In this document: piece after piece, positions 1 through 64,000 of the stretch
How the letters are laid out: each line of letters starts with the position of its first letter
Position numbering within the stretch: position 1 is the stretch's first letter
Assembly (NCBI RefSeq): GCF_000966265.1
Contig: NZ_LANF01000010.1
Location: forward strand, 1-64,000
From: Palaeococcus ferrophilus DSM 13482
Lineage (GTDB): Archaea; Methanobacteriota_B; Thermococci; Thermococcales; Thermococcaceae
Length of the DNA: 64,000 bases
Direction of reading: 5' to 3'
The notes under the pieces: generated by a model
Seen by the model: only the letters and a program-made list of their open reading frames with translations
Databases searched by the model: none
Told to the model about the DNA's origin: nothing
Made by a program: the position numbers and the translations under genes

Positions 1-4
1 CGCA

Positions 5-102
5 CTTTCAATTCTCCTAGAGTCTTATTGCAACATAAGATGTCATGGGCGTTGGAGTACCTACTACACGAACTTTCAATTCTCCTAGAGTCTTATTGCA
101 AC
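5..102 (-). CRISPR. Terminal two repeats (5..34, 73..102) and one 38-nt spacer (35..72) of a CRISPR array that continues upstream of the window. Repeat on the minus strand is GTTGCAATAAGACTCTAGGAGAATTGAAAG.
   Basis: Two identical 30-nt direct repeats separated by a unique 38-nt spacer. The reverse complement ends in ATTGAAAG, the Cas6 5'-handle of Thermococcales repeats. Positions 1..4 belong to a further spacer. Confidence 0.85.
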
Positions 103-640
103 AGGGCGAATTTTTCCTTCTTTTGCCCTTTAAACTGATAAGAGCACTTGAATTTTATAAGCTTTTCCACAGAGGGTGCTTCAAAAAGCCATCAAAAGCC
201 TCCAATCCAAGGCTTGTGGGCAGATTTTTCAGGTAGAGGTGGGTTTTCATTCCTCCGTTAATGAAATGTACAGTCACGTACACGAGACTTCCCGGGCATT
301 CAGAGAATTTTAAACGCGAATTATCCGGCTTTCACGCGTTTTTACGCCAAAATATTAAATTTACACGAGGATGGGATATTAAAGAAGCCCCGATATGCCT
401 TTTTTGAAACTCCGAAAGAATTTCGTTACAAAATTTCCAAAAATTTATGACTTTTTGTTAAATGATAACAACGGGTTACTAAAGACTTCCCTCCAATTCT
501 CCGGTTGTCAATTCTAAAAATAAGCCCTCAGGGGAAGCGGATGGAGGGAAGGAGCGTTTTGAGCGTGATGGGGTCACGCCAGATTGATCCCAATCCGGAC
601 CATACCGCTCGACAGACTTTTAAACGCTGAGCTGTAGGTT
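103..640 (-). promoter_or_regulatory. CRISPR leader: AT-rich, ORF-poor region flanking the last repeat on the transcription-start side.
   Basis: The repeat orientation means crRNA is read from high to low coordinate. About 500 bp of AT-rich sequence with TATA-like motifs (for example tttataagc, ttttaaacg) lies directly adjacent, as in Pyrococcus/Thermococcus leaders. Confidence 0.55.
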
Positions 641-645
641 AGAGC

Positions 646-1524
646 ATGGACATATACCAGATGCTGGCCCTAATAGCCATAGGATACGCCCTCAAATACG
701 CCGTCAGGGAGGAGAGGGTATTCCAGGTGCTCAGCACGTTCTCCACACGGTTTCTCCTTACGCTCTTCGTCTTCGGCAACGTCGCGAGCAAGGACCTGGA
801 GTACCTCCTCACCATAAAGCTCGTCTTCATCTACGTCCTCCTCATAATCATCCTAAGCCTCGGCCTCTCATACCTCTACACCCGGCTCTTCGTGGGAGAT
901 GAAAAATGGGGCGGCGCGCTGATGGTCCTCTCCGTCTATCCGAACACCGCCGCGATGGGATTCCCCATAGCGAGCCTCTTCCTCGACGATATAACGCCGG
1001 CGATACTCTACTCCACCACCAACAGCCTCATCGTCCTTCCGCTGGCGACCTTCATAGCGGCCCACTACTCGAGTGGGAAGGCATCCGTAAGGGAGAGCCT
1101 CAAAAAGGCGCTGAAGTTCCCGCCCACGGCGGCAAACCTGCTGGCACTGGGGCTCGTTGGGATGGGCGTTAAGCTGCCCCCGTGGCTCCTCGAACCCGCC
1201 AAAGCCGTGGGCTGGTGGAGCATACCCCTCCTCCTCGTGTACTTCGGCACGAGGATAAACCTCAGGGAGTTCAGAGTGAGGCATCTGGCGGAGGTGGCCC
1301 TCTTCAGGAGCGTCGTCCCCTTCCTCTTCGTCTTCCTGACGCTGAAGGGGGCGGGGGACGTTTACTACGCAGTCCTGGTTGAGTCCACGATGCCTCCTGC
1401 GATAATGGCGAACGTCCTTCTGGCCCACTACGGCCTGAAGGCGGGGGAGGGGATAGGGGTCACTGTGGTGCTCACCCTGATAACGCTCGTCTTCTTCGTG
1501 GCCATCAAGGCCCTGGGCGTTTGA
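646..1524 (+). CDS. Auxin-efflux-carrier (AEC) family membrane permease
   Basis: 292 aa polytopic hydrophobic protein. The N-terminal MDIYQMLALIAIGYALKY is typical of AEC/MdcF-like transporters. Confidence 0.55.
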   Translation: MDIYQMLALIAIGYALKYAVREERVFQVLSTFSTRFLLTLFVFGNVASKDLEYLLTIKLVFIYVLLIIILSLGLSYLYTRLFVGDEKWGGALMVLSVYPNTAAMGFPIASLFLDDITPAILYSTTNSLIVLPLATFIAAHYSSGKASVRESLKKALKFPPTAANLLALGLVGMGVKLPPWLLEPAKAVGWWSIPLLLVYFGTRINLREFRVRHLAEVALFRSVVPFLFVFLTLKGAGDVYYAVLVESTMPPAIMANVLLAHYGLKAGEGIGVTVVLTLITLVFFVAIKALGV

Positions 1525-1570
1525 GCGATGGGCTTTTTAACCCTTCGAGTGATTTTTGAACGGTGGTAAC

Positions 1571-2587
1571 ATGGAACGCGTCGTGGAGATTCTGAAGGAA
1601 ATCCTCGAGATACCCTCCCCCACGGGCTACACAAGGGAAGTCCTGGGCCACATTGAGAAAAAGCTCAACGAGGCCGGGATTAAGACCTACTACACCAACA
1701 AGAGCGCGCTAATAGCCGGAAATCACCCGGAGCCGGAGCTCGTTATAGCGGCACACGTTGATACGCTGGGAGCAATGGTGAAGGGGATCCTTCCAGATGG
1801 GCACCTGAGCTTCACGAGGGTTGGCGGTCTCCTCCTTCCTGCCTTTGAGGGCGAGTACTGCACGATAATCACCCGCTCGGGGAAGCGCTATAGGGGCACG
1901 CTCCTCCTCAAGAACCCGAGCGTCCACGTGAACAGGGAAGCGGGAAAGAAAGAGCGCAAGGAGGAGAACATGTACATAAGGCTCGATGCCGAGGTCGAGA
2001 AGAAGGAAGATACGGAAAAGCTCGGCATAAGGCCGGGTGATTTCATAGCCTTCGACCCGAAGTTCGAATACGTGAACGGCTTTGTAAAGGCCCACTTCCT
2101 TGACGACAAGGCGAGCGTTGCCGTGCTAATTGACCTCATGCTCGACCTTGGAAGCGAGCTCGAAAAGCTCCCGGTGGCTTTCTTCTTCTCGCCCTACGAG
2201 GAGGTCGGCCACGGCGGTTCGGCGGGCTATCCCAGGAGCACGAAGGAACTCCTCGTCGTTGATATGGGCGTCGTCGGTGAGGGAACTGCAGGAAAGGAGA
2301 CGGCCGTCTCAATAGCCGCCAAAGATTCAAGCGGTCCCTACGACTACGAGATGACGACGAAGCTGATTGAGCTGGCGGAGAAGAGGAACATCCCCCACTT
2401 AGTGGACGTCTTCCCCTACTACGGCTCCGACGGCTCCGCCGCTCTGAGGGCCGGCTGGGACTTCAGGGTTGCCCTCATCGGCCAGGGCGTCCACGCGAGC
2501 CATGGCATGGAGAGGACGCACGTTAAGGGCATGCTCGCCACGAAGGATCTCATAAGGGCCTACATCGAGGAGAGGTTCGGGGTTTGA
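1571..2587 (+). CDS. M42 family aminopeptidase (TET/FrvX-like deblocking aminopeptidase)
   Basis: 338 aa. Carries the M42 metal-ligand context (AAHVDTLG, EEVGHGG, DMGVVGEG). GGTGG ribosome-binding site upstream of the ATG at 1571; the track ORF is extended 5 codons upstream. Confidence 0.8.
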   Translation: MERVVEILKEILEIPSPTGYTREVLGHIEKKLNEAGIKTYYTNKSALIAGNHPEPELVIAAHVDTLGAMVKGILPDGHLSFTRVGGLLLPAFEGEYCTIITRSGKRYRGTLLLKNPSVHVNREAGKKERKEENMYIRLDAEVEKKEDTEKLGIRPGDFIAFDPKFEYVNGFVKAHFLDDKASVAVLIDLMLDLGSELEKLPVAFFFSPYEEVGHGGSAGYPRSTKELLVVDMGVVGEGTAGKETAVSIAAKDSSGPYDYEMTTKLIELAEKRNIPHLVDVFPYYGSDGSAALRAGWDFRVALIGQGVHASHGMERTHVKGMLATKDLIRAYIEERFGV

Positions 2588-2944
2588 TCCCTCCCCTTTT
2601 CTACCCATGCAAAAGGGATAAATAAATGGAGATCCAAGATTCCTCTGGGAAGGGCCATGGGGAACTTCCTATATGAGCTATTTAAGAACTCTCTGGACAG
2701 GAGTCTTCTCCATGAGTATTGCCAAGAGCTCAAGGTCGAGCTTCCGTTCTAAACGCGACATGGGGGGAGGCTCGAGTTCATAAAACTCTACGTCGAGCGG
2801 TTAAAGGATAATCCGGATGGAGTGTTCAGGCAGCAGGTAAGGCTTGTAAACTCTCTTTTAAAGTCCGCTAGAGATTTCCCGCTGACAAAGGAGGAATACC
2901 TCCGGCTCAAGGGAGAGCTGAGGGAGTAAATAAAAAGGAAAAGC

Positions 2945-3967
2945 TCACTCGATCTTTGCCCCGCAGACCGGGCAGAACTTGGCCCCTTCAGGGACTATGT
3001 GACCGTTGGGGCAGCGCTTTATCTCGTGGCCGCAGTAGGGGCAGAACCTCGCTCCGGGTGGAATCGGCTTGCCGCAGTAGGGACATATCTCCTGCTGCTG
3101 GGCCTGGGCCGGAGTGGCCTGTTGTGGAGGCTGGTTCTGGTAGCCGGCCGGGGGAACTCCACCGCCGGCGTAGGGCTGGGCCGGTTGCGCCGGCTGGGCT
3201 GGGGCCTGCGGCTGCATCAGCTGTGGGATCAGAACCATTCCGGTCCCAACGGAAGCGCTCCCGCTCTTTCCGAGTTCCGCTGCCACCTGCTTCGCCGTGT
3301 CCATCTGCATAACGGTTTGAGCGTTGCCGGTCTGCATTATCCAGAAGAGCCTCTGGCGCCACTCATCTGTGGTGTTCACGCCCTCTATCTTCACATCGAC
3401 GAGTTCAAGGCCTAACCTTCTGAAGTCCTCCATGAGCTTGACCTTCACCTGCGTGCTGACCATGTCGAGGTTCTGGAAGAGGTCAACTATCGAGTAAGCG
3501 CTGAGGTGCTTCATCATGCCCTCGTTGAAGTATGCTCTGATGAACTTGGTGACGTCACCTGTATCGTAAAGGCTCTGGCCGCCGACCACCTCAGTCAGGA
3601 AGAGAACCGGATCGGCAACCTTGAACCAGTAGACGCCGTAGTACTTTACCGGGGCGAGCTCCCTCGTCTGCGTCTCCCCACCGTAGCGCCCCTGGAACTG
3701 CTTCATGCTCACGAAGATGACGGTTGCCTTGAAGGGGCTGTTGCTCCCCCCCACGAGCTTGTAGAGGAGGGGCAAATTCTGCGTCGTTAGCGTATGCCTC
3801 CCCGGCCCGAGAACGTCGTAGACCTTCCCATCGCGCATGAAGATTGCCACTTCGTACTCGTGGACTATCAGCTGAGCACCCCACTTTATGACCTCGTTGG
3901 GGTAGCGCCAGATTATCTCATCCTCTCCAGGGTTGACCCATTCGATTACCTGCACCATATCACTCAC
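2945..3967 (-). CDS. SPFH/band-7-like protein (COG4260 virion-core-protein type) with a P/Q-rich linker and a C-terminal triple zinc ribbon
   Basis: 340 aa. N-terminal about 230 aa resemble SPFH proteins of the COG4260 group. This is followed by a PQAPAQPAQPAQPYAGGGVPPAGYQNQPPQQATPAQAQQQ linker and then CPYCG..CPYCG..CPNGH..CPVCG (three CxxC pairs). Confidence 0.6.
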   Translation of the reverse strand: MSDMVQVIEWVNPGEDEIIWRYPNEVIKWGAQLIVHEYEVAIFMRDGKVYDVLGPGRHTLTTQNLPLLYKLVGGSNSPFKATVIFVSMKQFQGRYGGETQTRELAPVKYYGVYWFKVADPVLFLTEVVGGQSLYDTGDVTKFIRAYFNEGMMKHLSAYSIVDLFQNLDMVSTQVKVKLMEDFRRLGLELVDVKIEGVNTTDEWRQRLFWIMQTGNAQTVMQMDTAKQVAAELGKSGSASVGTGMVLIPQLMQPQAPAQPAQPAQPYAGGGVPPAGYQNQPPQQATPAQAQQQEICPYCGKPIPPGARFCPYCGHEIKRCPNGHIVPEGAKFCPVCGAKIE

Positions 3968-4454
3968 CCGCCGCGAAACTCATCCTCTTGTTCAGAACCT
4001 CCTCGAAGGAGTTCAGCTTGTCGTCGAGGTCCAGAACCGCCATTCCCAGCGCCTGCGGGTTGGCTATCTGACCGTTTATGGCCCCGACGCCGTTCAATAT
4101 TCCCTCCGCAAGCTCCAGCATCTTCGCATCGTACTCAATGAGCTTCTTTATCTCCTCTTCCCTGAACTTTATTCTGTCGAAGTAGCCCGCGTAACCGGCC
4201 TCGGCGTGCCTCACCCTGCTTTCAAGGGCCATGAGCTTCTTCCTCATAGTGTCTATCGCCATCAGCTGTTGACAGTTCACCATTGCGCACCTCTGAAGTG
4301 CCCTCTCCACCTCGCGCCTGGCCTGGGCGAGCACGTCCGCCACCTTTCCGCGGACGAGCCTGTCGTCTTCCCTCAAAAGCTCCTTCTGCTTGTAGCCGTG
4401 GAAGCCCGGAATGGCGAGCTCAAGTTTTTCAACTATCGAAGTTTCCTTTCCCAT
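3960..4454 (-). CDS. Small coiled-coil protein in the SPFH operon (possibly PspA/ESCRT-III-like, unproven)
   Basis: 164 aa, predicted all-helical with a charged heptad pattern. Overlaps the downstream SPFH gene by 8 nt and sits 9 nt after the upstream gene, so it is translationally coupled. Confidence 0.55.
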   Translation of the reverse strand: MGKETSIVEKLELAIPGFHGYKQKELLREDDRLVRGKVADVLAQARREVERALQRCAMVNCQQLMAIDTMRKKLMALESRVRHAEAGYAGYFDRIKFREEEIKKLIEYDAKMLELAEGILNGVGAINGQIANPQALGMAVLDLDDKLNSFEEVLNKRMSFAAGE

Positions 4455-4463
4455 GTTATCACC

Positions 4464-5357
4464 TCACATCTTCCTGAAGTAGAGGTTACCTTTTCCGGTC
4501 TTCATGACCTCGCTAACCTTTCTCCTCTTCACGGAGCCCTTGGAGAATATCCCGAAGGCCCCGGCCCCCGCGGGGATTATGCTGCCCAGCAGTCCAAGGG
4601 CGCTCCCGTAAATTCCAGCGAACACCACCCCCAGAACGACCCCGGTCCCCAGCACCGCCGCGCCGAGAAGGGTGGCCTTCTTTCTTGCTTCGCCCATAAG
4701 GGGGTACTCCCCGAGTATCACCCTGCCGTCGGTTCCGTCCACGTAGCCTGTGAAGGACTCTCCGCTGTACTCGTATTGAACCTCCCAGACGGGGTAGTGA
4801 ACCAGACCCTGGTACTTTGTCTCTATCTCCACGCCGCCGAGGGACTTGTCCTCCTCCGCGGCCTCACTCCTGAGGGCGCTTTCCATAAAACTCCTTGCAA
4901 TCGCCTCGGCCTCCTCCTTCGAAACCTCCGGTTCGTAGTACTTCCCCTTTTTCACCACGGCCTCATCGAAGAAGCGTTTGCCCCTCACCGGGAACGGATA
5001 ACCTCCGAGGAGCCCCTTCAACGGGGAACCCGCGGGGACGCCCAAAAAGCGAACCTCCTCTATGGTCTCCCAGCGAGTGCTCCTTCCGTGGAGGTAGAAG
5101 AAGTACACGGGGACCCAGTGAAGCTCCTTCTTGGTGACCCTGGCGCCGGTTATATCGGCAGGGGCCCCGTACTGCCTCGAGAGGAACTTGAGAAGAACCC
5201 CTCCAGCGTCCTTTTTCATCGGCGGGAAGAAGAAGTGCTCACCCGTCTCCTCGCCGGTGTGAACGTGGAAAGTCGTCCCGCAGTAGGGGCACGTGGCGAT
5301 GCTCACCGTATCCGGAACCTTGAACTTTGCCGAACATGTGGGACACTGAACCTCCAT
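4464..5357 (-). CDS. Zinc-ribbon membrane protein (N-terminal CPTC..CPYC ribbon, C-terminal Gly-rich transmembrane region), paralog of the upstream gene
   Basis: 297 aa. N-terminal zinc ribbon MEVQCPTCSAKFKV...CPYCGTTF. C-terminal GAAVLGTGVVLGVVFAGIYGSALGLLGSIIPAGAGAFGIF transmembrane hairpin. Shares a HYPVWEVQYEY motif with the neighbour's LLPMWTVYYKF. Confidence 0.6.
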   Translation of the reverse strand: MEVQCPTCSAKFKVPDTVSIATCPYCGTTFHVHTGEETGEHFFFPPMKKDAGGVLLKFLSRQYGAPADITGARVTKKELHWVPVYFFYLHGRSTRWETIEEVRFLGVPAGSPLKGLLGGYPFPVRGKRFFDEAVVKKGKYYEPEVSKEEAEAIARSFMESALRSEAAEEDKSLGGVEIETKYQGLVHYPVWEVQYEYSGESFTGYVDGTDGRVILGEYPLMGEARKKATLLGAAVLGTGVVLGVVFAGIYGSALGLLGSIIPAGAGAFGIFSKGSVKRRKVSEVMKTGKGNLYFRKM

Positions 5358-5361
5358 TCTC

Positions 5362-6369
5362 TCACCCCCTCATGCCAAAGAAAGTGCCGCTCCGCTCGAT
5401 GCGCTGACCCTCAAGAACGAGCCGTCCAAAGTAGGCGCTTATCCCTGTCCCGATGAGTATAGAGAACGCGGGGAGAACCCAGCCACTTCCGGCCGTGTAC
5501 GCAACGCCAGCCCCTCCCACGAGGATTCCTAAAAGAGTACCCGCGAGGTACTGCGCGCGCCTCCATGCAGCCATCGGCTCCGTTGCCATGACGTCCTTCC
5601 CGTCCCAGCCTGCAAAGACAACGTGGAATATCGAGTTCTCGAACTTGTAGTACACCGTCCACATTGGAAGGAGCACGAGGTGAGCGTTTTGAGGCTCATC
5701 CGCCCTCACATCGAAGCGGTCTATCCTGTCCGCCTTTGACGAGTAGCGGTCCCTTATAACGTCTATCGCGTCCTCGTGCATTATGCTCTTCGCCTGTGCC
5801 TCATCCATCTCGGTGTTCAGTATTTCGAGCTTAATCCTGCCCCATTCATCTTCGTCCAGCTCGAGGAGCTTCTTTCCCCGGGGCTTCGTCTTTGAGTAGT
5901 GCCTGATCAAATCCTCCACCCCGAGGCTCTTAACCTGCCTCCTCGCGGAGCCTATGAGGTCGAGGTTCTCGTTCACCCGGTCCCTGTAGTGCCTCTCCAC
6001 CGTATGGCAGTGGGTGTTGCCCTTCGAATCGGTGTGACACTCCTCCTCCCTCACCGTGTACTCAACGATACCCTCAACGTGAACCGTTCCGACCCAGTAG
6101 GGGGCGTAGTGGCCCTCGATGTCCACGATGTCGAGCTTCTCCTTCATTCTTCTCAGATCGAAGTCCCTCTCAACGCGATCCCAGAAGGCCTTGGCCACGG
6201 CGTTCTTGTCCAGGGTGGGCACGATGTAGACCTTCTCGGTCTCCATACTGCCGCTTATGTGGTTGGGAAAACCACAGTAGGGGCATATCGCGATTATTGT
6301 CTCTGGAGAAACCTCGAGGGGTGCACCACACCTCTCGCACTTAAAACCGACCTCTTCCATGGCCATCAC
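5362..6369 (-). CDS. Zinc-ribbon membrane protein (N-terminal CERC..CPYC ribbon, C-terminal transmembrane hairpin); first gene of the operon
   Basis: 335 aa. FKCERCGAPLEV..CPYCGFPNH at the N-terminus. C-terminal LAGTLLGILVGGAGVAYTAGSGWVLPAFSILIGTGISAYF. Sits 4 nt upstream of its paralog. Confidence 0.6.
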   Translation of the reverse strand: MMAMEEVGFKCERCGAPLEVSPETIIAICPYCGFPNHISGSMETEKVYIVPTLDKNAVAKAFWDRVERDFDLRRMKEKLDIVDIEGHYAPYWVGTVHVEGIVEYTVREEECHTDSKGNTHCHTVERHYRDRVNENLDLIGSARRQVKSLGVEDLIRHYSKTKPRGKKLLELDEDEWGRIKLEILNTEMDEAQAKSIMHEDAIDVIRDRYSSKADRIDRFDVRADEPQNAHLVLLPMWTVYYKFENSIFHVVFAGWDGKDVMATEPMAAWRRAQYLAGTLLGILVGGAGVAYTAGSGWVLPAFSILIGTGISAYFGRLVLEGQRIERSGTFFGMRG

Positions 6370-6434
6370 GGTATAGGTAGGACCCTCAAGGTATTTAAGG
6401 GTGCCGGAGATTTTAATGGGTTGTAGTAATGAGG

Positions 6435-7085
6435 TCAGAGCATACCCTTAACGAGCTCCACGAGCTCCCAGAGGTTTTCCACGTAGTAATCGGCCCCCTC
6501 CACCCTGCCGAAGCGGGTGACGTTGACCACCTTCATCCCCGCGCGCTTTCCCGCTATTACGTCGTGGTGGCTGTCGCCGACCATGAGGGCCTCCCAGGGC
6601 TTCAGGGAGAGCGTTTTGAGGGCCTTCTCAATTAGGTACGGGTTCGGCTTAACCCCGTCGAGGTTCGAGTAGTCCTTGCCATAGACAGCGTCAAAATAAC
6701 CCCCTAAGTTAAAGAGGTGAAGTACAAACTCCACGCAGTCCTGGGAGGCGTTGCTGACCGCGGCGAGCTTCAGCCCCATCCTTTTTAGCTCCTCAAGTGC
6801 ACCCACATCTGGAAAAGGCTTTATCCTGCCAAGGCGAGCCATCTCCTTCCTGTATCGGAGGTTCACCCCGTCAACAAGCCTCCAGAACTCCACGTGGTCT
6901 ATTCCAAACCTCTTGACGTAGCTCCTCGGCAGGTCTCCCCGCACGGTTTTCCTGTAGGTCTCGTAGTCGAGGTCAATCCCCCTCTTCCTCAGCTCGGGCA
7001 GAACCCACTTCTCGTACCATTCCCTGTGGTCGTAGCCCTCGTAGTAAACGAGGGTCTCGTCAACGTCAAAAATGAGTCCCCTCAT
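6435..7085 (-). CDS. HAD-superfamily hydrolase
   Basis: DxDxT motif (FDVDETL), HAD motifs III/IV (K..GDSxxD: MVGDSHHD). Start chosen at MRGLIFDVD (ATG at 7085); the track ORF is extended 15 codons. Confidence 0.75.
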   Translation of the reverse strand: MRGLIFDVDETLVYYEGYDHREWYEKWVLPELRKRGIDLDYETYRKTVRGDLPRSYVKRFGIDHVEFWRLVDGVNLRYRKEMARLGRIKPFPDVGALEELKRMGLKLAAVSNASQDCVEFVLHLFNLGGYFDAVYGKDYSNLDGVKPNPYLIEKALKTLSLKPWEALMVGDSHHDVIAGKRAGMKVVNVTRFGRVEGADYYVENLWELVELVKGML

Positions 7086-7110
7086 GGGGCCACGTTGGAG
7101 GGGAGAATAT

Positions 7111-7536
7111 TTAAACCTTCGCCAGTCCATGGAGGAGTGCGTACTCTCTCCTGCTCCAGACCCCCGGGGAAGTCACGATGTAGAGCCTCCCCCCGTAGAG
7201 AATAACGTAGTCCTTGAGGTCATGGAGGAAACGCACGACGCTTTCGAAGCCGTTGTAGAGGACAAGGTACTCCAGGCAGTCGAGCACTACCGTGCCCTCA
7301 AAGCGCTCCCGAAGGTATTGAACTGCCTCGTGGAGAAGTTTGTGCAGCTCAGTAGGCGGTATGCCGTTAACCTGGCTCACGGGGAGTACTCGCCATCCCT
7401 CTTTCCCACGGAAACTCCGGGAGAAGAAGAGAGCATCCTGAGCCTTAACCTCATTGAGCGAACTAACCAGAAATACCCTGTCGGGGGTGTGCCGTTCGGA
7501 GGTGTCTACAACATGGCTTATGAGCTCCCCGATCAT
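7111..7536 (-). CDS. DUF835-domain protein (short form with no transmembrane region)
   Basis: 141 aa with the LDCLEYLVLYNGFESVVRFLHDLKD motif characteristic of archaeal DUF835. Confidence 0.5.
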   Translation of the reverse strand: MIGELISHVVDTSERHTPDRVFLVSSLNEVKAQDALFFSRSFRGKEGWRVLPVSQVNGIPPTELHKLLHEAVQYLRERFEGTVVLDCLEYLVLYNGFESVVRFLHDLKDYVILYGGRLYIVTSPGVWSRREYALLHGLAKV

Positions 7537-7622
7537 CGCCCTCGCCCGTATTTACCTCGAAAACAGAATTTAAGGTGTTTTTGTGTAAGTGGTTATGTAG
7601 GTGCACATGCAGGGACAGAAAC

Positions 7623-8437
7623 TCAATCCTCAAGCAGTGGGAACTCCGAGAGGAGAAGCGCCCTCTCCTTTCTGGAGAGTGCCTCAATCTCAACGAAGAG
7701 GATAACCGTGCTCCTGTGAATGTAGGCGTAGTCCTTCAGCGTGACCAGGAATTTGAACATGGCATCGAAGCCGTTCTCCAGCACCATGTACTCGAATCCA
7801 TCGAAGAGTATAACGGGCGAAACCTCGCTTTGATGCATGAAATCGAGGAGCAGGGACATCAGATAGGGCAGCCTCGTGGGGTTGACGCCTGTATCGTCAT
7901 CAACCTTCGTTATCCACAGTATGGGGGTCTTATTGAGGCCCAGTCTCTCCTGGAGCAGCTTTGGGGGGTTCTGCTTATTATAAGGCCCGGATGGCCCTTA
8001 ATGAGGAACAAAAACTCTGAATAGGCCCTTTCCCTGTCAAAAATGAGGTACAGCCCCGGACTGGGGAACTCGGTTTCATTTCCCTCGAACTCCACAACGG
8101 GTGCGAGGGTGTGGCGCTTCATGACGGAGGTTATCATCCCCGTCCACCCCACGATAAAAAGAAACACTGCAAATCCCATTAGAACGTTTCCCGCCCCGCT
8201 GAAAAGCATCACATCCCGGAGAGAAAGTCCTATGAGTCCCCAGTCATTGAGATCGAGCGGGAGGAACAGAAGCTTGGAGAATGCCGCTACGGCCCAGCCC
8301 ACGGTCATAACGTCATATGAGCGCCCGAGGGAGGGATACTTCGATACAAACCCCCGCCGATACCTGAGACTAACCACCAGCAGAACGAGGAGCATCAGCA
8401 TAAGGGATATTGAGGCCATGCCCGCAATTGGCCACAT
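7623..8437 (-). pseudogene. DUF835 membrane protein interrupted by a frameshift (N-terminal transmembrane part 7910..8437, C-terminal DUF835 part 7623..7859)
   Basis: The 175-aa ORF has 4 to 5 transmembrane helices and ends ...GLIISRTPQS. The adjacent 78-aa ORF, in another frame, carries the DUF835 core (FDGFEYMVLENGFDAMFKFLVTLKD). Together they reconstitute one full-length paralog of the 7111..7536 gene. Confidence 0.55.
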
Positions 8438-8635
8438 GGCGTTATATTTTTCAGGGCGTATCTATTTAAAAATTTTTACTAACGAGTCTTTATAGTTGCT
8501 TTTAGTTACACTAAAAAAACAACATTTACCTACCAAAATGGTGAAAGAGAAAGGGTTCACTTCAGGAACCCGGTCTTCTTTCTCGTTGCAAAATCTTTAT
8601 AAATAAAAAAATTACTGCCAATTAAAGGGATTAAT

Positions 8636-9424
8636 ATGGACCTACTGGAAGGAGTATTAATTTTTGCCTTTATTTGGGCGGGTCCCTCGGCCCTTCTGTC
8701 GGCGTGGCTTAGGACAAAATTTGCCAAAGAGAGCGCTTTAAGGGCATTCCTCGGCTCGTTGGTTATAATTACAGGTTTCATATTCGCCGTGATAGGAGTA
8801 AATGGGCTGTACTCAAAGTTTTACAGTGATGCGCTGATGGGAACTGTTCTGACAGTGTACTTTCCCCTCGCCGGAATCGTATGGGTTGGAATAGAACACC
8901 TACGAGGATACAACTTACCGCGCGCCCAGATCCTAGCAAAACTCAGCTTCCCCCTGCTGGGCGCGGTCATGGTGGGAGCGGGGGAGATATCATGGTTTAT
9001 TATGCTCCCCGTTTCATTTTTCCTTCTGGTTCTCACAATAACAATCCCAGAATTTTATTGGCCTATCGTAAGACTACTTCTTAAAAAAGTCCTGGGAATC
9101 CCCCTGAAGAAAAATCTCGGGGTTGAGCTCCTGCTAACGGTCGTTGGGTTTATTTCCGGAAGATTCGCCCGCTTTTTCCTGTTGAGAATTCTCCCAGGTC
9201 TAATGCTGTCCTCGGAAATTGGAAGTCTGCTAATATTTTCAATCATCCCGTATCTCATTATAGGCTTCTTGGATAGTCTCTTTAATTTCAAACTAAGATC
9301 AATGAATAGGGAGATAAGTTTGGAAAAGAGAGTGCTTCTCGTCACGGTATCCCTATACCTTTCGCTCGCGTTCGTAGGTTATATGTTCGTAGCATGGTAC
9401 ATCGGACTCAACGATGGAACATAA
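8636..9424 (+). CDS. Hypothetical polytopic membrane protein
   Basis: 262 aa with about 7 hydrophobic helices, preceded by a very AT-rich intergenic region (8440..8635). Confidence 0.5.
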   Translation: MDLLEGVLIFAFIWAGPSALLSAWLRTKFAKESALRAFLGSLVIITGFIFAVIGVNGLYSKFYSDALMGTVLTVYFPLAGIVWVGIEHLRGYNLPRAQILAKLSFPLLGAVMVGAGEISWFIMLPVSFFLLVLTITIPEFYWPIVRLLLKKVLGIPLKKNLGVELLLTVVGFISGRFARFFLLRILPGLMLSSEIGSLLIFSIIPYLIIGFLDSLFNFKLRSMNREISLEKRVLLVTVSLYLSLAFVGYMFVAWYIGLNDGT

Positions 9425-9449
9425 AAGCCAAAAAAGAGAAGAATAGGCT

Positions 9450-10637
9450 TCACTTCAAAAAGCCCGTCTTCTTTCCGAGGTCCTCGAAGGCGTCGAGCAC
9501 GTACTGGAGGTCCTCCTTGCTGTGGCCGGCGGAAGGTTCGAGCCTTATGCGGGCAGTTCCGAGCGGGACGGTTGGATAGACGATCGCCTGGGCGAAGATG
9601 TTGTACTCCTCGTATAAGCGCCTTGAGAACTCCTGGGCGCGCTTCTCGTCGTAGAGCATGACCGGCGTGATCGGGTGCTTGGTTCCTCCGAGGTCGTAGC
9701 CGAGCTCTCTCAAGCCGTTCTGGAGGAAGTGGGTGTTGTCCCAGAGCTTCCTGACGAGCTCGTCGCTCCTCTGGAGGATCTCAACGGCCGCTATAGCCGC
9801 TGCAACATCAGGCGGGTTGGGCGCGCTTGAGAAGAGGAACGGCCTGGCCCTCTGGCGGAGGTAGTCAATGGCCTCCTCTGGACCGGCAACGTAGCCGCCT
9901 ATGACACCGAAGGCCTTGCTTAGGGTTCCCATCTCGAAGTCAACCCTGTCGTGGAGGTTGAAGTGGTCAACGATACCTCTACCGCTGTCACCGAGGACAC
10001 CCTCACCGTGGGCGTCGTCAATGTAGATTATCGCGTCGTACTGTTCCGCTAACTCGGCCATCTCCGGGAGCTTCGCGAGGTCACCGTCCATCGAGAAGAC
10101 GCCATCACTCACGATGATTTTCTTCTTCTTGTCCTTGTTCTCCTTAAGCCTCTTCTCGAGGTCCTCCATGTCGAGGTGCTTGTAGATAACCTTTGGCGCC
10201 CCACTGAGGCGCATTCCGTCTATGATGCTCGCGTGGTTGAGCTCCTCACTTATGAAGACTCCATCCTCACCCTTCTTGAGGAGCGCGCTTATAGCTCCAA
10301 GGTTGGCGTTGTAGCCGCTCTGGAGAAGAATGGCCGCTTCGCGCTTCTTGAACTTGGCCAACTTCTCCTCGAGCTCCACGTGGAGCTCCATCGTTCCGGC
10401 GATAGTCCTGACGGCCCCCGCTCCAACACCGTAGTCGAGAATGGCCCTTATGGCCGCGTACCTTATCTCGGGATGGGCGGCCAAGCCGAGGTAGTTGTTC
10501 GAGCACATGTTGAGGACCTTCTTGCCGTCAACGACGACCCACGGGCCCTGGGCGCTTTCGAGCTTCCTTATGGTCACGTAGAGCCCCTTGTCCTTAAGCT
10601 CCTGGAGCTCTTCCCTAATCCAGTCCAGTTTCGCCAT
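9450..10637 (-). CDS. kbl: 2-amino-3-ketobutyrate CoA ligase (glycine C-acetyltransferase), PLP-dependent
   Basis: 395 aa. Class-II aminotransferase / alpha-oxoamine synthase motifs (GTLSKAFG lysine region, SNNYLGL). Start at MAKLDW with a GGTGG ribosome-binding site. Confidence 0.85.
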
Positions 10638-10772
10638 GAGAACCACCGGGTAAACTAACGTTTTATGAGTATAAAAGGATTAAGCCATACTCATTCATAG
10701 GAATCCCGGAAATTTTGAAAAAATGACAATCAGAACGCCGAATGAATAAATGATGGACAAAGAGAAAACCTG

Positions 10773-12638
10773 TCACTCGAGTTGGAACGGGGAGATATAA
10801 TCCCCGTACTTCTCCCTGGCCCCAAGGAGCCTCTGTCTTTCCTCCTCAAGGACATTGAACAGCTCCTCGGGAACGTCCTCAAGCTTCCTGTAGATTTCCT
10901 CGATTCTGTCTATCTTCGCTAACAGCTCCGGAACCCTTATCTTGAACTGCATCTCGTAGTCATCCTTAGTATACTCCTTGTTGAGAACCTCTTTGAAGAG
11001 CCTAGCGAGATCCTTGTACTTCGGAATGTAGCCAATTGGGGTTTCTATTGCATCAACGTCTCCGTGCACGCGAAGCTCCATCCACTTGAGCCAGACAGCT
11101 TTGTCGAGTTTGTGGTTGAGCCACTCGCCGTTCTCGCGGAGGAAGTAGTTAACGGCAAATATCTTCGGCGTCTTTCTAACGCGCTTCTCGAAGTCGAGGT
11201 AGTTCCTTATGTAGTCGCCGAGGTGAACGCTCATGAAGTCGAGGATGGCCATCGGGTTGAAGGCCCTAACCCCCTCCTTGCCGAGGGTTGCCGCGGTGGT
11301 CTCGCTCTCAAGCGAGGCGCCCATCGTTATAACACCGTGCTTCCAGTCGAACGCTTCTCTCACCGGCGGCCAGGTGTCGGCATCTCTGCCTCCGAATATC
11401 ATGCCGCCAATCTCAACGCCGCACGGGTTCTCAAGGGCCTCGAGGTCGGCGTTGGGGAAGTGTTCGAGCGAAACGGTAAAGCGCGCGTTCTTGTGGCTCG
11501 GCGGTATCTCGTTGCCCTCTTTGTCTTTTTTTCCGCGCCACCACTTTCCGCTGTGGTTCTCGCCCTCGTCGGGGATTGGAACACCCATGTCGTTCCAGTA
11601 GGGCTTTCCGTCCTTGACGAGGACGTTCGAAAAGATTATCTCGACGGGGGAGTGAAGAATCCCCCAGATTATGGGGTCGTCCTCCGGATTCACACCCTGA
11701 ATGATTCCAAAGACTCCCTTCTCGACGTTCGCCCCCCTCGCTACCCCGTTCACGGGAAGGGTGAACGTTAGGTCGTCGCCCACTATGTTCTCCCAGCTTA
11801 TCATGGCAGTTGAGGTCTTTCCGCACATGCTCGGGTAGGCTCCGGTGAAGTAGGTCTTCCTGCCGTGCGGGCCGTTAACCCTCATCAGAAACATGTGCTC
11901 GCTTAGCCAGCCCTCTTCAACCGCCCTCTTGATCGTAAGGCGGAATGCAAGCTTCTTCAAGCCAATCGTGTTGCCGCCGTACTGGGTGTTGACGGAGTAA
12001 ACGGTTTCATCCTCGAGGTCTATGTATATCCTCCTATCCTCGAGGTTCTTGCTTGTCTTCCTCTCGTCGAGCTCTCCAGCTGAGTGTACAAAGCGGAAGA
12101 ACCTCGCGCTCCTGCCCAAGCGCTTGAACTCCTCGTAGCCCTTTCTGTAGAGGATGAACTCTGAATGAGCCACATAAGCCGAATCGGTGAGCTGAACTGC
12201 GGGAATCGTGAATATCGAGTTTTTCGGCCCGAGAACGAAGAAGCAGACAAACAGTTCTTTGCCCTTCATAACGCCCCTCATCAGCTCGCGTATCTCCCTA
12301 AGGCCCTCATCGCGGTCCTTTGTGTTGATGTAGGGGAGCTTCTTCCCGCCGGGGGTGAGGATGGCGGTGTTCGCTTTATCCCTTGCCTGGTCGTAGTAGT
12401 TGTCGTAGTGAACGGTGTGGTTGAGGGTCTCGAGCATCTTTTCCTCCCCGTAGTAGAGGGCCTTCCACCTAACGTAGGCCTCGTCCTCTTCCCTATCGGT
12501 GCAGACGAAGACCCTATCTGGTTCTAACCACTCAATCCATTCGGCTAAAAAAGCGTGAAGCTCGGGATTGTCTATGGCCTTAACCTTCTCGAACTGCTCC
12601 GGTTCAAGGAGTTCCTCAAGCTTTTCGAGAGCGTTCAT
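10773..12638 (-). CDS. pckG: GTP-dependent phosphoenolpyruvate carboxykinase
   Basis: 621 aa. GTP-PEPCK signature regions (YPSMCGKTS kinase-1a, FGGRDADTWPP). Start at MNALEK behind a GGTGGTGA ribosome-binding site. Confidence 0.9.
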   Translation of the reverse strand: MNALEKLEELLEPEQFEKVKAIDNPELHAFLAEWIEWLEPDRVFVCTDREEDEAYVRWKALYYGEEKMLETLNHTVHYDNYYDQARDKANTAILTPGGKKLPYINTKDRDEGLREIRELMRGVMKGKELFVCFFVLGPKNSIFTIPAVQLTDSAYVAHSEFILYRKGYEEFKRLGRSARFFRFVHSAGELDERKTSKNLEDRRIYIDLEDETVYSVNTQYGGNTIGLKKLAFRLTIKRAVEEGWLSEHMFLMRVNGPHGRKTYFTGAYPSMCGKTSTAMISWENIVGDDLTFTLPVNGVARGANVEKGVFGIIQGVNPEDDPIIWGILHSPVEIIFSNVLVKDGKPYWNDMGVPIPDEGENHSGKWWRGKKDKEGNEIPPSHKNARFTVSLEHFPNADLEALENPCGVEIGGMIFGGRDADTWPPVREAFDWKHGVITMGASLESETTAATLGKEGVRAFNPMAILDFMSVHLGDYIRNYLDFEKRVRKTPKIFAVNYFLRENGEWLNHKLDKAVWLKWMELRVHGDVDAIETPIGYIPKYKDLARLFKEVLNKEYTKDDYEMQFKIRVPELLAKIDRIEEIYRKLEDVPEELFNVLEEERQRLLGAREKYGDYISPFQLE

Positions 12639-12804
12639 GATCACCACCACCTTGGGGTGGCAGTTTCCCCTTAAGAGGTTTATCCTTTTTTCGCCATAAT
12701 GACAGGAAAAAGGGAGTTATCGGCCATTTTGTCGTCAGAACATCAAACAAAAGCTGGATGAATTGTCATTGTGCCCCAAAACAAAATGGAGGATGAAAGA
12801 AAAG

Positions 12805-13854
12805 TCATTCTTTGGGGAAGAACACGACCTTACCCGTCTTCCCAGCGCGCATGAGCTCGAAGGCCTCCTCGAAGTCGTCGAAGCCCCTGTACTTGTGGGT
12901 GATTATGGGGTCGAGGTTGAGCTTGCCGCTCTGGATGAGCCTCGAGACGGTTATCCACGTGTTCCATATGTGCCTTCCAGTTATGCCGTGAACCTCGAGG
13001 GCCTTGAATATCACGAGGTTGTTGATGTCAAAGGTTACCTCCCTCGGGAAGAGGCCGAGGAGTGAAACCCTCCCCGCGGGGGTTACCGCCTTGAGGCCCT
13101 GCTCAAGTGCCTTCGGCGCCCCACTGAACTCGAGGAAGACGTCCACACCCTTGCCGTCGGTGACGTCCATAACGAACTTCACGGGGTCCTCCTCTATGGG
13201 GTTCACCACGTAGTCAGCACCCACCTTCTTGGCCAGTTCCCTCCTGAACTCGCTCGGCTCGCTGACGATGACCGGATAAGCGCCGCTCGCCTTGGCCACG
13301 GTTATTCCAAGGAGGCCCAGTGGGCCTGCTCCTGTTATTAGGGTGCTCCTTCCGGCAATCGGGCCCGAGAGAACGGTATCAACCGCGTTTCCAAGGGGCT
13401 CCTGGAGGGTCGCGTACTCGGGCTTCATGCCCTTGGGGTTCTTCCATGCGTTCTGGGCTGGCACTATGGCGTAGGTGGCGAAGACGCCGTCCATGTCCAC
13501 ACCGAATATCTTCGTGTTCTGGCAGACGTGGTACTGGCCGCGCTGGCACGCGTAGCACTTGCCGCACACTATATGGGTCTCGGCGCTTATGTAGTCACCA
13601 ACCTCGAGTGTGTCAACGCCAGGGCCGACTTCAACGACCTCTCCGGCAACCTCGTGCCCCATTATCTGGGGCGGCTTAATCCTGCTCTGGGCCCACTCGT
13701 TCCACTCGTAGATGTGGAGGTCGGTTCCGCAGATGCTGGTCGCGAGAACCCTTATGAGAACCTCCCCAGGCCCGGGCTTTGGAACGTCAACCTCAACAAG
13801 CTCGGCACCGTAAGCGGGCTTAGTCTTAACGATTGCGGGCATCTTCTCAGCCAT
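12805..13854 (-). CDS. tdh: L-threonine 3-dehydrogenase (zinc-dependent MDR family)
   Basis: 350 aa. [12 protein letters not shown] zinc-ADH motif, structural-zinc Cys cluster [24 protein letters not shown] Rossmann motif. Start at MAEKMP; the 47-codon upstream extension in the track is rejected. Confidence 0.9.
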
Positions 13855-13982
13855 AGTTATCATCTCCGTAAAACGATTACATGAGTATCTAAACGCAAGC
13901 CGATTTAAACTTTTTGTGAGGGAAAAGGTCATATACCCGGGACATGAAACCTCCACGGGAAGGGAATGGAGTGGTGGTGACG

Positions 13983-14690
13983 ATGGAGCTTTATTCATCC
14001 GAGAAGTTCAAGCCTGAAGAGCTCGCTCTCATAGGCAGGGCCATCGGAACAGTGGTTCACGGCACGCTGATAGTCGGGAGGGACGGGCGCTCGATATCCC
14101 GCTACGGTAAAAGGGCGATGACCGTGGGGATCCTCAGCGCCGGAACCACCGCCATGGACGTAAGACTCATCCCGCTTGTCGTGCTCAAGGATTTCGCCCA
14201 CATGAAGGGGCTCCCTCTGGCGTACGTTTACTACAACGACGGTGTTAGGGTGGAGATAAGCGGAATGGATCTGGACGAGGTCAAGGCCATCCTCGACACC
14301 AAGAACTTCGTCGAGGCACAGCCCAACGACATAGGCGCCACCGTGTACTACCCCAACGCCCTCGACGACTTTCTCCATGACCTGTTCAGGTATTACAAGT
14401 TCACCGTGGACGGGAAGGTTCTCGTGGACTGCATGAACACTCCAGCGGTACTCCTCTTCCCGAGGCTTAGCGAGCACTTCGGCTTTGAGGCGGACGTGAT
14501 AAACGACATGATGACGAGCTACGTGCCGCCCAAGCCAAAGGAGGTCTTTCTCCAGAGGCTCAAGAAGGGAGACTATCGCTTTGGGCTCCGCTTCAAGCCG
14601 GAGGGCATTATAGAGTTCTACGGGAGCGAGAAAAAGGTCTTCACGAGCACCTGGAAGCTCTTTGACTATCTAAAGTCTATTTTCGGGTGA
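13983..14690 (+). CDS. Conserved hypothetical protein
   Basis: 235 aa, GGTGGTGA ribosome-binding site before ATG 13983. Divergent from tdh. No domain recognised. Confidence 0.5.
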
Positions 14691-14780
14691 AACTTCCCCC
14701 TTTTTACAAGTTCCTGACTAAAAGGATTTAAAAGTCCAAGGCCTATCTTTTGATATCCCTTTGATTCTGGAGGTGTAGTG

Positions 14781-15431
14781 ATGTTCTTCATAGTGCTTGA
14801 GGGCATAGACGGGGCGGGTAAATCAACGCAGGCAAAGCTTCTAGCGAAGTGGTTTAACAAGAGGGGCTACGAAGTTGTTCTGACAAAGGAACCCACGGAC
14901 ACAGCATTTGGAAAGCTGATAAGAAAGCTCGTACTGACGGGTGGAAAGGAGGGAATTATAGACGGGGCTCGAATAAGTCACGAGGCGGAGGCCCTTCTAT
15001 TCGCCGCCGACAGGGCCGAACACGTCAAAAAGCTCATAAAGCCGTCACTCGAGGCAGGCAAGGTCGTCATCTCCGATAGGTATTTCTATTCGTCGCTCGC
15101 CTACCAGTGGGCGAGGGGCCTCGACCTCGACTGGCTCATAGACCTCAACCGCTTTGCGATAAGGCCGCACCTCACCATCCTCCTCGACCTTCCCGTTAAG
15201 GAGAGCATGAAGCGTATAAACGGAAGGAGCATAAAGACGGAGTTCGATAAGATAGCGGAACTCCAGAGAAAGGTGCGCGAGAACTACCTCACGCTCGCAA
15301 AGCGCTTCGAGGAGGTCAGGATAATAAACGCCCTCGCGAGCGTTGAGGACATCCACAGGGACATTGTATCCCTCGTTGAACACGAACTTTTGAACAAAGG
15401 TGCGATGATGAGCGTTAGCCACGCGGATTGA
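14781..15431 (+). CDS. tmk: Thymidylate (dTMP) kinase
   Basis: P-loop [12 protein letters not shown] motif (SDRYFYSS). 216 aa. Confidence 0.9.
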
Positions 15432-15497
15432 TGACGATAAGAGGGTTAACTGAGCACTCCTTCTATTTTTGCTTTTATTTTGCAGAACCGCTCTTTC

Positions 15498-15575
15498 TGG
15501 TGGGGCCGCCGAGATTCGAACTCGGGTCACGGGCTCCCAAAGCCCGCAGGATAGACCAAGCTACCCCACGGCCCC
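15498..15575 (-). tRNA. tRNA-Pro (anticodon TGG), CCA encoded
   Basis: Minus-strand sequence GGGGCCGTGGGGTAGCTTGGTCTATCCTGCGGGCTTTGGGAGCCCGTGACCCGAGTTCGAATCTCGGCGGCCCCACCA. 7-bp acceptor stem, anticodon stem CGGGC/GCCCG with loop TTTGGGA, T-loop TTCGAAT. Confidence 0.85.
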
Positions 15576-15922
15576 ATGCGACAAACAACATACCACTTCA
15601 GCCATCACGGTGTTTGAGCCTTTCACGGCGCTCAGCGCCGTGTAATAATGCCCCATCTGTCCCCCCCCGTGTGGCCACACCGACCAGCATATAGTCATCA
15701 CCAAGCCCACCTTAAAAATCTTATGCTCCAATAAACCCGTTTAACAGACATAACAAACTTGGCCCCCCGGTCAGACCTCCTTGATAAGGGAAGTTGCCCC
15801 CTGGGTAAATCCACATGCTCGCTTTTTAGTAACCCCTTCAAGTGGGAGTAGTTATCAATTCAAAAAAACTTAATATTTTCAAGTCCCAATACAAAATAAT
15901 TGGTTTCCCTGGAGGGGAGGTT

Positions 15923-18900
15923 ATGAGCCAGAGAATATTTATCCTGCTGTTCCTTGTTACAATTCTATTTGGAAGCAATGTCCCGCGTTTAGGGATGGCT
16001 TCGCCGGAAGGGGGCGTACGCTACGTTATCACAATTGACAACACCAGTGAAGTCCTTACAGTTGAAGCGTACTTCTCAGGTGTTGATGACTCACAGCTAA
16101 CCTTCACACTTCGCGCGGCAGACTACTTTGAAAGGAAAGGAGTGCCATTAACCGTCACATTGCTGGAGACCGACGGTAATGTTTTGGAGAAGGAGAAGTA
16201 TGGATGGACAATACAACCAAATGGGGATTCCGTGTACCTGAAATACAAAATCGAGGGGTATACTCTGGAGAGAATAGCAGGGGTTCCAGGGGATATCAAA
16301 CATAGCGGAGTCAGTACCACAATGGCCATACTTAACATGGAGGCGATACTTGCCGTCCCGTACGACAAAAGGAGCTACCGGCTCATAGATGAATACTTAA
16401 GAAAACCTGCCACTGTAGAGTTCAATATACCCGATAACTGGGAGACTTTTGCTCCCTTCCACGTGAGCAGTTCGAACGTGATCAGAGTGAACATGGTTTA
16501 TGACATCCTGCGATCCTTCATTGAAATGGGAGAAGTTTCGATTAAGTACACCGGAGAATTTTATGGAGTTAAAACAAATTATGTGCTCTTCAAACGCCCC
16601 AACCTCCCGAGAAACGCCCCCAATAGGCCCGCTCAAATGCCGTATTTGTTTAGTGATATGGACAGGAGAAAAGAGGCGGAGAGATTAATGCGGGATACTG
16701 CACACCACTTCCACGTGCTCTCTCAACTTCTTGATTACGTCCCCGCCGAAGAGATAACAATTACGCCAGCGGCCAGCGGTTGGATCTATGGAAGAGGTTG
16801 GTGGCAGATAGATGATGGGTTTAGGCAGGATCAAATTGCCCATCATGTTGTCCACGAGTGGTGTCCTCCAGTAATTATCATATCACAGTCCCTGAATGGT
16901 GCGACATGGGTTTTCTGTGAGGGGCCTGCCGTGTATTATGGGTTCAAACTGGCATATAATTACACTCACGATAGGCGATTTTTGGGAAAATACTATGCGT
17001 TGTACCTTATGTACAAAAGAGGGATTCAAGAGAGGCTTAGTAGTGGGAATGATCCCCTCTACCAGCCTACGTTAAGTTATGGGTATACCCCACTACTGCT
17101 CTGGTATTTTGATGAAGAGATCAGGAAGCAAACCGATAACCAGAGCAGTCTGGATACGGTATTTCGGTATCTAGTCCGCACTCCTTACAAGGACATAAAC
17201 GTTGACGAGTTCATTACGGCCATCAAAGAGTCAACGGGGGTGGATTTTTCCGAATTCTATTACAACCATGCAATAGTTGATTTTAGCCTGCCGCTGGACG
17301 CCTACGCCGAGAAATACAGGGACGATTTCGCCTACTTGCTTGACTTTCAGAGAAAAAACAATGAGGCCCCAGATATCCTGTATTATGCGCTCCTCGAAAT
17401 GGAAGCAAAGTATGGAAACCCAGACTTGATGCCAATTCTGCCCCACTCTTATCTAAAAGGGGACTACCTAGTAACGGGCCCAAGGTATCTCAGCTTCATA
17501 AGGGAGCTAGCAAGCAATTATCCTTTAACGGAGTCCAAGTTCGTTGAGATATTGAACAAGTACACGGAGGGCAGATCCTCTGATTTCTTCGAGTTCTACA
17601 CCAAATACGGCCCACGGCCGCCCAGTATAGAGTCGCTCAACCTGTGGATTACCGGGGACTACAGCAGGCTCGTCCGGAAAAGCGTGTACATTGACACTCT
17701 GATCAATAGGCTGGCCCGAGTAGTGCCAAAAGACTCCGAGTACTACAATCTCCTCGCAACTGCAAATTCAAGTTATCTGAGGGGAATAGCGTTCCTCGAC
17801 ACCAATAAGTTCAACGAGGCGGAGGAAAAGTTTAACGAGAGTATCCGAGCCCTCGACGAGTTATATGCCTTAGATTTGGACAACGACGGTGCTAGAGACG
17901 TTTCAAAGTTGTTCCTTGGACTCAGCACAGCCTCCCATGACTCCGATGGGGACGGAACTCCCGATAAGGACGAGGTTGCAGGGAAGTTCTCGGTGGATGG
18001 TGTTGGGGACGAGTGGGAGGGTCATGGGGTGGCGAAAAGGCTTAGCGTAACGTGGGGTTCCAGGGAGTACGTTAAGGACGCGAGGCTCTACAGGGACGGC
18101 GCTTACATCTACGGAAAAATCGAGCTTTCAAAACCCGTTTACGATATCGAACGGTATGCCATCGTATTCCGTTTGGACTTTGACGGTGACTGGGGTACGT
18201 TTGATGATACGGTGTTCTTTCCATTGTTCACCGAGTTCTCCTTCTGGGGGACTGAATTCAATTATGGGGGGCCGTACTACACTTGGGGGTGCATGAACGA
18301 GTACGAGGTTATCCACAATAACACGATCGAGTTCAGGATCCCAGTAAAAACCGTCGAGGAGTACTACGACTATTTCTCATCATACATCCCCAACGTATCC
18401 TCTAGCATCCCTGCATCTATTGTGTTTGTCAAATTGGACGCCTATCTGAATACCGATTGGGGCAAAACCGCGGGGATGGATTTCAATTTGGAACTGAACC
18501 CAGCAACTCTTTCGATAACTTCAGACCCATCTGAAGCCGAAGTTTATGTCAATGGAGCTTATGGAGGGGTAACGCCGTTAACCCTAACCCTGGATCCGGG
18601 AACTTATCAGATAAAGCTCTCCAAGGAGGATTACGAGGACTACACAACCACAGTAACACTTAAGCCCGGTGAGAACAGGGAGCTCTCGGTGACTTTAACT
18701 CCTGCCTTTGGCCACTTGACGGTTTACTCCGACCCACCCGGAGCCGATGTTTATGTTGACGGGGCATTCGTTGGAGCAACACCGTTAGAGGATTATAAAC
18801 TCTCAACAGGGCAACACGAGTTGAAGGTCGTTAAGGAAGGCTACGAAGAATACTCCACGAACATTACGATAACAGCCGGAAAAACTTTCTCCACAACATC

Positions 18901-19168
18901 ACAACTAAAACCAATACCCACGACAACAACCACAACTTCCAAACCGATCCATACAACCACTACGACTACCACAACCCCTGCTCACACTTCAACTGCCACT
19001 GCACGAACCACTACCACCCCTCAAACAGTTTCATCTGAGGCCAGCAGCGTGCCCATGACAGATTCCAACCCAGAGCCAACAAACACCGAATCCACTGGCT
19101 CCATCTGTGGTCCGGGGGCCATCTTAAGTGCAGCAATACTGGCCCTAATGCTGAGAGGAAAGAAGTGA
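15923..19168 (+). CDS. Large secreted cell-surface protein with two PEGA domains, a Thr-rich linker and a C-terminal ICGPGA-TM-RGKK anchor
   Basis: 1081 aa from MSQRIF (GGAGGGGAGG ribosome-binding site); the track ORF is extended. Signal peptide. PEGA-like repeats (SDPSEAEVYVNGAYGGVTPL..., YSDPPGADVYVDGAFVGATPLEDY...). TTTTTSKPIHTTTTTTTTPAHTSTATARTTTTP linker. C-terminal hydrophobic segment plus basic tail. Confidence 0.75.
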   Translation: MSQRIFILLFLVTILFGSNVPRLGMASPEGGVRYVITIDNTSEVLTVEAYFSGVDDSQLTFTLRAADYFERKGVPLTVTLLETDGNVLEKEKYGWTIQPNGDSVYLKYKIEGYTLERIAGVPGDIKHSGVSTTMAILNMEAILAVPYDKRSYRLIDEYLRKPATVEFNIPDNWETFAPFHVSSSNVIRVNMVYDILRSFIEMGEVSIKYTGEFYGVKTNYVLFKRPNLPRNAPNRPAQMPYLFSDMDRRKEAERLMRDTAHHFHVLSQLLDYVPAEEITITPAASGWIYGRGWWQIDDGFRQDQIAHHVVHEWCPPVIIISQSLNGATWVFCEGPAVYYGFKLAYNYTHDRRFLGKYYALYLMYKRGIQERLSSGNDPLYQPTLSYGYTPLLLWYFDEEIRKQTDNQSSLDTVFRYLVRTPYKDINVDEFITAIKESTGVDFSEFYYNHAIVDFSLPLDAYAEKYRDDFAYLLDFQRKNNEAPDILYYALLEMEAKYGNPDLMPILPHSYLKGDYLVTGPRYLSFIRELASNYPLTESKFVEILNKYTEGRSSDFFEFYTKYGPRPPSIESLNLWITGDYSRLVRKSVYIDTLINRLARVVPKDSEYYNLLATANSSYLRGIAFLDTNKFNEAEEKFNESIRALDELYALDLDNDGARDVSKLFLGLSTASHDSDGDGTPDKDEVAGKFSVDGVGDEWEGHGVAKRLSVTWGSREYVKDARLYRDGAYIYGKIELSKPVYDIERYAIVFRLDFDGDWGTFDDTVFFPLFTEFSFWGTEFNYGGPYYTWGCMNEYEVIHNNTIEFRIPVKTVEEYYDYFSSYIPNVSSSIPASIVFVKLDAYLNTDWGKTAGMDFNLELNPATLSITSDPSEAEVYVNGAYGGVTPLTLTLDPGTYQIKLSKEDYEDYTTTVTLKPGENRELSVTLTPAFGHLTVYSDPPGADVYVDGAFVGATPLEDYKLSTGQHELKVVKEGYEEYSTNITITAGKTFSTTSQLKPIPTTTTTTSKPIHTTTTTTTTPAHTSTATARTTTTPQTVSSEASSVPMTDSNPEPTNTESTGSICGPGAILSAAILALMLRGKK
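18895..19025 (+). repeat. Low-complexity ACN-codon (Thr/Pro) tandem tract encoding the surface-protein linker
   Basis: Repeated acaaccac / accacc units. Confidence 0.5.
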
Positions 19169-19175
19169 GAGAGCT

Positions 19176-19192
19176 CTTGTTTTTTCTTTTTG
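19176..19192 (+). terminator. Oligo-T tract (ttgttttttcttttt) downstream of the surface-protein gene
   Basis: Archaeal intrinsic terminators are oligo-T runs; this one lies 8 nt after the stop. Confidence 0.4.
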
Positions 19193-19376
19193 AGTTATTT
19201 AACGGAAATGTGAGTGAACGTTCTTTCAAAAATTACTTCCTCCAGTGACCGGCATTATTAAGTGTGGAATTCTGTCCGGGGAAAAGAGCCCTACAAAAAT
19301 ATCCCCTTATTTTGGGGATGAAATGTTATCCTTTAGGAAACTCTCTTGATAAAACCCCCTTAACAAAAGTTTCTTG

Positions 19377-19453
19377 TGGAGCCCCGGGCGGGGTTTGAAC
19401 CCGCGACCTGCCGCTTACCAAGCGGCCGCTCCACCAGGCTGAGCCACCGGGGC
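19377..19453 (-). tRNA. tRNA-Thr (anticodon GGT), CCA encoded
   Basis: Minus-strand GCCCCGGTGGCTCAGCCTGGTGGAGCGGCCGCTTGGTAAGCGGCAGGTCGCGGGTTCAAACCCCGCCCGGGGCTCCA. All four stems pair; anticodon loop TTGGTAA. Confidence 0.85.
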
Positions 19454-19557
19454 ACGATTGAAAAAGTGTCGCGTTCGGTTTATAAAGCTTTCGCTTCGCT
19501 TGGGTGGGGCCCGCTTCGAAAAAGTTATAAACCCTCTCCGGCCTTACTCCATTGGGC

Positions 19558-19634
19558 GCCGGGGTAGCCTAGCTCGGCAGGGCGGCGGACTCGTAATCCG
19601 CAGGTCCCGGGTTCAAATCCCGGTCCCGGCTCCA
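19558..19634 (+). tRNA. tRNA-Thr (anticodon CGT), CCA encoded
   Basis: GCCGGGGTAGCCTAGCTCGGCAGGGCGGCGGACTCGTAATCCGCAGGTCCCGGGTTCAAATCCCGGTCCCGGCTCCA. Anticodon stem GCGGA/TCCGC, loop CTCGTAA. Confidence 0.85.
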
Positions 19635-19669
19635 CTCTCTTCCTAAACTGCGCCATCGCGTCATGTTTT

Positions 19670-20497
19670 CTAAAGCTCCTTCGGCGGTACCAGAATTCCG
19701 AGCTCGGTTATTACCCCCCTTACGAACTTCCACGGCGTTACATCGAAGACGTAGTTCCTCACAATGAAGTGGTTTCTCTTGAGCCTGCGCTCCACGAGAT
19801 GCACCTTCCCCGATTCCAGCTCGGGGTGTATCTTGAAGCTCTCGGCCGCCACGTAGAAGGGAACGCCACTCTCATGGCACGCGAGGGCCAGGGGATACGT
19901 ACCGGCCTTGTTTATTACCGCCCCGTCCCGCGTCACGTTGTCCGCCCCAACGAGCGCGAAGGTGGCCTTCCCCGCGAAAAGACCGATCTGGGCGTCCGTT
20001 ATGACCTCGAAGGGAATATCAAGACGCTCAAGCTCCCCCGCGAGGGCGAGCCCCTCATAGTCTGGGGCGCTTTCCGTGAGGATGACTTTAAAACGCTTCC
20101 CCTTGGCATTAGCTGTTTTCAGAACCTCAAGAACTGAGGAGGAGAAGGAGTGGGTGATTATAACGTCGCCATCATCCACCAACTCGCTCCCTATGTTTCC
20201 GATTTCCCTTAAAGCCTCCCTGCTCAGCCGTATGAACTCCAACGCCTTCGCCCTCACGATTTCTGGGTTGCCCGTTGAGGGGATGAAACGGACGAGGTTG
20301 TAGAGCGAGGCCATGGTAGGGTTGACGGCCATCATTTCCTTCCCAAGCTCTTTGATGGCCATCTCAAGCTCCTCTCCCTCCAGAGAATCGGCCAGAACGA
20401 TGTAGGCCTCCGCACCTCGCCTCGCCATGTACGAAGCGCCCCTTATCCTCTCGGCCTTCAGCTCCTCCAGGATGACCCGAACGCCCTCCGGAAGCAT
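19670..20497 (-). CDS. eIF-2B alpha/beta/delta family protein (ribose-1,5-bisphosphate isomerase / aIF-2B-like)
   Basis: 276 aa from MLPEGV (AGGTGG ribosome-binding site). Family-typical Rossmann-like regions (GDVIITHSFSSSV, ESAPDYEG, GADNVTRDGAVINKAGT). Confidence 0.7.
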   Translation of the reverse strand: MLPEGVRVILEELKAERIRGASYMARRGAEAYIVLADSLEGEELEMAIKELGKEMMAVNPTMASLYNLVRFIPSTGNPEIVRAKALEFIRLSREALREIGNIGSELVDDGDVIITHSFSSSVLEVLKTANAKGKRFKVILTESAPDYEGLALAGELERLDIPFEVITDAQIGLFAGKATFALVGADNVTRDGAVINKAGTYPLALACHESGVPFYVAAESFKIHPELESGKVHLVERRLKRNHFIVRNYVFDVTPWKFVRGVITELGILVPPKEL

Positions 20498-20593
20498 GTA
20501 ATCACCAGCCCACCTCAAACCTCAGTCCCCTATCCTCCATAAACCTTCTGGCCCTTTCAACTTCCTCCTCGCTCTCCCCGAAGATGATGAGCC

Positions 20594-21271
20594 CTATATA
20601 TCGGCCGAACCCCTTGGTGATGAGTGGATTTTCACTGAAAACTTTTGGATGGTCTCAACGAGGAGTGGAGCGAGCTTTGATTCATCCGTTATCTCGGCCA
20701 GAAGCTTTCTCTGGATGAAAGTCCTCTTCCCGAGTCTGGGCAGGACTTCTTTCTCAAGCATGGCCTTCATCTCACGGGGCATTCCTGGGAGCACGAATAT
20801 CTTCACTCCCCCGTGTTCGATGTAGGCTCCGGGGGCGGCACCTTCCGTGTTCTCCAGCGGCTCGGCACCCTCCGGAAGGTAGGCCATTTTCCTCCTCCCC
20901 TTGTTGAGCTCGGGGTCATCTATCATACCCTTCTCATAGAGCGCCCTGTAGAAATCCCCAATCCGCTTGAGGCAGCCCTCGCACAGGACCAGCTCCCTCC
21001 CAACGGCGCGGGCGACCGCAGTCATCGTAACGTCGTCATGGGTCGGCCCCAGTCCACCGGAGATAATCAGGACCTCGGGCTTCCTTTCGAGGCTTTCCCT
21101 CACCGCTACCTCTATCTCATCAACATCGTCACCGACCGTGACCTTTCTCCTCACCCAGTAGCCCATCTCCGTCAGTTTCTTCGCTATGAAAGCGGAGTTG
21201 CTGTCCACGGTGTTGCCAGTGAGAAGCTCGTCCCCCACGGTAAGGATTTCTGCGTACACGTTCCCACCCAA
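20594..21271 (-). CDS. CinA-like / MoaB-MogA molybdopterin-binding-fold protein
   Basis: 225 aa. AEILTVGDELLTGNTVDSNSAFIAKKL and ISGGLGPTHDDVT are hallmarks of the CinA N-terminal (MoCF-binding) domain. Confidence 0.75.
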   Translation of the reverse strand: MGGNVYAEILTVGDELLTGNTVDSNSAFIAKKLTEMGYWVRRKVTVGDDVDEIEVAVRESLERKPEVLIISGGLGPTHDDVTMTAVARAVGRELVLCEGCLKRIGDFYRALYEKGMIDDPELNKGRRKMAYLPEGAEPLENTEGAAPGAYIEHGGVKIFVLPGMPREMKAMLEKEVLPRLGKRTFIQRKLLAEITDESKLAPLLVETIQKFSVKIHSSPRGSADI

Positions 21272-21554
21272 AGGGTTTTGGGAGTACCCTTTAATAAGCT
21301 AAGCGGTGGGGATGAGCAACATTATCGGGAGAGTTCAATCAGCAGTATTTCGGATTAGTGATGAACCGTGGAAAATATGCCTACAAATAGGCATGGTTTG
21401 GAGTTATCAGACAACATTTTTTTACTTTTTCTTTTCACCATAAAACACAAGTGTTATTAATTATGTTATTATTTTGTAACTAGTTTATTTTTTACTATCA
21501 AATAGAAAAATTTATAAATGCCATGAGTTTCTACGATTATGAACACTTAAAGAA

Positions 21555-22256
21555 GTGGTAGCAGTGAAGTGGAAACCATTAATAGGATTCCTCTTAGGGG
21601 TTATTATGGTTGGGATGAGCGCAGGGAGCGCCATGGCAATGCCCTTTCAGAAGGAACCGATAAAACCTCAACACAATATAGGATTGGGAAGTGTTATTAT
21701 GTCCTGGCTTGTGAGTTACGACAATAGCATAATATCGGAAAATAGAGAATATCATGGTAATATCGGGTATATGTGGCATTACAAAGTGAAACATGGGAAG
21801 AGGGGGAGATTGAGCATTTCTGTGTTTAAGTATGTTCCTCTCTTTGGGTATTCCACATATACCATACTCCCCGATATGACAGTATACAGCGACACCTTTG
21901 GAGGGAAAAACTTCAAGTTGAAGTCCATAAAGACCCACAGGGTGCCGGGCACTGGAATTCGATTCAAAACAATAGAAACAAGTTATTCTTCTTGGGTCAG
22001 TAGCGGAGGATGGTGGGGAATAGACCTAAAATTTGATGCGGGATATGGGAGACATGGAATAGTTACATTGGGGATGAGCAATCTCGAAAACTTTATTATA
22101 GCATTCACAGGTAAACTGGGAGGTGGAAAATGGGCGGATAAACTCGTTGATTTTGTGTCCAGGGGTAGTCTATCCTCTTTAGCAGATGCGCTTTCAGCAA
22201 TCATTGTTTTTGCCTCAGGTATAAACGTGGATGCCGTGTACTTTACGGAGGTGTGA
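21555..22256 (+). CDS. Secreted hypothetical protein (signal peptide, beta-rich) encoded in a low-GC island
   Basis: 233 aa. N-terminal KWKPLIGFLLGVIMVGMSAGSAMA signal peptide. Codon usage is markedly more AT-rich than the surrounding genes. Confidence 0.5.
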   Translation: MVAVKWKPLIGFLLGVIMVGMSAGSAMAMPFQKEPIKPQHNIGLGSVIMSWLVSYDNSIISENREYHGNIGYMWHYKVKHGKRGRLSISVFKYVPLFGYSTYTILPDMTVYSDTFGGKNFKLKSIKTHRVPGTGIRFKTIETSYSSWVSSGGWWGIDLKFDAGYGRHGIVTLGMSNLENFIIAFTGKLGGGKWADKLVDFVSRGSLSSLADALSAIIVFASGINVDAVYFTEV

Positions 22257-22259
22257 ACG

Positions 22260-22556
22260 TTGCGTTTTTTATATTTTCTTTTTGGGTTTTTACTTGCGTT
22301 TAATCCTTTTACTGGGATACCCACAATATTGATAGGTATCCTATTCGTTAAAATCGATACCAAGATCAAACTCGCGTATTCCCTTTTGGGGTTAGTTCTG
22401 GGAACTATGGCCGGAATATTCCTGTGGGGAGATTCATGGATCCTCGAACAACTAAAATGGGGGTACCAAGAACAGGGAGCATGGGGTTTTGTAGGGGGCA
22501 CACTAGTTCTCGTACTCCTGTCTCTTATAGTGGCCCGGACGCTTCACAGGAATTGA
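22260..22556 (+). CDS. Small membrane protein (3 transmembrane helices), low-GC island
   Basis: 98 aa, starts 4 nt after the upstream stop. Hydrophobic. Confidence 0.45.
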   Translation: MRFLYFLFGFLLAFNPFTGIPTILIGILFVKIDTKIKLAYSLLGLVLGTMAGIFLWGDSWILEQLKWGYQEQGAWGFVGGTLVLVLLSLIVARTLHRN

Positions 22557-22568
22557 GGGGGACTTGAT

Positions 22569-23063
22569 ATGAAACCACGCAATCGTAATGTTTTACATTT
22601 CATACTGGTGACAATAACATATGGAGTGATTGCGTACTCCAATCAGATCATAGGGTTTTACGCAATGCTTCGAATTATGGATGCGTCGATTTGGAAAATC
22701 CTAGTTGCCGTAATTGGAGTGGGAATTAGATTTCTGTTGCAGATTTCAACGGCAAGCATTTTTAGTTGGATAGTGTTGGGGCAGAAAATCGGCTCCAATG
22801 AGATTAAATCTGCGTTCGTTCCATTACTCGTAGCTGGAACCTTCTGTACATTCTTTAGGCTCATTGGGTATTTTGTTCTAACTAACGCATATTTAATTTC
22901 GTTAAGGAGTGCCTTAGAGAGCATTTTCATGACTACTGGCTGGTTTTTGTCATTTTATCTCCTGGGAAAAGAGATGTCATCAGATACTCTTACACTAATA
23001 AAGAAATATGCCTCAGTATTTGGCATTGGGTTGCTCATTTATTTTGTCTTCCCACCGGTTTGA
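22569..23063 (+). CDS. Membrane protein (4 to 5 transmembrane helices), low-GC island
   Basis: 164 aa, 13 nt after the upstream stop. AT-rich codons. Confidence 0.45.
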   Translation: MKPRNRNVLHFILVTITYGVIAYSNQIIGFYAMLRIMDASIWKILVAVIGVGIRFLLQISTASIFSWIVLGQKIGSNEIKSAFVPLLVAGTFCTFFRLIGYFVLTNAYLISLRSALESIFMTTGWFLSFYLLGKEMSSDTLTLIKKYASVFGIGLLIYFVFPPV

Positions 23064-23286
23064 CCCCATAAACCCAGAGAGGTGCATGAGAGGGAACTTG
23101 TTTGGTGGGAATTACGTGTGTGAATGACATGTGTCCAGTGTAGAGCTGTGGCAATGGAGGCTTACTAGCTTAAGGTGCCCTCATTTTTTATCGGCCTAAA
23201 AGCTTCGACCGGAACCTATGCTCCCGGCTCCCCAAAACCCTTTTAATGTATCACCGCCAATGAGTAAACATCCAGAGGTGATTGTG

Positions 23287-25782
23287 ATGGAAGACGTCAA
23301 AAAGATGATTGAATCAAAGCTCCCCGGCAACATTGAGGGGCTTCTTGAGCTGGCGTACAACTACTGGTGGAGCTGGAACAGAAGGGCCACCAGGCTCTGG
23401 GAGAAGATTGACCCCGAGCACTGGCGCGAGTACAAAAACCCCGTGAAACTACTCCTCGATACTCCGGAGGAGAGGCTCAAGGAGCTCTCAAAGGATGACG
23501 ACTTCATGAACCTCTATGAACTCGTTATGGACCAGTTCAGGCACTACATGGAGGCCGAATCAACCTGGTTCTCAACCAACTACCCCAAGTGGGACAGGCC
23601 GATAGTCTACATGTGCATGGAGTACGGCATAAGCAAGAGCCTTCCGATTTACTCGGGTGGCCTTGGAATACTCGCCGGCGACCACGTTAAGACGGCAAGC
23701 GATTTGGGATTGCCTTTCATAGCGGTGGGCCTCCTCTACAAGCACGGCTACTTCAGGCAGGAGATAGACGAGAACGGAAGACAGAGGGAAGTATTCCCCG
23801 AGCACAGCCCGGAGGAGATGCCCATAGAGCCCGTACTCGGAAAGGACGGAAAGCCGCTGAGGGTGGAGGTGCCCATAGAGGACAGGATGGTTTACGCGAG
23901 GGCCTTCAAGGTTAAGGTGGGCAGGGTGGAGCTCTACCTCCTCGATACCGATGTTCCCGAGAACGACGAGGACGACAGGAAGATATGCGACTACCTCTAC
24001 AACGCGGAGATGGACAAGAGAATAAAGCAGGAAATCCTCCTGGGCATAGGTGGGATGAGGCTCCTCAGGGCCCTTGGAGTTGAGCCCGGTGTTATACACC
24101 TCAACGAGGGGCACCCGGCCTTTGCGAACTTCCAGAGGATAGCGTGGTACATGGATGAGGGCCTGAGCTTCATGGAGGCCTGGAGCCTCGTTAGAGGGAC
24201 GACGATATTCACGACCCATACACCGGTTCCGGCCGGCCACGACCGCTTCCCCATCACGGAGGTTGAGAAGAGACTCGAGAAGTTCTTCGAGGGGCTTCCA
24301 AAGGAGAGGTTCCTAGACCTCGGAAGGGAGGGCGACCAGATCAACATGACGCTTCTCTCAATAAGCACCTCCAGCTACGTCAACGGCGTGAGCAAGCTGC
24401 ACGCTGAAGTAAGCAAGCGCATGTGGCAGGACATCTGGAAAGAGGTTCCGCTGGACGAGATTCCCATAGAAGCCATAACCAACGGTGTCCACACAAAAAC
24501 GTGGCTTCATAACGAGATCAAGAAGCTCATAGACCGCTACGTGGGAAGAATCTGGAGGGAGCACGCCAACATAGAGGGTATATGGTACGCCGTCGAGAGA
24601 ATACCCAATGAGGAGCTCTGGGAGGCACACCTCAAGGCCAAGAAGGAGTTTATAGAACTCCTCAGAAGGAAGGCGATACGGAGGAACACACGCCTTGGAA
24701 TAGACGAGCCCCTCCCGGAGATAGACGAGAACGCCCTCATAATAGGCTTCGCGAGGCGTTTTGCAACCTACAAGCGCGCCACCCTCATACTGAGCGACCT
24801 TGAGAGGCTCAAGAGGCTCCTCAACAACCCGAAGAGGCCGGTTTACATAGTCTTCGGAGGAAAGGCACACCCGATGGACGAGGGGGGAAAGGAGTTCCTC
24901 AGGAGGGTTTACGAGGTCTCCCGGATGCCCGAGTTCAAAGGAAAGATATTCGTCATGGAGAACTACGATATGGGAAGCGCGAGGCTCATGGTTGCCGGCG
25001 TTGACGTGTGGCTCAACAACCCGCGCAGGCCCATGGAGGCGAGCGGAACGAGCGGAATGAAGGCCGGGCTGAACGGCGTTCTGAACGTCAGCATCTACGA
25101 CGGCTGGTGGGTCGAGGGCTACAACGGAAAGAACGGCTGGGTTATCGGGGAAGAAACCACGGAGCCGGAGACGGAAGCGGACGACCCCAAAGACGCGGAG
25201 AGCCTCTACCGCCTTCTCGAGGAGGAGGTCATTCCAACTTACTACAGCAACCGCGAGCGCTGGATATACATGATGAAGGAGAGCATAAAGAGCATCGCAC
25301 CGCGCTTCAGCACTCACCGCATGGTAAAGGAGTACATGGACAAGTTCTATTCCAAGGCCATGAGCAACCACATCTGGCTCACCAGGGAGAACTACCACGA
25401 GACCAGGAACATCGCCGCGTGGAAGGAGCGCATCCTCGCCTCGTGGCCGAACGTGAGGATAGAGAGGATACTTACCCAGGACGCCAGGGCTGTGGAGGTT
25501 ACGGTTGACCTCGATGGACTGAACCCGGAGGACGTCAAGGTGGAGCTCTACTACGGCGTCAAGGCGGAAGGCTATATAATTGAGAAGCCCCACATCATAG
25601 AACTCAAGCACCCCGAAGACCTCGGGGGCGGAAGGTGGCTCTACAGGTACGAGGGTAGCGCCCTGAAGCACCTTGGAAACCCCTGCTGGCACTACGCCGT
25701 CAGGGTGCACCCCCATCACGAGAAGCTCCCCCACGAGTTCCTCCTGGGCCTTGTGAAGTGGAAGGGCTTCTTCGAGGCGTAA
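23287..25782 (+). CDS. malP: Alpha-glucan (maltodextrin/glycogen) phosphorylase, GT35 family
   Basis: 831 aa from MEDVKK (GAGGTGA ribosome-binding site). Short archaeal-type GT35 phosphorylase with the PLP-lysine region (EASGTSGMKAGLNG). Confidence 0.9.
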   Translation: MEDVKKMIESKLPGNIEGLLELAYNYWWSWNRRATRLWEKIDPEHWREYKNPVKLLLDTPEERLKELSKDDDFMNLYELVMDQFRHYMEAESTWFSTNYPKWDRPIVYMCMEYGISKSLPIYSGGLGILAGDHVKTASDLGLPFIAVGLLYKHGYFRQEIDENGRQREVFPEHSPEEMPIEPVLGKDGKPLRVEVPIEDRMVYARAFKVKVGRVELYLLDTDVPENDEDDRKICDYLYNAEMDKRIKQEILLGIGGMRLLRALGVEPGVIHLNEGHPAFANFQRIAWYMDEGLSFMEAWSLVRGTTIFTTHTPVPAGHDRFPITEVEKRLEKFFEGLPKERFLDLGREGDQINMTLLSISTSSYVNGVSKLHAEVSKRMWQDIWKEVPLDEIPIEAITNGVHTKTWLHNEIKKLIDRYVGRIWREHANIEGIWYAVERIPNEELWEAHLKAKKEFIELLRRKAIRRNTRLGIDEPLPEIDENALIIGFARRFATYKRATLILSDLERLKRLLNNPKRPVYIVFGGKAHPMDEGGKEFLRRVYEVSRMPEFKGKIFVMENYDMGSARLMVAGVDVWLNNPRRPMEASGTSGMKAGLNGVLNVSIYDGWWVEGYNGKNGWVIGEETTEPETEADDPKDAESLYRLLEEEVIPTYYSNRERWIYMMKESIKSIAPRFSTHRMVKEYMDKFYSKAMSNHIWLTRENYHETRNIAAWKERILASWPNVRIERILTQDARAVEVTVDLDGLNPEDVKVELYYGVKAEGYIIEKPHIIELKHPEDLGGGRWLYRYEGSALKHLGNPCWHYAVRVHPHHEKLPHEFLLGLVKWKGFFEA

Positions 25783-25869
25783 TCCATTTTTTTGAAAATT
25801 TTTTGAATTTCTTGCAAAGGGCACAACTCTTTTATATTTCAAGCCCCTTAATTTGATGATAAAATCCGG

Positions 25870-27150
25870 GTGATGGCCATGGACACGAGGAAATGGACAG
25901 CTTATCTAATCCTGCTCGTGGCGGGATACGCCGCGGGTATAGGAACGCTTGGGCTGGTACCCCAGTTCTGGCTCAAATACGGAACGAACGGACTCGGAGC
26001 GTACATACTATTCACCGTGGCCTTCATGTACCTCGCCATCACAGAGGCGGAGGCCGTTCAGAGGAGCCGCTACCACTTCGTGGAACTCTACACAAAGCTC
26101 ACTCCATACAGGGGAATGCTAATAGCGGCGTTTGTGCTAAACGTGCTCTTCCTATCCTACTACACGGCCAACGTTGGACTGACGCTCCTATCGCCATTCC
26201 TAGGAACGGGAACGATGGGCAGGCTCATCGCGAAGATACTCATAATAGTGCTGGCCTATCTGATAATCTCCCGCGCCAAGGAGAAGACATTCCTCATCAT
26301 GGCATGGGGAGGTATTACCTTCATACTTCTCGTGGTGCTCCTCGGGATACTCTTCAGAACGACAATAAGCCCCGACAACGCCTACCTCCAGATGGCAAAC
26401 GGGATGCTCCACGCAAGCCACCCCATAACGCTGGCCCTCCTGAGGGACGCGGCAATAAGGGCAATCTACGGAGTGGGACTGGGTTTCATGTTCTACCTCA
26501 TGCTGGGCAGCTTCCTCGGTGATAGATTCAACGCGAAGGTCATCATTGGAGGGGGAGTGCTCATACAGGTGCTGGTTGGAATCATGGGCACGTACACCCT
26601 CATCTACGGGGCCTCCCAGGCCTCACCCGGCCTTCTCCTTAACTTCGCCACGGGCGGTGAGGAAGCGGCCCTCAAGTTCATGGGGGAGCTTGTCACATAC
26701 CTAACGCCGCTCCAAACACTCCTCATAGGACTCGGGCTGTTCATGGCGGGCATTACGAGCATAATCCCCATCTTCGAGACGGCACTCCAGATGGTTCCAG
26801 CGCTCATGGGCGTGGGAAGAAAGCAGGGCGCCAATTACGTGGCGGGAATAGTGCTCATCCTCGGCCTCGTCAATGCGGTACCTCTCGTGGCCGACATAAG
26901 CCTCCAGGCGGTCAACATAGCGCTGTTCATAACAGCCATCTTCGAAGCGATTCCCCTCGTCTACAGGCTCAAGCACGTGACGCTCCCCGAGAGGGCCATC
27001 GCGGCCATTGGCATCGTGATGTTCGCAGTGCTTGGCATCGAAACCCTCCACAACGTCACGACGATGGGAACACAGTACTGGGCTTCGGTAATCATAGCCC
27101 TGGCGGTGCTCGTCATTGGTGTTGGAGTGAGGAGCCCCCCAGGGGAGTGA
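25870..27150 (+). CDS. Polytopic membrane transporter, probably sodium-dependent, NSS/SNF-like
   Basis: 426 aa, about 11 to 12 transmembrane helices. N-terminal GIGTLGLVPQFWLKYGTNGLGAYILF loosely matches the NSS signature (GLGNVWRFPY...GGGAF). Confidence 0.45.
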   Translation: MMAMDTRKWTAYLILLVAGYAAGIGTLGLVPQFWLKYGTNGLGAYILFTVAFMYLAITEAEAVQRSRYHFVELYTKLTPYRGMLIAAFVLNVLFLSYYTANVGLTLLSPFLGTGTMGRLIAKILIIVLAYLIISRAKEKTFLIMAWGGITFILLVVLLGILFRTTISPDNAYLQMANGMLHASHPITLALLRDAAIRAIYGVGLGFMFYLMLGSFLGDRFNAKVIIGGGVLIQVLVGIMGTYTLIYGASQASPGLLLNFATGGEEAALKFMGELVTYLTPLQTLLIGLGLFMAGITSIIPIFETALQMVPALMGVGRKQGANYVAGIVLILGLVNAVPLVADISLQAVNIALFITAIFEAIPLVYRLKHVTLPERAIAAIGIVMFAVLGIETLHNVTTMGTQYWASVIIALAVLVIGVGVRSPPGE

Positions 27151-27258
27151 GCCCCTTCTTCTCAATTTTTGTCCGAAGGCCCTCCGACGGAAGGTTCTCA
27201 AAAGGACGCCCGAGTCTCAGAAGAGGGCAACAACCATAAAGGAGTTAAAAAGAAAAGG

Positions 27259-27960
27259 TCACTCCTTCTTCTCCTCAGGCTTTGCGGGAGCTTCTTTCTT
27301 TTCCGCTTTGGGCTCTTCTTTCTTCTCGACCGACTTGGCGGCCGGCTTTGCCGCGGGCTTTGGCTTTGCCGCCGCCGGCGGCTTGAGGCCGTAGCCCAGT
27401 ATTTTGAACTTGAACTCCTCCCCGTTCTTAAGGTAGTATGTGACCTCTTTGGTCTCTTTGTTGAACTTTATCCTCTCCACAGGGAACCTCCAGTCACGAC
27501 GGCTCTCCTGTATCTCCCTGAACGTCTCGGGGGGTATTGGCACCCAGTCGAAGAGCTGAAGCTCCTCATCTTTCCACTCGGTTGTGAGCATGTAGCTCTC
27601 CGCGAAGCCGAGTGCGTTAGTTGGGCAGACGTCAACGCAGAACTGGCAGAATGTACAGCGTCCGTAGTCAACCTTCGGATGGGGCCTCTTCTCCACCTTG
27701 CCGTCCACCTCTATCCACGTCATCTCTATTGCTCTCGCTGGACATATTTGACCGCACATGTTACAGCCTATGCAGGTCTTCCAGTTGAGGGTGTGGAATC
27801 CGCGGTAGTCCTTGGCAGGCTCTAAGCTCTCGTAGGGTATCTTTATCGTGACCGGCTTCTTGAAGAGGTACTTGATACTCATCCAAGGCTTGAGGAATGA
27901 GGGTTTCTTCCTGACCTTACTCTCCGGGGCAATCCTAAACGTAATCTCCTCCATTTCCAT
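27259..27960 (-). CDS. mbxN: Mbx subunit N: NuoI-like 2x[4Fe-4S] ferredoxin subunit with a Lys/Pro/Ala-rich C-terminal tail
   Basis: CIGCNMCGQICP and CTFCQFCVDVCP clusters. C-terminal KPPAAAKPKPAAKPAAKSVEKKEEPKAEKKEAPAKPEEKKE. Confidence 0.8.
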   Translation of the reverse strand: MEMEEITFRIAPESKVRKKPSFLKPWMSIKYLFKKPVTIKIPYESLEPAKDYRGFHTLNWKTCIGCNMCGQICPARAIEMTWIEVDGKVEKRPHPKVDYGRCTFCQFCVDVCPTNALGFAESYMLTTEWKDEELQLFDWVPIPPETFREIQESRRDWRFPVERIKFNKETKEVTYYLKNGEEFKFKILGYGLKPPAAAKPKPAAKPAAKSVEKKEEPKAEKKEAPAKPEEKKE

Positions 27961-29144
27961 CACCTGTCTATATCCGGCGGGCAGTTGTCAAGGCTCATAA
28001 GTATGACGGGCACATCGGCGAGCCTCGCTCCAACGAGCAGCTGCTCTATCACTCTAATTCCGTGGGCGATGCTGGGTCCTCTAATCTGCACCCTGTATGG
28101 CTTGTTCTTTCCGTCGCTGACGACGTAGGCTCCAAAGTCACCCTTGGTCGCCTCGACGTGGGCGAAGGCATCGCCCGCAGGGACCTTAAGCCTCGGAAGG
28201 CTCTTGAAGCCAGGGTGGTTGACCTTGTAGGGCCCGCTCGGCGGCCCCATGTCGAGGAGCTGCTCGAGGACGTATAAGTCCTGCTCTATCTCAAAGCGCC
28301 TTATGAGTGCCCTGGCAAGCGCGTCCCCCTCCCTGAGGACAGGAACCTCGAAGTCCAGCTCGGGATAGAGGAGGTATGGGTCAACCCTTCTCACGTCGTA
28401 GGGCACTCCCGTCGCGCGGAGGTTGGGGCCGGTGACGCCCTCGGAGAGGGCAAATCTCTTGTCCATGACGCCTATTCCCTCAAGCCTCCTGTAGGTGATG
28501 TAGTTCTCAAAGAGGATGTTGTCGAAGTCCTTGAGCTTGTCCTTTATGTACTCGACGGTGTCTTTCAGCTGGCGGAGCCACTTGTCTCCGGGTATGTCCC
28601 TCCTAACTCCGCCGGGGATTGTGTAGATGTGATAAACCCTCGCCCCAGTGAGCTGCTCGAAGAGGGCCATGAGCCTCTCCCTGTAGGCTGCGGCCCAGTG
28701 GCCAGCAGTGTAGACACCGAGCTTGAAGCTGAGCCCCATTATCCAGAACAGGTAGGCGCTGACCCTGGCCATCTCGAGGACGGTCGTCCTTATCCACTGG
28801 GCCCTCTCCGGAACCTCCCATCCCATTATCTCGTCCACAGCCATGGAGTATATTGCCTCTGGCACATCTGGCTCTGGCACACATATACGAAGGAGCAGGG
28901 CTATGTTGGTGTGCCACGGCCTGTACTCGGCGAGCTTCTCGAAACCGCGGTGGAGGAAACCGGGGTTGGCTACCGCTTTGACAACCCTGTTGCCGTCCAT
29001 TTTAAGGATCAGGCTGTAGTTCTCGGTGGCCATATGCTGTGGACCGAAAAAGAGCTCATAAGTGTCCTTATCTATGGGCAGGAGGTCCATCCCATTCGCT
29101 CTCGCTTCCATAATGAGTTCTTCCTGTGAAACCATTATCATCAC
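27960..29144 (-). CDS. mbxL: Mbx subunit L: NuoD / [NiFe]-hydrogenase large-subunit homolog lacking the Ni-binding Cys pairs
   Basis: 394 aa. The N-terminal FGPQHMATE replaces the RxCGxC motif. The C-terminal LDNCPPDIDR has a single Cys instead of DPCxxC. Confidence 0.8.
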   Translation of the reverse strand: MMIMVSQEELIMEARANGMDLLPIDKDTYELFFGPQHMATENYSLILKMDGNRVVKAVANPGFLHRGFEKLAEYRPWHTNIALLLRICVPEPDVPEAIYSMAVDEIMGWEVPERAQWIRTTVLEMARVSAYLFWIMGLSFKLGVYTAGHWAAAYRERLMALFEQLTGARVYHIYTIPGGVRRDIPGDKWLRQLKDTVEYIKDKLKDFDNILFENYITYRRLEGIGVMDKRFALSEGVTGPNLRATGVPYDVRRVDPYLLYPELDFEVPVLREGDALARALIRRFEIEQDLYVLEQLLDMGPPSGPYKVNHPGFKSLPRLKVPAGDAFAHVEATKGDFGAYVVSDGKNKPYRVQIRGPSIAHGIRVIEQLLVGARLADVPVILMSLDNCPPDIDR

Positions 29145-29145
29145 C

Positions 29146-29691
29146 TCAGATTACGTAGTTCTCCTTATCCTCATCAAACCTGTCGAGGAGTTTGTACTTC
29201 TTCTTCACGTAGGTCAGCATGTCGAAGTCCTTCCTGTGGCAAACTCCGGCCTCTTTGTCCTCGTCCTCCAGTATCCAGGGCATCTCAAGCTTGTCGTTGC
29301 CTTCAAAGATCACTTTGTAGAACTCATGTGCATCTCTCTCGTAGGTCTCAGCGGCTGGATATATGTCCCTGACACTTGGAATCCTAGCGTCGTCCCTTGG
29401 AAGCCTGGTCTTGACCATCGCGTGGGTGCCGTGGCTTATGCTGAAGAGCTGGTAAACGAGCTCCATTTCACCATCTTTGAGCCAGTCAACGGCGGTGATC
29501 TGGAGCAGAAGCTCAAAGCCGTTCGCTTTGGCCGTGCGGAGGAAGTCAGGTATCCTGTCGGCCGGAACCTTAAACTCCAGCCGCCTCTCCCTCCTAACCG
29601 TTCCATCGGCGTAGGGCGCCTTCTCAAGGAGCGCGTTCACAATTTCCTCCCCCTTTGACCAGGTTGCCTTAACCTCTTCCGCCATGCTCAC
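29146..29691 (-). CDS. mbxK: Mbx subunit K (NuoC-like)
   Basis: 181 aa NuoC/30-kDa-subunit fold. Position in the conserved operon. Confidence 0.75.
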   Translation of the reverse strand: MSMAEEVKATWSKGEEIVNALLEKAPYADGTVRRERRLEFKVPADRIPDFLRTAKANGFELLLQITAVDWLKDGEMELVYQLFSISHGTHAMVKTRLPRDDARIPSVRDIYPAAETYERDAHEFYKVIFEGNDKLEMPWILEDEDKEAGVCHRKDFDMLTYVKKKYKLLDRFDEDKENYVI

Positions 29692-30269
29692 TCCTCCCTC
29701 ACTTCATTCTTCCTGTCAACCACCCAGGGTATCCATCTTCTCGCAGTCTTCTCTCTCCATCCCTCACCGAAGAGCTCGTCCTGGTTCTTCTTGTAGTACT
29801 CGTAGTTCTCCTTGTAGCGCTTCCATCCATCGGCCTTGCCCGTCTCTATGAGCTCCATCATCTTCTGAATTCCATCCATAACGGCCTCAGGCCTCGGCAT
29901 ACAGCCCGCTATGACAACGTCAACGGGTATGTACTTGTCGAGGTGTTTGATGGCGTTGTAGCCGTCCCAGTAAACTCCTCCGTTGAGCGGGCATGAGCCG
30001 TGGGCAAGGACGTACTTCGGGTCAGGCTGCATCTCGTAGGTTATGATTATCCTCTTGAGGGTCTTTGGGGTTACGTAGCCCGTAATGAGGAAGAGGTCGG
30101 CCATCCTCGGGGCTGGGTTGGGCATCATACCGAAACGTTCGAAGTCAAACCTTGAGGTGGCGAGGGGCGGCATCTCTATACCACCGCACCCTGTACAGAA
30201 AGCCACAATCCACATGCTCCTCTTTCTCGCGTATTCAAAGAGGGGGTCAAAGAGTCTCCAATCCACCAT
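29688..30269 (-). CDS. mbxJ: Mbx subunit J (NuoB-like small subunit, proximal Fe-S cluster)
   Basis: CTGCGG...GSCP-type NuoB motifs. Start assigned to MVDW (GAGGTGA ribosome-binding site); the track ORF is extended 12 codons. Confidence 0.75.
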   Translation of the reverse strand: MVDWRLFDPLFEYARKRSMWIVAFCTGCGGIEMPPLATSRFDFERFGMMPNPAPRMADLFLITGYVTPKTLKRIIITYEMQPDPKYVLAHGSCPLNGGVYWDGYNAIKHLDKYIPVDVVIAGCMPRPEAVMDGIQKMMELIETGKADGWKRYKENYEYYKKNQDELFGEGWREKTARRWIPWVVDRKNEVREE

Positions 30270-30279
30270 TTTCATCACC

Positions 30280-31209
30280 TCACAGACTTGCCAGTATAGC
30301 TCCAAGCGCGGCTATTATTGTGGGCCACTTCCAGTAGAACTTTGCCGCCTGGTCTATGGTGAACCTCGGGAATATTGCGGCCATGAATGTTGCCACCAGC
30401 AGTACCGCCACCTGCTTGACGAGGAGCACTCCAAGGCTCGCGATAGTGTTGAGTATTGGGCTTGCGAATGCCGTGACCACTCCACCGCCGAGGAAGATGT
30501 TGCTGAAGAACAGCGTCTCCGCGAAGAGCGCTATAGCGTGCTGGATGTTGAGGAGGCCCATGTGCTTTCCCCCAAACTCGACCATTGGACCAAGGGATAT
30601 CTCACCCGGGGCTATCATTATGTCGAAGGGCTCCTTTCCGAACATGGCCTGGAGGACGAGGTCGTAAGCTATCGCCGCGAGCAGGAGCGGGAGGTGGGCG
30701 ATGCTCCATCCCATCGTCTGCTGGGCCATGACTATCTGGTAGGTGCTGAAGGTTCCGTAGTATTCTGCTAACGCCACTATGGCAAATCCAAGCGGCACCT
30801 GTATGGCGAGGAGCGTTAGGAGTGCCCTCTGCGCACCTATACCGGCCCAGGGGTTGCCCGAGCTCATCGCGGCGAACATTATACCGAGCATCGGTATCTC
30901 AAGGAGGAAGGTGATGAGGATTAGGTCACCGTAGGCCCTGAGCACACCGACGTTTCCGAGAGGTATGAACATCACAGCTAATACTGTAGCGCCGACCGCG
31001 TAGAGGATTCCGAAGTCGTAGATGAGGCCGTGGGTTATGTTGCTCTTCTTGGAGAGGAGCTTGATAGTATCGAGGATAGGCTGGTAGATTGGCGGACCAA
31101 CCCTCCTGTGTATCCTTGCCGTCACTATCCTGATTATTCCCATGAACATAAAGCCCACAAAGGTCGCGTAAAGAAGTATAAAGAGAGCCTTGAGTGCCGT
31201 CTCAATCAT
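30280..31209 (-). CDS. mbxM: Mbx subunit M (NuoH-like membrane subunit)
   Basis: 309 aa, 8 transmembrane helices, NuoH family. Confidence 0.75.
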   Translation of the reverse strand: MIETALKALFILLYATFVGFMFMGIIRIVTARIHRRVGPPIYQPILDTIKLLSKKSNITHGLIYDFGILYAVGATVLAVMFIPLGNVGVLRAYGDLILITFLLEIPMLGIMFAAMSSGNPWAGIGAQRALLTLLAIQVPLGFAIVALAEYYGTFSTYQIVMAQQTMGWSIAHLPLLLAAIAYDLVLQAMFGKEPFDIMIAPGEISLGPMVEFGGKHMGLLNIQHAIALFAETLFFSNIFLGGGVVTAFASPILNTIASLGVLLVKQVAVLLVATFMAAIFPRFTIDQAAKFYWKWPTIIAALGAILASL

Positions 31210-31212
31210 CTT

Positions 31213-33069
31213 TCACACCCCCCACATTGCAAGGATTAGGAGTATTATGAGCAGGTACCAAGCATAGCTCTGGACGTTTCCGTTGTAGATGTAGTTGCGG
31301 AGGACTTCGGCGAGATCCTCCACCCATGCCCCGATGTCACGGTAGAGCCTGTCGAAGCTTATCCTGAGCCAGAAGGCAAGGGCCTCCTTGAGTGGGAGGA
31401 AGAAGTTCCTCCTTATGGTTAGATTGTAGTCCATGGTGACGGGGTTACCCGACTGGTAGGTGTCCGTGACGGGAACCCTCCTCACCTTAGCGCCAAGGAA
31501 GTAGATTACTGCCGCCACTATGAGGCCCGCGATGAGGTATATGAGTATTGCCAGCGCGTTGTACTTACCGAAGCCGAGGTCGAGGACGAAGAGGTTGCCG
31601 CCGATGATCTCCTTGCCAAACATCTTGTTGAGTTCCTTGGCGACAAGACCCGGCGCTATACCAAGTACCACGTTGAAGAGCGCCAGTATCGTCATCGCTA
31701 TCGCCAGTGGGAGCGGAGCATCTTTCGTGTCGTCGAGGTCGGTTGGTCTTTGCCCGAACCACACCGCGTAGGTGAACCTTATGAGGTAGACGAAACCTAT
31801 GGCACTTCCGAAGAACACCATGCCGCCGAGTATGGGCAGGTTCTGGCTTATAACTGCCTCAAAGAGCACCCATTTGCTGGCAAAACCGACCAGCGGGGGT
31901 ATTCCCGCGAGGCTCAATATGGCCACGAAGGCCATGGCGAAGGTGAAGGGCATCTTCTCCGCCAGACCACCCATGTCGGCGAAAGTGGTTTTGCCCGTGC
32001 GGTGAACGATGGTAGCCACTATGAGGAAGAACAGGCCCTTGAACAGCGCGTGGCTGAGGGCGTGGAACAAAGCAGCCTGCATGCTGAGAGCAGTTCCCAC
32101 GCCGATGCCCACGAGTATGTAGCCCACCTGGCTTATACTCGAGTAGGCGAAGAGCTTCCTTATGTCCTCCTGCAAAGCGGCGAGCAGACCGCCGACGATT
32201 ATGGTGAGACCTCCAAGGAAGGCTATTATGTAGCCAAACTTGGATGCGCTCCTGAAGGCGCCGAACTCAACCGCGAGTCTCGTGCCTATGAGGATGTACA
32301 TGAGGATGAAGCCGTAGACACCGGCCTTGCTGAGAACTCCGCTGAACATTGAGGTGTAGCTCTGGTTGGTCTCGGAGTAGGCATCTGGCGCCCACACGTG
32401 AAGTGGGAACATCCCGGCCTTAACGCCAAAGGCCACGAGGAACAGTCCAAAGAGCGCCATTAGCTCCGTGGAGCTGAAAGTGGCCTGGCCGCCGAGCATT
32501 TTGGCGTAGGCGTCCTGAGCAAAAACCGTCTGAACAGCGCCGAAGTCAAAGCTTCCCACTTTGGCGTAGATGAAGGTTATTGCTATAAGCATCGCGTATG
32601 CCCCGGCAACGCTGAGCAGGAAGTACTTGAGGGACGCGGAGCGGTTGTAGTGGAGTACCATCATGAAGCTGGCGAAGGTCATGACCTCCCAGAAGATGAA
32701 GAAGGTCATGAGGTCCGCGGCCAGGAAAACACCTAGCACTCCGCTGAGGCTCATTAACGCGAACAGCCACTCGTAGCTGTCCTTCGCCGTTGATACGAGG
32801 GCGAGGACCGCGCTGAAGCCAACGAGGACCGCTATGCCAACGAAGAACCAGTTGAGCTGGCCGAGTCTAAAGGTGATGTCAAAGACCCCGAGGTTTACGG
32901 CGAATGAGATACCCTCAGAGGCCCTCTCGTAGAGCATGGCGGTATAGGCAAGGGGCACAGCTGCTCCTATGAGGCCTATTGCCTCCTTTATTCCCTTAAC
33001 GTCAAGGAGCCAAGCGAGGGCTCCCGCCACAAGGGGAGCGAATACGATAAGAGCGAGTTCGTTAATCAT
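31213..33069 (-). CDS. Mbx subunit H' (NuoL/MrpA-like antiporter-type subunit)
   Basis: 618 aa NuoL/M/N-MrpA/D family. Confidence 0.75.
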   Translation of the reverse strand: MINELALIVFAPLVAGALAWLLDVKGIKEAIGLIGAAVPLAYTAMLYERASEGISFAVNLGVFDITFRLGQLNWFFVGIAVLVGFSAVLALVSTAKDSYEWLFALMSLSGVLGVFLAADLMTFFIFWEVMTFASFMMVLHYNRSASLKYFLLSVAGAYAMLIAITFIYAKVGSFDFGAVQTVFAQDAYAKMLGGQATFSSTELMALFGLFLVAFGVKAGMFPLHVWAPDAYSETNQSYTSMFSGVLSKAGVYGFILMYILIGTRLAVEFGAFRSASKFGYIIAFLGGLTIIVGGLLAALQEDIRKLFAYSSISQVGYILVGIGVGTALSMQAALFHALSHALFKGLFFLIVATIVHRTGKTTFADMGGLAEKMPFTFAMAFVAILSLAGIPPLVGFASKWVLFEAVISQNLPILGGMVFFGSAIGFVYLIRFTYAVWFGQRPTDLDDTKDAPLPLAIAMTILALFNVVLGIAPGLVAKELNKMFGKEIIGGNLFVLDLGFGKYNALAILIYLIAGLIVAAVIYFLGAKVRRVPVTDTYQSGNPVTMDYNLTIRRNFFLPLKEALAFWLRISFDRLYRDIGAWVEDLAEVLRNYIYNGNVQSYAWYLLIILLILAMWGV

Positions 33070-34550
33070 GCTCCCACCCCCATCAGTGGAACGTTCTTGA
33101 TGTAGTTGGCCACGTTAAAGACGTCGCTTCCTGCCTTCTGGACAATGTTCCAGAGCGGCTCCGGGTAGAGACCTATTACGATGATGGCCGCCACGAGGAG
33201 GAGCATTACCACCCCGAGGACAAGGTTCTCGCTGAGCCTCTCGCCCTCCCCCGTGAACCACATCGTGTGGATGAGCCTTATGTAATACGCCGCCTCCACG
33301 ATGCTGGCTAATAAGACAAGGGCGACAACCCACGCGTAGTTTGCCTCCATGGCGGCCATTATAATCTGCATCTTGCTCCAGAAGGCGTTAAAGAGCGGTA
33401 TTCCCATGACGGCCACTGCTCCAACGGTTATGCTGAAAGCCGTCAGAGGCATCCTCTTCCCAAGTCCCTGGAAGTCCTCGATGGCAGTCCCTCCAAGGGT
33501 TATCCCCACGTAGCCGACCGCCAGGAAGAGGAGGGCCTTGATTATCGCGTGGTTGACCATGTGGAATACCGCCGCACTGACACCGCCGGCGGTGCCGAGG
33601 GAGAACGCTACAGCTATGAAGCCGACCTGGGCGATACTTGAGTATGCTACCATCCTCTTAACGTCCCTCTGGCGCAGTGCTGAAAGCTCGCCGATTATTA
33701 CCGTCAGGGTGCCCATTATGATGAGGAGCCTCGCCACGTTCGCCCATCCCGATGCCGCACCAAGGACGTAGAGGATTCTCGCTATGGCGTAGAGGCCCGC
33801 CTTGACCACGAAGGCCGAGAACATGGCCGTTATCGGGTGCGGTGCCGCCTGGTAGGCATCGGGTGCCCATGCGTTGAGCGGGAAGAGCTCGGCCTCAACA
33901 GCCAAGCCGAATATTATGAGGGCCAGCGCCGCCTGGGCCACGGTAGCGTTCATCTTGCCTGCGAGGAGGGCTATGTGCGCGAGGTTGAGCGTCCCAAGGG
34001 AACCGTAGAGGAGGGCAACTCCAACGAGGAAGAAGCTCGAGCCTATTCCTCCAAGGAGCATGTACTTAAGTCCCGCCTCGCTCGCCTCTCCGGTCTTGTT
34101 GTAGGCCGTGAGAGCGTAGGCACTTATTGCGGTTATCTCCATGAAGACGAAAAGGTTGAATATGTCTCCCGTCGCTATCATGCCCGTTGCTCCGAGCATC
34201 AGCAGGAGGAAGAGCATGGCGTACTTGTCCTTCGGCTCAACGTTGATGGCTTTCATGCTGAATATGGACATGAAGAAGCTTGCCAGTGCAACTATGAGCA
34301 CGAAGAGCGCCGCGAAGTGGCCTATGTAGAGGTTGATTCCAACGGGGGGCCTGAAACCGCCGGCCATGACTATTATCGGCTTTCCGGTAGTGTAGACCTC
34401 CCTGAACACCCACCCTGCTATCCCCGCTTGAAGGGCGGTCACGAGGACGAGGAAGGGCATTATGGTGCTCCTGCTGAACCTCTTGAGTACGGGGATGAAG
34501 AACGCACTGATAAGCGGGAGCGCGATTAAAAGTGACGCGTACTGGCTCAT
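33066..34550 (-). CDS. mbxH: Mbx subunit H (NuoM/MrpD-like antiporter-type subunit)
   Basis: 494 aa NuoL/M/N family. 4-nt overlaps with both neighbours. Confidence 0.75.
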   Translation of the reverse strand: MSQYASLLIALPLISAFFIPVLKRFSRSTIMPFLVLVTALQAGIAGWVFREVYTTGKPIIVMAGGFRPPVGINLYIGHFAALFVLIVALASFFMSIFSMKAINVEPKDKYAMLFLLLMLGATGMIATGDIFNLFVFMEITAISAYALTAYNKTGEASEAGLKYMLLGGIGSSFFLVGVALLYGSLGTLNLAHIALLAGKMNATVAQAALALIIFGLAVEAELFPLNAWAPDAYQAAPHPITAMFSAFVVKAGLYAIARILYVLGAASGWANVARLLIIMGTLTVIIGELSALRQRDVKRMVAYSSIAQVGFIAVAFSLGTAGGVSAAVFHMVNHAIIKALLFLAVGYVGITLGGTAIEDFQGLGKRMPLTAFSITVGAVAVMGIPLFNAFWSKMQIIMAAMEANYAWVVALVLLASIVEAAYYIRLIHTMWFTGEGERLSENLVLGVVMLLLVAAIIVIGLYPEPLWNIVQKAGSDVFNVANYIKNVPLMGVGA

Positions 34551-34891
34551 CCTCTCAACCTCCTTATCTTTTCAGCGTCGAGGGTTTTGTACTTCTCATA
34601 GAGGTTTATCACAATCGTAAGGGCTAGGGCAGTTGTCGCAACACCGATAACGATTGCCGTGAGGACGAGCGCCTGGGGAATCGGGTCAACGGCGTTGGAT
34701 GGACCGATGCCCTCGCTAAGTATCGGAGCGCTCCTTCCGCTAACGTAGCCGACGCTTATGAGGAGGAGGTTAACGCCGGTCTCCATTATGCTGAGCCCCA
34801 CGAGCATCTTGAGCACGTTCCTCTTGACGAGTACCGCGTAGAAGCCTATGAGGATCAGTGCTATCGCGCCGAAGTAGTAAGCGCTGATCAT
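34547..34891 (-). CDS. mbxG: Mbx subunit G (NuoK/MrpC-like)
   Basis: 114 aa from MISAYYFGAIALILIG. The 49-codon upstream extension in the track is a GC-rich artefact overlapping mbxF. Confidence 0.7.
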   Translation of the reverse strand: MISAYYFGAIALILIGFYAVLVKRNVLKMLVGLSIMETGVNLLLISVGYVSGRSAPILSEGIGPSNAVDPIPQALVLTAIVIGVATTALALTIVINLYEKYKTLDAEKIRRLRG

Positions 34892-35616
34892 TCGCTCACC
34901 TCCTCTTTGACCATGTTGTCCACGATTCCCGTGAGCTCCGTGCCGACCTTGAGACCTATGAGCGTGTAGATTACGGGGATGAACCCGGCGCTGAAGAGCC
35001 TGCCGATGTTGCCGTGTCCCCATCCCCACGTCTGCCATATCCAGTCAAAGAGGAAGTACCCGCCTATGGCGAGGCCTATGAGGCCGACCGTCACGTAGCC
35101 CATACCCGCGAGGCCCTCGAGGGGCTCGAAGACCCTGTGCTCTATCTCATAGCTCGTGAAGGCCAGGTAGAGCATGAGGAAGGCCGTCGCTATAGTCGCT
35201 CCACCGGGGAAACCCCCTCCCGGGGTGAGGTGTCCGTGGATGAATATGTAGGCACCGAATAGCATTATGAACGGTAGGAGAATCCTTGCTCCCGTCTTTA
35301 GAACAACGGAACCCTCCGTTCTCGCGGTCCTCTCCTTCTTCCTCCTCCAGAGGAGTGCTCCAACGCCGGTCGAGGCTATGAAGAGAACGGTGACCTCACC
35401 GAGGGTGTCGAACCCACGGTAGTTCACCACTACCGCGGTGACTGTGTTGACCGCTCCCGTCTCCATCATGACGTTGTTGAGGTAGTACTTGCCGACGAGC
35501 ATCCTGTCCGCTCCGAAGTCAACACCCGAAAGGGCGCTGGCCATCCAGAGGCCGATGAACAGGAGGGTGATTATAGCAAACGCCCTCTTAAGCACGCTCA
35601 CCATCTCATCCACCAC
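34888..35616 (-). CDS. mbxF: Mbx subunit F (MrpB-like, DUF4040-type)
   Basis: 242 aa polytopic protein, MnhB/MrpB family. Confidence 0.65.
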   Translation of the reverse strand: MVDEMVSVLKRAFAIITLLFIGLWMASALSGVDFGADRMLVGKYYLNNVMMETGAVNTVTAVVVNYRGFDTLGEVTVLFIASTGVGALLWRRKKERTARTEGSVVLKTGARILLPFIMLFGAYIFIHGHLTPGGGFPGGATIATAFLMLYLAFTSYEIEHRVFEPLEGLAGMGYVTVGLIGLAIGGYFLFDWIWQTWGWGHGNIGRLFSAGFIPVIYTLIGLKVGTELTGIVDNMVKEEVSE

Positions 35617-35879
35617 CCTACACCTTCTTCCTCGCTTTCAAACCTCTCCGTGCGCTTTATGGCGAATATGAACACTGCAGCACTCATGGCCGCGCCTATG
35701 GCCGCCTCCGTCATTGCCACGTCAGGCGCCTGAAGGAAGAAGAACAGCACTGACGCGAAGAGACTTACAGCGGCCATTCCGACCACTGCCGCAAGGAGGT
35801 CCCTCCACTCAACGGCGAATATCGCGGAGAGAACCATCATGGCCACAATGATGTACTCTATACAGGTTATGCAGTTCAT
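35598..35879 (-). CDS. mbxD: Mbx subunit D (small Mrp-like membrane subunit)
   Basis: 93 aa, 3 transmembrane helices. Operon position. Confidence 0.6.
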   Translation of the reverse strand: MNCITCIEYIIVAMMVLSAIFAVEWRDLLAAVVGMAAVSLFASVLFFFLQAPDVAMTEAAIGAAMSAAVFIFAIKRTERFESEEEGVGWWMRW

Positions 35880-36244
35880 TCCTCTCCCCCCTCCTTATTT
35901 TCAGCCCCCAGGGCCTCCTTGTATCTGTCAACGACGCTACCCTCCCAGAGGGGGATGCCGCTCTTGTAGGCTGCCCTTATGAGGGCGTGGGCACTGATGG
36001 GATTGGTCAGCAGGAGAAAGACCGCGATGACGATGGTCTTTGGAAGCCAGGCGTAGCTTCCCACGTGGTCAATGGCCCACACTCCGGTTCCCACTATGAC
36101 TCCAAGGGAACCGAGAGTGGCGCTCTTTGTGGCAGTCTGCATCCTGTTGTAAACGTCGGGCATCCTGATCAGGCCGAGAGTTGAGAGCAGGTAGAAGATC
36201 GTCCCGAAGATGACAAGGAACTCTCCGATGTAGCTCGCTATCAT
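35876..36244 (-). CDS. mbxC: Mbx subunit C (MrpG/MnhG-like)
   Basis: 122 aa MnhG family. Confidence 0.65.
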   Translation of the reverse strand: MIASYIGEFLVIFGTIFYLLSTLGLIRMPDVYNRMQTATKSATLGSLGVIVGTGVWAIDHVGSYAWLPKTIVIAVFLLLTNPISAHALIRAAYKSGIPLWEGSVVDRYKEALGAENKEGGEE

Positions 36245-36495
36245 ATCCCTCCCTCCAGGTAGCGCGCGAAGGCTATCACTCCAAGGAACGCGAGAACCGC
36301 GTAGACGAGGGCCACGTCGAGGAATATGGCTCTTCTGTAGTAGAGCGCGAAGAGCACCATGAGTCCCGCGGTGATGGTGGTCATAATGTCAACCGCGACG
36401 AGCCTATCCACAGTGGTCGGTCCCCTGAAAACGCGGTACATGCTGAGGAGCGTCGCTATGGCTATGAGGGCGAGGTAAATGTTTACGCCTATCAT
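36241..36495 (-). CDS. mbxB: Mbx subunit B (MrpF/MnhF-like)
   Basis: 84 aa MnhF family. Confidence 0.65.
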   Translation of the reverse strand: MIGVNIYLALIAIATLLSMYRVFRGPTTVDRLVAVDIMTTITAGLMVLFALYYRRAIFLDVALVYAVLAFLGVIAFARYLEGGI

Positions 36496-36998
36496 GGGAA
36501 TATCACCTTTAGGAACTTTTCAAAGGGCTTAGTTATGTTCTCGGAGGCACCTTCAACGCTCGCGTCCTTAACGTCTATCCAGTGGATGAAGTACCTGTCT
36601 CCCTTGACGTCGAGGGTTATGGTTCCCGGCGTCAGGGTTATCGAGTTCGCGAGGGCGAGCTTCCCGAGGTCGTTGTCGAGAACGGTTTTGCACTCAACGA
36701 TTCCGGGGTTTATGGGTCTCTTGGGGTGGAGAACGCGGTAGGCAACGTCGAGGTTAGCCATGAGCATCGCCCACAGGAAGTAGGGCACGTACGCTATCGC
36801 ATAGGCGACCCTCTTGGGGTGGAGGTTGGCCAGTCCGCTCTCCGTGAAGATGCTGTAGGTCAGTGCGCCCACTATGAGTGAAAGGACGAGGCCTATCTCA
36901 AGTTCCTGTATATCCAAGCTGCTCGTCAGAAAAATCCAAATAACAAATAACACAATCACTGTGTAGAGATAACGGCTTATCCTGCTTGCTTCTCCCAT
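36492..36998 (-). CDS. mbxA: Mbx subunit A (MrpE/MnhE-like)
   Basis: 168 aa MnhE family. First gene of the operon, with an AT-rich promoter region at 36999..37217. Confidence 0.65.
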   Translation of the reverse strand: MGEASRISRYLYTVIVLFVIWIFLTSSLDIQELEIGLVLSLIVGALTYSIFTESGLANLHPKRVAYAIAYVPYFLWAMLMANLDVAYRVLHPKRPINPGIVECKTVLDNDLGKLALANSITLTPGTITLDVKGDRYFIHWIDVKDASVEGASENITKPFEKFLKVIFP

Positions 36999-37217
36999 TC
37001 ACAACCCTCCAGGCACTTAAATTTGAAAGTTTTTACACACTAGCTAACCCTTGGTTCAGAATTTACCTATATAAACTTTATCAACAGAACTCCTAGTTTT
37101 AAACTCAAAGTTCTGAACGTTAAGGCCCTTAAATGGCCATCGGTGCCATCTGGTTGCTCATTTTTGTGGCATCACACTTAAAAGTCAGCGGTGTGAGGGG
37201 GATATGGTGAAGGCAAG

Positions 37218-37514
37218 ATGATCATAGCAAAACCCTGCACTACCATGAGGGGCCTCGTGATTCAGCCCTACTCCTGGGACAGGGAGGTGAAGGTTGATCT
37301 GGGGAAGACCGCCGAGTGCCTGGGGAAGAAAGGCGTGGAGGTCAAAAAGCTCATCCCCAAGATGATGCTGATAGTGGAGATGGAGGGTTATGAGCTCAGC
37401 GTCTATCCGAGCGGGAAGATCATAATAAAGCTCCTCGACGACATGGAAATGGGAAAAAAGATTTCAAGGGAAGTTTTCGACTGCGCCGGAATTCTGGAGG
37501 TCGTTGAGGGCTAA
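37218..37514 (+). CDS. Small hypothetical protein
   Basis: 98 aa. Weak ribosome-binding site (GGTGAAGG). Convergent with gltX; the stop abuts the gltX stop. Confidence 0.35.
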   Translation: MIIAKPCTTMRGLVIQPYSWDREVKVDLGKTAECLGKKGVEVKKLIPKMMLIVEMEGYELSVYPSGKIIIKLLDDMEMGKKISREVFDCAGILEVVEG

Positions 37515-39230
37515 TCACCGGTGGGCGAATATCGCCACCACCTTCTCCCCAACCTCGTCTATCCTGACGAAGCCGAAGCGCTCGAACTGGACCACCTCGT
37601 CAACCTTAACGTCGGCATCGCTCTCGAGGAGGCCTTCTCTGATGATCAGCTCGTCCCCTTCCGGAACGAGGACTTCGCAGGGCTTTCCTTCCGTCACCCA
37701 GTGAACCATCCTCCAACGGTTCTCCCTGGCAACCTCGTACTCAACGCTGTGGAAGCGCGCCTTAATTCCCTCCTCGCTCGCCTCGAGGATTTCGACGTTG
37801 AAGAGGTCCTTAAGGCGGACGAAGTTCCCGGGCTTGAAGAGTTCCATGTCGTCCTTTGAGACGTAGAGGGGTTTGCCCGGCTCGAACTTGAGCCTCCTCT
37901 TACCTCTCTCCGGGTGGTCGGGGTGGAGGGGTATCTCGGCAACGAACTCCCTGGCGCCTTCAATGTACATCGGAATTGGATCGGCGACGAAGAAGTAGCG
38001 GTTGGCTATAGGCTCGATTATTCTCCTGTTTATGGCCGCTAGGTTGTCCCAGCTTATTGTGGTGTCGCTCGTCTTGAGGCCAACTTCGACTATAAGCTCC
38101 CTTATCGCTTCAGGCCTTATGCCGCGCCTCTTTAGGGCCCTTATTGTTCCAAGGCGCGGGTCGTCCCACCCGAGGTATTTGCCCTCCTCGATTCCCTTCC
38201 TGGTCTTCGACTTGCTCAGGACAACGCCCTCTATGCTGAGCCTTCCGTGGTGGACCGCCACGGGGTACTCCCAGCCGAGGTACTCGTAGAGGTAGCGCTG
38301 CCTCGTCTCGTTCTCGGCGTGCTCCTGCCCGCGGAAGATGTGGGTAACGCCAAGCTCGTGGTCATCTATGGCAGAGGCGAAGTTGTAGAGGGGCCACACG
38401 CGGTATTTGTTTCCGGTCCTCGGGTGGTTGGGCTCGTCAATGATCCTGAGGGCAGGCCAGTCCCTAACTGCCGGATTTGGATGCTTGAGGTCGGTCTTTA
38501 TCCTGACGACGGCCTCGCCCTCTTTGTACTCTCCGTTGAGCATCTTCCTCCAGCGCTCGAGCTGCACTTCAGGGGGCTCCTCGCGGTGGGGGCAGGCAAC
38601 ACCCTTATCCCTAAGCTCGCGGAATTTCTCGGGTTTACAGGTGCACACGTAGGCCCTACCCATTTCAAGGAGCTTCTCGGCGTAGGAGTAGTAGAGCTCG
38701 AGCCTGTCGCTGGCTATGTGAATCTCGTCCGGCCTCATTCCAAGCCACTCGAGGTCCTCCTTTATCCACTCGTAGAACTTCGGCTCGGGCCGCTTGACCT
38801 TTGGGTCTGTGTCGTCGAAGCGGAGGATGAACTTTCCGCCGTAGAGCCTCGCGTACTCATGGCTGAGAATAGCGGCCCTAGCGTTCCCGAGGTGGAAGAC
38901 ACCGTCCGGATTGGGGGCGAAGCGCGTAACGACCTTACCCTTCTCCGCCCTCGGAAGGGGCGGGAGGCCCTTCTTCTCCTCCTTCTTCTCCTTTTTGGCC
39001 TCAAAGAACTCCGGATAAATTTCCCTCAGCTTTGCCTCCTGTTCTTCAAGCGAGAGGGCGTTCACCTTCTCAACGACCTCGTTCACGAGGGGGATTATCT
39101 CCCTCGCCCTGGGCCTGAGCTCGGGGTTCTCTCCGAGAACCTTCCCTATGACCGCCTTGGGGTTGGCCTTTCCATTGTGGGTGTATGCGTTGATGAGCGC
39201 GTACTTAAGGATAATCTCCTCCATTTCCAT
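37515..39230 (-). CDS. gltX: Glutamyl-tRNA synthetase, archaeal/eukaryotic type
   Basis: Class-I HIGH variant (FHLGNAR). About 570 aa archaeal GluRS architecture with an N-terminal K/E-rich insertion. Confidence 0.9.
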   Translation of the reverse strand: MEMEEIILKYALINAYTHNGKANPKAVIGKVLGENPELRPRAREIIPLVNEVVEKVNALSLEEQEAKLREIYPEFFEAKKEKKEEKKGLPPLPRAEKGKVVTRFAPNPDGVFHLGNARAAILSHEYARLYGGKFILRFDDTDPKVKRPEPKFYEWIKEDLEWLGMRPDEIHIASDRLELYYSYAEKLLEMGRAYVCTCKPEKFRELRDKGVACPHREEPPEVQLERWRKMLNGEYKEGEAVVRIKTDLKHPNPAVRDWPALRIIDEPNHPRTGNKYRVWPLYNFASAIDDHELGVTHIFRGQEHAENETRQRYLYEYLGWEYPVAVHHGRLSIEGVVLSKSKTRKGIEEGKYLGWDDPRLGTIRALKRRGIRPEAIRELIVEVGLKTSDTTISWDNLAAINRRIIEPIANRYFFVADPIPMYIEGAREFVAEIPLHPDHPERGKRRLKFEPGKPLYVSKDDMELFKPGNFVRLKDLFNVEILEASEEGIKARFHSVEYEVARENRWRMVHWVTEGKPCEVLVPEGDELIIREGLLESDADVKVDEVVQFERFGFVRIDEVGEKVVAIFAHR

Positions 39231-39295
39231 CACCTAAAGGGTGGAAAGAAGGGGGAAGTTATAAAGGTTGCCCAGAAGGGAAAGAAAAGGGAACC

Positions 39296-40609
39296 TCACT
39301 CGGCGAAGGTGAGGATTTTGAGGTCTATGGGCCTCCTGACGACGTTGGCCTTCCTGGCTCCAACAAGGTACTTGACGCCCTTCTCGCTGACTATGTCAAT
39401 GAGGCGCTGGGTTATGATGCCGTTGAAGATAACGGCGTTTATGCCCTCCTTTTCCCCGAGGGTCGAGAGGAGATCCCTAACGGGCACTTCCGCGACAACA
39501 TCGCCGTTCTCACCGAGCAGTATGGCGGAACCGTTGGACTTGACCTTCTCTATGAAGTCGCTGAACCTGTTGAGTTCTCCCGAGGGAGCCCTCTGAATGG
39601 GCTTAACTATCCTTTCCTCCCTCTTGGGCTCGGGCTTCGGCTGGGGCTTGGGCTCCTCCCTGGGGGCCATCTTCACGGGCTGAGCCGGCTGGGGCTGGAT
39701 GAGAGGCCTTGCCTCCTTCTCCTCCCTCTCCCTGTTCTTTTCGCGCATTACCTCGTAGAAGTCCTTGCCCTTGTAGAATATCTCGTTTATGACCTGCTCC
39801 GCTGGAACCTTGCTCCTGAGCGACTTCACTATCTCCTTCTTCGTGAGCTCCTCAACCTCCTTGCCCTGCGGGGCCCTCGCCACGTAGTCCACATCCGCGA
39901 CCTGGAGGAGTTCCTTGAGGATGAGCTCGCCGCCGCGGTCTCCGTCGGTGAAGGCGGTAACGATTCTCTCCTTGCTGAGCTTTATGATGGTCTCTGGGAT
40001 GGAGGTGCCCTCGACGGCTATGGCGTTCTTTATGCCGTGCTTGAGGAGGTTGAGAACGTCCGCCCTTCCCTCAACGACTATGATTGAGTCGGAGAACGGC
40101 ACGTGTGGGCCGGCCGGGAGCTTCTCAGGACCGAATTCTATGAGCTCCTTCGCCCTTACCGCTTTCTTGACCTCATCGGTGAGCTCCTGGCTCTCGGGTA
40201 TCTCCTGCTGCATCATTCCCTCGAGTATCTCCTTGGCCCTCTCGACGATGTACTTCCTCTTGGTTGCCCTGACGTCCTCTATGCGTATGACCCTTATCCT
40301 CGCCTCTGCGGGGCCAACGCGATCTATAGTTTCTAGCGCAGCCGCCAGAATCGCCGTTTCAACCCTATCCAGGCTTGAGGGAACGGTTATAGTTCCGTAG
40401 GTTTTTCCAGCTTTTGTGTGAACGTCTACTTTAATCCTCCCTATCCTTCCGGTTTTCTGGAGCTCCCTTAAATCCAAATCGTCCCCAAGGAGCCCCTCAG
40501 TCTGGCCAAAAATAGCTCCAACAACATCGGGCCTTTCAACAACACCGTTGGCCTCAAACTCAGCATAAACAACGTATTTTGTGGTTCCGAATTCGTCCTT
40601 TCCAGCCAT
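39296..40609 (-). CDS. dnaG: Archaeal DnaG-like primase (Toprim domain; exosome-associated type)
   Basis: Toprim core (VVEGRADVLNLLKHGIKNAIAVEGTS...FTDGDRGGELI). Start assigned to MAGKDEF (AGGTGGT ribosome-binding site); the track ORF is extended 26 codons. Confidence 0.85.
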   Translation of the reverse strand: MAGKDEFGTTKYVVYAEFEANGVVERPDVVGAIFGQTEGLLGDDLDLRELQKTGRIGRIKVDVHTKAGKTYGTITVPSSLDRVETAILAAALETIDRVGPAEARIRVIRIEDVRATKRKYIVERAKEILEGMMQQEIPESQELTDEVKKAVRAKELIEFGPEKLPAGPHVPFSDSIIVVEGRADVLNLLKHGIKNAIAVEGTSIPETIIKLSKERIVTAFTDGDRGGELILKELLQVADVDYVARAPQGKEVEELTKKEIVKSLRSKVPAEQVINEIFYKGKDFYEVMREKNREREEKEARPLIQPQPAQPVKMAPREEPKPQPKPEPKREERIVKPIQRAPSGELNRFSDFIEKVKSNGSAILLGENGDVVAEVPVRDLLSTLGEKEGINAVIFNGIITQRLIDIVSEKGVKYLVGARKANVVRRPIDLKILTFAE

Positions 40610-40707
40610 GTTACCACCTTCCTTCCTTCTTGCGTGTTTCGCCGTCTTTTCAATAAGGTGCTGCACTACCACTTTCTTTCGCTTCATTGAAATCCCTCCG
40701 AAGGGGG

Positions 40708-41094
40708 TCAGAAACGGGAAACGACTTTTTCGTAAAGGCCCGCCAGCTCCTCAATGCCCTTGATGTCCTTTCTGGCGATTCTCTTGAGCTCTTCCCTGGT
40801 TTCGGTGTCCACACGGCACTTATAGCCCTCAAGATAGCGGGCCAGCTTCCTGGCCAGCTCTTCACCCTTCCTATCCAGATCCGTTAATATCATGACTTCG
40901 TGATACTGTGAAGCGATTAAAGCTACTTCGGCCAGCGGTAAGCGGGAGAGCCTTATTATTCCCGTTTCGACCCCCAAATTCCGTAATGCCACCTCGTCTC
41001 GCCGTCCTTCGACGATGATAACTCCACCAAAGTCTCGCAATTTGCCTATAAGGCACTCAAATCTTTTATAGTTTTCGGGCAACATGCCCATCAA
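40708..41094 (-). CDS. Small Toprim-domain protein (UPF0292-like)
   Basis: 128 aa. Contains VIIVEGRRDEVALRNLGV and ILTDLDRKGEELA, i.e. the Toprim E and DxD motifs. Confidence 0.65.
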   Translation of the reverse strand: MMGMLPENYKRFECLIGKLRDFGGVIIVEGRRDEVALRNLGVETGIIRLSRLPLAEVALIASQYHEVMILTDLDRKGEELARKLARYLEGYKCRVDTETREELKRIARKDIKGIEELAGLYEKVVSRF

Positions 41095-41149
41095 TAGATG
41101 GGGGTGGAGGTGAGCTTATAAACCTTATCCCCCAGAGAGGTAAAGCCCA

Positions 41150-41536
41150 TCAGTCAAGCCTCTCCTTAAACCCGGACATGTCCACGCCCTTTTCAACTCC
41201 AAGGAGGTAGAGAACAAGTTTTCGGTCCAGAGCGCCGTACCTCTTGGAAAACTCCTCAAGCTCCTCCAGCACGTCCTCGGCACTCCACCCAAGGGAGCGG
41301 GCTATGTGCTCAACCATCTCATCGAATACGTCAACGGGCCCCTCCGCCCTCTCCGCGTGAACCACCAGCAGGTCGTCCCTCTCCTCAATTACGCCCTTCT
41401 CAACGGCCTTTGCGATAAGCTCCTTGGCCTCGGCGGGTGTCATGGCCTTGAGCCTGAAGGAGAGGATTGCCACGAGTTCCCTCTTCTGGAACTCGTTAGA
41501 GCCCTTCAGGGTTACGGCATCCTTAAGGACTTCCAC
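41150..41536 (-). CDS. Conserved archaeal hypothetical protein
   Basis: 128 aa acidic helical protein. No domain recognised. Confidence 0.45.
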   Translation of the reverse strand: MEVLKDAVTLKGSNEFQKRELVAILSFRLKAMTPAEAKELIAKAVEKGVIEERDDLLVVHAERAEGPVDVFDEMVEHIARSLGWSAEDVLEELEEFSKRYGALDRKLVLYLLGVEKGVDMSGFKERLD

Positions 41537-41611
41537 ACTTCCACCCTATTCCTCTCGGAACGGAAGAATAAAACCTTTATGGAAAGAGGGGGAGTTGAAT
41601 ATGGTGATATC

Positions 41612-41995
41612 ATGCAGCGCACGCACAGGCTCACCTCTCCGGAGCTCGTTGGAAAACCCGTGAAAGTCGGGCCACCCGAGGCCGAGGTGGAACTTTTAAC
41701 GACCGAAGAGATGGCCGTTGACGAGTACGGACTTGTTCACGGCGGCTTCACCTTCGGACTGGCCGACTACGCGGCGATGCTCGCTGTGAACGAGCCCACC
41801 GTCGTCCTCGGAAAGGCCGAGGTGAAGTTCCTCAAGCCGGTTAAGGTCGGGGAGAAGCTGAGGGCAAGGGCGAAAATCGGGGAAGACCTCGGAAGGAAGA
41901 AGCTTGTGAATGCCGAGGTGCTCAACGAAGCCGGAGAGAAGGTGTTCGAGGGGACTTTCCACTGCTACGTCCTGGAGAAGCACGTGCTCGAGTGA
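41612..41995 (+). CDS. Hotdog-fold acyl-CoA thioesterase (PaaI/YbgC-like)
   Basis: 127 aa with GLVHGGFTFGLADYAAMLAVN, the hotdog central-helix signature. Start at MQRTHRL behind a GGGGGAG ribosome-binding site. The N-terminal part of the track ORF overlaps the convergent gene and is rejected. Confidence 0.7.
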   Translation: MQRTHRLTSPELVGKPVKVGPPEAEVELLTTEEMAVDEYGLVHGGFTFGLADYAAMLAVNEPTVVLGKAEVKFLKPVKVGEKLRARAKIGEDLGRKKLVNAEVLNEAGEKVFEGTFHCYVLEKHVLE

Positions 41996-42016
41996 CCCAA
42001 AATTTTTTATCCCACA

Positions 42017-42033
42017 ATATCGAATTTCGATAT
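42017..42033 (+). promoter_or_regulatory. Perfect 17-nt palindrome ATATCGAATTTCGATAT immediately upstream of the padR start; putative PadR operator overlapping the promoter
   Basis: Inverted repeat ATATCGAA/TTCGATAT read directly from the sequence. A TTTTTTAT TATA-like element lies at 42004..42011. Start codon at 42045. Confidence 0.5.
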
Positions 42034-42044
42034 CGGTGTTCGAT

Positions 42045-42344
42045 ATGATGAAACGCGTGATCCTGGGCTTCATGGGGATTCACGTACTCCACCACGCCAG
42101 CAAAGGGGAAGTCACGGGAAAGTTCATGATGGAGGAGCTGGGGAGGCACGGCTATAAAACGAGCCCGGGAACTATATACCCCCTCCTCCACAGGATGGAG
42201 GATATGGGACTCCTGAGGAGCAGAACCGAGGTGAGGAACGGCAGGCGCGTGCGCCTCTACAGGGCTACACCGAAAGGGGAGAGGCTCCTCGAAGAGGCCA
42301 AGGAGAGGATTAGGGAGCTGTGCACTGAGATTCTGGGGGAGTGA
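42045..42344 (+). CDS. PadR-family transcriptional regulator
   Basis: 99 aa winged helix-turn-helix. GYKTSPGTIYPLLHRMEDMGLL matches the PadR recognition-helix region. Confidence 0.8.
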   Translation: MMKRVILGFMGIHVLHHASKGEVTGKFMMEELGRHGYKTSPGTIYPLLHRMEDMGLLRSRTEVRNGRRVRLYRATPKGERLLEEAKERIRELCTEILGE

Positions 42345-42347
42345 AGG

Positions 42348-43547
42348 ATGGAGAACGGAGAGAAAGGTGAAACCGGGAGGAAAATCTTCGGAATCAGCTG
42401 GAACGTCTTTCTACTTGGAATAGTCAGCTTCCTGAACGACATGAGCAGCGAGATGATAAACCCCATAGTGCCCAGCTATCTGACGAACGTGCTGAAGGAG
42501 GGCCAGCTCGTCAGCGGCTCCGTGATGGGCGCGATTGAGAGCATGAGCTCCCTCTTCAAGGTGGCCTTTGGATACGTTAGCGATCACTTCAGGAAAAGAA
42601 AGGCGTTCGTGTTCGCTGGCTACGCGCTCTCGACCCTCGCCAAAGGAACCTTAGCCTTCACCCGCTCCTGGTGGGATTTTTTGAGTCTCAGGGCCCTCGA
42701 CAGGGTCGGCAAGGGCATAAGGACGGCACCAAGGGACGCGCTCATAGCCGAATCCAGCGAGAAGGGGAAATCCGGGAAGTCCTTCGGCTTTCACAGGATG
42801 ATGGACACGCTTGGGGCGGTAGCTGGACCCCTAGCGGCCATAGCCGTCCTTGAACTTCTGAAAGATCTCCCAAAGGAGACCATGTACCGCTACGTCTTCC
42901 TGCTTTCAGCGGTTCCGGGACTGATTTCGCTCCTCGTCATAGTCCTCTTCGTCAGGGACAGGGGGAGTGAGGTCAAAAAGAAGATAAAGGGCATATCCGC
43001 GCTGAGGGGCAGAAGCCTGCAGCTCTTCCTCGCGGTTGTCGCCATCGGGGCCCTCGGGAGGTACAGCTACGCCTTCACCCTCTGGAAGGCCCAGGAGCTT
43101 GGCTTTACCGTCGTCCAGGGGATAGCCTTCTACGCTCTCTTCAACCTCATCTACGCCCTCTCGGCATACCCCCTCGGAGTTGTCTCGGACAGCTTTGGGA
43201 AGAAGAGGCTGATTACCATAGGTTTCGCCGTTGCGGCGCTGGCTTCTCTGGCCTTCGCCTACGCGAAGGATCTGCCCACATTAATGGGTGCCTTCGTCCT
43301 CTACGGCATTTACATAGCGATAGAGGACACGATTCCGAGGGCATACATGGCCGACTTAGCCGGAGAGCACGAGAAGGGAACGGTGATAGGGGCCTACCAC
43401 ACCGTCTTCGGTGTCTTTGTCTTCCCGGCCTCCGTGATAGCCGGCTGGCTGTGGCAGACGCGCTCCCTTGAGCTGGCCTTCCTGTACTCCACCCTGATGA
43501 ATGCCCTAGCTTTTGTCATGATGTTTTTCGTTCCCGAATCAGATTGA
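42348..43547 (+). CDS. MFS transporter (putative efflux pump co-transcribed with padR)
   Basis: 399 aa, 12 transmembrane helices. MFS motif A-like GxxxDRxGKG (LRALDRVGKGIR). Confidence 0.8.
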   Translation: MENGEKGETGRKIFGISWNVFLLGIVSFLNDMSSEMINPIVPSYLTNVLKEGQLVSGSVMGAIESMSSLFKVAFGYVSDHFRKRKAFVFAGYALSTLAKGTLAFTRSWWDFLSLRALDRVGKGIRTAPRDALIAESSEKGKSGKSFGFHRMMDTLGAVAGPLAAIAVLELLKDLPKETMYRYVFLLSAVPGLISLLVIVLFVRDRGSEVKKKIKGISALRGRSLQLFLAVVAIGALGRYSYAFTLWKAQELGFTVVQGIAFYALFNLIYALSAYPLGVVSDSFGKKRLITIGFAVAALASLAFAYAKDLPTLMGAFVLYGIYIAIEDTIPRAYMADLAGEHEKGTVIGAYHTVFGVFVFPASVIAGWLWQTRSLELAFLYSTLMNALAFVMMFFVPESD

Positions 43548-43633
43548 CATTCTTTCCATTTTTATGCCGATTTTCAGCAGGATTTTGTCAAAAAGACTAA
43601 AAAGCAAGGGGAGAATTTTGTGACGGTGAGACG

Positions 43634-44632
43634 ATGAAGAGACTCCTCATACTCGGTACCGGCGGGACGATAGCAAGCTCAAAGGGGGAGGAGGGGTATA
43701 AGGCCTCGCTCAGCGTTGATGAGGTTCTCGAGCTGGCCGGAATCAAAAGGAGCAACGGGTTTAAAATCGAGAGCAAGGACGTTTTAAACGTTGACAGCAC
43801 GCTCATTCAACCGGAGGACTGGGAGACGATAGCGAGGGAGGTTTTCAGAGCTAGAGAGGAGTACGATGGCGTGGTCATAACCCACGGGACGGATACGCTC
43901 GCCTACACCGCCTCAATGCTCACGTTCATGCTCCCTGGCATGGACATCCCGGTCGTCCTCACGGGCTCGATGAGGCCCATAACCGAGGAGCGAAGCGACG
44001 CGCCGAGAAACGTCAGAACGGCCATAAGCTTCGCACTTACGGGTGTTCCGGGGGTTTTTGTGGCCTTCAACGATAAAATTATGCTGGGTGTGAGGGCATC
44101 AAAGGTGCGCGCCCTCGGCATAAACGCCTTTCAGAGCGTCAACTATCCAGATGTAGCCTACGTGAAAGGGGATGAGATTTATTACAACCTTCCTCCCTCC
44201 TCGCTCGTGCCAAAGGGAGAGCCCGGACTCGAGGTTCACTACGAGCCAAGGGTTGCATTCATACGCCTCCTGCCCGGAATGGAGCCGGCCTTCCTCGATG
44301 GGCTCGTATCTTCGGGATGCAAAGGGCTCATACTTGAGGGCTACGGAGCGGGGGGCCTGCCATACAGGAGGAGGAACATCCTCGAGAAGGTCGGTGAGCT
44401 GGCCAAAAGAATCCCCGTGGTCATGACCACGCAAGCCCTCTACGACGGCGTTGACCTCAACAAGTACGAGGTAGGGCGGAAGGCACTCCAGGCGGGGGTT
44501 ATTCCAGCTAAAGACATGACAAAGGAGGCTACGGTGACGAAGCTAATGTGGGCCCTCGGAAAAACACAAAACGTCGAGGAGATAAGGGAGATAATGCTCA
44601 AGAACATCGCGGGAGAAATCTCCGAAGGCTAG
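43634..44632 (+). CDS. L-asparaginase, type I archaeal family
   Basis: N-terminal LILGTGGTIAS threonine motif, HGTDTLAYTAS. Confidence 0.85.
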   Translation: MKRLLILGTGGTIASSKGEEGYKASLSVDEVLELAGIKRSNGFKIESKDVLNVDSTLIQPEDWETIAREVFRAREEYDGVVITHGTDTLAYTASMLTFMLPGMDIPVVLTGSMRPITEERSDAPRNVRTAISFALTGVPGVFVAFNDKIMLGVRASKVRALGINAFQSVNYPDVAYVKGDEIYYNLPPSSLVPKGEPGLEVHYEPRVAFIRLLPGMEPAFLDGLVSSGCKGLILEGYGAGGLPYRRRNILEKVGELAKRIPVVMTTQALYDGVDLNKYEVGRKALQAGVIPAKDMTKEATVTKLMWALGKTQNVEEIREIMLKNIAGEISEG

Positions 44633-44850
44633 GACAGCTTCTTCAGCTCCTCTTCACCTATGAGGAGGGGCCTCTCAGCTTCTATTAAGTAGCTCAGCTT
44701 CCACTCCACCTCTCCCCTGTTCATGAGTTCGGCGTAGCGCTTTGCTTTCTCCTCCGCCTCTTCCATACTGGAGGCCTCGATTATCCTTCTAACGTACCAC
44801 TTCACGTCCCCAAAGCGGAGTTTGAACTCGGCCATGTACATGGACTCCAC
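44629..44850 (-). CDS. Small acidic hypothetical protein
   Basis: GGTGGAG ribosome-binding site. Convergent 4-nt overlap with the asparaginase stop. Confidence 0.4.
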   Translation of the reverse strand: MESMYMAEFKLRFGDVKWYVRRIIEASSMEEAEEKAKRYAELMNRGEVEWKLSYLIEAERPLLIGEEELKKLS

Positions 44851-45137
44851 CGTTTCGATTTGTGCACGAGAGTATAAAAAGGTGTCCGCCGCAATACGCG
44901 CATTTGGTTAGAAGTTTGGAAATTTATAACAGGAATTAATAAAGTGTTATGAATCATACTGCGAATATTCGTCATGTAAATAGCGTTAATTAGAAAGATA
45001 TTTATAGGAAAATTGCAATTATGTAAAGTATAATATGCATCTCTGGAAGCCTTTTTAACTTTTTGTAGGGCTCCTCAGAGACTTTTAATCTCCCATTGTC
45101 GTTGAAATTTGCCAAAACAGCAGTTGGGGGGTTTGTG

Positions 45138-48100
45138 ATGGAAACTAAAAGAATCCTCCCGTTTATTATTCTTGGCATAGTCCTAGCGTCCACTATAGGG
45201 GTGCCCCAAAACACGGAGGCCGGTGCTTTTCCAGTAGTAAGGAACGTTAACACGGGCGAGATTTTTCAGAGCATACAGGATGCCATAGACGACCCGGACA
45301 CGAGGGACGGCCACGTTATCGAGCTCGATCCGGGAAATTACAGGGAGAGCGTGGTAGTAACTAAGGGAGTGGTCATACGCTCTGCATCGGGAAACCCTGA
45401 GGACGTTATCATAGAGACCTCCGAGCCAGGGCTTCCGGTCTTCAGAATTACACACGACGACGCGATCATAAAAGCCGTTACCCTCACGGGAGCCAAGAAA
45501 AGCGGGACTTACGCGCTGGTTGTCGGGAAAAAGACCTACAACTGCCGGATCATTAACGTCAGGGTATTCTCCAGCTACGGCGGGGTCTACCTCGACCAGG
45601 GGGGAGCCAACCACAGGGTAACGATGAGCTACTTTGAGAGCGTCGCCATTCCAATAACCCTCAACTCCGTTTCGGCCACCGAGGTTTCAATGAACTCCAT
45701 GAAGGGCCCTGATAGAGGGGTTGTGCTGCTCTCCTCAACCGGAAACTCAATCCTCAACAACACCATAACAAACCCCATCTACAACGGCATCCTCTTGAGG
45801 GACGGCTCGGCCGCCAACACCGTAAGCGGGAACACCGTATCCAGAGGCCAGGGAAGCGGGATAGTCCTCCACGAGAGCCACAACAACACGGTTGAGGCCA
45901 ACAACCTGACCGAGAACGCCCACGGGCTGGAAATAGTCGGCGGGAGTAAAGGGAACATCGTCAGGGACAACTTCATCACAGGGAACGAGCTCGGGGTCTA
46001 CATTGCCGACACGAGCTGGAACCTGCTCTACAACAACTACCTCTCGAACGGCCAAAACGCCCGGGATACGGGGGAGAACTACTGGAACACCACGAAGAGG
46101 GAGGGCCCAAACATAGTGGGCGGCCCCTACATAGGCGGCAACTACTGGAGCGACTACGAGGGGAGTGACAAGGACGGCGACGGGATAGGCGATACACAGG
46201 TTCCCCACACATCCGGAGGGGGTGTGAGAGCCGGGGACTGGCTTCCCCTCGTTAAGGCGACACCCGGAGGGGGACTTCCGGACTTGATTGTAACGGACAT
46301 CTGGAAAGAGGGTGGAAAGCTCTGGTTCCAAGTGAGGAACGTTGAAGGGAAGGACTCGGGCCCCTTCGAAGTGGCCCTTCTCCTAAACGGAGAGCCCGTG
46401 AAAACTCTCAGCGTTGAAGGCCTCAAGGCGGGAGAACCTTTCGACGGGAGCTTCGACCTGCCGGAGTGCAGGGGCGGAGTTCTGAGAGTAGGCGTGTGGG
46501 CCGATTCAGGCGGAAAAGTTCACGAGAGCGACGAGGAGAACAACGCTCGTGTGGAGGAGTGGAAGTGCGATGAAGAACCGCCGAGGATAGTTGGCCTGAA
46601 GGCGGTGGAGGTCGGAAGGGACTACGCGGTCATCTTCGTCGGCACGAGCGAGGAGAGCAGGGTGAAGGTGAAGTACAGCCCGGACACGCTTCCAAGCGAG
46701 GTCACCGATGATGAGCTCAAGGAGAAGCACGTCATAAGGCTTGAGGGACTGGAACCGGGAACGCTTTACTGGTTCATGGCGGAGGTCTCGGACGGTAGTG
46801 GAAACTCGGCCGTCTCCGAAAGGGCCTTCTTCAAGACGCTACCGGTTCCGGATGGAGAAAAGCCGGGTGTTGAGCGCCTAACGCTCCCCATAACACCCGG
46901 AAAGCCGCTTAGGGCTTACATCCGCGACAACACTGGGATTGACAGGGTGGAGTTCTACGTGGACGGAAGGCTGATGGGGGTTGACTACTCCCCAGGGAAC
47001 CTCTCCATGATGTACCTCACCCCCGGAATCCTCGGGATGGCTGGGATTGGAAGGGACGCCTACTACACGGAGCACGAGGTCATTGTGAGGGTATGCGACA
47101 CCAGCGGGCTGTGTGACAACGTAACCGAGATATGGAGGCCCTCCTACGAAGTCCAGAGCGTGGAGGTGGAAGTCGTATCCCCACCGGACCACTACACGAT
47201 GAGCACCCTCCAGGCGAACAGCACGGGGAGCATTGAGGTGAGCGTTTACGCCGCCGAGTACGAGCTCTCTATAAGGGACTGTCCCTCCTCGGAGCTGGGT
47301 CAGCTCATGTGCCTCAACAGCCCGGGAGAGCTCATCCCCCATCCGGTTGACAGCCTCACCCTCTACGTATGGGGACCGAACGGCTATGAGGTTAAGAGGG
47401 TCTTCTACCCCCACACAGACAACGACCTCACCTTCACCTACGAGTGGGACGTGAGAAACCTCGAGCCGGGGCTGTATCTCATAGCGGCCGTGGCAAACTC
47501 AACCAACGGGCAGAGCTACTTCTCAAGGGCTGTAACGGTCGAGGTAGCTTCCCCCAGGAAGGAGTACTCCTTCCACCAGGAGATCAGGAGGGTGGGGAAC
47601 TACTTCAACGTCACGCTAAGCGTTAGGAACACCGGGGAGGTTCCCATAAGATTGGACGAAATAACGGAGACCCTAAAGGGCTTCCAGGCGGTTGTTAGGA
47701 ACGGAACCGGCTACACGATGACCGGGCGCTACTACGTGGAGGAAGAGCACGAGCGGGTCACATTCAACTTCAACGGCACCACCCTGGAGCCGGGGGAGGT
47801 GGCAAGGGCGAGCTACCTCGCGGTTCCCCTTCTCTATCCTCATCAGGTCTACAGGGGAATCGGTGTACCTGTGGTGGTCGAAGTTGATGAACATCTGGAG
47901 ACCTTCTATCCATCACAGACCGTGAGGGCCGATGAGAGCCTCGAGAGCATGGACGAGGCTGCTGTAAACGCAATGGGACAGAGCGACTACCTCATAGTAA
48001 CGAACCCCGAGAACCTCTTCCACATAAACGAGAACGAGGACGACGTCCAGAGGCTCCTCTCGGCGATGGCGGAGCTTGCCATCCTCCGGAACGGCGTGAT

Positions 48101-51100
48101 AGGCTACATCGGGGGTGGAGGAAAGGCGAGAATAAACGTTAAGAACGCTCTCATAGCAACCGGCGACCCCAACGGGGACGGAAAGAGGGACATCGTTGTG
48201 TATCATCCAGACAGCGGAAAGCTCGTAGTTCACAACCTTCTGGGCGGTGAAGAGAGCGCGGAGCTGGAGAAAGGAGCCGGAGGCTTGGCCCTTCACGACC
48301 TCGACAGGGACGGCAAGGACGAGATAATCCTTGCGGGGGAGTACGGCTTTGTGAGGGTGTACGGCAAGGAGCGGGTGACGGACGAAAACGGAAACCAGAA
48401 GGAAAAATACGTGGAGGAGACCTACTCCCCCGGTGGCAGACTCCATGGGCACGTGGACGTTGCCTGCGGGTACGTTTATGGGTCAACAATATTCGAGGTG
48501 TACCCCACCTGTGCGGTGCTGGACGGCTCCCAGGTATACCTGATAACATCCAACCTCCAGGAACCCATTCAGCTCGTCTCCGGGGAGCATGACCTTGGAA
48601 CGGGGAGGGGTAAGAGGGTCTTCTTCGCAGACATGGGGGGTGATAGGGGAGACAGCGTGCTCGTCCTGCTCTCAACGGGGGAGCTGAGGGAGTACTACAT
48701 TGTATCCGATTCACTGGAGCTCCAGGGGACCATCAATGTTCCATATTCCGACAAAAACGGCTACGCCACAGGTGACATAGACGGCGATGGAATGGACGAG
48801 TTCGTCGTCTTTGACGCGGAAAACAATAAGATTGAAGTCTACACAATGGACGGCCTTGAGGAGGAAGTCCCGTTCTACTTTGGGGGTGCCCCAGTAAAGA
48901 AGGCAAAGATCGGGGATGTCCTTCCCGGAAGGGGCGGGGAAGTGGTTTTCCCCAGCTCAGACGGTGAATGGCTGTACTTCTACACATGGGACGAGCTCCA
49001 GAACTTTGAGCCGCTGTCCCCCACGCTCATAGAGGAGTGGGGCAACTACCTCAAGGACGGCTGGCTCGACCACGGATACCTCGTCATAGTGGGCGAGACG
49101 GAGATAGTGCCGGCACTCAAGACGAGCTATGACCCATTATGGCTCGACTGGGGGAATACAAAAGTCATCAGGACAACCGACGTTCCCTACGCCAACACCG
49201 AGGGAGACGTCCTTGATCCCGAGCTGATAGTGGCGAGGTTCCCGGGTTACAGGGCTGGCGAGATACTCAAGGGAATTGAGAACGCCATAGCCGTGGCAAG
49301 GGGGGAGTGCTCCTTCGACCGCTCCCACGCGCTTATACTGTCGGGATGGCCCGAGTCGAGGGGCGGTGGCTCCGACTATATAGACTTCTACGAGCACAGC
49401 CTTGCAGTTTACAGGGCGCTCAGGGATCAGGGGGCGGAAGTGAGAATTCTCAAGAGCACGGACTACCCGGACGAAGAGGTTAACGGCAGCAAGATTTCGC
49501 ACAGGGGAGACGTTGTTAACGCCTTCTTCAACCTGGCCCCAGGGAGGGATATAATACACCTTGAGGGCCACGGAAACTGGAACGTGATAGACGACCTCTA
49601 TGCAAGCGACTTATCAGGGAGAACCCGGCCATTCGGCGGAACCTGCCCCTTCGTTTACGCGGAGTCCTGCCTGACCGGGGACTACACGAAGGGGAAGAGC
49701 GTGGCCGAGGCCTTCCTCCAGGCGGGAGCGGCGGTTTACCTCGGCGCCACGGAGGAGGTGTGGAGCGCACCGTGGACTGCAAGGGCCAAGAGGCTTTACA
49801 GGAAGTGGGACTCCAGGGAGAGCATAGGTATGGCCCTCAGGGAGCTGAAGAGGGAGATGGGAGGCTGGGAGCTCGAAGACGAGATGGACATGGTGTGGGT
49901 TCTGGAGATGCACCTCTACGGCGACCCCAAGCTCGGCCTCGGCGTCTCCACACCCGAGGAGAGGGCGAACTCGGGAGCCCCGAAGAGCCTCGACCTCCAG
50001 ACTCCCGACTACAGCATAGAGAGGACGGACGAGGGGGACGTCATGGGCATCGAGGGCGGCTCCTACGTGGAAGTGCCCGGCAACCCCCTGCTCCCCTACT
50101 ACACCTACACCCTCATAGTTCCTGCCGGAAGCAGAGTAGCTGACGTCAGGCTCGTGGGGAAGGAGGTCGCTGAAAGGGTGCCCCTCAACCCGGTCATCGC
50201 GAGGATCGGGAAGCTCGGTGGAAACGTGACCTACAACACCACCACGGTTAACCTCACCCTCCCGGACTACAGGTGGCGCATCATCGAGAACCCCGACGGC
50301 AGCACAACGCTCGTCATAAAGGTCTTCCCCGTGAGGTACAACGAGCTGACTGGAGAGGCTACAATCTATCGCTCCCACCGCTTCGAGATATCCTACGTCG
50401 AGACTGGGGTAAGGCTTGAGTCCCTGGTGCTCAGCGGGGAGAGGATAAAGCGCGGAGACACTCTTAAGGCAGGCCTCATCCTCACGAACACGGGAAGGGA
50501 CGACGTCGTGCTCACCGCGAGGATCAGAAGGGTTTCGAACAACTCCGTGGCCTTCGAAGCTCCGGCGAGGCTCCTCGAAGGCTTCGGCGGCGTTGGAAGG
50601 TTCTCGACGGAGTTCGGCACGGAGGGCCTTGAGGAAGGGGAGTACTACGTCGAGATGGAGGCGAGGGACACCGAAGGACACGTCCTCGACAGGAAGACCG
50701 CCTACTTCAGCGTCGGCTTTGCCGAGCTGGTGGTGAGCCTTTATCCTGAAGGGGAACCCTCACCGGGGGAGGAGTTCACCGCGGTGATGGAGATAACCAA
50801 CGTGGGCGACCTTCCAGCTATCGGGAGCGCGCACATAACCTCCCCCGAGGGGAATGAGCTGGTCAGGAACGTGACGGTGATGCCAGGCCAGCGGATCACC
50901 ATAGAGGGAACCTTCACTGCCGGAAAGGAGTGGGCCAACCTGACCGGCTACGTCCTCTACGATGGGAGGATGAGCAAGCCGGCCTACTTCTCGATCCCCT
51001 TTGCAAAGCCCGAAGAAGAAAAGCCGGCCGAGACGACCACCGCGCCATCCTCTTCACCATCACCAACGAGTTCATCAACGACTTCTCCAGAGGAGAGCCC

Positions 51101-51212
51101 CGCAACGACCACAGAGACGCCGGGCCCCACGATTCCTAGAGGAATAGTGGGAATTGCTGCATTGGTTCTTGGGGCCATAATTCTCTTCGCCATCCTCCTG
51201 AAGAGGAGGTGA
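45138..51212 (+). CDS. Giant (about 2025 aa) secreted multidomain surface protein: signal peptide, right-handed parallel beta-helix repeats, CARDB-like domains, FG-GAP repeats, clan-CD peptidase-like domain, S/T/P-rich linker, C-terminal transmembrane anchor
   Basis: Start METKR (GGGGGG ribosome-binding site). PbH1-type repeats (NNTITNPIYNGILLRDGSAANTVSGNTVSRGQGSGIVLHESHNNTVEANNLTENAHGLEIV...). FG-GAP motifs (DPNGDGKRDIVVY, DLDRDGKDEIIL, DIDGDGMDEFVVF). IIHLEGHGN...FVYAESCLTG dyad. C-terminal PTIPRGIVGIAALVLGAIILFAILLKRR. Confidence 0.8.
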   Translation: METKRILPFIILGIVLASTIGVPQNTEAGAFPVVRNVNTGEIFQSIQDAIDDPDTRDGHVIELDPGNYRESVVVTKGVVIRSASGNPEDVIIETSEPGLPVFRITHDDAIIKAVTLTGAKKSGTYALVVGKKTYNCRIINVRVFSSYGGVYLDQGGANHRVTMSYFESVAIPITLNSVSATEVSMNSMKGPDRGVVLLSSTGNSILNNTITNPIYNGILLRDGSAANTVSGNTVSRGQGSGIVLHESHNNTVEANNLTENAHGLEIVGGSKGNIVRDNFITGNELGVYIADTSWNLLYNNYLSNGQNARDTGENYWNTTKREGPNIVGGPYIGGNYWSDYEGSDKDGDGIGDTQVPHTSGGGVRAGDWLPLVKATPGGGLPDLIVTDIWKEGGKLWFQVRNVEGKDSGPFEVALLLNGEPVKTLSVEGLKAGEPFDGSFDLPECRGGVLRVGVWADSGGKVHESDEENNARVEEWKCDEEPPRIVGLKAVEVGRDYAVIFVGTSEESRVKVKYSPDTLPSEVTDDELKEKHVIRLEGLEPGTLYWFMAEVSDGSGNSAVSERAFFKTLPVPDGEKPGVERLTLPITPGKPLRAYIRDNTGIDRVEFYVDGRLMGVDYSPGNLSMMYLTPGILGMAGIGRDAYYTEHEVIVRVCDTSGLCDNVTEIWRPSYEVQSVEVEVVSPPDHYTMSTLQANSTGSIEVSVYAAEYELSIRDCPSSELGQLMCLNSPGELIPHPVDSLTLYVWGPNGYEVKRVFYPHTDNDLTFTYEWDVRNLEPGLYLIAAVANSTNGQSYFSRAVTVEVASPRKEYSFHQEIRRVGNYFNVTLSVRNTGEVPIRLDEITETLKGFQAVVRNGTGYTMTGRYYVEEEHERVTFNFNGTTLEPGEVARASYLAVPLLYPHQVYRGIGVPVVVEVDEHLETFYPSQTVRADESLESMDEAAVNAMGQSDYLIVTNPENLFHINENEDDVQRLLSAMAELAILRNGVIGYIGGGGKARINVKNALIATGDPNGDGKRDIVVYHPDSGKLVVHNLLGGEESAELEKGAGGLALHDLDRDGKDEIILAGEYGFVRVYGKERVTDENGNQKEKYVEETYSPGGRLHGHVDVACGYVYGSTIFEVYPTCAVLDGSQVYLITSNLQEPIQLVSGEHDLGTGRGKRVFFADMGGDRGDSVLVLLSTGELREYYIVSDSLELQGTINVPYSDKNGYATGDIDGDGMDEFVVFDAENNKIEVYTMDGLEEEVPFYFGGAPVKKAKIGDVLPGRGGEVVFPSSDGEWLYFYTWDELQNFEPLSPTLIEEWGNYLKDGWLDHGYLVIVGETEIVPALKTSYDPLWLDWGNTKVIRTTDVPYANTEGDVLDPELIVARFPGYRAGEILKGIENAIAVARGECSFDRSHALILSGWPESRGGGSDYIDFYEHSLAVYRALRDQGAEVRILKSTDYPDEEVNGSKISHRGDVVNAFFNLAPGRDIIHLEGHGNWNVIDDLYASDLSGRTRPFGGTCPFVYAESCLTGDYTKGKSVAEAFLQAGAAVYLGATEEVWSAPWTARAKRLYRKWDSRESIGMALRELKREMGGWELEDEMDMVWVLEMHLYGDPKLGLGVSTPEERANSGAPKSLDLQTPDYSIERTDEGDVMGIEGGSYVEVPGNPLLPYYTYTLIVPAGSRVADVRLVGKEVAERVPLNPVIARIGKLGGNVTYNTTTVNLTLPDYRWRIIENPDGSTTLVIKVFPVRYNELTGEATIYRSHRFEISYVETGVRLESLVLSGERIKRGDTLKAGLILTNTGRDDVVLTARIRRVSNNSVAFEAPARLLEGFGGVGRFSTEFGTEGLEEGEYYVEMEARDTEGHVLDRKTAYFSVGFAELVVSLYPEGEPSPGEEFTAVMEITNVGDLPAIGSAHITSPEGNELVRNVTVMPGQRITIEGTFTAGKEWANLTGYVLYDGRMSKPAYFSIPFAKPEEEKPAETTTAPSSSPSPTSSSTTSPEESPATTTETPGPTIPRGIVGIAALVLGAIILFAILLKRR

Positions 51213-51250
51213 GGCTTTCTTTTCCCTCACTTTTAAAGGAGGGGTTCGGA

Positions 51251-54200
51251 ATGGAAAGGGTTCAGATGATATCGCTCATTTTTGTTTTTCTGCTCTTTAC
51301 CGCCGTGCCCAGCGCGGCCTACCGCTGGATAGACCGGAACTTTGAAGAGGGAGGCCTAGTCGCTCTGGACGAGGAAATAATAATAGTGGACGTTAGGGGG
51401 AAGGATATTATAGCGAGCAACGGCTTCAGGATGGAGTGGCCACTGGCCTCGATTTCGGATTCAGTATGCGCGGGAGACCTCATTGGAAGCCCCGCCGCGG
51501 AGATAGTCTACGCCAGCTCGAAAACAGGGAAGATTTACATCATAAGCTCCGCGGAGAGAGTAATAGCCACCTATGATATAACCTTCAAAGCAGGGGAGGA
51601 TATAGAGTGCGGGGACGTGGACAACGACGGGTACGATGAGATAGTTCATGCGAGGAACGATGAGTCTGTGCACATATACTCCCTGGAACCCAGGGTGGTT
51701 GGGGGCAGAAAGAGGCTTGAGCTTCTCTCCGAGGGGAGCTTTCCACTTCCCGGATTCCTAGCGGGCGATGACATAGCGGTTGCTGACATTAACGGCGACT
51801 GGAGGGCGGATATCCTCCACCTAAGCCAAGTCTACGACAGCATCACGGTCTATTCCCCCGACGGCGGGAGGCTTTACTCCCAGAGGCTCTACAACACCCA
51901 GGATGATCCTGCGGTCCCGATTGATGTCATCTCAGGAGACAGCCTCTCCGTCATGAAGAGGCCAGAGTACAGGGTGATCTATTCTCTCTCCCGCGAGCCC
52001 AGAAAGATTGTGGAGCTCACTTTTCTCCTGGGCTCTCAGACCCAGGGAAAGGTATTCGGGGGGAGCATATACTACTCTCCAGAGGAGGACAGCTTTTCCA
52101 TGGGAATGAGGCCCAGGGGAGGGGTTGACGCCTCTTTCTCCAAGGGGGACAGGGTACTCGTGATGATGCAGTACAGCCGCCCCATGACATGGGTGCTCAA
52201 CGATGATTTGCCACTCAACGCCCTCCTCATAAAGAAAAACGCGAGCGTGTACCAGGTTACGAGCCTCTACCCCCACGGGCTTAGGCCCGTCAGCTGGGCT
52301 GGATTTCCAGAAACCTCCGGAGTACTCGCCGCCTCTGGGGACATAGACTACACTTCGGTCGTCGTTGGCCGCCCGGTAAAGAGAGTTCTCCCCCTGAAGT
52401 CCCCGCCCCTCTTTGTGCTGGAGGCGCCCCCAAAGGATGCTGACGTTCTAAACACCTCCGGAACTCTGTACCTAGAGTTCAACGGAAGCGTGAAAATCAG
52501 GGTTCCAACTGATGCGGAATTCACCCAAGGCGCATTAGAAGAACTCCTAGTAACCACCTCCCCTCACACAAAAGTTCTCTACATCATGCCCCCCTTCAGG
52601 AGGTACACGGTGGGCAGGGAAAAGGAACTCAATCTAAGCATTTCGGCGGAAGATTCGGACAAGGCCCTCTACGTGGAGGCGCTCTACGAGATATACGAGT
52701 TCCCAATACTGAACCCCGCGGAGGCTTCCTATCACAACGGCGAGCTCCAGCACCTCGTGTACTACATCCCCCTAGAGGATCCCGTTCCGAGGGTGGAGGA
52801 CTACGATTCCCCCTTCCACGAGGTTGGGGACATAAGGACGTACCCCACGTACAACGCCACACCCTACTTCAACTTCGTTAACCCCCACGTCAACCTAAGC
52901 GACGGGCGGAGCATACCCCTCTACCTGTCCGATCAGATGATCGAGGGCATAACCATTGGGGAGGAGCCTTTTGAGGTCGAGAAGGATTTTAAGTGGTCGA
53001 GGGTCAAAGCCACTCCCCGGAACATCCCCCTGGACATCATGCGTCAGACGATTTTCTCCCCGTTTTTCAAGCTTGATGCTCAGGGGAAGGTTACACTCCA
53101 CTACTCCGGAGGCATAGACGATCCCTCAAAGCAGTACACAATAGCGTTCATACCCGGAAAATACGCAACCTCTCACGTCCTCGTTCCCGCAAACATCAGT
53201 GTCTACAACAAAACCAGGACGGAGTATTACTGGATTGGGGGAGTGTTCTTCGCCATCAACTCCACGGGGGACTACTACAGGAGCAGGTCGAGGAGCCCCC
53301 TCGGCTTCAGCTACGATACCGTGATCAACGTGAACAACCCCAACCTGAACATCCCGCCCTGGTTAAGGGGCCTCTACGAGACCAGCTGCAGCCTAAAGCC
53401 CAAGCCTGCAGAGGGAAAGGCCCCGCTGAGAACAACCATCGTAACCGACGTGTACGCCCCCTTCGGGGTGACGAAATGGGCCATGGACTTCGGGGACGGC
53501 GAGGTCAGGACGGGCATCGGGAACTCCTACGGCAACTTCACCCACGAGTACAGGGCGGGAGGGGAGTACACCCTCAACCTAACGCTGAGGAACGTCTGGA
53601 ACTCCACGGTGAGCTGCTCCGCCAGCGTCAGGGTGGCCCCCAACAAGCCGCCGAAGGCGAGGTTTGAGTTCTCCCCAGAAAAGCCCCTAACCGGCCAGGA
53701 GGTACGCTTCAAAGACGCCTCGACGGACGACGGGGATATTGTGAGCTGGAACTGGGATTTTGGTGACGGAGAAACATCATCACTAAGGAATCCCAGCCAC
53801 GAATACGACCTCCCCGGAACCTACACGGTCAGTCTTACCGTTCTGGACGAGGGGGGCTACTCCTCCACGTATTCCAAGGAAATCACGGTCGAGATGCCCA
53901 ACTATCCCCCGCTCGCGGACTTCACGTACTCCCCCGAGGAGCCAAAGGCCGGGGAGGAGGTAATCTTCCAGGATCTCTCTATGGACCAGGACGGCTCCAT
54001 AACCTCATGGTCGTGGGACTTCGGGGACGGAAAGGGCTCCTCGGAGAGGAACCCAAGGCACGTCTACAGCTCCCCTGGAACTTATGAGGTTCTCCTGGTG
54101 GTTGAGGACAATGAAGGGGCCGCGGACAAAATTGTGAAGGTCATCACGGTGGCTCCAGGAGAGTCCAGCCAGACGACCACAACAGCACCGACCGAATCCC

Positions 54201-54382
54201 CTACCCCGACTTTGGAGACCCGTTCCGAGACGGAAACAGGGGGAACTCCCACTTCGACAGCATCGGAATCAACACCATCAAAGACCACAAGCCCCTCAGG
54301 TGGAGGAATCTGCGGGCCTGGGGCGGTGATGTTCCTGGCAGCAGTGATTCTCCTCGCAAGGAGGATTGGGAGGGGCCGCTGA
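51251..54382 (+). CDS. Large (about 1044 aa) secreted surface protein with FG-GAP repeats, three PKD domains, an S/T/P-rich linker and a C-terminal ICGPGA-TM-RR anchor
   Basis: Start MERVQ (AAAGGAGGGG ribosome-binding site), 38 nt after the upstream stop. The WDFGDG PKD signature occurs three times. C-terminal GGGICGPGAVMFLAAVILLARRIGRGR. Confidence 0.8.
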   Translation: MERVQMISLIFVFLLFTAVPSAAYRWIDRNFEEGGLVALDEEIIIVDVRGKDIIASNGFRMEWPLASISDSVCAGDLIGSPAAEIVYASSKTGKIYIISSAERVIATYDITFKAGEDIECGDVDNDGYDEIVHARNDESVHIYSLEPRVVGGRKRLELLSEGSFPLPGFLAGDDIAVADINGDWRADILHLSQVYDSITVYSPDGGRLYSQRLYNTQDDPAVPIDVISGDSLSVMKRPEYRVIYSLSREPRKIVELTFLLGSQTQGKVFGGSIYYSPEEDSFSMGMRPRGGVDASFSKGDRVLVMMQYSRPMTWVLNDDLPLNALLIKKNASVYQVTSLYPHGLRPVSWAGFPETSGVLAASGDIDYTSVVVGRPVKRVLPLKSPPLFVLEAPPKDADVLNTSGTLYLEFNGSVKIRVPTDAEFTQGALEELLVTTSPHTKVLYIMPPFRRYTVGREKELNLSISAEDSDKALYVEALYEIYEFPILNPAEASYHNGELQHLVYYIPLEDPVPRVEDYDSPFHEVGDIRTYPTYNATPYFNFVNPHVNLSDGRSIPLYLSDQMIEGITIGEEPFEVEKDFKWSRVKATPRNIPLDIMRQTIFSPFFKLDAQGKVTLHYSGGIDDPSKQYTIAFIPGKYATSHVLVPANISVYNKTRTEYYWIGGVFFAINSTGDYYRSRSRSPLGFSYDTVINVNNPNLNIPPWLRGLYETSCSLKPKPAEGKAPLRTTIVTDVYAPFGVTKWAMDFGDGEVRTGIGNSYGNFTHEYRAGGEYTLNLTLRNVWNSTVSCSASVRVAPNKPPKARFEFSPEKPLTGQEVRFKDASTDDGDIVSWNWDFGDGETSSLRNPSHEYDLPGTYTVSLTVLDEGGYSSTYSKEITVEMPNYPPLADFTYSPEEPKAGEEVIFQDLSMDQDGSITSWSWDFGDGKGSSERNPRHVYSSPGTYEVLLVVEDNEGAADKIVKVITVAPGESSQTTTTAPTESPTPTLETRSETETGGTPTSTASESTPSKTTSPSGGGICGPGAVMFLAAVILLARRIGRGR

Positions 54383-54386
54383 CCCC

Positions 54387-56612
54387 TCACTCCCTTTTCT
54401 TAAGCTTCACCACCTGTTTCGCGAACTCCTCGAGGACTTCCTTCCTCATGCCCTCGAAGAACTTTATTGACCCGGCGAAGCTGTGGCCGCCGCCCTCGAT
54501 TCCAGCCGATGGGAGCTTCTCCTGGAGCTTTGGAATTATCTCGTTGAGGTCGAAACCGTAAGCCTCCATGCCGTCAGCGGCCCTAACCACGGCGAAGTCC
54601 GGCCCGTAGGCGAGCGTCAGTATTGGCGAATCTTCCCCATACTGCTCCTTGAAGTGGTCGTGGATTAATCCGGAGAGTTTGCCCGGGCTTGGATAGGAGA
54701 ACTTCGGCGCGAAGAGCTCTATGTCTATGGTGTTGAACCTTACCCCGTTGGGCAGGACGACGCTCTTGACGTGCGGGAGCGAAGCCCTCAGCGCTTTCTC
54801 CTGCTTCTCCTTTACCTCGGGGTAGATCGCATCAACGAGCATGCGGTGCCTCCTCAAATTTCCACTCAGGAGGAGGAGCTCCTCTATAATACCCTTCCCG
54901 TCCATGAACTTCCAGAAGTAGGCCTCGTGGTCAATGACCTCGCTTATCTTTTTCAAATCCTCCCCGGTGAGGCCCTTCTCCCTTGCGAACTTCAGGTACT
55001 GTTCGAACTCCGGGGCCTTGCTCCTGTCTCCGGTCCCTGCTATGGCCGGGAGGTGCTTTATCCTATCCTCCACGGGGGGATAGATGAAGCGCGCGAGCTC
55101 CGTGGCGAGCATTCCGGCGGTTAACTCGTAGTAGCCCCTCTTTATGTGGTGGGGGTTCACGTGGACGTTCACGTATTCATCAACCTTAGCCTTCCCCTCG
55201 CTCACCCACTCGCGAGGGTCGTGGTGGTCAACGACAACTATGGGCACGCCGTAGGCCCTGAGGCGCTTGTAAGCGGGGATGTCCTCGCTCGTTCCGCCGT
55301 TGTCAACTATAACTATCAGCGGGAGCTCCTCGCCGAACTTGCGCGAGTCCTCGACGAAGAATATTATGTCCTTGAGCACATCCTCCAGCTCGTAGAAGGG
55401 GGCCCTGCTAGGCCTGCGCTTGAAGAGGTGCCACTCCGCGTCCGGATCGGGCGACACCTCCTTGAGGAGGGGCACTATGGCGCTCTCAAGGGCGAGGCCC
55501 GAGACGTAGCCGTCCGTATCTGCGTGGTGCCTCAGGAGGATGGGCCTCCCTTCGTAGATGGCCTTCCTTATCAGGAAAGCGGCCTCCATGAACCTGGGCT
55601 TGAGCTTCTCAAGAACCTCGCTCTTCACGAGGAAGCCAACATCCTGGGGCCTGGCCTTCTCGTTTAGCGCTTCCTCTATCTTCTTCTTGACCTCGGCTGC
55701 CTCAGGCCCCCAGAGCCTCGCCATGTCGCTCGTCTCTATCTGTATCTCGCCCGCGTGGAAGGAGACCTTCCCTATGACCTCGACTATGTCACCAACCTCT
55801 ATCCTGGGGTAGGCTCTAACGCCCGGGGCCTCGAAGGCGGCCGCCCACGTTATTCCGGTTCCATCGCTTATCGTGAAGACGGTCGGCCCTCCGGTGACCT
55901 GTATCTGCGTCACCTTGCCCCTGAAGCGGACGGTTTTTCCCGCCATGTCCTTGCTTATGTCCCCTATGTCCGTGAGCGGGAGCTCCTTCTTTACCTGGAC
56001 CTCCCTGTAGTTCCTGAGGGCGGACTCTATGAGGTCAACCTCGTTCTTGTCGGGTCTGACATCGAGAACCTGCACGAGCATTGGTTCACCGGGCTTGTAC
56101 TCCCTTCCCCCGAGGAGGTCCTTCCTCTTAACCAGGCCCCTCACGTGCTTGTTGAGGTTCACAAAGACTCCAAAACGCTCCACCCTGTCAATGGTGCCCT
56201 TGTAGACGTTGCCGACCTCGACATCTTCATAATCGCACGTGTTGTCGAGGACGTAAACGACCTTGTACTTCCTCTCGCAGTCCGGGCACACCCACGTCGT
56301 CTCCATACCCGGCTCCCAGGGACCCTTCACCTTACCGCATATGTCGCACGCGAGAACCCTTCCACTCCCCCCGCACGTCGGGCAGGTATCGTAGACCGGG
56401 ACGACTCCCTTACCGTGGCACTCCGGGCAGGGAATCTCGTCCACCTCCTCATCAACGCCGAAGTAATCGAGGTTCCTGTAGCCCTTGAGCTGTTTGTCGA
56501 GTTTGAAATCAGCGGGAACGTAGCCCCATCCATCACACACCTTACACTTCTCCTCACCGGCTTTAACCTTCCCCGTGCCGTGGCACTCGGGGCAGTCCTT
56601 AACAACCATCAC
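54387..56612 (-). CDS. RecJ-like DHH/DHHA1 nuclease with an N-terminal DnaJ-type CxxCxGxG zinc-finger array and an OB fold (HAN/archaeal RecJ-like)
   Basis: 741 aa. Four CxxCxGxG repeats (CPECHGTG, CKVCDGWG, CPECHGKG, CPTCGGSG). S1/OB-like region. DHH motif (IVVVDHHDP). DHHA1-like C-terminus (GGGHSFAGS). Confidence 0.75.
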   Translation of the reverse strand: MMVVKDCPECHGTGKVKAGEEKCKVCDGWGYVPADFKLDKQLKGYRNLDYFGVDEEVDEIPCPECHGKGVVPVYDTCPTCGGSGRVLACDICGKVKGPWEPGMETTWVCPDCERKYKVVYVLDNTCDYEDVEVGNVYKGTIDRVERFGVFVNLNKHVRGLVKRKDLLGGREYKPGEPMLVQVLDVRPDKNEVDLIESALRNYREVQVKKELPLTDIGDISKDMAGKTVRFRGKVTQIQVTGGPTVFTISDGTGITWAAAFEAPGVRAYPRIEVGDIVEVIGKVSFHAGEIQIETSDMARLWGPEAAEVKKKIEEALNEKARPQDVGFLVKSEVLEKLKPRFMEAAFLIRKAIYEGRPILLRHHADTDGYVSGLALESAIVPLLKEVSPDPDAEWHLFKRRPSRAPFYELEDVLKDIIFFVEDSRKFGEELPLIVIVDNGGTSEDIPAYKRLRAYGVPIVVVDHHDPREWVSEGKAKVDEYVNVHVNPHHIKRGYYELTAGMLATELARFIYPPVEDRIKHLPAIAGTGDRSKAPEFEQYLKFAREKGLTGEDLKKISEVIDHEAYFWKFMDGKGIIEELLLLSGNLRRHRMLVDAIYPEVKEKQEKALRASLPHVKSVVLPNGVRFNTIDIELFAPKFSYPSPGKLSGLIHDHFKEQYGEDSPILTLAYGPDFAVVRAADGMEAYGFDLNEIIPKLQEKLPSAGIEGGGHSFAGSIKFFEGMRKEVLEEFAKQVVKLKKRE

Positions 56613-56678
56613 TCACACCTCCAGAAGATGAACGCAATCACAGGATTTAGTTGAGAGGTTGGTTTAAAAAGGTTGGGC

Positions 56679-57950
56679 TCAGCAGACCTCCCTGACCCCA
56701 CCGGTGTGGCTCATCGGAACTTCGTAGAACTCCTCTATAAGCCTCTGGAGCCTTCTCGATAGTTCAATTTGCGTTCCCCACGAGCCCTCAATCTTACCCT
56801 TCGCCGACATCCTGCCCAGGAACTTCTTCATCTCATCACTCAGTGGACTCGGTTTACAGCGCGCCCATGGAGTCCCGGGGAGCGGCATGAAGTAGTGAGC
56901 CCTAACCTTTCCACCCTTATTCATTATCCATTTCATTAACTCTATGCTCCTCCCCTGGCTCTCGGGAGTCTCGTTGGGAAGGCCCACTATGAAGTCAACC
57001 ACCGGCTCGAAGCCGTACTCAAGCATGTACTCTACCGCCCTCTGCACGTGCTCCACCCTGTGAAGCCGGTGCATCGCTTTGAGAATGGCATCGTCGCCGC
57101 TCTGGGCGCCTATTGCCAAGCGCCTGTTGTCGGCGTAGTCTATTAGGAGCTCAAGCGTCTCCGGGAGAACGAACTCCGGGCGAACCTCGCTCGGGAATGT
57201 GCCGTAGAATAGCCTTCTGCCTTCTTTTCTGAGAGGTTGGAGGGCTTTGAGTAAGGCCTCAAGCTTGTTGAGTTTCAGTATCGCGCCGGGACTGCCGTAG
57301 GCGAAGGCGTTGGGGGTGATGTAGCGCATGTCCCTCATTCTGCGCGAGTACTTCGCTATCTGGCCTATGGGCCTGTGCCTCATGCGGAAGCCCTTGATAT
57401 ATGGGGTCTGGCAGTAGTAGCAGCCGAAGGGACAGCCTCTTGTTATCTCTATCGGCGAGATAAGACGAACGCTCTCGGGGTAGGGTGGAAAGCGCCAGAA
57501 GTCCTCGACCTTCGCGAAGCCTGTGAAGACGAACTCTCCACCGAGGTAGAAGGCGAGCCCCCTGATGCCGGCCAGCTCCTTTGTGAGTTTGTAGCCTGTC
57601 TTCTTGAGCGTCGTGAGGAGGGTGTAAATAACCTCCTCCCCCTCGCCCACAACCGCTATATCAAACCCCATCCCAAGGGTGTGTTTGGGCATCGCTATGG
57701 CGTGGTAGCCGCCGGCGATGAGAAGCGCCCCCCTCTCCTTCAGGAGCTTGATTTCATCCCTCAAAGGGCCCCATATCTCCTCCGTAAAGAAGGAGTAGAG
57801 AACGAGCTTTGGTTTTGCCTCCAGAATCTCGCGGAAGTCCTTCGTTATTAGAAGCTCACCGAGGTCAAAGCCCTGGCTCTCGAGGGCTCCAAGGAGATGC
57901 ACAAAAGCGTTGTGGTTGCGCTTTGTCATCCTAACTGCTATCTCGGGCAT
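56679..57950 (-). CDS. B12-binding-domain radical SAM protein
   Basis: Cx3Cx2C (CPFGCYYC). N-terminal Rossmann-like B12-binding region (ALLIAGGYHA). Confidence 0.8.
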   Translation of the reverse strand: MPEIAVRMTKRNHNAFVHLLGALESQGFDLGELLITKDFREILEAKPKLVLYSFFTEEIWGPLRDEIKLLKERGALLIAGGYHAIAMPKHTLGMGFDIAVVGEGEEVIYTLLTTLKKTGYKLTKELAGIRGLAFYLGGEFVFTGFAKVEDFWRFPPYPESVRLISPIEITRGCPFGCYYCQTPYIKGFRMRHRPIGQIAKYSRRMRDMRYITPNAFAYGSPGAILKLNKLEALLKALQPLRKEGRRLFYGTFPSEVRPEFVLPETLELLIDYADNRRLAIGAQSGDDAILKAMHRLHRVEHVQRAVEYMLEYGFEPVVDFIVGLPNETPESQGRSIELMKWIMNKGGKVRAHYFMPLPGTPWARCKPSPLSDEMKKFLGRMSAKGKIEGSWGTQIELSRRLQRLIEEFYEVPMSHTGGVREVC

Positions 57951-58039
57951 GGTGTGAAGTGATGCATGACGTCTTAAAAACCTTACAGGAGTATGTGAGA
58001 AAAGCTGTCTCCAAAAAGCAGGAAGAAAAGGAAAGGCCT

Positions 58040-58240
58040 TCAGGCCTTGATGGCGAGCTTAATGTCCTCGGCCTTGACGGTCTTCCTGCCGGCGTGCCTG
58101 GCGAAGGCGATGGCCTTGCCGGCAACCTCCATAGCGTAGTCCTCGAGGTACTCGGCGAGGACCTTGGCGGCATCCTCGCTGACCCTCTCGGCACCAGCCT
58201 TCCTTATAAGCCTGTCAATCGGGGCTATGGGAAGCTCCAT
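58040..58240 (-). CDS. Archaeal histone (HMf/HTk family)
   Basis: 66 aa: [66 protein letters not shown]. Confidence 0.95.
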
Positions 58241-58295
58241 ACCCTAACACCTCCATACAAAGTTTTTCATTCCTATTTAGGGCATTCAAGGTATA

Positions 58296-58322
58296 TAAGC
58301 TTTTTGGTAAATGGAGCCATTT
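58296..58322 (-). promoter_or_regulatory. Histone promoter: BRE/TATA (aaaaagcttatatacc on the minus strand)
   Basis: A-rich BRE followed by TTATATA about 55 to 60 nt upstream of the histone ATG. GGAGGTG ribosome-binding site before the start. Confidence 0.5.
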
Positions 58323-58685
58323 TAGGGCCCCAATGGCGCAGGAGGGGGTGGAGATATTATGGGCATAAAATCCAAAAAAGCATGTCGGGTCCTAAATCAG
58401 TGGGGGCCTTTTATAAAAAGTGCTGGGCAATAGGAGGGCTCCCCCAGATGAATGCCCAAATATGACTATCGGGAAACCACTGACCCCGGTATATTGCCTT
58501 CGCCATCACCAGAAGGCAGGGACATGAACGAAAGGTTTCCATAGAGAAACACCCAAAGAACACCCCTGGACAACCGCAAAAACCGGGCACTAACAGCCCT
58601 GCTGGAGGTAAAAGAGGGCACGTAAGCGAAGCAAAAAAGAGCATTTAACGGATAGTTCACAGGATCCCACAATAGTTGGAGACGT

Positions 58686-58763
<78 letters not shown>

Positions 58764-58811
58764 GCAAAAAGTGTTATAACGGGTTTTCTCATAAAGGTTG
58801 CGGTGGTTGAA

Positions 58812-59279
58812 ATGATGCTCCCGGACTGGAAGATAAGGAAGGAGATACTAATTGAGCCGTTCAACGAGCGTTCACTTCAGCCAGCAGGATACGACCTCCG
58901 CGTTGGGAGGGAAGCGATGGTAAACGGCAGCTTCGTCAATGTTGAGGAGGAAGGGCGGATAGTCATTCCACCCAAGGGGCACGCCCTCGTCCTGACGCTG
59001 GAGAGGGTCAAGCTCCCGGATGACGTCATGGGGGACATGAGGCTCAGGAGCACCTTCGCACGCGAGGGGCTGCTCGGGAGCTTCGCGTGGGTTGACCCGG
59101 GATGGGATGGGAACCTCACACTTGCGCTCTTCAACTCCTCGGAGGAAGAGGTTGTTCTGGAGTACGGTGAGAGATTTGTCCAGATTGCCTTCCACCGCCT
59201 CGAAGGCCCCTCGAGCAAGCCCTACCGTGGAAGCTACCAGGGGAGCCAGCGCCTGGCACTATCAAAGCGCAAGCGCTGA
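58812..59279 (+). CDS. dcd: dCTP deaminase (dUTPase-like fold)
   Basis: 155 aa. MMLPDWKIR...QPAGYDLRVG, GWVDPGWDGNLTL motifs. Confidence 0.85.
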   Translation: MMLPDWKIRKEILIEPFNERSLQPAGYDLRVGREAMVNGSFVNVEEEGRIVIPPKGHALVLTLERVKLPDDVMGDMRLRSTFAREGLLGSFAWVDPGWDGNLTLALFNSSEEEVVLEYGERFVQIAFHRLEGPSSKPYRGSYQGSQRLALSKRKR

Positions 59280-60008
59280 CTTTTCTTTCTTTAAGTCCCT
59301 GTAGAGAAGGGAATAGGAGGCAGTGAACATCGGCACCAGCACGAGGTAGTTGAGGAAGGAACCGACCACGGGTATCAGGGAGCTGGCCGCCGAGGTAGCC
59401 AGGGTGTAGAGGATCCCAAGCACGAGGCTCTTTCCAAAGCTCTCCCTATAAACGGCCAAGAGCTCGGGAAGCGGAAAGGACTTCTCGAGCAGAAGCGCGG
59501 GAGCGAGGAAGAGGGGAGGTATGAACAGGACGGTCGCTATCAGCACCAGGCCCAGTATTATCACGACGTTTTTGAACGCCCCCAGCGGGAGATAGAAAAG
59601 CGTGAGAACCGCCACAAGAACCGCGTAGGTCAGGAGCGTCCGGGGCAGCTTCTTCAGGCCAATCCAAAGGTCGAGCTCGCCGCTCATGACAAAGTTAGCC
59701 ACGCTTATCATTCCGGAGAGCGTGGAGACGATCACCAGCGAGGCAACCGCCGCAGTCATAACCCAGAACTGCCTGGTGGTAAAGAATGCAAGTGCATCGG
59801 GCGAGGGGTTGAGGAGGGAACCCCCCTGGAGCAGCACCTTTAGGATGTAGAGGCCGTAGAGGAAGCTCGCCAGAACCCCCGGGACGAATGGTATGATAAG
59901 CCGGGGGTTGGAGATTATCGTGTCCAGTCCCTCGGAGAGGTAATCGTCAATACCCCTGCCCCTTTTCTCGATGTCCGGTGGGGGAACCTCCATAGGCATC
60001 GGAAACAA
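59262..60008 (-). CDS. Hypothetical polytopic membrane protein
   Basis: 248 aa, about 6 transmembrane helices. 18-nt convergent overlap with dcd. Confidence 0.5.
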   Translation of the reverse strand: MFPMPMEVPPPDIEKRGRGIDDYLSEGLDTIISNPRLIIPFVPGVLASFLYGLYILKVLLQGGSLLNPSPDALAFFTTRQFWVMTAAVASLVIVSTLSGMISVANFVMSGELDLWIGLKKLPRTLLTYAVLVAVLTLFYLPLGAFKNVVIILGLVLIATVLFIPPLFLAPALLLEKSFPLPELLAVYRESFGKSLVLGILYTLATSAASSLIPVVGSFLNYLVLVPMFTASYSLLYRDLKKEKSALAL

Positions 60009-60092
60009 ATGGTACTACAGTGAACATAAACCTTTCGTTGTGACCAAAGAAAAGTTTTGGGAACCCGCCCGAAGGCGGGAAAGGAAAGGGGT

Positions 60093-60407
60093 TCAGCCGA
60101 AGAGGGCGCCGAGACCGGCGAGAGCCTCTTCCTCCTTCTCCTCTTCCTCTTCTTCCTCTTCCTCCTCCGCCGGAGCCTCCTCGGCAGCGGCGGCAGGAGC
60201 GGCAGCCGGGGCCGCGGCAACGGCCACGGGCATGGCGGCCTTCTCGATGACCTCCTCGATGTTGACGCCCTCGAGGGCAGCAACGAGGGCCTTTATCCTG
60301 GCCTCGTCGACCTCAACACCGGCAGCCTGGAGTATGGCCTTGATGCTCTCCTCGTTTATCTCCTTACCAGCGGCGTGTAATAACAAAGCAGCATACACGT
60401 ACTCCAT
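60093..60407 (-). CDS. rpl12: 50S ribosomal stalk protein P1 (L12e)
   Basis: [19 protein letters not shown]..., Ala/Glu-rich hinge, C-terminal [10 protein letters not shown]. Confidence 0.9.
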
Positions 60408-60471
60408 TTTTCGCACCTCCAATCATCTTCATTTTTTACTTATTCACGATACGAGGGAAATTGAAAGGGGT

Positions 60472-61497
60472 TCAGCCGAACAGGGCTCCCAGTCCGGCAA
60501 GGGCCTCCTCCTCAGAGGCCTCCTCTTCTTCCTCCTCTTCTTCAGCCTCCTCAACCTTCTCTTCCTGAGGCTGAGGCGCTGCGGCAACAGCTACTTGCGC
60601 CTGTTGGTTTAAAAGCTCTTTGGTCTTCTCGTCGAGGAGCTCCTCCGGGAGCTCACCCGCTATGAGCAGCGCAACCCTGAACGCCCTGCCAAGTATGTCG
60701 CCAGCGGTTTCCTTCGTAACGTAGCCGGCCTCGACGGCAACGTTCTTCGCTCCCATGAATGCCTTCTGGATTATTGCCTCGATGGTCTGTGCGGTCGGGT
60801 AGGCGACGTTGACTGACAGGTTGAAGGCGTGCATGTAAGCCTGCTGGAGCATTGAGATGTAGGTCTCCTCGTCTATGGCAAGCACGTCCGGCCCGTACAC
60901 AAAGCCCTCCTCGTAGGCGGCCAGGAGTTCAAGGCCAACCTCGAGGGGCTCTATGCCGAGCTTGTTGAGTATGTTCGCCAGCTGGGGGGTGATGACGTCA
61001 CCGGGCTTGAGGACGGTGTAGTCCTTCTGAATGCTGACCTTACCCTTCTCGATTCTCGCGGGAATTCCAAGGGCCTGCATCTCACCCACGACGGGACCGG
61101 GAGCGAGTGACGTCGGACCCGCGGGAATGACAACCTCCTTGTTAACGGCAACACCCGGCTTGGCCGGGGCAGGCTTCTTGCTCTCCTGAAGGAACTTGTA
61201 GAGCTTGAAGGGGTTCATGTTGGTGGCGAGTATTCCCGCACCGCCTTCGATCCTTGAGGCGAGCTCCTCAAGGCCCTTCTCACCGAGCTCTTCCGCCGCC
61301 CTCTTGAGCGCGAGCTCTATGAGGGTGTTCCTCGAGACCCTGAGGATTCCACCCTGCTCCCTTATGGTCTCTCTCATCTTGGAGAGCGGGTAGGCCGGCA
61401 CGTCCGCTATGTTGACCAGTGCTATCACTGGGTAGCTCTTGATGAGGTTGACGAGCTCTTCAACTTCCTTCTTCTTCCACTCAGCTACGTGGGCCAT
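60472..61497 (-). CDS. rpl10: 50S ribosomal stalk protein P0 (uL10)
   Basis: 341 aa with the same C-terminal [12 protein letters not shown] stalk tail. Confidence 0.9.
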
Positions 61498-61502
61498 CTA
61501 CC

Positions 61503-62153
61503 TCACCTCTCCACCTTTACAGCCGGGCCCATGGTGGTCTTGATGTACACTGACTTCACTTGGTTCTCGCCGCGCTCCAGCTTGTTGAGTATGGCATGGA
61601 GCACTGCCTCAGCGTTTTCAGCCAGCTTCTCGTCCTCCATGTCCTCGGTTCCGATAGGTGCGTGGACAACGGGGTTGTTCTTGAGCTGTACCCTGACGGT
61701 CTTCTTGAGCCTGTTGACTATGGGTTCGAGGTTGGTCATGGTCGGTGGAACGACCTGCGGCATCTTGTTCCTTGGACCGAGGTACCTACCGAGGTACCTA
61801 CCGATCTTCGGCATCAGCGGAGCTGCCGCCATGAAGAAGTCGTACTTCTTCGCGAGCTTCCTGGCTTCCCTTGGGCTCTCCTTGAGCTTCTCCAAATCCT
61901 CACCACTAATCACATCAAGCCCGAGCTTCTTAGCCGCCTCGGCTACCGCGCCATCAGCGATGACCGCGATATTAACTTCCTTACCTCTACCGTGGGGCAG
62001 TAAAACCTCAAGTTTGAACCTGTTCTCAGGCTTCTTCAAATCAATATCCCTGAGGTTTACTGCCATCTCGACGGTCTGTGTGAAGTTGCGCGGCTTAGCC
62101 CGGGCCTTTGCCTCCTTCACCGCTTCCACGAGCTTTTGCCTTTCAAAGGCCAT
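61503..62153 (-). CDS. rpl1: 50S ribosomal protein uL1
   Basis: 216 aa L1 family. Confidence 0.9.
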
Positions 62154-62238
62154 GTCCTAGACCTCCATTCTTTTTAGATTTAATCTCAGGCGAAAATCAA
62201 AATGCACGTAAAAAGAGGAGATTTTTAAACTTTTCCCT

Positions 62239-62727
62239 TCACTCCTCCTTGGCGAAAACCTCATCGTAGAGGCCTTCGTCAATCTCCTTCTGAACCTGCC
62301 TCGGGTCCTTGCCGTCCACTGTAACGCCCATGCTGAGGGCGGTTCCTATGACCTCCTTGGTGGCCGCCTTGAGGTCGTCCGCGAGCATCTGGTCTATCTT
62401 CATCTTGGCTATGGCTATGGCCCTCTCGATGGGCAGGTCGCCGACTATGTTGTTCCTTGGGGCGTCGGAACCCTTGGCAAGGCCGAGCTCCTTCTTGATG
62501 AGCTGGCTCACCGGTGGGATTCCGACCTCGATCTCGAAGGTCTTCTTCTTGGGGTCGGTGACTATGACCTTGACAGGAACCTGCATTCCCGCGAACTCCT
62601 TGGTGGCCTCGTTGATCTTCTGAACGACCTGCATGACGTTTAAGCCTAATGGACCTATGGCCGGTCCGAGAGGAGGACCTGGAGTAGCCTTACCTCCCTC
62701 AACGAGCACTTCAACTACCTGTGCCAT
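62239..62727 (-). CDS. rpl11: 50S ribosomal protein uL11
   Basis: [13 protein letters not shown] motif. Confidence 0.9.
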
Positions 62728-62742
62728 TTACCTCACCTCTGG

Positions 62743-63195
62743 CTATTGGTTCGACCGCTTGCTTATAAGTCTAACGTATTCGCCCTTTACGGTAACGGGA
62801 ATTGGAACGATGGCCCCAACGAGCTCGACCACGATCTCGTCCTTTCCTTCGTCCACCCTGACGACCTTTGCTTTCTCGCCCTTGAACGGGCCGGCGATTA
62901 ACTCGACGATGTCGCCAGGCTCGAAGCCGCTGACGCTGGGCCTCTCCTCGAGGAAGTGCTCTATCTCCGTGAACTTTATCTCCTGCGGGAGCGTTCCCTT
63001 TGCGTGCCTTATCCCGCTTATGGCCTCGTCCACGGCACCCTTCTCAGCGGCCTCAACGAATATGTACCCCTTCACCTTGCTGGGGGCCAGTATGGCGTAA
63101 ACAGGGATGTTGTACGTCTTGGCCTTGCTGTAGAGCAGGTTTGCCACGTTCTCCTCCTGGCCAACGGTGACCCTCACTGCAAATATCTTGCCCAT
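62743..63195 (-). CDS. spt5: Transcription elongation factor Spt5 (NusG homolog)
   Basis: NGN domain followed by a KOW motif ([18 protein letters not shown]). Confidence 0.9.
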
Positions 63196-63215
63196 CCCGT
63201 ATCACCCGTTAATTT

Positions 63216-63407
63216 TCAACCGGTTCCCGTTATCAGGGCACCGGCGATTTTGATTAGCATTCCAATAAAGCCTATCAGCAGCATTCCAAGGCCGGTTATC
63301 TTTGCGGCCATCTTAAACTCCTTGGAGCTGGGCTTTTTTGTAACCAGTAAAACCCTTTTGCACTCCTTCAGGAAGTTTTTAAGCTTTTCCGTGTAGCTCT
63401 CTGCCAT
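63216..63407 (-). CDS. secE: Protein translocase subunit SecE (Sec61 gamma)
   Basis: 63 aa from MAESYT (GGGGTGAG ribosome-binding site). Single C-terminal transmembrane helix. Confidence 0.8.
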   Translation of the reverse strand: MAESYTEKLKNFLKECKRVLLVTKKPSSKEFKMAAKITGLGMLLIGFIGMLIKIAGALITGTG

Positions 63408-63439
63408 ACTACTCACCCCAAATAAAGTGTAATGGAAAA

Positions 63440-64000
63440 TCAAAGCTCCTCTATGTCGAGCTTTATAGGCCTCCTCTCACCCTCCTCCTCGAAGGGAGAT
63501 ACCTTCTCCTCGGCCACGGCGTAGGGAGAGCTGACGCCGCTTATGACGATCATAACCCTTATGGTCTTGCTGAGCTCGGGGTCAAGCTGGATTCCCCATA
63601 TCATCTGGGCCTCCGGGTCGAGCTTGCTGGTGACCTGCTCTATAATCTGCTGGGCCTCCTCGAGCTTGACGTCGCTTCCGCTTATGCTTATGAGGGCACC
63701 CTTGGCGCCGCTGATGTCAACGTCGAGGAGCGGGCTGTTGAGGGCCTGTATAGCGGCCTCCTGCGCTCTCTTCTCGCTGTCGCTCTCGCCAATACCTATC
63801 ATGGCTATTCCGCCGTCCTTCATGACCGCCTTAACGTCGTTGAAGTCGAGGTTGACGAGACCGGGCTTGGTGATGAGCTCCGTTATTCCCTTCACTGCCT
63901 GGACGAGTATCTCATCGGCGACCTTGAAGGCGAGGTGTATGGGCAGGTTCGGGGCAACCTCCATGAGCTTGTCGTTGGGTATGACTATGACGGTGTCGCT
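63440..64000 (-). CDS. ftsZ: Cell division GTPase FtsZ, C-terminal part (gene continues beyond the window end)
   Basis: Tubulin/FtsZ C-terminal domain ([19 protein letters not shown]...). Conserved position upstream of secE. Confidence 0.8.

Follow-up and report, generated by a model that had tools for sequence, protein, structure and literature searches.

A new protein family, here called HEL, which has no Pfam model, adjoins the gene of a YdjI-type SPFH protein in many archaea and some bacteria. In Palaeococcus ferrophilus DSM 13482, the HEL gene lies within a minus-strand operon of four genes at positions 2945–6369 of the window (the whole 64-kb stretch of DNA analysed), together with two genes for YdjG-like proteins and the SPFH gene. 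The best explanation, and a reasonably probable one, is that the operon represents an archaeal counterpart of one half of the Bacillus pspA-ydjGHI system, YdjG-YdjI (SamG-SamI), with a non-homologous helical partner instead of PspA-YdjH.

The four genes were found packed on the minus strand as the initial annotation had placed them, and their coordinates match the ORF list exactly. Proteins of P. ferrophilus are 100% identical to those of the window. They encode paralogue 1, a YdjG/SamG-like putative membrane anchor of 335 aa (5362–6369); paralogue 2, a second such anchor of 297 aa (4464–5357); HEL, a predicted soluble four-helix-bundle protein of 164 aa (3960–4454); and the YdjI/SamI-type SPFH protein of 340 aa (2945–3967). 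The spacings also agreed with the earlier description, being gaps of 4 nt and 9 nt and an 8-nt overlap of HEL and SPFH, which holds only with the GTG start at 3967. An alternative SPFH start, an ATG at 3958 with GGTGA before it, gives a protein of 337 aa and a 1-nt spacer. The 335-aa protein was likewise counted from a GTG; NCBI starts it at the ATG at 6360, which gives 332 aa. A Shine-Dalgarno-like AGGTGAT could be seen 5 nt upstream of HEL. The 65-nt intergenic region 5′ of the operon (6370–6434, minus strand) may represent the promoter, with a TATA-like TTAAATA at approximately 6392–6398, about 25–30 nt 5′ of the first gene. Right after the last stop codon, that of SPFH, comes the T-rich, oligo-T tract TTTTCCTTTTTATTT (2915–2944, minus strand), a putative archaeal terminator. 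The TATA-like element and the oligo-T tract are consistent with one transcription unit.

Pfam analysis of the 340-aa protein revealed a Band_7_1 domain (PF13421; 111.3 bits, where the gathering score is 24; E = 6.6e-32), which is followed by a P/Q-rich low-complexity linker and, at the C-terminus, by a double zinc ribbon (DZR, E = 4e-10; Zn_Ribbon_1/DZR at residues 295–336). The double zinc ribbon had been absent from the first description of this protein. TM prediction on the 340-aa protein gave no TM segment. BLASTP aligned it over its full length with YdjI of Bacillus stercoris (E = 3e-23, 25% identity), the alignment continuing through the low-complexity linker into the C-terminal zinc ribbon, and an SPFH profile built without Bacillus sequences matched YdjI at 1.3e-46 over residues 9–322. 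Along with the same architecture, these matches bear out the proposed assignment to the COG4260 type like YdjI, and by these comparisons the protein is homologous to Bacillus YdjI/SamI over its whole length.

Each of the two large proteins carries an N-terminal CxxC...CxxC zinc ribbon with weak Pfam zinc-ribbon matches (Zn_ribbon_4/5 in the 297-aa paralogue), and the cysteines C8, C11, C26 and C29 are invariant in the YdjG-like proteins. Two C-terminal TM helices were predicted in both, at residues 275–293 and 301–319 of the 335-aa protein and at residues 231–249 and 253–271 of the 297-aa protein, where a basic tail follows. Since Arg/Lys residues flank both TM sides in the 335-aa protein, the positive-inside rule suggests an N-in/C-in arrangement, and the hairpin loop of approximately 6 residues in the TM prediction would leave little of the YdjG-like proteins exposed outside the membrane. 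The two proteins could be aligned by BLASTP over 286 aa (E = 4e-12, 22% identity); their description as paralogues with a zinc ribbon and a TM hairpin was thus upheld by BLASTP, Pfam and TM prediction. In the 335-aa protein, a beta-rich domain lies between the N-terminal zinc ribbon and the C-terminal TM hairpin, and the AF2 model of this protein (pLDDT 80) consists of long beta-hairpins, a helix with a 4-stranded sheet, and two terminal helices. The central domain of the 297-aa paralogue gave a weak PepSY match (PF03413, E = 0.0024, residues 145–214).

BLASTP comparison with YdjG yielded E = 7e-13 over 307 aa for the 335-aa protein and a weak match, E = 8e-4 over 86 aa in the C-terminal beta-domain, for the 297-aa protein, which is tied to YdjG because it is a paralogue of the former. 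A Bacillus-free YdjG-like profile matched YdjG at 4.3e-28 over YdjG residues 51–337. Of the features of YdjG/SamG, the N-terminal zinc ribbon and a C-terminal TM region were found; for its central YpeB/PepSY-related domain, there is a modelled alpha+beta domain and the weak PepSY match of the 297-aa paralogue. On the level of sequence, both proteins are homologues of YdjG/SamG, the 297-aa paralogue with the weaker support. The earlier statement that such paralogues lack an assigned function in any organism was too strong, as the homologue YdjG/SamG has been studied in B. subtilis (PMC8581546). The 335-aa protein is kept across Thermococcus and has relatives in Thermoprotei.

The HEL protein of the window matched no Pfam family at E ≤ 0.1, and its family comprises 1,770 clusters (50% identity) at E ≤ 1e-3. 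Two Gly/Tyr-rich loops are conserved, one close to the N-terminus (PG(F/Y)xGYKxKExxRExDRLVR) and a central one (AGYxGxFD), and residues P16, G17, G20, Y21, E25, R28, D31, R35, G87, Y88, D109 and R157 were invariant among 159 non-redundant sequences. The AF2 monomer model (pLDDT 83, pTM 0.80) revealed an all-helical, compact four-helix bundle with helices at residues 24–59, 64–82, 99–128 and 133–162 (36, 19, 30 and 30 residues). The proposed all-helical character therefore agreed with the model, but the coiled coil did not, as the AF2 helices form a bundle and no extended coiled coil. The best matches in the fold search were THATCH, IncA, talin rod and CC domains. In some HEL proteins (P0181, P0174, P0221), a DZR-type zinc ribbon and a low-complexity linker are present, as at the SPFH C-terminus, and may form a targeting module common to both.

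Analysis of the gene neighbourhood in other genomes revealed the YdjI-type SPFH gene as the immediate downstream neighbour of HEL in 77 of the 82 loci with room for it, with a median gap of 1 nt. The same linkage was obtained from loci seeded with HEL and from loci seeded with the YdjG-like protein, and it includes Thermoproteota and bacterial MAGs (Anaerolineae and Armatimonadota assignments). YdjG-like genes were located upstream in 32/56 loci with room. Among the 34 complete loci, a small 4-TM ORF was adjacent in 19, and in 5 the YdjG-like proteins carried a TM of their own; some lineages encode TM-less YdjG-like proteins and a separate small 4-TM protein. The YdjG-like genes and the small 4-TM protein are variable accessories; a membrane anchor is always near HEL-SPFH, but it is modular. 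The parts are also separable, since HEL occurs without an adjacent SPFH gene in two bacterial loci (L006/L007), and SPFH and YdjG-like genes occur without HEL in another locus (L098). The expected four-gene synteny was borne out well beyond this genome, and one Thermoprotei MAG shows the four genes in just this order; the operon genes are kept in most sampled Thermococcus species with 65–90% identity.

The suggested resemblance of the operon to Bacillus subtilis pspA-ydjGHI (pspA-samGHI) held for one half of that system only. Homologues of YdjG and YdjI with matching architectures lie in one tight operon, with 23–25% identity to their Bacillus counterparts, but PspA and YdjH are missing. Neither a PspA-like ORF nor a TPM-domain (YdjH) gene could be detected in the 64-kb window, and 91 related loci likewise gave none; TPM matches were obtained from the Bacillus control loci only. 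YdjH, with its TPM domain, is the conserved partner of PspA according to Ravi et al. 2024 (PMC11237479). As the window shows no YdjH counterpart, the operon lacks the PspA-YdjH half. Furthermore, Bacillus has a single YdjG with a single TM, whereas the YdjG-like gene is duplicated in Palaeococcus and encodes a TM hairpin; only the Palaeococcus operon has the unrelated HEL gene inserted directly upstream of SPFH; and its host is an archaeon without the sigma-W-type regulation of the Bacillus operon.

The operon most likely encodes a sub-membrane SPFH scaffold with YdjG-like anchors and HEL as a soluble partner, and the mechanistic steps beyond homology and synteny are those that we infer from the sequences. 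The YdjG-like paralogues would reside in the cytoplasmic membrane via their C-terminal TM hairpins, a placement suggested by the TM prediction and the positive-inside charges, with their zinc-ribbon and beta-rich domains in the cytoplasm. They probably pair into a four-helix TM anchor, because TM-less YdjG-like proteins in other lineages are accompanied by the separate small 4-TM protein. The soluble SPFH protein may be brought by these anchors to the inner membrane face, as the homologue YdjI needs YdjG/H for membrane localisation in B. subtilis, and would oligomerise there in the manner of SPFH proteins. In that species, membrane localisation of both YdjI and PspA needs YdjG/SamG, and YdjI is soluble, its membrane foci needing YdjG and YdjH (PMC8581546). 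Two-hybrid results from Bacillus suggest that YdjI/PspA are anchored directly by YdjH, and since YdjH is absent here, anchoring by the YdjG-like proteins alone is only putative. HEL may be a direct soluble partner of the SPFH scaffold, either client or regulator, as indicated by the near-obligate HEL-SPFH adjacency (1 nt or overlapping) across phyla. The cellular role would probably be membrane organisation, surveillance or stress response.

HEL could instead be a non-homologous functional analogue of PspA, a soluble effector that SPFH recruits where the membrane is damaged or curved and that binds the bilayer there, either stabilising or remodelling it; we consider this unlikely. The adjacency of HEL to a YdjI-type gene is compatible with it, as YdjI recruits PspA in Bacillus (PMC8581546), and so is the lack of PspA within the window and the 91 related loci. 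Bacterial HEL proteins also occur fused to DUF4178 (P0219) and in arrays of HEL, DUF4178 and Band_7_1-SHOCT. PMC11237479 places DUF4178 in CesT/Tir-PspA operons and describes, for one variant of a related group of polyamine operons, a band-7-2TM-SHOCT protein in place of the CesT/Tir-PspA dyad. Bacterial HEL thus shares DUF4178 and Band_7_1-SHOCT with these PSP-related contexts, and the Palaeococcus operon, unlike them, has neither DUF4178 nor SHOCT. Targeted term searches of Ravi et al. 2024 (PMC11237479) returned no description of a HEL-like family. The fold matches include the membrane-active bundles IncA, the MLKL N-terminal domain and plant CC, which are generic; four-helix-bundle matches carry little functional information. 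HEL also has no predicted TM segment, and its conserved loops and charges resemble a specific protein interface more than a lipid-binding surface. It is similarly doubtful that HEL forms a new widespread class of SPFH partners, a PspA stand-in docked as a soluble four-helix-bundle effector via YdjI-type SPFH on YdjG-like anchors, where it would protect or remodel membranes. As an analogue, HEL would fill the role of PspA in lineages or loci without linked PspA. Thermococcales shed abundant membrane vesicles and, to our knowledge, have no ESCRT-III/Cdv. If HEL were a PspA stand-in, the module would be a candidate for the unexplained membrane remodelling in Thermococcales.

SamGHI-like signalling, in which the YdjG-like proteins sense the membrane or envelope, SPFH acts as a brake and HEL serves as cytoplasmic output or adaptor relaying the signal, is a comparably minor possibility. 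In Bacillus, SamI restrains SamGH signalling, and its loss unleashes SamGH-dependent chronic stress signalling for which PspA is dispensable (bioRxiv 10.64898/2026.02.06.704340). The invariant polar loops of HEL would fit a switch-like protein-protein interface, and the fusions of zinc ribbon and HEL suggest regulated docking. However, the TPM-domain protein SamH, on which the Bacillus signalling phenotype mainly rests, is missing here, none of the four proteins contains a DNA-binding, kinase or nucleotide-binding domain, and the YdjG-like proteins, with their short predicted hairpin loop, expose almost nothing outside the membrane.

It is very improbable that HEL is a divergent PspA/ESCRT-III protein and the operon an archaeal PspA-YdjGHI envelope-stress system with another gene order, as the initial annotation had proposed. 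The YdjG-like and YdjI-like components are genuine, and HEL is, like members of the PspA/IM30/Vipp1/ESCRT-III superfamily, small, soluble and all-helical, its gene adjoining that of the YdjI-type SPFH, the recruiter of PspA in Bacillus. No similarity could be detected by sequence, profile or fold, however. PspA_IM30 (PF04012) and Snf7 (PF03357) gave no match in the window HEL (Pfam, E ≤ 0.1) and were absent among the 25 of 43 families listed for 23 HEL members (E ≤ 1), while the positive control, Bacillus PspA, matched PF04012 at 2.1e-41. No chain of PspA, Vipp1 or ESCRT-III came up when the PDB was searched with HEL by sequence and by profile (E ≤ 10), hhalign of HEL against PspA gave a probability of 0.14%, and the HEL profile did not match Bacillus PspA at E ≤ 10. 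The superfamily is built on an elongated hairpin, whereas the AF2 monomer of HEL, with its two invariant Gly/Tyr loops, folds into a compact bundle and lacks the long alpha1-alpha2(/3) hairpin, with shorter helices packed on it, of the ESCRT-III fold; no ESCRT-III-type entry was present among the top matches of the predicted monomer. The missing TPM/YdjH gene also argues against this reading, and HEL as PspA/IM30/ESCRT-III was rejected, being largely refuted at the level of sequence and predicted fold.

Antiviral defence or abortive infection by an SPFH protein with zinc-ribbon sensors is the least probable reading. In its favour are a weak PADLOC match of HEL to a Csx1/Csm6 model (E = 7e-4, 17 bits) and the presence of zinc ribbons and of SPFH domains in certain conflict systems. 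Against it, PADLOC gave no confident match and none at all for the other three proteins, HEL lacks a HEPN-type Rx4-6H motif because H83 is not conserved, the genes are kept in most sampled Thermococcus, no viral relatives were found, and the flanking genes are housekeeping genes (HAD hydrolase, M42 peptidase, class I LysRS, FAD oxidoreductases).

An SPFH gene with a small conserved partner gene is the classical logic of SPFH systems across many prokaryotes. The NfeD-SPFH pairs, such as Pyrococcus horikoshii PH1510-PH1511 and E. coli YbbJ-QmcA, follow it likewise; assignment of the operon to this class was rejected, as an NfeD Pfam match was found in 0/4 proteins, and the SPFH protein here is of the TM-less Band_7_1/COG4260 type, whereas NfeD-linked SPFH proteins are stomatins or flotillins. 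All 23 aligned HEL members weakly matched NCBIfam NF047596, the LIMLP_15305 family of Leptospira with no described function, over nearly the full length of its 175-position model (best E = 2.8e-12; window HEL E = 2.8e-4, 20.8 bits). As these scores fall well short of the family's 210-bit cut-off, membership was rejected and HEL is regarded as a distant relative of that family.

The four genes were encoded on the minus strand in the order of a 335-aa YdjG-like ORF (5362–6369), a 297-aa YdjG-like ORF (4464–5357), a 164-aa ORF (3960–4454), the family of which is named HEL here, and a 340-aa SPFH ORF (2945–3967). The ORF listing reproduced the tight layout described in the initial annotation, with spacings of 4 nt and 9 nt followed by an 8-nt overlap. 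This overlap between the HEL and SPFH genes presupposes a GTG start at 3967; an alternative ATG start at 3958, preceded by GGTGA, would leave a 1-nt spacer, and the genes are tightly coupled with either start codon. The window proteins were 100% identical to Palaeococcus ferrophilus database proteins. The first gene has a TATA-like TTAAATA approximately 25–30 nt upstream, regarded as a putative promoter, and the last stop codon is followed by an oligo-T tract, regarded as a putative terminator.

The pspA-ydjGHI locus of Bacillus stercoris, located by a DNA pattern search with the published ydjG primer (PMC8581546), served as the Bacillus reference, and Pfam controls confirmed its PspA_IM30, Zn_Ribbon_TF, TPM, and Band_7_1 plus zinc ribbon proteins. 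The 340-aa protein matched Band_7_1 (E = 6.6e-32), in agreement with its earlier assignment to the SPFH/band-7 proteins, and its C-terminus bore a double zinc ribbon (DZR) preceded by a P/Q-rich linker. It could be aligned with YdjI over the full length, through the low-complexity linker and into the zinc ribbon (E = 3e-23); a PDB sequence search gave no match at E ≤ 0.01. As had been proposed, the 335-aa and 297-aa proteins were paralogous (E = 4e-12), each starting with a CxxC...CxxC zinc ribbon and ending with two predicted transmembrane (TM) helices. Both proteins matched YdjG, the former over 307 residues from the second zinc ribbon of YdjG to its C-terminal TM (E = 7e-13) and the latter covering the C-terminal beta domain (E = 8e-4). 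Furthermore, Bacillus-free profiles built from archaeal and metagenomic homologues recovered YdjI at 1.3e-46 and YdjG at 4.3e-28. Based on these pairwise and profile matches, the YdjG-like and YdjI-like components can be considered homologous to their Bacillus counterparts. The paralogues had been described as having no assigned function in any organism, which overstates the case, as their homologue YdjG has been studied experimentally. Basic residues flanked the TM helices of both YdjG-like proteins; therefore, an N-in/C-in hairpin is predicted, placing every soluble part in the cytoplasm. No TM segments were found in the SPFH protein or in HEL.

The 164-aa protein had been suggested as the counterpart of PspA, and sequence, profile, and PDB comparisons all argued against this. 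It gave no Pfam match, and neither PspA_IM30 nor Snf7 occurred among the 25 families listed for 23 aligned HEL relatives. Comparison of the family profile with Bacillus PspA by hhalign yielded a probability of 0.14%. PDB sequence and profile searches retrieved no PspA, Vipp1, or ESCRT-III chains at E ≤ 10, and the PDB matches obtained with the protein and its family profile were chance coiled-coil matches only. The protein was correctly described as all-helical, but not as a coiled coil, since the AF2 model (pLDDT 83, pTM 0.80) revealed a compact bundle with helices at residues 24–59, 64–82, 99–128, and 133–162. In addition, no PspA-like or TPM-like ORF was present within the 64-kb window or in 91 related non-Bacillus loci. 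As HEL is not PspA and no such ORF was found, the PspA-YdjH half is missing from the operon, and the domain inventory is not the same as that of pspA-ydjGHI, contrary to what had been stated. The closest known system is pspA-ydjGHI/samGHI, with which two of the four parts are common by descent, whereas the other two are replaced in Palaeococcus by an unrelated protein.

HEL is an undescribed family. An exhaustive profile search revealed 1,770 clusters at 50% identity, 1,052 of them with E ≤ 1e-10, and nearly all members were stand-alone proteins of 160–200 aa. Named archaeal carriers included Thermococcus, Thermoprotei, Desulfurococcales, and Pyrobaculum; the family was also named from Culexmicrobium and occurred in MAGs labelled Armatimonadota and Anaerolineae. 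T. kodakarensis was not represented among the named matches. HEL is not described in the passages considered here of the published comparative PSP work (Ravi et al., PMC11237479). All 23 aligned members weakly matched NCBIfam NF047596 (Leptospira LIMLP_15305; best 2.8e-12, cut-off 210 bits), a distant and likewise uncharacterised relative. Among 159 non-redundant sequences, P16, G17, G20, Y21, E25, R28, D31, R35, G87, Y88, D109, and R157 were at least 94% conserved. These residues sit in two Gly/Tyr-rich loops, the lowest-confidence parts of the AF2 model, a combination that would be expected of an interface becoming ordered upon binding. The loops (15–35 and 85–105) resembled each other (G-aromatic-x-G-Y ... 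R/K-E-acidic, or in more detail G-F/Y-x-G-Y-x5-F/L-R-E-D/E-D/E), and a helical hairpin came after each of them. The N- and C-terminal halves aligned in register at G-aromatic-x-G-Y, with hhalign E values of 0.0046 and 0.0035 at a probability below 10%, which weakly suggests an internal duplication.

The genes proved to be syntenic beyond this genome, the order ZnR-ZnR-HEL-SPFH (ZnR, YdjG-like zinc-ribbon protein) being found among distant homologues in locus L013 and in L099, a Thermoprotei MAG locus reached from the ZnR protein, both with a Band_7_1+DZR protein as the SPFH component. A metagenome scan contributed 80 further loci, and neighbours were assigned with home-built HMMs. A YdjI-like gene lay directly 3' of HEL in 77 of the 82 loci with room for it (median gap 1 nt), and the HEL-SPFH adjacency was near-obligate across phyla. 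A YdjG-like gene was located upstream of HEL in 32/56 loci with room. In the archaeal metagenome contig L012 (1–4933), five tandem YdjG-like paralogues (270–357 aa) preceded HEL and SPFH. YdjG-like proteins with their own TM occurred in 5 of the 34 complete loci, and a small four-TM (4TM) ORF adjoined in 19/34, as in L001 (ZnR of 296 aa, 4TM of 112 aa, HEL, Band_7_1+DZR), L004 (ZnR of 346 and 321 aa, 4TM of 110 aa, HEL, Band_7_1+DZR), and L014 (4TM, HEL, SPFH). The 4TM proteins, approximately 100–115 aa long and belonging to no Pfam family, were encoded just 5' of HEL or just 3' of SPFH (for example L001 5666–6004, L004 5669–6001, L014 4640–4972, and L029 4582–4917, among others). The Palaeococcus operon is without a separate 4TM gene, and its two TM-hairpin YdjG-like paralogues would represent a fused form of the same anchor.

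In bacterial MAG loci, the HEL-Band_7_1 link was kept with other accessories, namely DUF2207 and a zinc-ribbon protein in Anaerolineae, and DUF4178 and an SPFH-SHOCT protein in Armatimonadota. HEL was fused to DUF4178 in the bacterial protein P0219 and was followed by DUF4178 and Band_7_1-SHOCT genes in the bacterial locus L096 (2801–4855). Ravi et al. (PMC11237479) reported PspA-related polyamine operons with DUF4178 and band-7-SHOCT proteins. A lone HEL was located beside uvrA in one bacterium, and locus L098 carried an SPFH-ZnR-ZnR-4TM module without HEL; thus, the parts of the module are separable. The L098 module (3695–7292) encoded an SPFH protein of 439 aa with a very long linker, rich in Pro/Gln/Tyr, of approximately 120 residues and a zinc ribbon, followed by two YdjG-like proteins and one 4TM protein.

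The genomic pattern is strong, and function is proposed from association only. The YdjG-like pair may act as a membrane anchor that would dock the soluble SPFH protein, by analogy with B. subtilis, in which YdjI is docked by YdjG/H (PMC8581546). The SPFH protein would oligomerise under the membrane, and HEL may bind it as a client or regulator. Some HEL proteins were fused to a zinc ribbon of the DZR type seen in SPFH, which suggests the zinc ribbon as a docking element. The module most likely functions in membrane organisation or stress handling, where HEL may be a PspA-like effector, a structural subunit, or a signalling adaptor, the last comparable to the SamGHI 'brake' model (bioRxiv 10.64898/2026.02.06.704340). 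The searched literature on COG4260/Band_7_1 SPFH proteins and LIMLP_15305 contained no account of the archaeal HEL-SPFH module.

A role of the operon in defence is unlikely, as the PADLOC scan gave no confident match, the neighbouring genes were housekeeping genes, the operon genes were conserved in most Thermococcus species sampled, and a viral contig scan revealed no HEL relatives. HEL residues 14–89 weakly matched a Csx1/Csm6 (CARF+HEPN) PADLOC model (E = 7e-4, 17 bits); the candidate HEPN-type histidine, H83, was not kept in the family, and the match is attributed to chance. Otherwise, the PADLOC and PHROGs scans returned zinc-ribbon matches only. An FAD-dependent oxidoreductase or geranylgeranyl-reductase-like gene lay just 5' of the module in several archaeal lineages (L001 3463–4625; L014 3283–4638; L027 5127–6494; L029 865–2247; L042 4716–6143), and a class I lysyl-tRNA synthetase gene just 3' of it in several. 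A link to lipid biosynthesis through the upstream oxidoreductase and reductase genes was not counted as evidence, because these were seen in only some lineages, and UbiD or GH3 genes occupied the upstream position in others.

In passages of the published comparison (Ravi et al., PMC11237479), YdjG/YdjI coupling is treated as typical of Firmicutes and PspA-centred, with PspA-YdjH as a conserved dyad. The present results show that the YdjG-YdjI pair is not a PspA-bound Firmicutes peculiarity but an old, separable module ranging over Thermococci, Thermoproteota (with HEL, at least, in Thermoprotei, Desulfurococcales, and Pyrobaculum), and some bacteria. This separability from PspA fits the recent finding of PspA-independent SamI phenotypes. 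The HEL family, for which Pfam has no model, accompanies COG4260-type SPFH proteins in their operons almost constantly and provides SPFH research with a concrete new candidate binding partner. Hyperthermophile versions of every component are available, and such proteins usually suit structure determination, here of the SPFH-anchor-partner complex.

The SPFH stop codon was separated from a convergent M42 peptidase gene by a 357-nt spacer (2588–2944), which contained no ORF of 60 aa. Two short plus-strand ORFs, at 2657–2752 (31 aa) and 2822–2929 (35 aa), may derive from a small gene that has decayed. Two neighbouring DUF835 ORFs were located within 7111–8437 on the minus strand, one of 141 aa (7111–7536) spanning positions 21–133 of the 136-position model and one of 78 aa (7623–7859) matching only its C-terminal half. 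The latter was preceded by a hydrophobic-looking 175-aa ORF without a Pfam match (7910–8437, minus strand), and the two may represent a split or frameshifted membrane-DUF835 gene. G+C content dipped to 0.44–0.48 at approximately 8000–9500, flanked by 0.55–0.60, and this stretch carried a hydrophobic-looking 262-aa ORF on the plus strand (8636–9424).

Follow-up and report, generated by a model that had tools for sequence, protein, structure and literature searches.

Gene content and control signals of the island

According to our analysis, the AT-rich island between cinA and malP in the 64-kb stretch of DNA analysed here (the window) encodes one predicted exported protein, A, and two small membrane proteins, B and C. 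The host is Palaeococcus ferrophilus and not a Thermococcus, as a first-pass annotation of the window had supposed. The genes and their control signals are as follows.

21503 to 21522, plus strand: the cassette's own putative archaeal promoter (BRE/TATA, "tAGAAAAATTTATAAATGcc"), assigned from the archaeal BRE/TATA consensus
21552 to 21559, plus strand: Shine-Dalgarno-like GAAGTGGT before GTG 21564, which lines up with the conserved GGAGGTGA of other cassettes
21555 to 22256, plus strand: ORF A as it stands in the ORF list, read from the first GTG, 233 aa
21564 to 22256, plus strand: gene A, predicted exported protein of 230 aa (WP_048149165.1), annotated start GTG 21564
21564 to 21638, plus strand: leader peptide MKWKPLIGFLLGVIMVGMSAGSAMA of A, near-identical in all cassette subtypes, with predicted cleavage after AxA
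22260 to 22556, plus strand: gene B, 98-aa membrane protein with about three TM segments (hydropathy analysis and alignment)
22569 to 23063, plus strand: gene C, 164-aa all-helical membrane protein with about five TM helices (AF2 model and alignments)
23184 to 23189, plus strand: oligo-T run that, judging from the sequence, may serve the cassette as an archaeal terminator

The three plus-strand ORFs of 233, 98, and 164 aa that had been annotated at first pass were recovered (21555-22256, 22260-22556, and 22569-23063), separated by 3 and 12 nt rather than by 4 and 13 nt. The promoter block "GAAAAAnTTTTTAAAGG" precedes the start by about 45 nt and is kept in 8 of 8 aligned cassettes. All three genes are under purifying selection (dN/dS, 0.04 to 0.2). 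B, with a dN/dS of about 0.14 to 0.18, is the least conserved part of the cassette and, according to the alignment, diverges in step with the A subtype, while C occurs in every subtype and is modeled by AF2 with helices only (pLDDT 82). Searches of Pfam, NCBIfam, PHROGs, and PADLOC with A, B, C, and D and with neighboring small ORFs returned nothing above noise, in agreement with the earlier statement that the two membrane proteins have no recognizable domains.

Composition of the AT-rich segment

The segment from 21308 to 23239/23240 has a GC content of 0.411, versus 0.552 +/- 0.027 in same-sized segments elsewhere in the 64 kb (z = -5.1), and in 300-nt steps between about 21300 and 23100 the value drops to 0.33 to 0.44. 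The GC3 values of A (0.444), B (0.424), and C (0.412) are the three lowest among 54 nonoverlapping ORFs, of which the median is 0.725; the neighboring cinA, eIF-2B-like, and malP genes range from 0.70 to 0.79. The compositional contrast that had been noticed by eye is thereby confirmed, and the sliding windows did not give a uniform GC content. The remainder of the window is not GC-rich throughout, as had been claimed, since the stretch from 15.6 to 19.3 kb lies at 0.46 to 0.49 and positions 1 to 1000 and 8001 to 9000 at about 0.47 to 0.48.

In Thermococcus kodakarensis, AT-rich genes mostly carry signatures of horizontal gene transfer (HGT) (bioRxiv 10.64898/2025.12.08.692931). Like those regions, the island is a local AT-rich block that bears HGT signatures and sits in a hyperthermophile genome of higher GC content; it differs in organism, in gene content, and in its size of only 1.9 kb, and the likeness is one of composition and HGT signatures, not of reverse gyrase or RPA binding. 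The island shows acquired AT-rich DNA persisting at growth temperatures above 80°C.

The insertion site between cinA and malP

The edges of the island were located by comparison with L017, which carries an empty cinA/malP site.

21288 to 21307, minus strand: cinA promoter block of the host, ccctttaataagctaagcgg, which borders the insertion on the left, matches L017 at 18/20 positions, and is collinear with the start of cinA
21308 to 23239, no strand: inserted AT-rich segment of about 1.93 kb, delimited by local alignments against the empty site of L017
23240 to 23265, plus strand: malP promoter block of the host, cttttaatgtatcaccgccaatgagt, which borders the insertion on the right and matches L017 at 25/26 positions
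21270 to 21282, no strand: left arm of an inverted repeat, 13 nt long and perfect, AAAGGGTTTTGGG, located in the 5' untranslated region of cinA
23231 to 23243, no strand: right arm of the 13-nt inverted repeat, CCCAAAACCCTTT, made up of 9 nt of island and 4 nt of host

L017 is a Thermococci genome, a fairly distant relative (71% amino acid identity in cinA), and offers the sole informative empty site among the cinA matches listed, which comprised neither P. ferrophilus itself nor near relatives from Palaeococcus. It has no cassette at this site; cinA and malP lie about 80 bp apart, with their two promoter blocks kept merely 4 nt from each other. Local alignment places the junctions at 21307/21308 and 23239/23240. 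Since the gap in L017 is so short and both divergent promoters flank the island, we conclude that about 1.93 kb was inserted. In most other Thermococcus MAGs among the matches listed, malP does not adjoin cinA. Two gene boundaries had to be corrected: 21271/21272, which had been taken for the stop of the CinA-like gene, is the 5' end (start) of this minus-strand gene, and malP starts at ATG 23287 (831 aa, WP_048149170.1) and not at 23218.

Flanking direct repeats, for which a search at the island edges had been suggested, were not found. Instead, one perfect 13-nt inverted repeat lies near both edges. In Markov simulations, any inverted repeat of at least this length occurred in the region in 4% of cases, and arms near both junctions in 0 of 2000. 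Shared terminal inverted repeats were not found in other cassettes, a metagenome scan for the "empty" palindrome (arms 15 to 45 nt apart) returned two unrelated contigs only, and the noncoding flanks of the island are unique, resembling none of the other loci in sequence. The gene content of the island is A, B, and C only, with no integrase and no Rfam match; no tRNA lies at a junction, the nearest being 1.7 kb off. A tRNA-targeted integrative element was ruled out, there being no integrase or att sites. The island offers a clean case of DNA inserted precisely, with no recombinase, between divergent promoters in an archaeon.

Related cassettes in Thermococcaceae

Homologues of the island genes are restricted to Thermococcaceae, where they are patchy and always keep the order A-B-C. 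Conserved synteny across all Thermococcales, which would have pointed to an old locus, was not observed, as only a few Thermococcaceae carry the cassette; T. kodakarensis, for one, lacks it. Searches with A gave 9 and 14 hits among 5.8e9 and 1.8e9 proteins, respectively; an A protein (P0004) is also present in T. henrietii. The C profile retrieved 18 proteins, of which every named one comes from Thermococcus or P. ferrophilus. A typical cassette of about 1.6 kb comprises a conserved promoter and Sec leader, a variable A, a subtype-specific B, and a C with five TM segments, and it is AT-rich relative to the host genes in nearly every host. Cassettes occupy at least five different chromosomal sites, one of which, yjeF/DUF835, is common to strains 21S7 and P6 and to T. 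piezophilus. From one subtype to the next, promoter and leader hardly differ, whereas the mature A proteins share just 27 to 50% identity, and the same leader also heads the unrelated mature proteins P0018 to P0022. Strain 21S7 harbors two divergent cassettes and a third leader-bearing gene in tandem, and decayed copies occur in which the leader is fused to B or C is truncated.

According to these observations, we deem the segment, with a probability of about 0.9, a horizontally acquired, self-contained operon, one copy of a cassette that was inserted between the divergent cinA and malP promoters in the P. ferrophilus lineage. Of the recent horizontal acquisition proposed at first pass, the horizontal part is upheld by the empty site, the multiple insertion sites, the patchy distribution, and the deviant codon usage. 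The recent part is not, given that the closest known copy, in Thermococcus sp. 21S7, has 75% DNA identity and saturated synonymous sites (dS, about 2), and no donor lineage with a near-identical copy was found. As far as sequences tell, recent transfer is visible only for another pair, Thermococcus sp. 2319x1 and T. thioreducens, whose cassettes share 88% DNA identity over exactly the promoter, A, B, and C (1576 bp) and nothing outside, with a dS of 0.16 to 0.65.

In L094, an rSAM/SPASM maturase and a DrrAB-type ABC-2 exporter, which form a bacteriocin-like cluster, stand in place of A. The ABC-2 gene ends with TAA at 3432 to 3434, A is reduced to its last 18 nt beginning at 3444, and B-C is kept with 97% identity to strain P6. 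The stop codon of ABC-2 is separated from B by a T5 run, which leaves cotranscription of the two genes uncertain. The arrangement may be a simple recombination scar in a hot spot. The rSAM/ABC cluster is probably the subtilosin-like cluster that has been reported for T. celer (bioRxiv 10.64898/2026.07.27.741052). Since in all other genomes examined an intact B-C comes together with A, we found no clear orphan-immunity arrays.

The exported protein A

A is predicted to start with a Sec-type leader and a Pro-rich linker, which lead into an Ig-like beta-sandwich of 10 strands; three helices and a conserved C-terminal strand with the motif SGxNxDxxxFxEV complete the chain. The protein contains no Cys and ends in ...SGINVDAVYFTEV. 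His77, His164, and Asp223 are invariant, and Glu229 is nearly so. No match was obtained in Pfam at an E value of ≤1 or in a sequence-profile search of the PDB at ≤10 (0 matches), and Pfam, NCBIfam, PHROGs, PADLOC, and PDB sequences revealed no toxin, nuclease, pore-forming, or peptidase domain. The predicted fold is a generic Ig-like sandwich whose nearest structural neighbors are adhesins, pilins, and cohesins, with low Foldseek TM-scores of 0.2 to 0.35. Sequence identity to Gram-positive Ig-like pilins and adhesins of the CnaB/DEv-IgG type and to cohesins is 4 to 18%, and the isopeptide residues are not kept. Since this fold is very common, the structural match gives no functional inference.

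Two assignments were tried and rejected. A TasA/camelysin-type protein or a type IV pilin was ruled out, as there is no family match and the signal peptide is of the ordinary Sec type. An isopeptide-bonded pilin of the Gram-positive type was discarded because A has no invariant Lys, does not conserve the Lys-Asn/Asp-Glu isopeptide triad, and carries no LPXTG-like motif. Furthermore, no sortase-like gene was found in the cassettes.

Possible functions of the cassette

As to function, we infer two leading readings, both already proposed at first pass, a toxin/immunity or bacteriocin-like system and a surface accessory module. The circumstantial points that suggest them are the tandem divergent and decayed copies, the constant leader followed by variable cargo, the covariation of B with A, and the replacement of A in L094.

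The first of these, to which we give somewhat less than an even chance, would make the cassette a polymorphic conflict-type module, with A as secreted effector and B and C as immunity-like partners; VARTIG and archaeal polymorphic toxin systems provide a precedent (PMC8416519). A would be exported via Sec, its leader being cleaved after AGSAMA, and would then target related archaea from outside the cell, as an effector or ligand. Translated from one mRNA with A, B and C would be its matching partners in the membrane, where they would shield the producer, handle A, or do both. New variants might arise by swapping of cargo behind the constant promoter and leader and by movement of whole cassettes between genomes. 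Several observations speak against an effector: A has no recognizable toxin domain, within a subtype it is under strong purifying, not diversifying, selection, clear orphan-immunity arrays did not turn up, and L094 may show no more than a recombination scar. With a generic Ig-like sandwich nearest to adhesins, pilins, and cohesins, A suits binding better than killing.

A bolder version of the conflict reading, which we consider doubtful, is that of a previously undescribed weapon and immunity system of Thermococcaceae, of a "thermococcin" type. Promoter and leader would serve as a secretion and recombination handle for swapped, unrelated cargos, and B-C would be a portable membrane unit for immunity or handling that could pair with a range of weapons, among them the sactipeptide-like rSAM/ABC cluster. 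The AT-richness might then stem from an unsampled AT-rich gene pool or from selection for AT-rich DNA.

Surface recognition or adhesion is a possible alternative that we judge only slightly less likely. Here, A would stay on the envelope, with its C-terminal helical region and terminal strand held through B and C, and would provide a variable ligand by which cells adhere to one another, tell self from non-self, or choose mates. A docking element could be formed by the hydrophobic helix near the C terminus together with the invariant SGxNxDxxxFxEV motif, A, B, and C are co-inherited at the loci examined (L094 aside), and the VARTIG modules discussed below offer an analogy, as Ig proteins are paired there with subtype-specific membrane proteins. 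However, A lacks a transmembrane anchor, carries neither a sortase signal nor an archaeosortase-type one, and comes without assembly machinery, it does not conserve the pilin isopeptide triad, its structural matches concern a very common fold at low TM-scores, and B-C persists without A beside the rSAM/ABC exporter cluster of L094. If A is merely a surface accessory protein, the island is an ordinary island of the accessory genome.

Another reading, which we regard as improbable, is that the cassette is cargo (a moron) of a virus, a plasmid, or a vesicle-borne element, left over from a mobile element and serving, for example, superinfection exclusion or receptor masking. Acquired DNA in Thermococcales is typically AT-rich, as the cassette is (bioRxiv 10.64898/2025.12.08.692931), the cassette occurs at varying insertion sites and brings a promoter of its own, and small membrane proteins are moron-like content. 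Against this, IMG/VR holds no homologue of A, A is absent from INPHARED phages and PLSDB plasmids and C from PLSDB plasmids, PHROGs gave no significant match, and the loci examined show no integrase, att repeats, junction tRNA, or neighboring viral or plasmid genes.

Even less probable is metal handling at the envelope, in which A would be an extracytoplasmic beta-sandwich metallochaperone that binds through His77, His164, and Asp223 (and perhaps Glu229) and works with B and C, by analogy to YcnI or to CopC and their membrane partners. The two invariant His, the invariant Asp, and the near-invariant Glu fit this role, and the cassettes of T. thioreducens and T. indicus lie among ArsR, P-type ATPase, HMA, and DUF302 genes. 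Such a neighborhood is, however, missing in P. ferrophilus, 21S7, P6, L090, and 2319x1, and polymorphic, tandem, and decaying cassettes are not typical of homeostasis genes.

Finally, the view that A, B, and C are ancestral in Thermococcales, were lost in most lineages, and are AT-rich for reasons unrelated to transfer could appeal to the divergence between P. ferrophilus and Thermococcus, which is as deep as that of core genes (A is 76 to 85% identical, versus 70 to 82% for cinA, eIF-2B, and malP), to the saturated synonymous sites, and to the site shared by 21S7, P6, and T. piezophilus, but it is largely refuted by the spread over at least five sites, the precise preservation of both promoters at the empty site, the cassette-confined 88% identity between two distantly placed Thermococcus species, a GC3 of about 0.4 versus about 0.72 in host genes with no amelioration, and the lack of a cassette in most Thermococcales proteomes.

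The cassette packs a single promoter and its three genes into 1.6 kb, which makes it far smaller than VARTIG, and the mobile unit is sharply bounded. These properties, together with natural variants that carry other cargos, have lost A, or are decaying, make it a tractable test case of effector/immunity versus recognition in the genetically accessible Thermococcales.

Comparison with VARTIG and with toxin/immunity systems

Apart from VARTIG, no hypervariable surface module specific to Thermococcales has, to our knowledge, been described. VARTIG modules were described by Makarova et al. (2021, PMC8416519), who put forward three functional hypotheses, conflict, immunity, and recognition; the surface recognition reading weighed above is the third of these. 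Both VARTIG and the cassette are variable, patchy loci restricted to Thermococcales, recently gained in the case of VARTIG ("recent" being unsupported for this island), and the gene order is alike, with a secreted Ig-fold protein at the head of the locus and, after it, small predicted membrane proteins whose types follow the Ig subtype (PMC8416519). Both lack an integrase and an identifiable toxin, and the same three functional hypotheses apply to them (PMC8416519).

The differences lie in the Ig protein itself. A VARTIG locus begins with a large multi-Ig arCOG07710 protein, and it is marked by a C-terminal D[ND]NxxxG[GD] motif as well as by a pair of Cys that the distal Ig domain conserves (PMC8416519). 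The cassette has no such large protein: its first gene encodes the single-domain A of 230 aa, which gives no CARDB or E-set sequence match (Pfam, E value of ≤1), has neither the Cys nor the D[ND]NxxxG[GD] motif, and ends with SGxNxDxxxFxEV instead. The constant part is the promoter and N-terminal leader in the cassette and the N-terminal bulk of the large protein in VARTIG. In those tables and supplements of the published VARTIG inventory that were available (PMC8416519), the cassette accessions are absent, and the VARTIG loci given there for T. thioreducens and strain P6 lie elsewhere, at other coordinates than the cassettes. VARTIG membership was ruled out, as motifs and architecture are absent; judged from these sequence features, the cassette is analogous to VARTIG and not a member of it. 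Competition and mutual recognition among hyperthermophilic archaea have been little studied so far, and the cassette may bear on both.

Polymorphic toxin systems (PTS) of bacteria and archaea, the sulfolobicin genes sulABC, and the immunity proteins of pore-forming colicins form the other group of systems to be considered. Unlike these, A has an adhesin-like fold and no detectable toxin domain, and the constant part of the cassette is just a Sec leader with a short linker, without the trafficking domain of PTS. The cassette resembles PTS and bacteriocin-immunity cassettes in its constant N-terminal export part with variable cargo, in the small polytopic membrane proteins that lie directly downstream and covary with this cargo, and in its tandem divergent copies, decayed remnants, and horizontal mobility. 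A likeness to bacteriocin loci is added by L094, where B-C also adjoins an rSAM/ABC-exporter peptide cluster.

An AT-rich insertion between cinA and malP

Between the host genes cinA (minus strand) and malP (plus strand) lie three genes, here called A, B, and C, which encode a predicted exported protein of 230 aa and membrane proteins of 98 and 164 aa. The low GC content ascribed to this island in the first-pass annotation was borne out by our sliding-window analysis: in 300-nt windows the cinA-like gene has a GC of 0.55-0.60, the stretch ~21300-23100 has 0.33-0.44, and within malP the values are higher again. The contrast is strong, with a GC of 0.411 for 21308-23240 versus 0.552 +/- 0.027 in equal-sized windows across the rest of the 64 kb (z = -5.1; minimum outside the island, 0.46). 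The GC3 values of A, B, and C (0.444, 0.424, and 0.412) are the three lowest among the 54 ORFs of the window (median, 0.725), and those of the genes adjoining the island are 0.70-0.79. The description of all else as GC-rich needs correcting, as GC is moderately low at 15.6-19.3 kb, in the first kilobase (1-1000), and at 8-9 kb.

A second compositionally atypical surface-protein gene, at 15842-19168 (+), has a GC of 0.479 and a GC3 of 0.548, clearly under the window median; its product, 1108 aa long and secreted, combines two PEGA domains (Pfam E 6.5e-43) with a Thr-rich stalk and a TM anchor at the C terminus. This gene is located between tRNA-Pro (15498-15575, -) and tRNA-Thr (19377-19453, -), the latter forming with another tRNA-Thr (19558-19634, +) a divergent pair with anticodons GGT and CGT and ~100 nt between them, just upstream of an eIF-2B-like gene. 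The ORFs at 8636-9424 (+) and 57959-58465 (+), with GC3 of 0.506 and 0.521 and no match in a Pfam search, may be other acquired genes.

In L017, a contig of a Thermococci MAG (QMUB01000143.1), malP and cinA are divergent with ~80 bp between them, and local alignment with this contig identified two conserved blocks in the window:

21288-21307, cinA promoter block, 18/20 identical to L017
23240-23265, malP promoter block, 25/26 identical to L017

Since the spacing between these blocks is 4 nt in L017 but 1932 nt in the window, the island corresponds to 21308-23239, between two divergent TATA boxes, and is a real, strongly AT-rich insertion of 1.93 kb. A TATCAC element immediately follows the malP TATA box and is kept in L017; it resembles one half-site of the glycolytic motif known from Thermococcales. 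Among the matches listed in a cinA scan of genomes there was no close Palaeococcus relative, and in most of the Thermococcus MAGs among them malP is not adjacent to cinA.

We found no integrase in the island, no tRNA at either junction, and no match elsewhere in a homology search with its non-coding flanks; flanking direct repeats, suggested as a check in the first-pass annotation, were looked for at the island edges and are absent. A perfect 13-nt inverted repeat, with arms at 21270-21282 and 23231-23243, lies on either side of the island, offset from the junctions deduced via the L017 empty site. Chance is an improbable source of it: an inverted repeat of at least 13 nt arose in the region in 4% of Markov simulations, and arms near both junctions in 0/2000. 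A metagenome search for both arms close together, as an "empty" palindrome, returned unrelated contigs only.

The A-B-C operon and its products

According to our analysis, the three genes are placed as follows:

21555/21564-22256, +, A
22260-22556, +, B
22569-23063, +, C

Translated from GTG 21564, A (230 aa) exactly matches WP_048149165.1, and malP from ATG 23287 (831 aa) exactly matches RefSeq WP_048149170.1, both from Palaeococcus ferrophilus, which is the host here, rather than a Thermococcus as the first-pass annotation implied. Position 21271, formerly read as the CinA stop, is the start of the minus-strand cinA-like gene, and the intergenic gaps are 3 and 12 nt instead of 4 and 13 nt. 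Mechanically called ORF starts are overlong at 23218-23290 (malP) and 21257-21271 (cinA); the probable start codon of cinA is GTG 21259, matching that in L017. Only a stop codon and one further codon separate A from B, and A, B, and C share one reading frame (starts 21555, 22260, and 22569), probably by chance (1 in 9).

Upstream of A, "AGAAAAATTTATAAATG" at 21503-21522 is followed by a GGTG-type ribosome-binding site, and both align with the conserved "GAAAAAnTTTTTAAAGG ... GGAGGTGA" in 8/8 cassettes compared. The island therefore appears to carry its own promoter, predicted at 21503-21522, and A-B-C, hereafter the cassette, is a self-contained operon.

From the N to the C terminus, A consists of a Sec leader (MKWKPLIGFLLGVIMVGMSAGSAMA), a Pro-rich linker, and, in an AlphaFold2 model (pLDDT 75.5, pTM 0.72), ten beta-strands, three helices, and a final strand. 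B has about three hydrophobic segments, while the model of C is all-helical, with ~5 TM helices (pLDDT 82). None of the three matched Pfam, NCBIfam, PHROGs, PADLOC, or PDB sequences. Purifying selection acts on all of them, with dN/dS of ~0.04-0.14 for A and 0.14-0.2 for B and C. We infer that A is exported and cleaved, with B and C as its cognate membrane partners.

Distribution and mobility of the cassette

A has 9 homologue clusters in 5.8 billion proteins and 14 matches, several of them leader-only, in a profile search of 1.84 billion representatives; the profile search with C gave 18 matches. P. ferrophilus itself excepted, all named matches are from Thermococcus: sp. 21S7, henrietii, sp. 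P6, thioreducens, indicus, piezophilus, a paralvinellae MAG, sp. 2319x1, JdF3, and celer. The order A-B-C is kept at every locus examined, including those where A is only 27-33% identical, and the loci occupy different sites.

Sites of the cassette
P. ferrophilus: cinA/malP
21S7, P6, SRR13298158, T. piezophilus: downstream of yjeF/DUF835
T. thioreducens, T. indicus: after a GNAT gene, amid metal-resistance genes
L090: beside PolD/cdc6, origin region
2319x1: another site

With metal-resistance genes around the cassettes of T. thioreducens and T. indicus and other genes at the remaining sites, metal handling is a minor alternative for its role. The divergent cassette of L090 (Thermococcus sp. 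JALVUC010000025.1, 8001-9495) directly adjoins PolD DP2/DP1 and cdc6/orc1, the canonical replication-origin neighbourhood in Thermococcales, and its composition contrast is milder (GC3 0.44-0.53). In nearly all hosts A, B, and C are AT-rich, with GC3 of 0.33-0.54 versus 0.57-0.79 for most host genes, the contrast being smallest at AT-richer loci, e.g., in T. piezophilus.

Between 2319x1 and T. thioreducens, DNA identity of 88% covers exactly the promoter, A, B, and C (1576 bp) and nothing beyond, which delimits the mobile unit and demonstrates a fairly recent transfer. Of the recent horizontal acquisition put forward in the first-pass annotation, the horizontal origin holds, whereas recency is unproven for P. 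ferrophilus, since its cassette has 75% DNA identity to its closest relative with synonymous sites saturated; the only argument for a recent gain of this copy is its lack of amelioration. An old resident locus would accommodate that divergence, and beside the empty site of L017 it is a minor alternative. So is a mobile-element moron; A has no copy in IMG/VR, INPHARED phages, or PLSDB plasmids, nor C in PLSDB plasmids.

Polymorphism of the cassette

Promoter, leader, and the "PIQKEPIKPQ" linker are near-identical across subtypes, whereas mature A domains fall to 27-50% identity; B divergence tracks the A subtype, and C is the more conserved partner. Type II cassettes (21S7, T. thioreducens, and T. 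indicus) have a fourth membrane gene, D (~128 aa), which the window lacks. In 21S7, two divergent complete cassettes are adjacent, accompanied by three D copies and by a third gene in which the cassette leader precedes an unrelated mature part. On the 21S7 contig (L006, 8000-14400), the product of this third gene is an unrelated protein of 304 aa, and its leader seems to be frameshifted with respect to the ORF as called; D encodes a 4-TM protein in which the motif CSAYRDSEYC is conserved, and is host-like in GC. One cassette is present in T. piezophilus, together with an ORF at L089 9433-10160 that joins the leader (MKWKPLMAVLIGLLMVGV) to a type-II B-like protein; a truncated C comes next, and we read the two as a decayed second cassette. 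At least four unrelated mature database proteins (P0018-P0022) bear the near-identical leader "KWKPLFAVLLGLLMVGVTAGSAxA", suggesting a wider set of leader-sharing secreted proteins in Thermococcus.

The clearest example is the contig L094 (1-4830 from Logan ERR15087768), one of whose encoded proteins is identical to that of T. celer A3L02_02150. It is syntenic with L088, and in the place of A it has genes for an rSAM/SPASM maturase and a DrrAB-type ABC-2 exporter, together with a small Cys-rich ORF. A subtilosin-like cluster has been reported for T. celer (bioRxiv 10.64898/2026.07.27.741052), and these genes probably correspond to it. Homology of 97% to the P6 cassette sets in 10 nt past the ABC-2 stop codon, with the final 18 nt of A, and extends across intact B and C, which are followed by a type-II C remnant and by synteny with L088; the interval between the exporter gene and B contains a T5 run. 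Thus, B-C can persist without A, right behind an antimicrobial-peptide-type cluster, an arrangement that may reflect functional coupling or merely a recombination scar.

Possible role and comparison with known systems

The functional options of the first-pass annotation (toxin/immunity, bacteriocin-like, or surface module) are plausible. The most likely role, at a probability of about 0.35-0.4, is that of a conflict-type effector with an immunity/handling module: in organisation the cassette resembles polymorphic toxin and bacteriocin-immunity cassettes, from which it differs in having no recognisable toxin. Next comes a surface recognition or adhesion module, a doubtful but serious candidate.

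The nearest described system is VARTIG, the Thermococcales-only, recently gained hypervariable loci in which small membrane proteins that track the Ig subtype are encoded after a large, secreted multi-Ig protein, without an integrase or identifiable toxin, and for which conflict (PTS-like), innate immunity, and self/non-self recognition have been proposed (PMC8416519). The cassette shares with it lineage restriction, organisational logic, and the range of candidate roles. We considered it as a VARTIG member and rejected this, since it has no large arCOG07710-type protein and A, unlike the VARTIG Ig protein, has no CARDB match, Cys pair, or C-terminal DNNxxxGG motif. The cassette accessions are absent from the tables of that paper (PMC8416519), and the VARTIG loci of T. 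thioreducens and P6 are elsewhere in those genomes. The cassettes are a Thermococcaceae-only, mobile, polymorphic, uncharacterised family distinct from VARTIG. As an island, the insertion is of an ordinary type, and as an AT-rich acquired block it fits the pattern described for T. kodakarensis (bioRxiv 10.64898/2025.12.08.692931). The family, compact and tractable, is an undescribed variation on the Thermococcales theme of hypervariable secreted Ig proteins with membrane partners.
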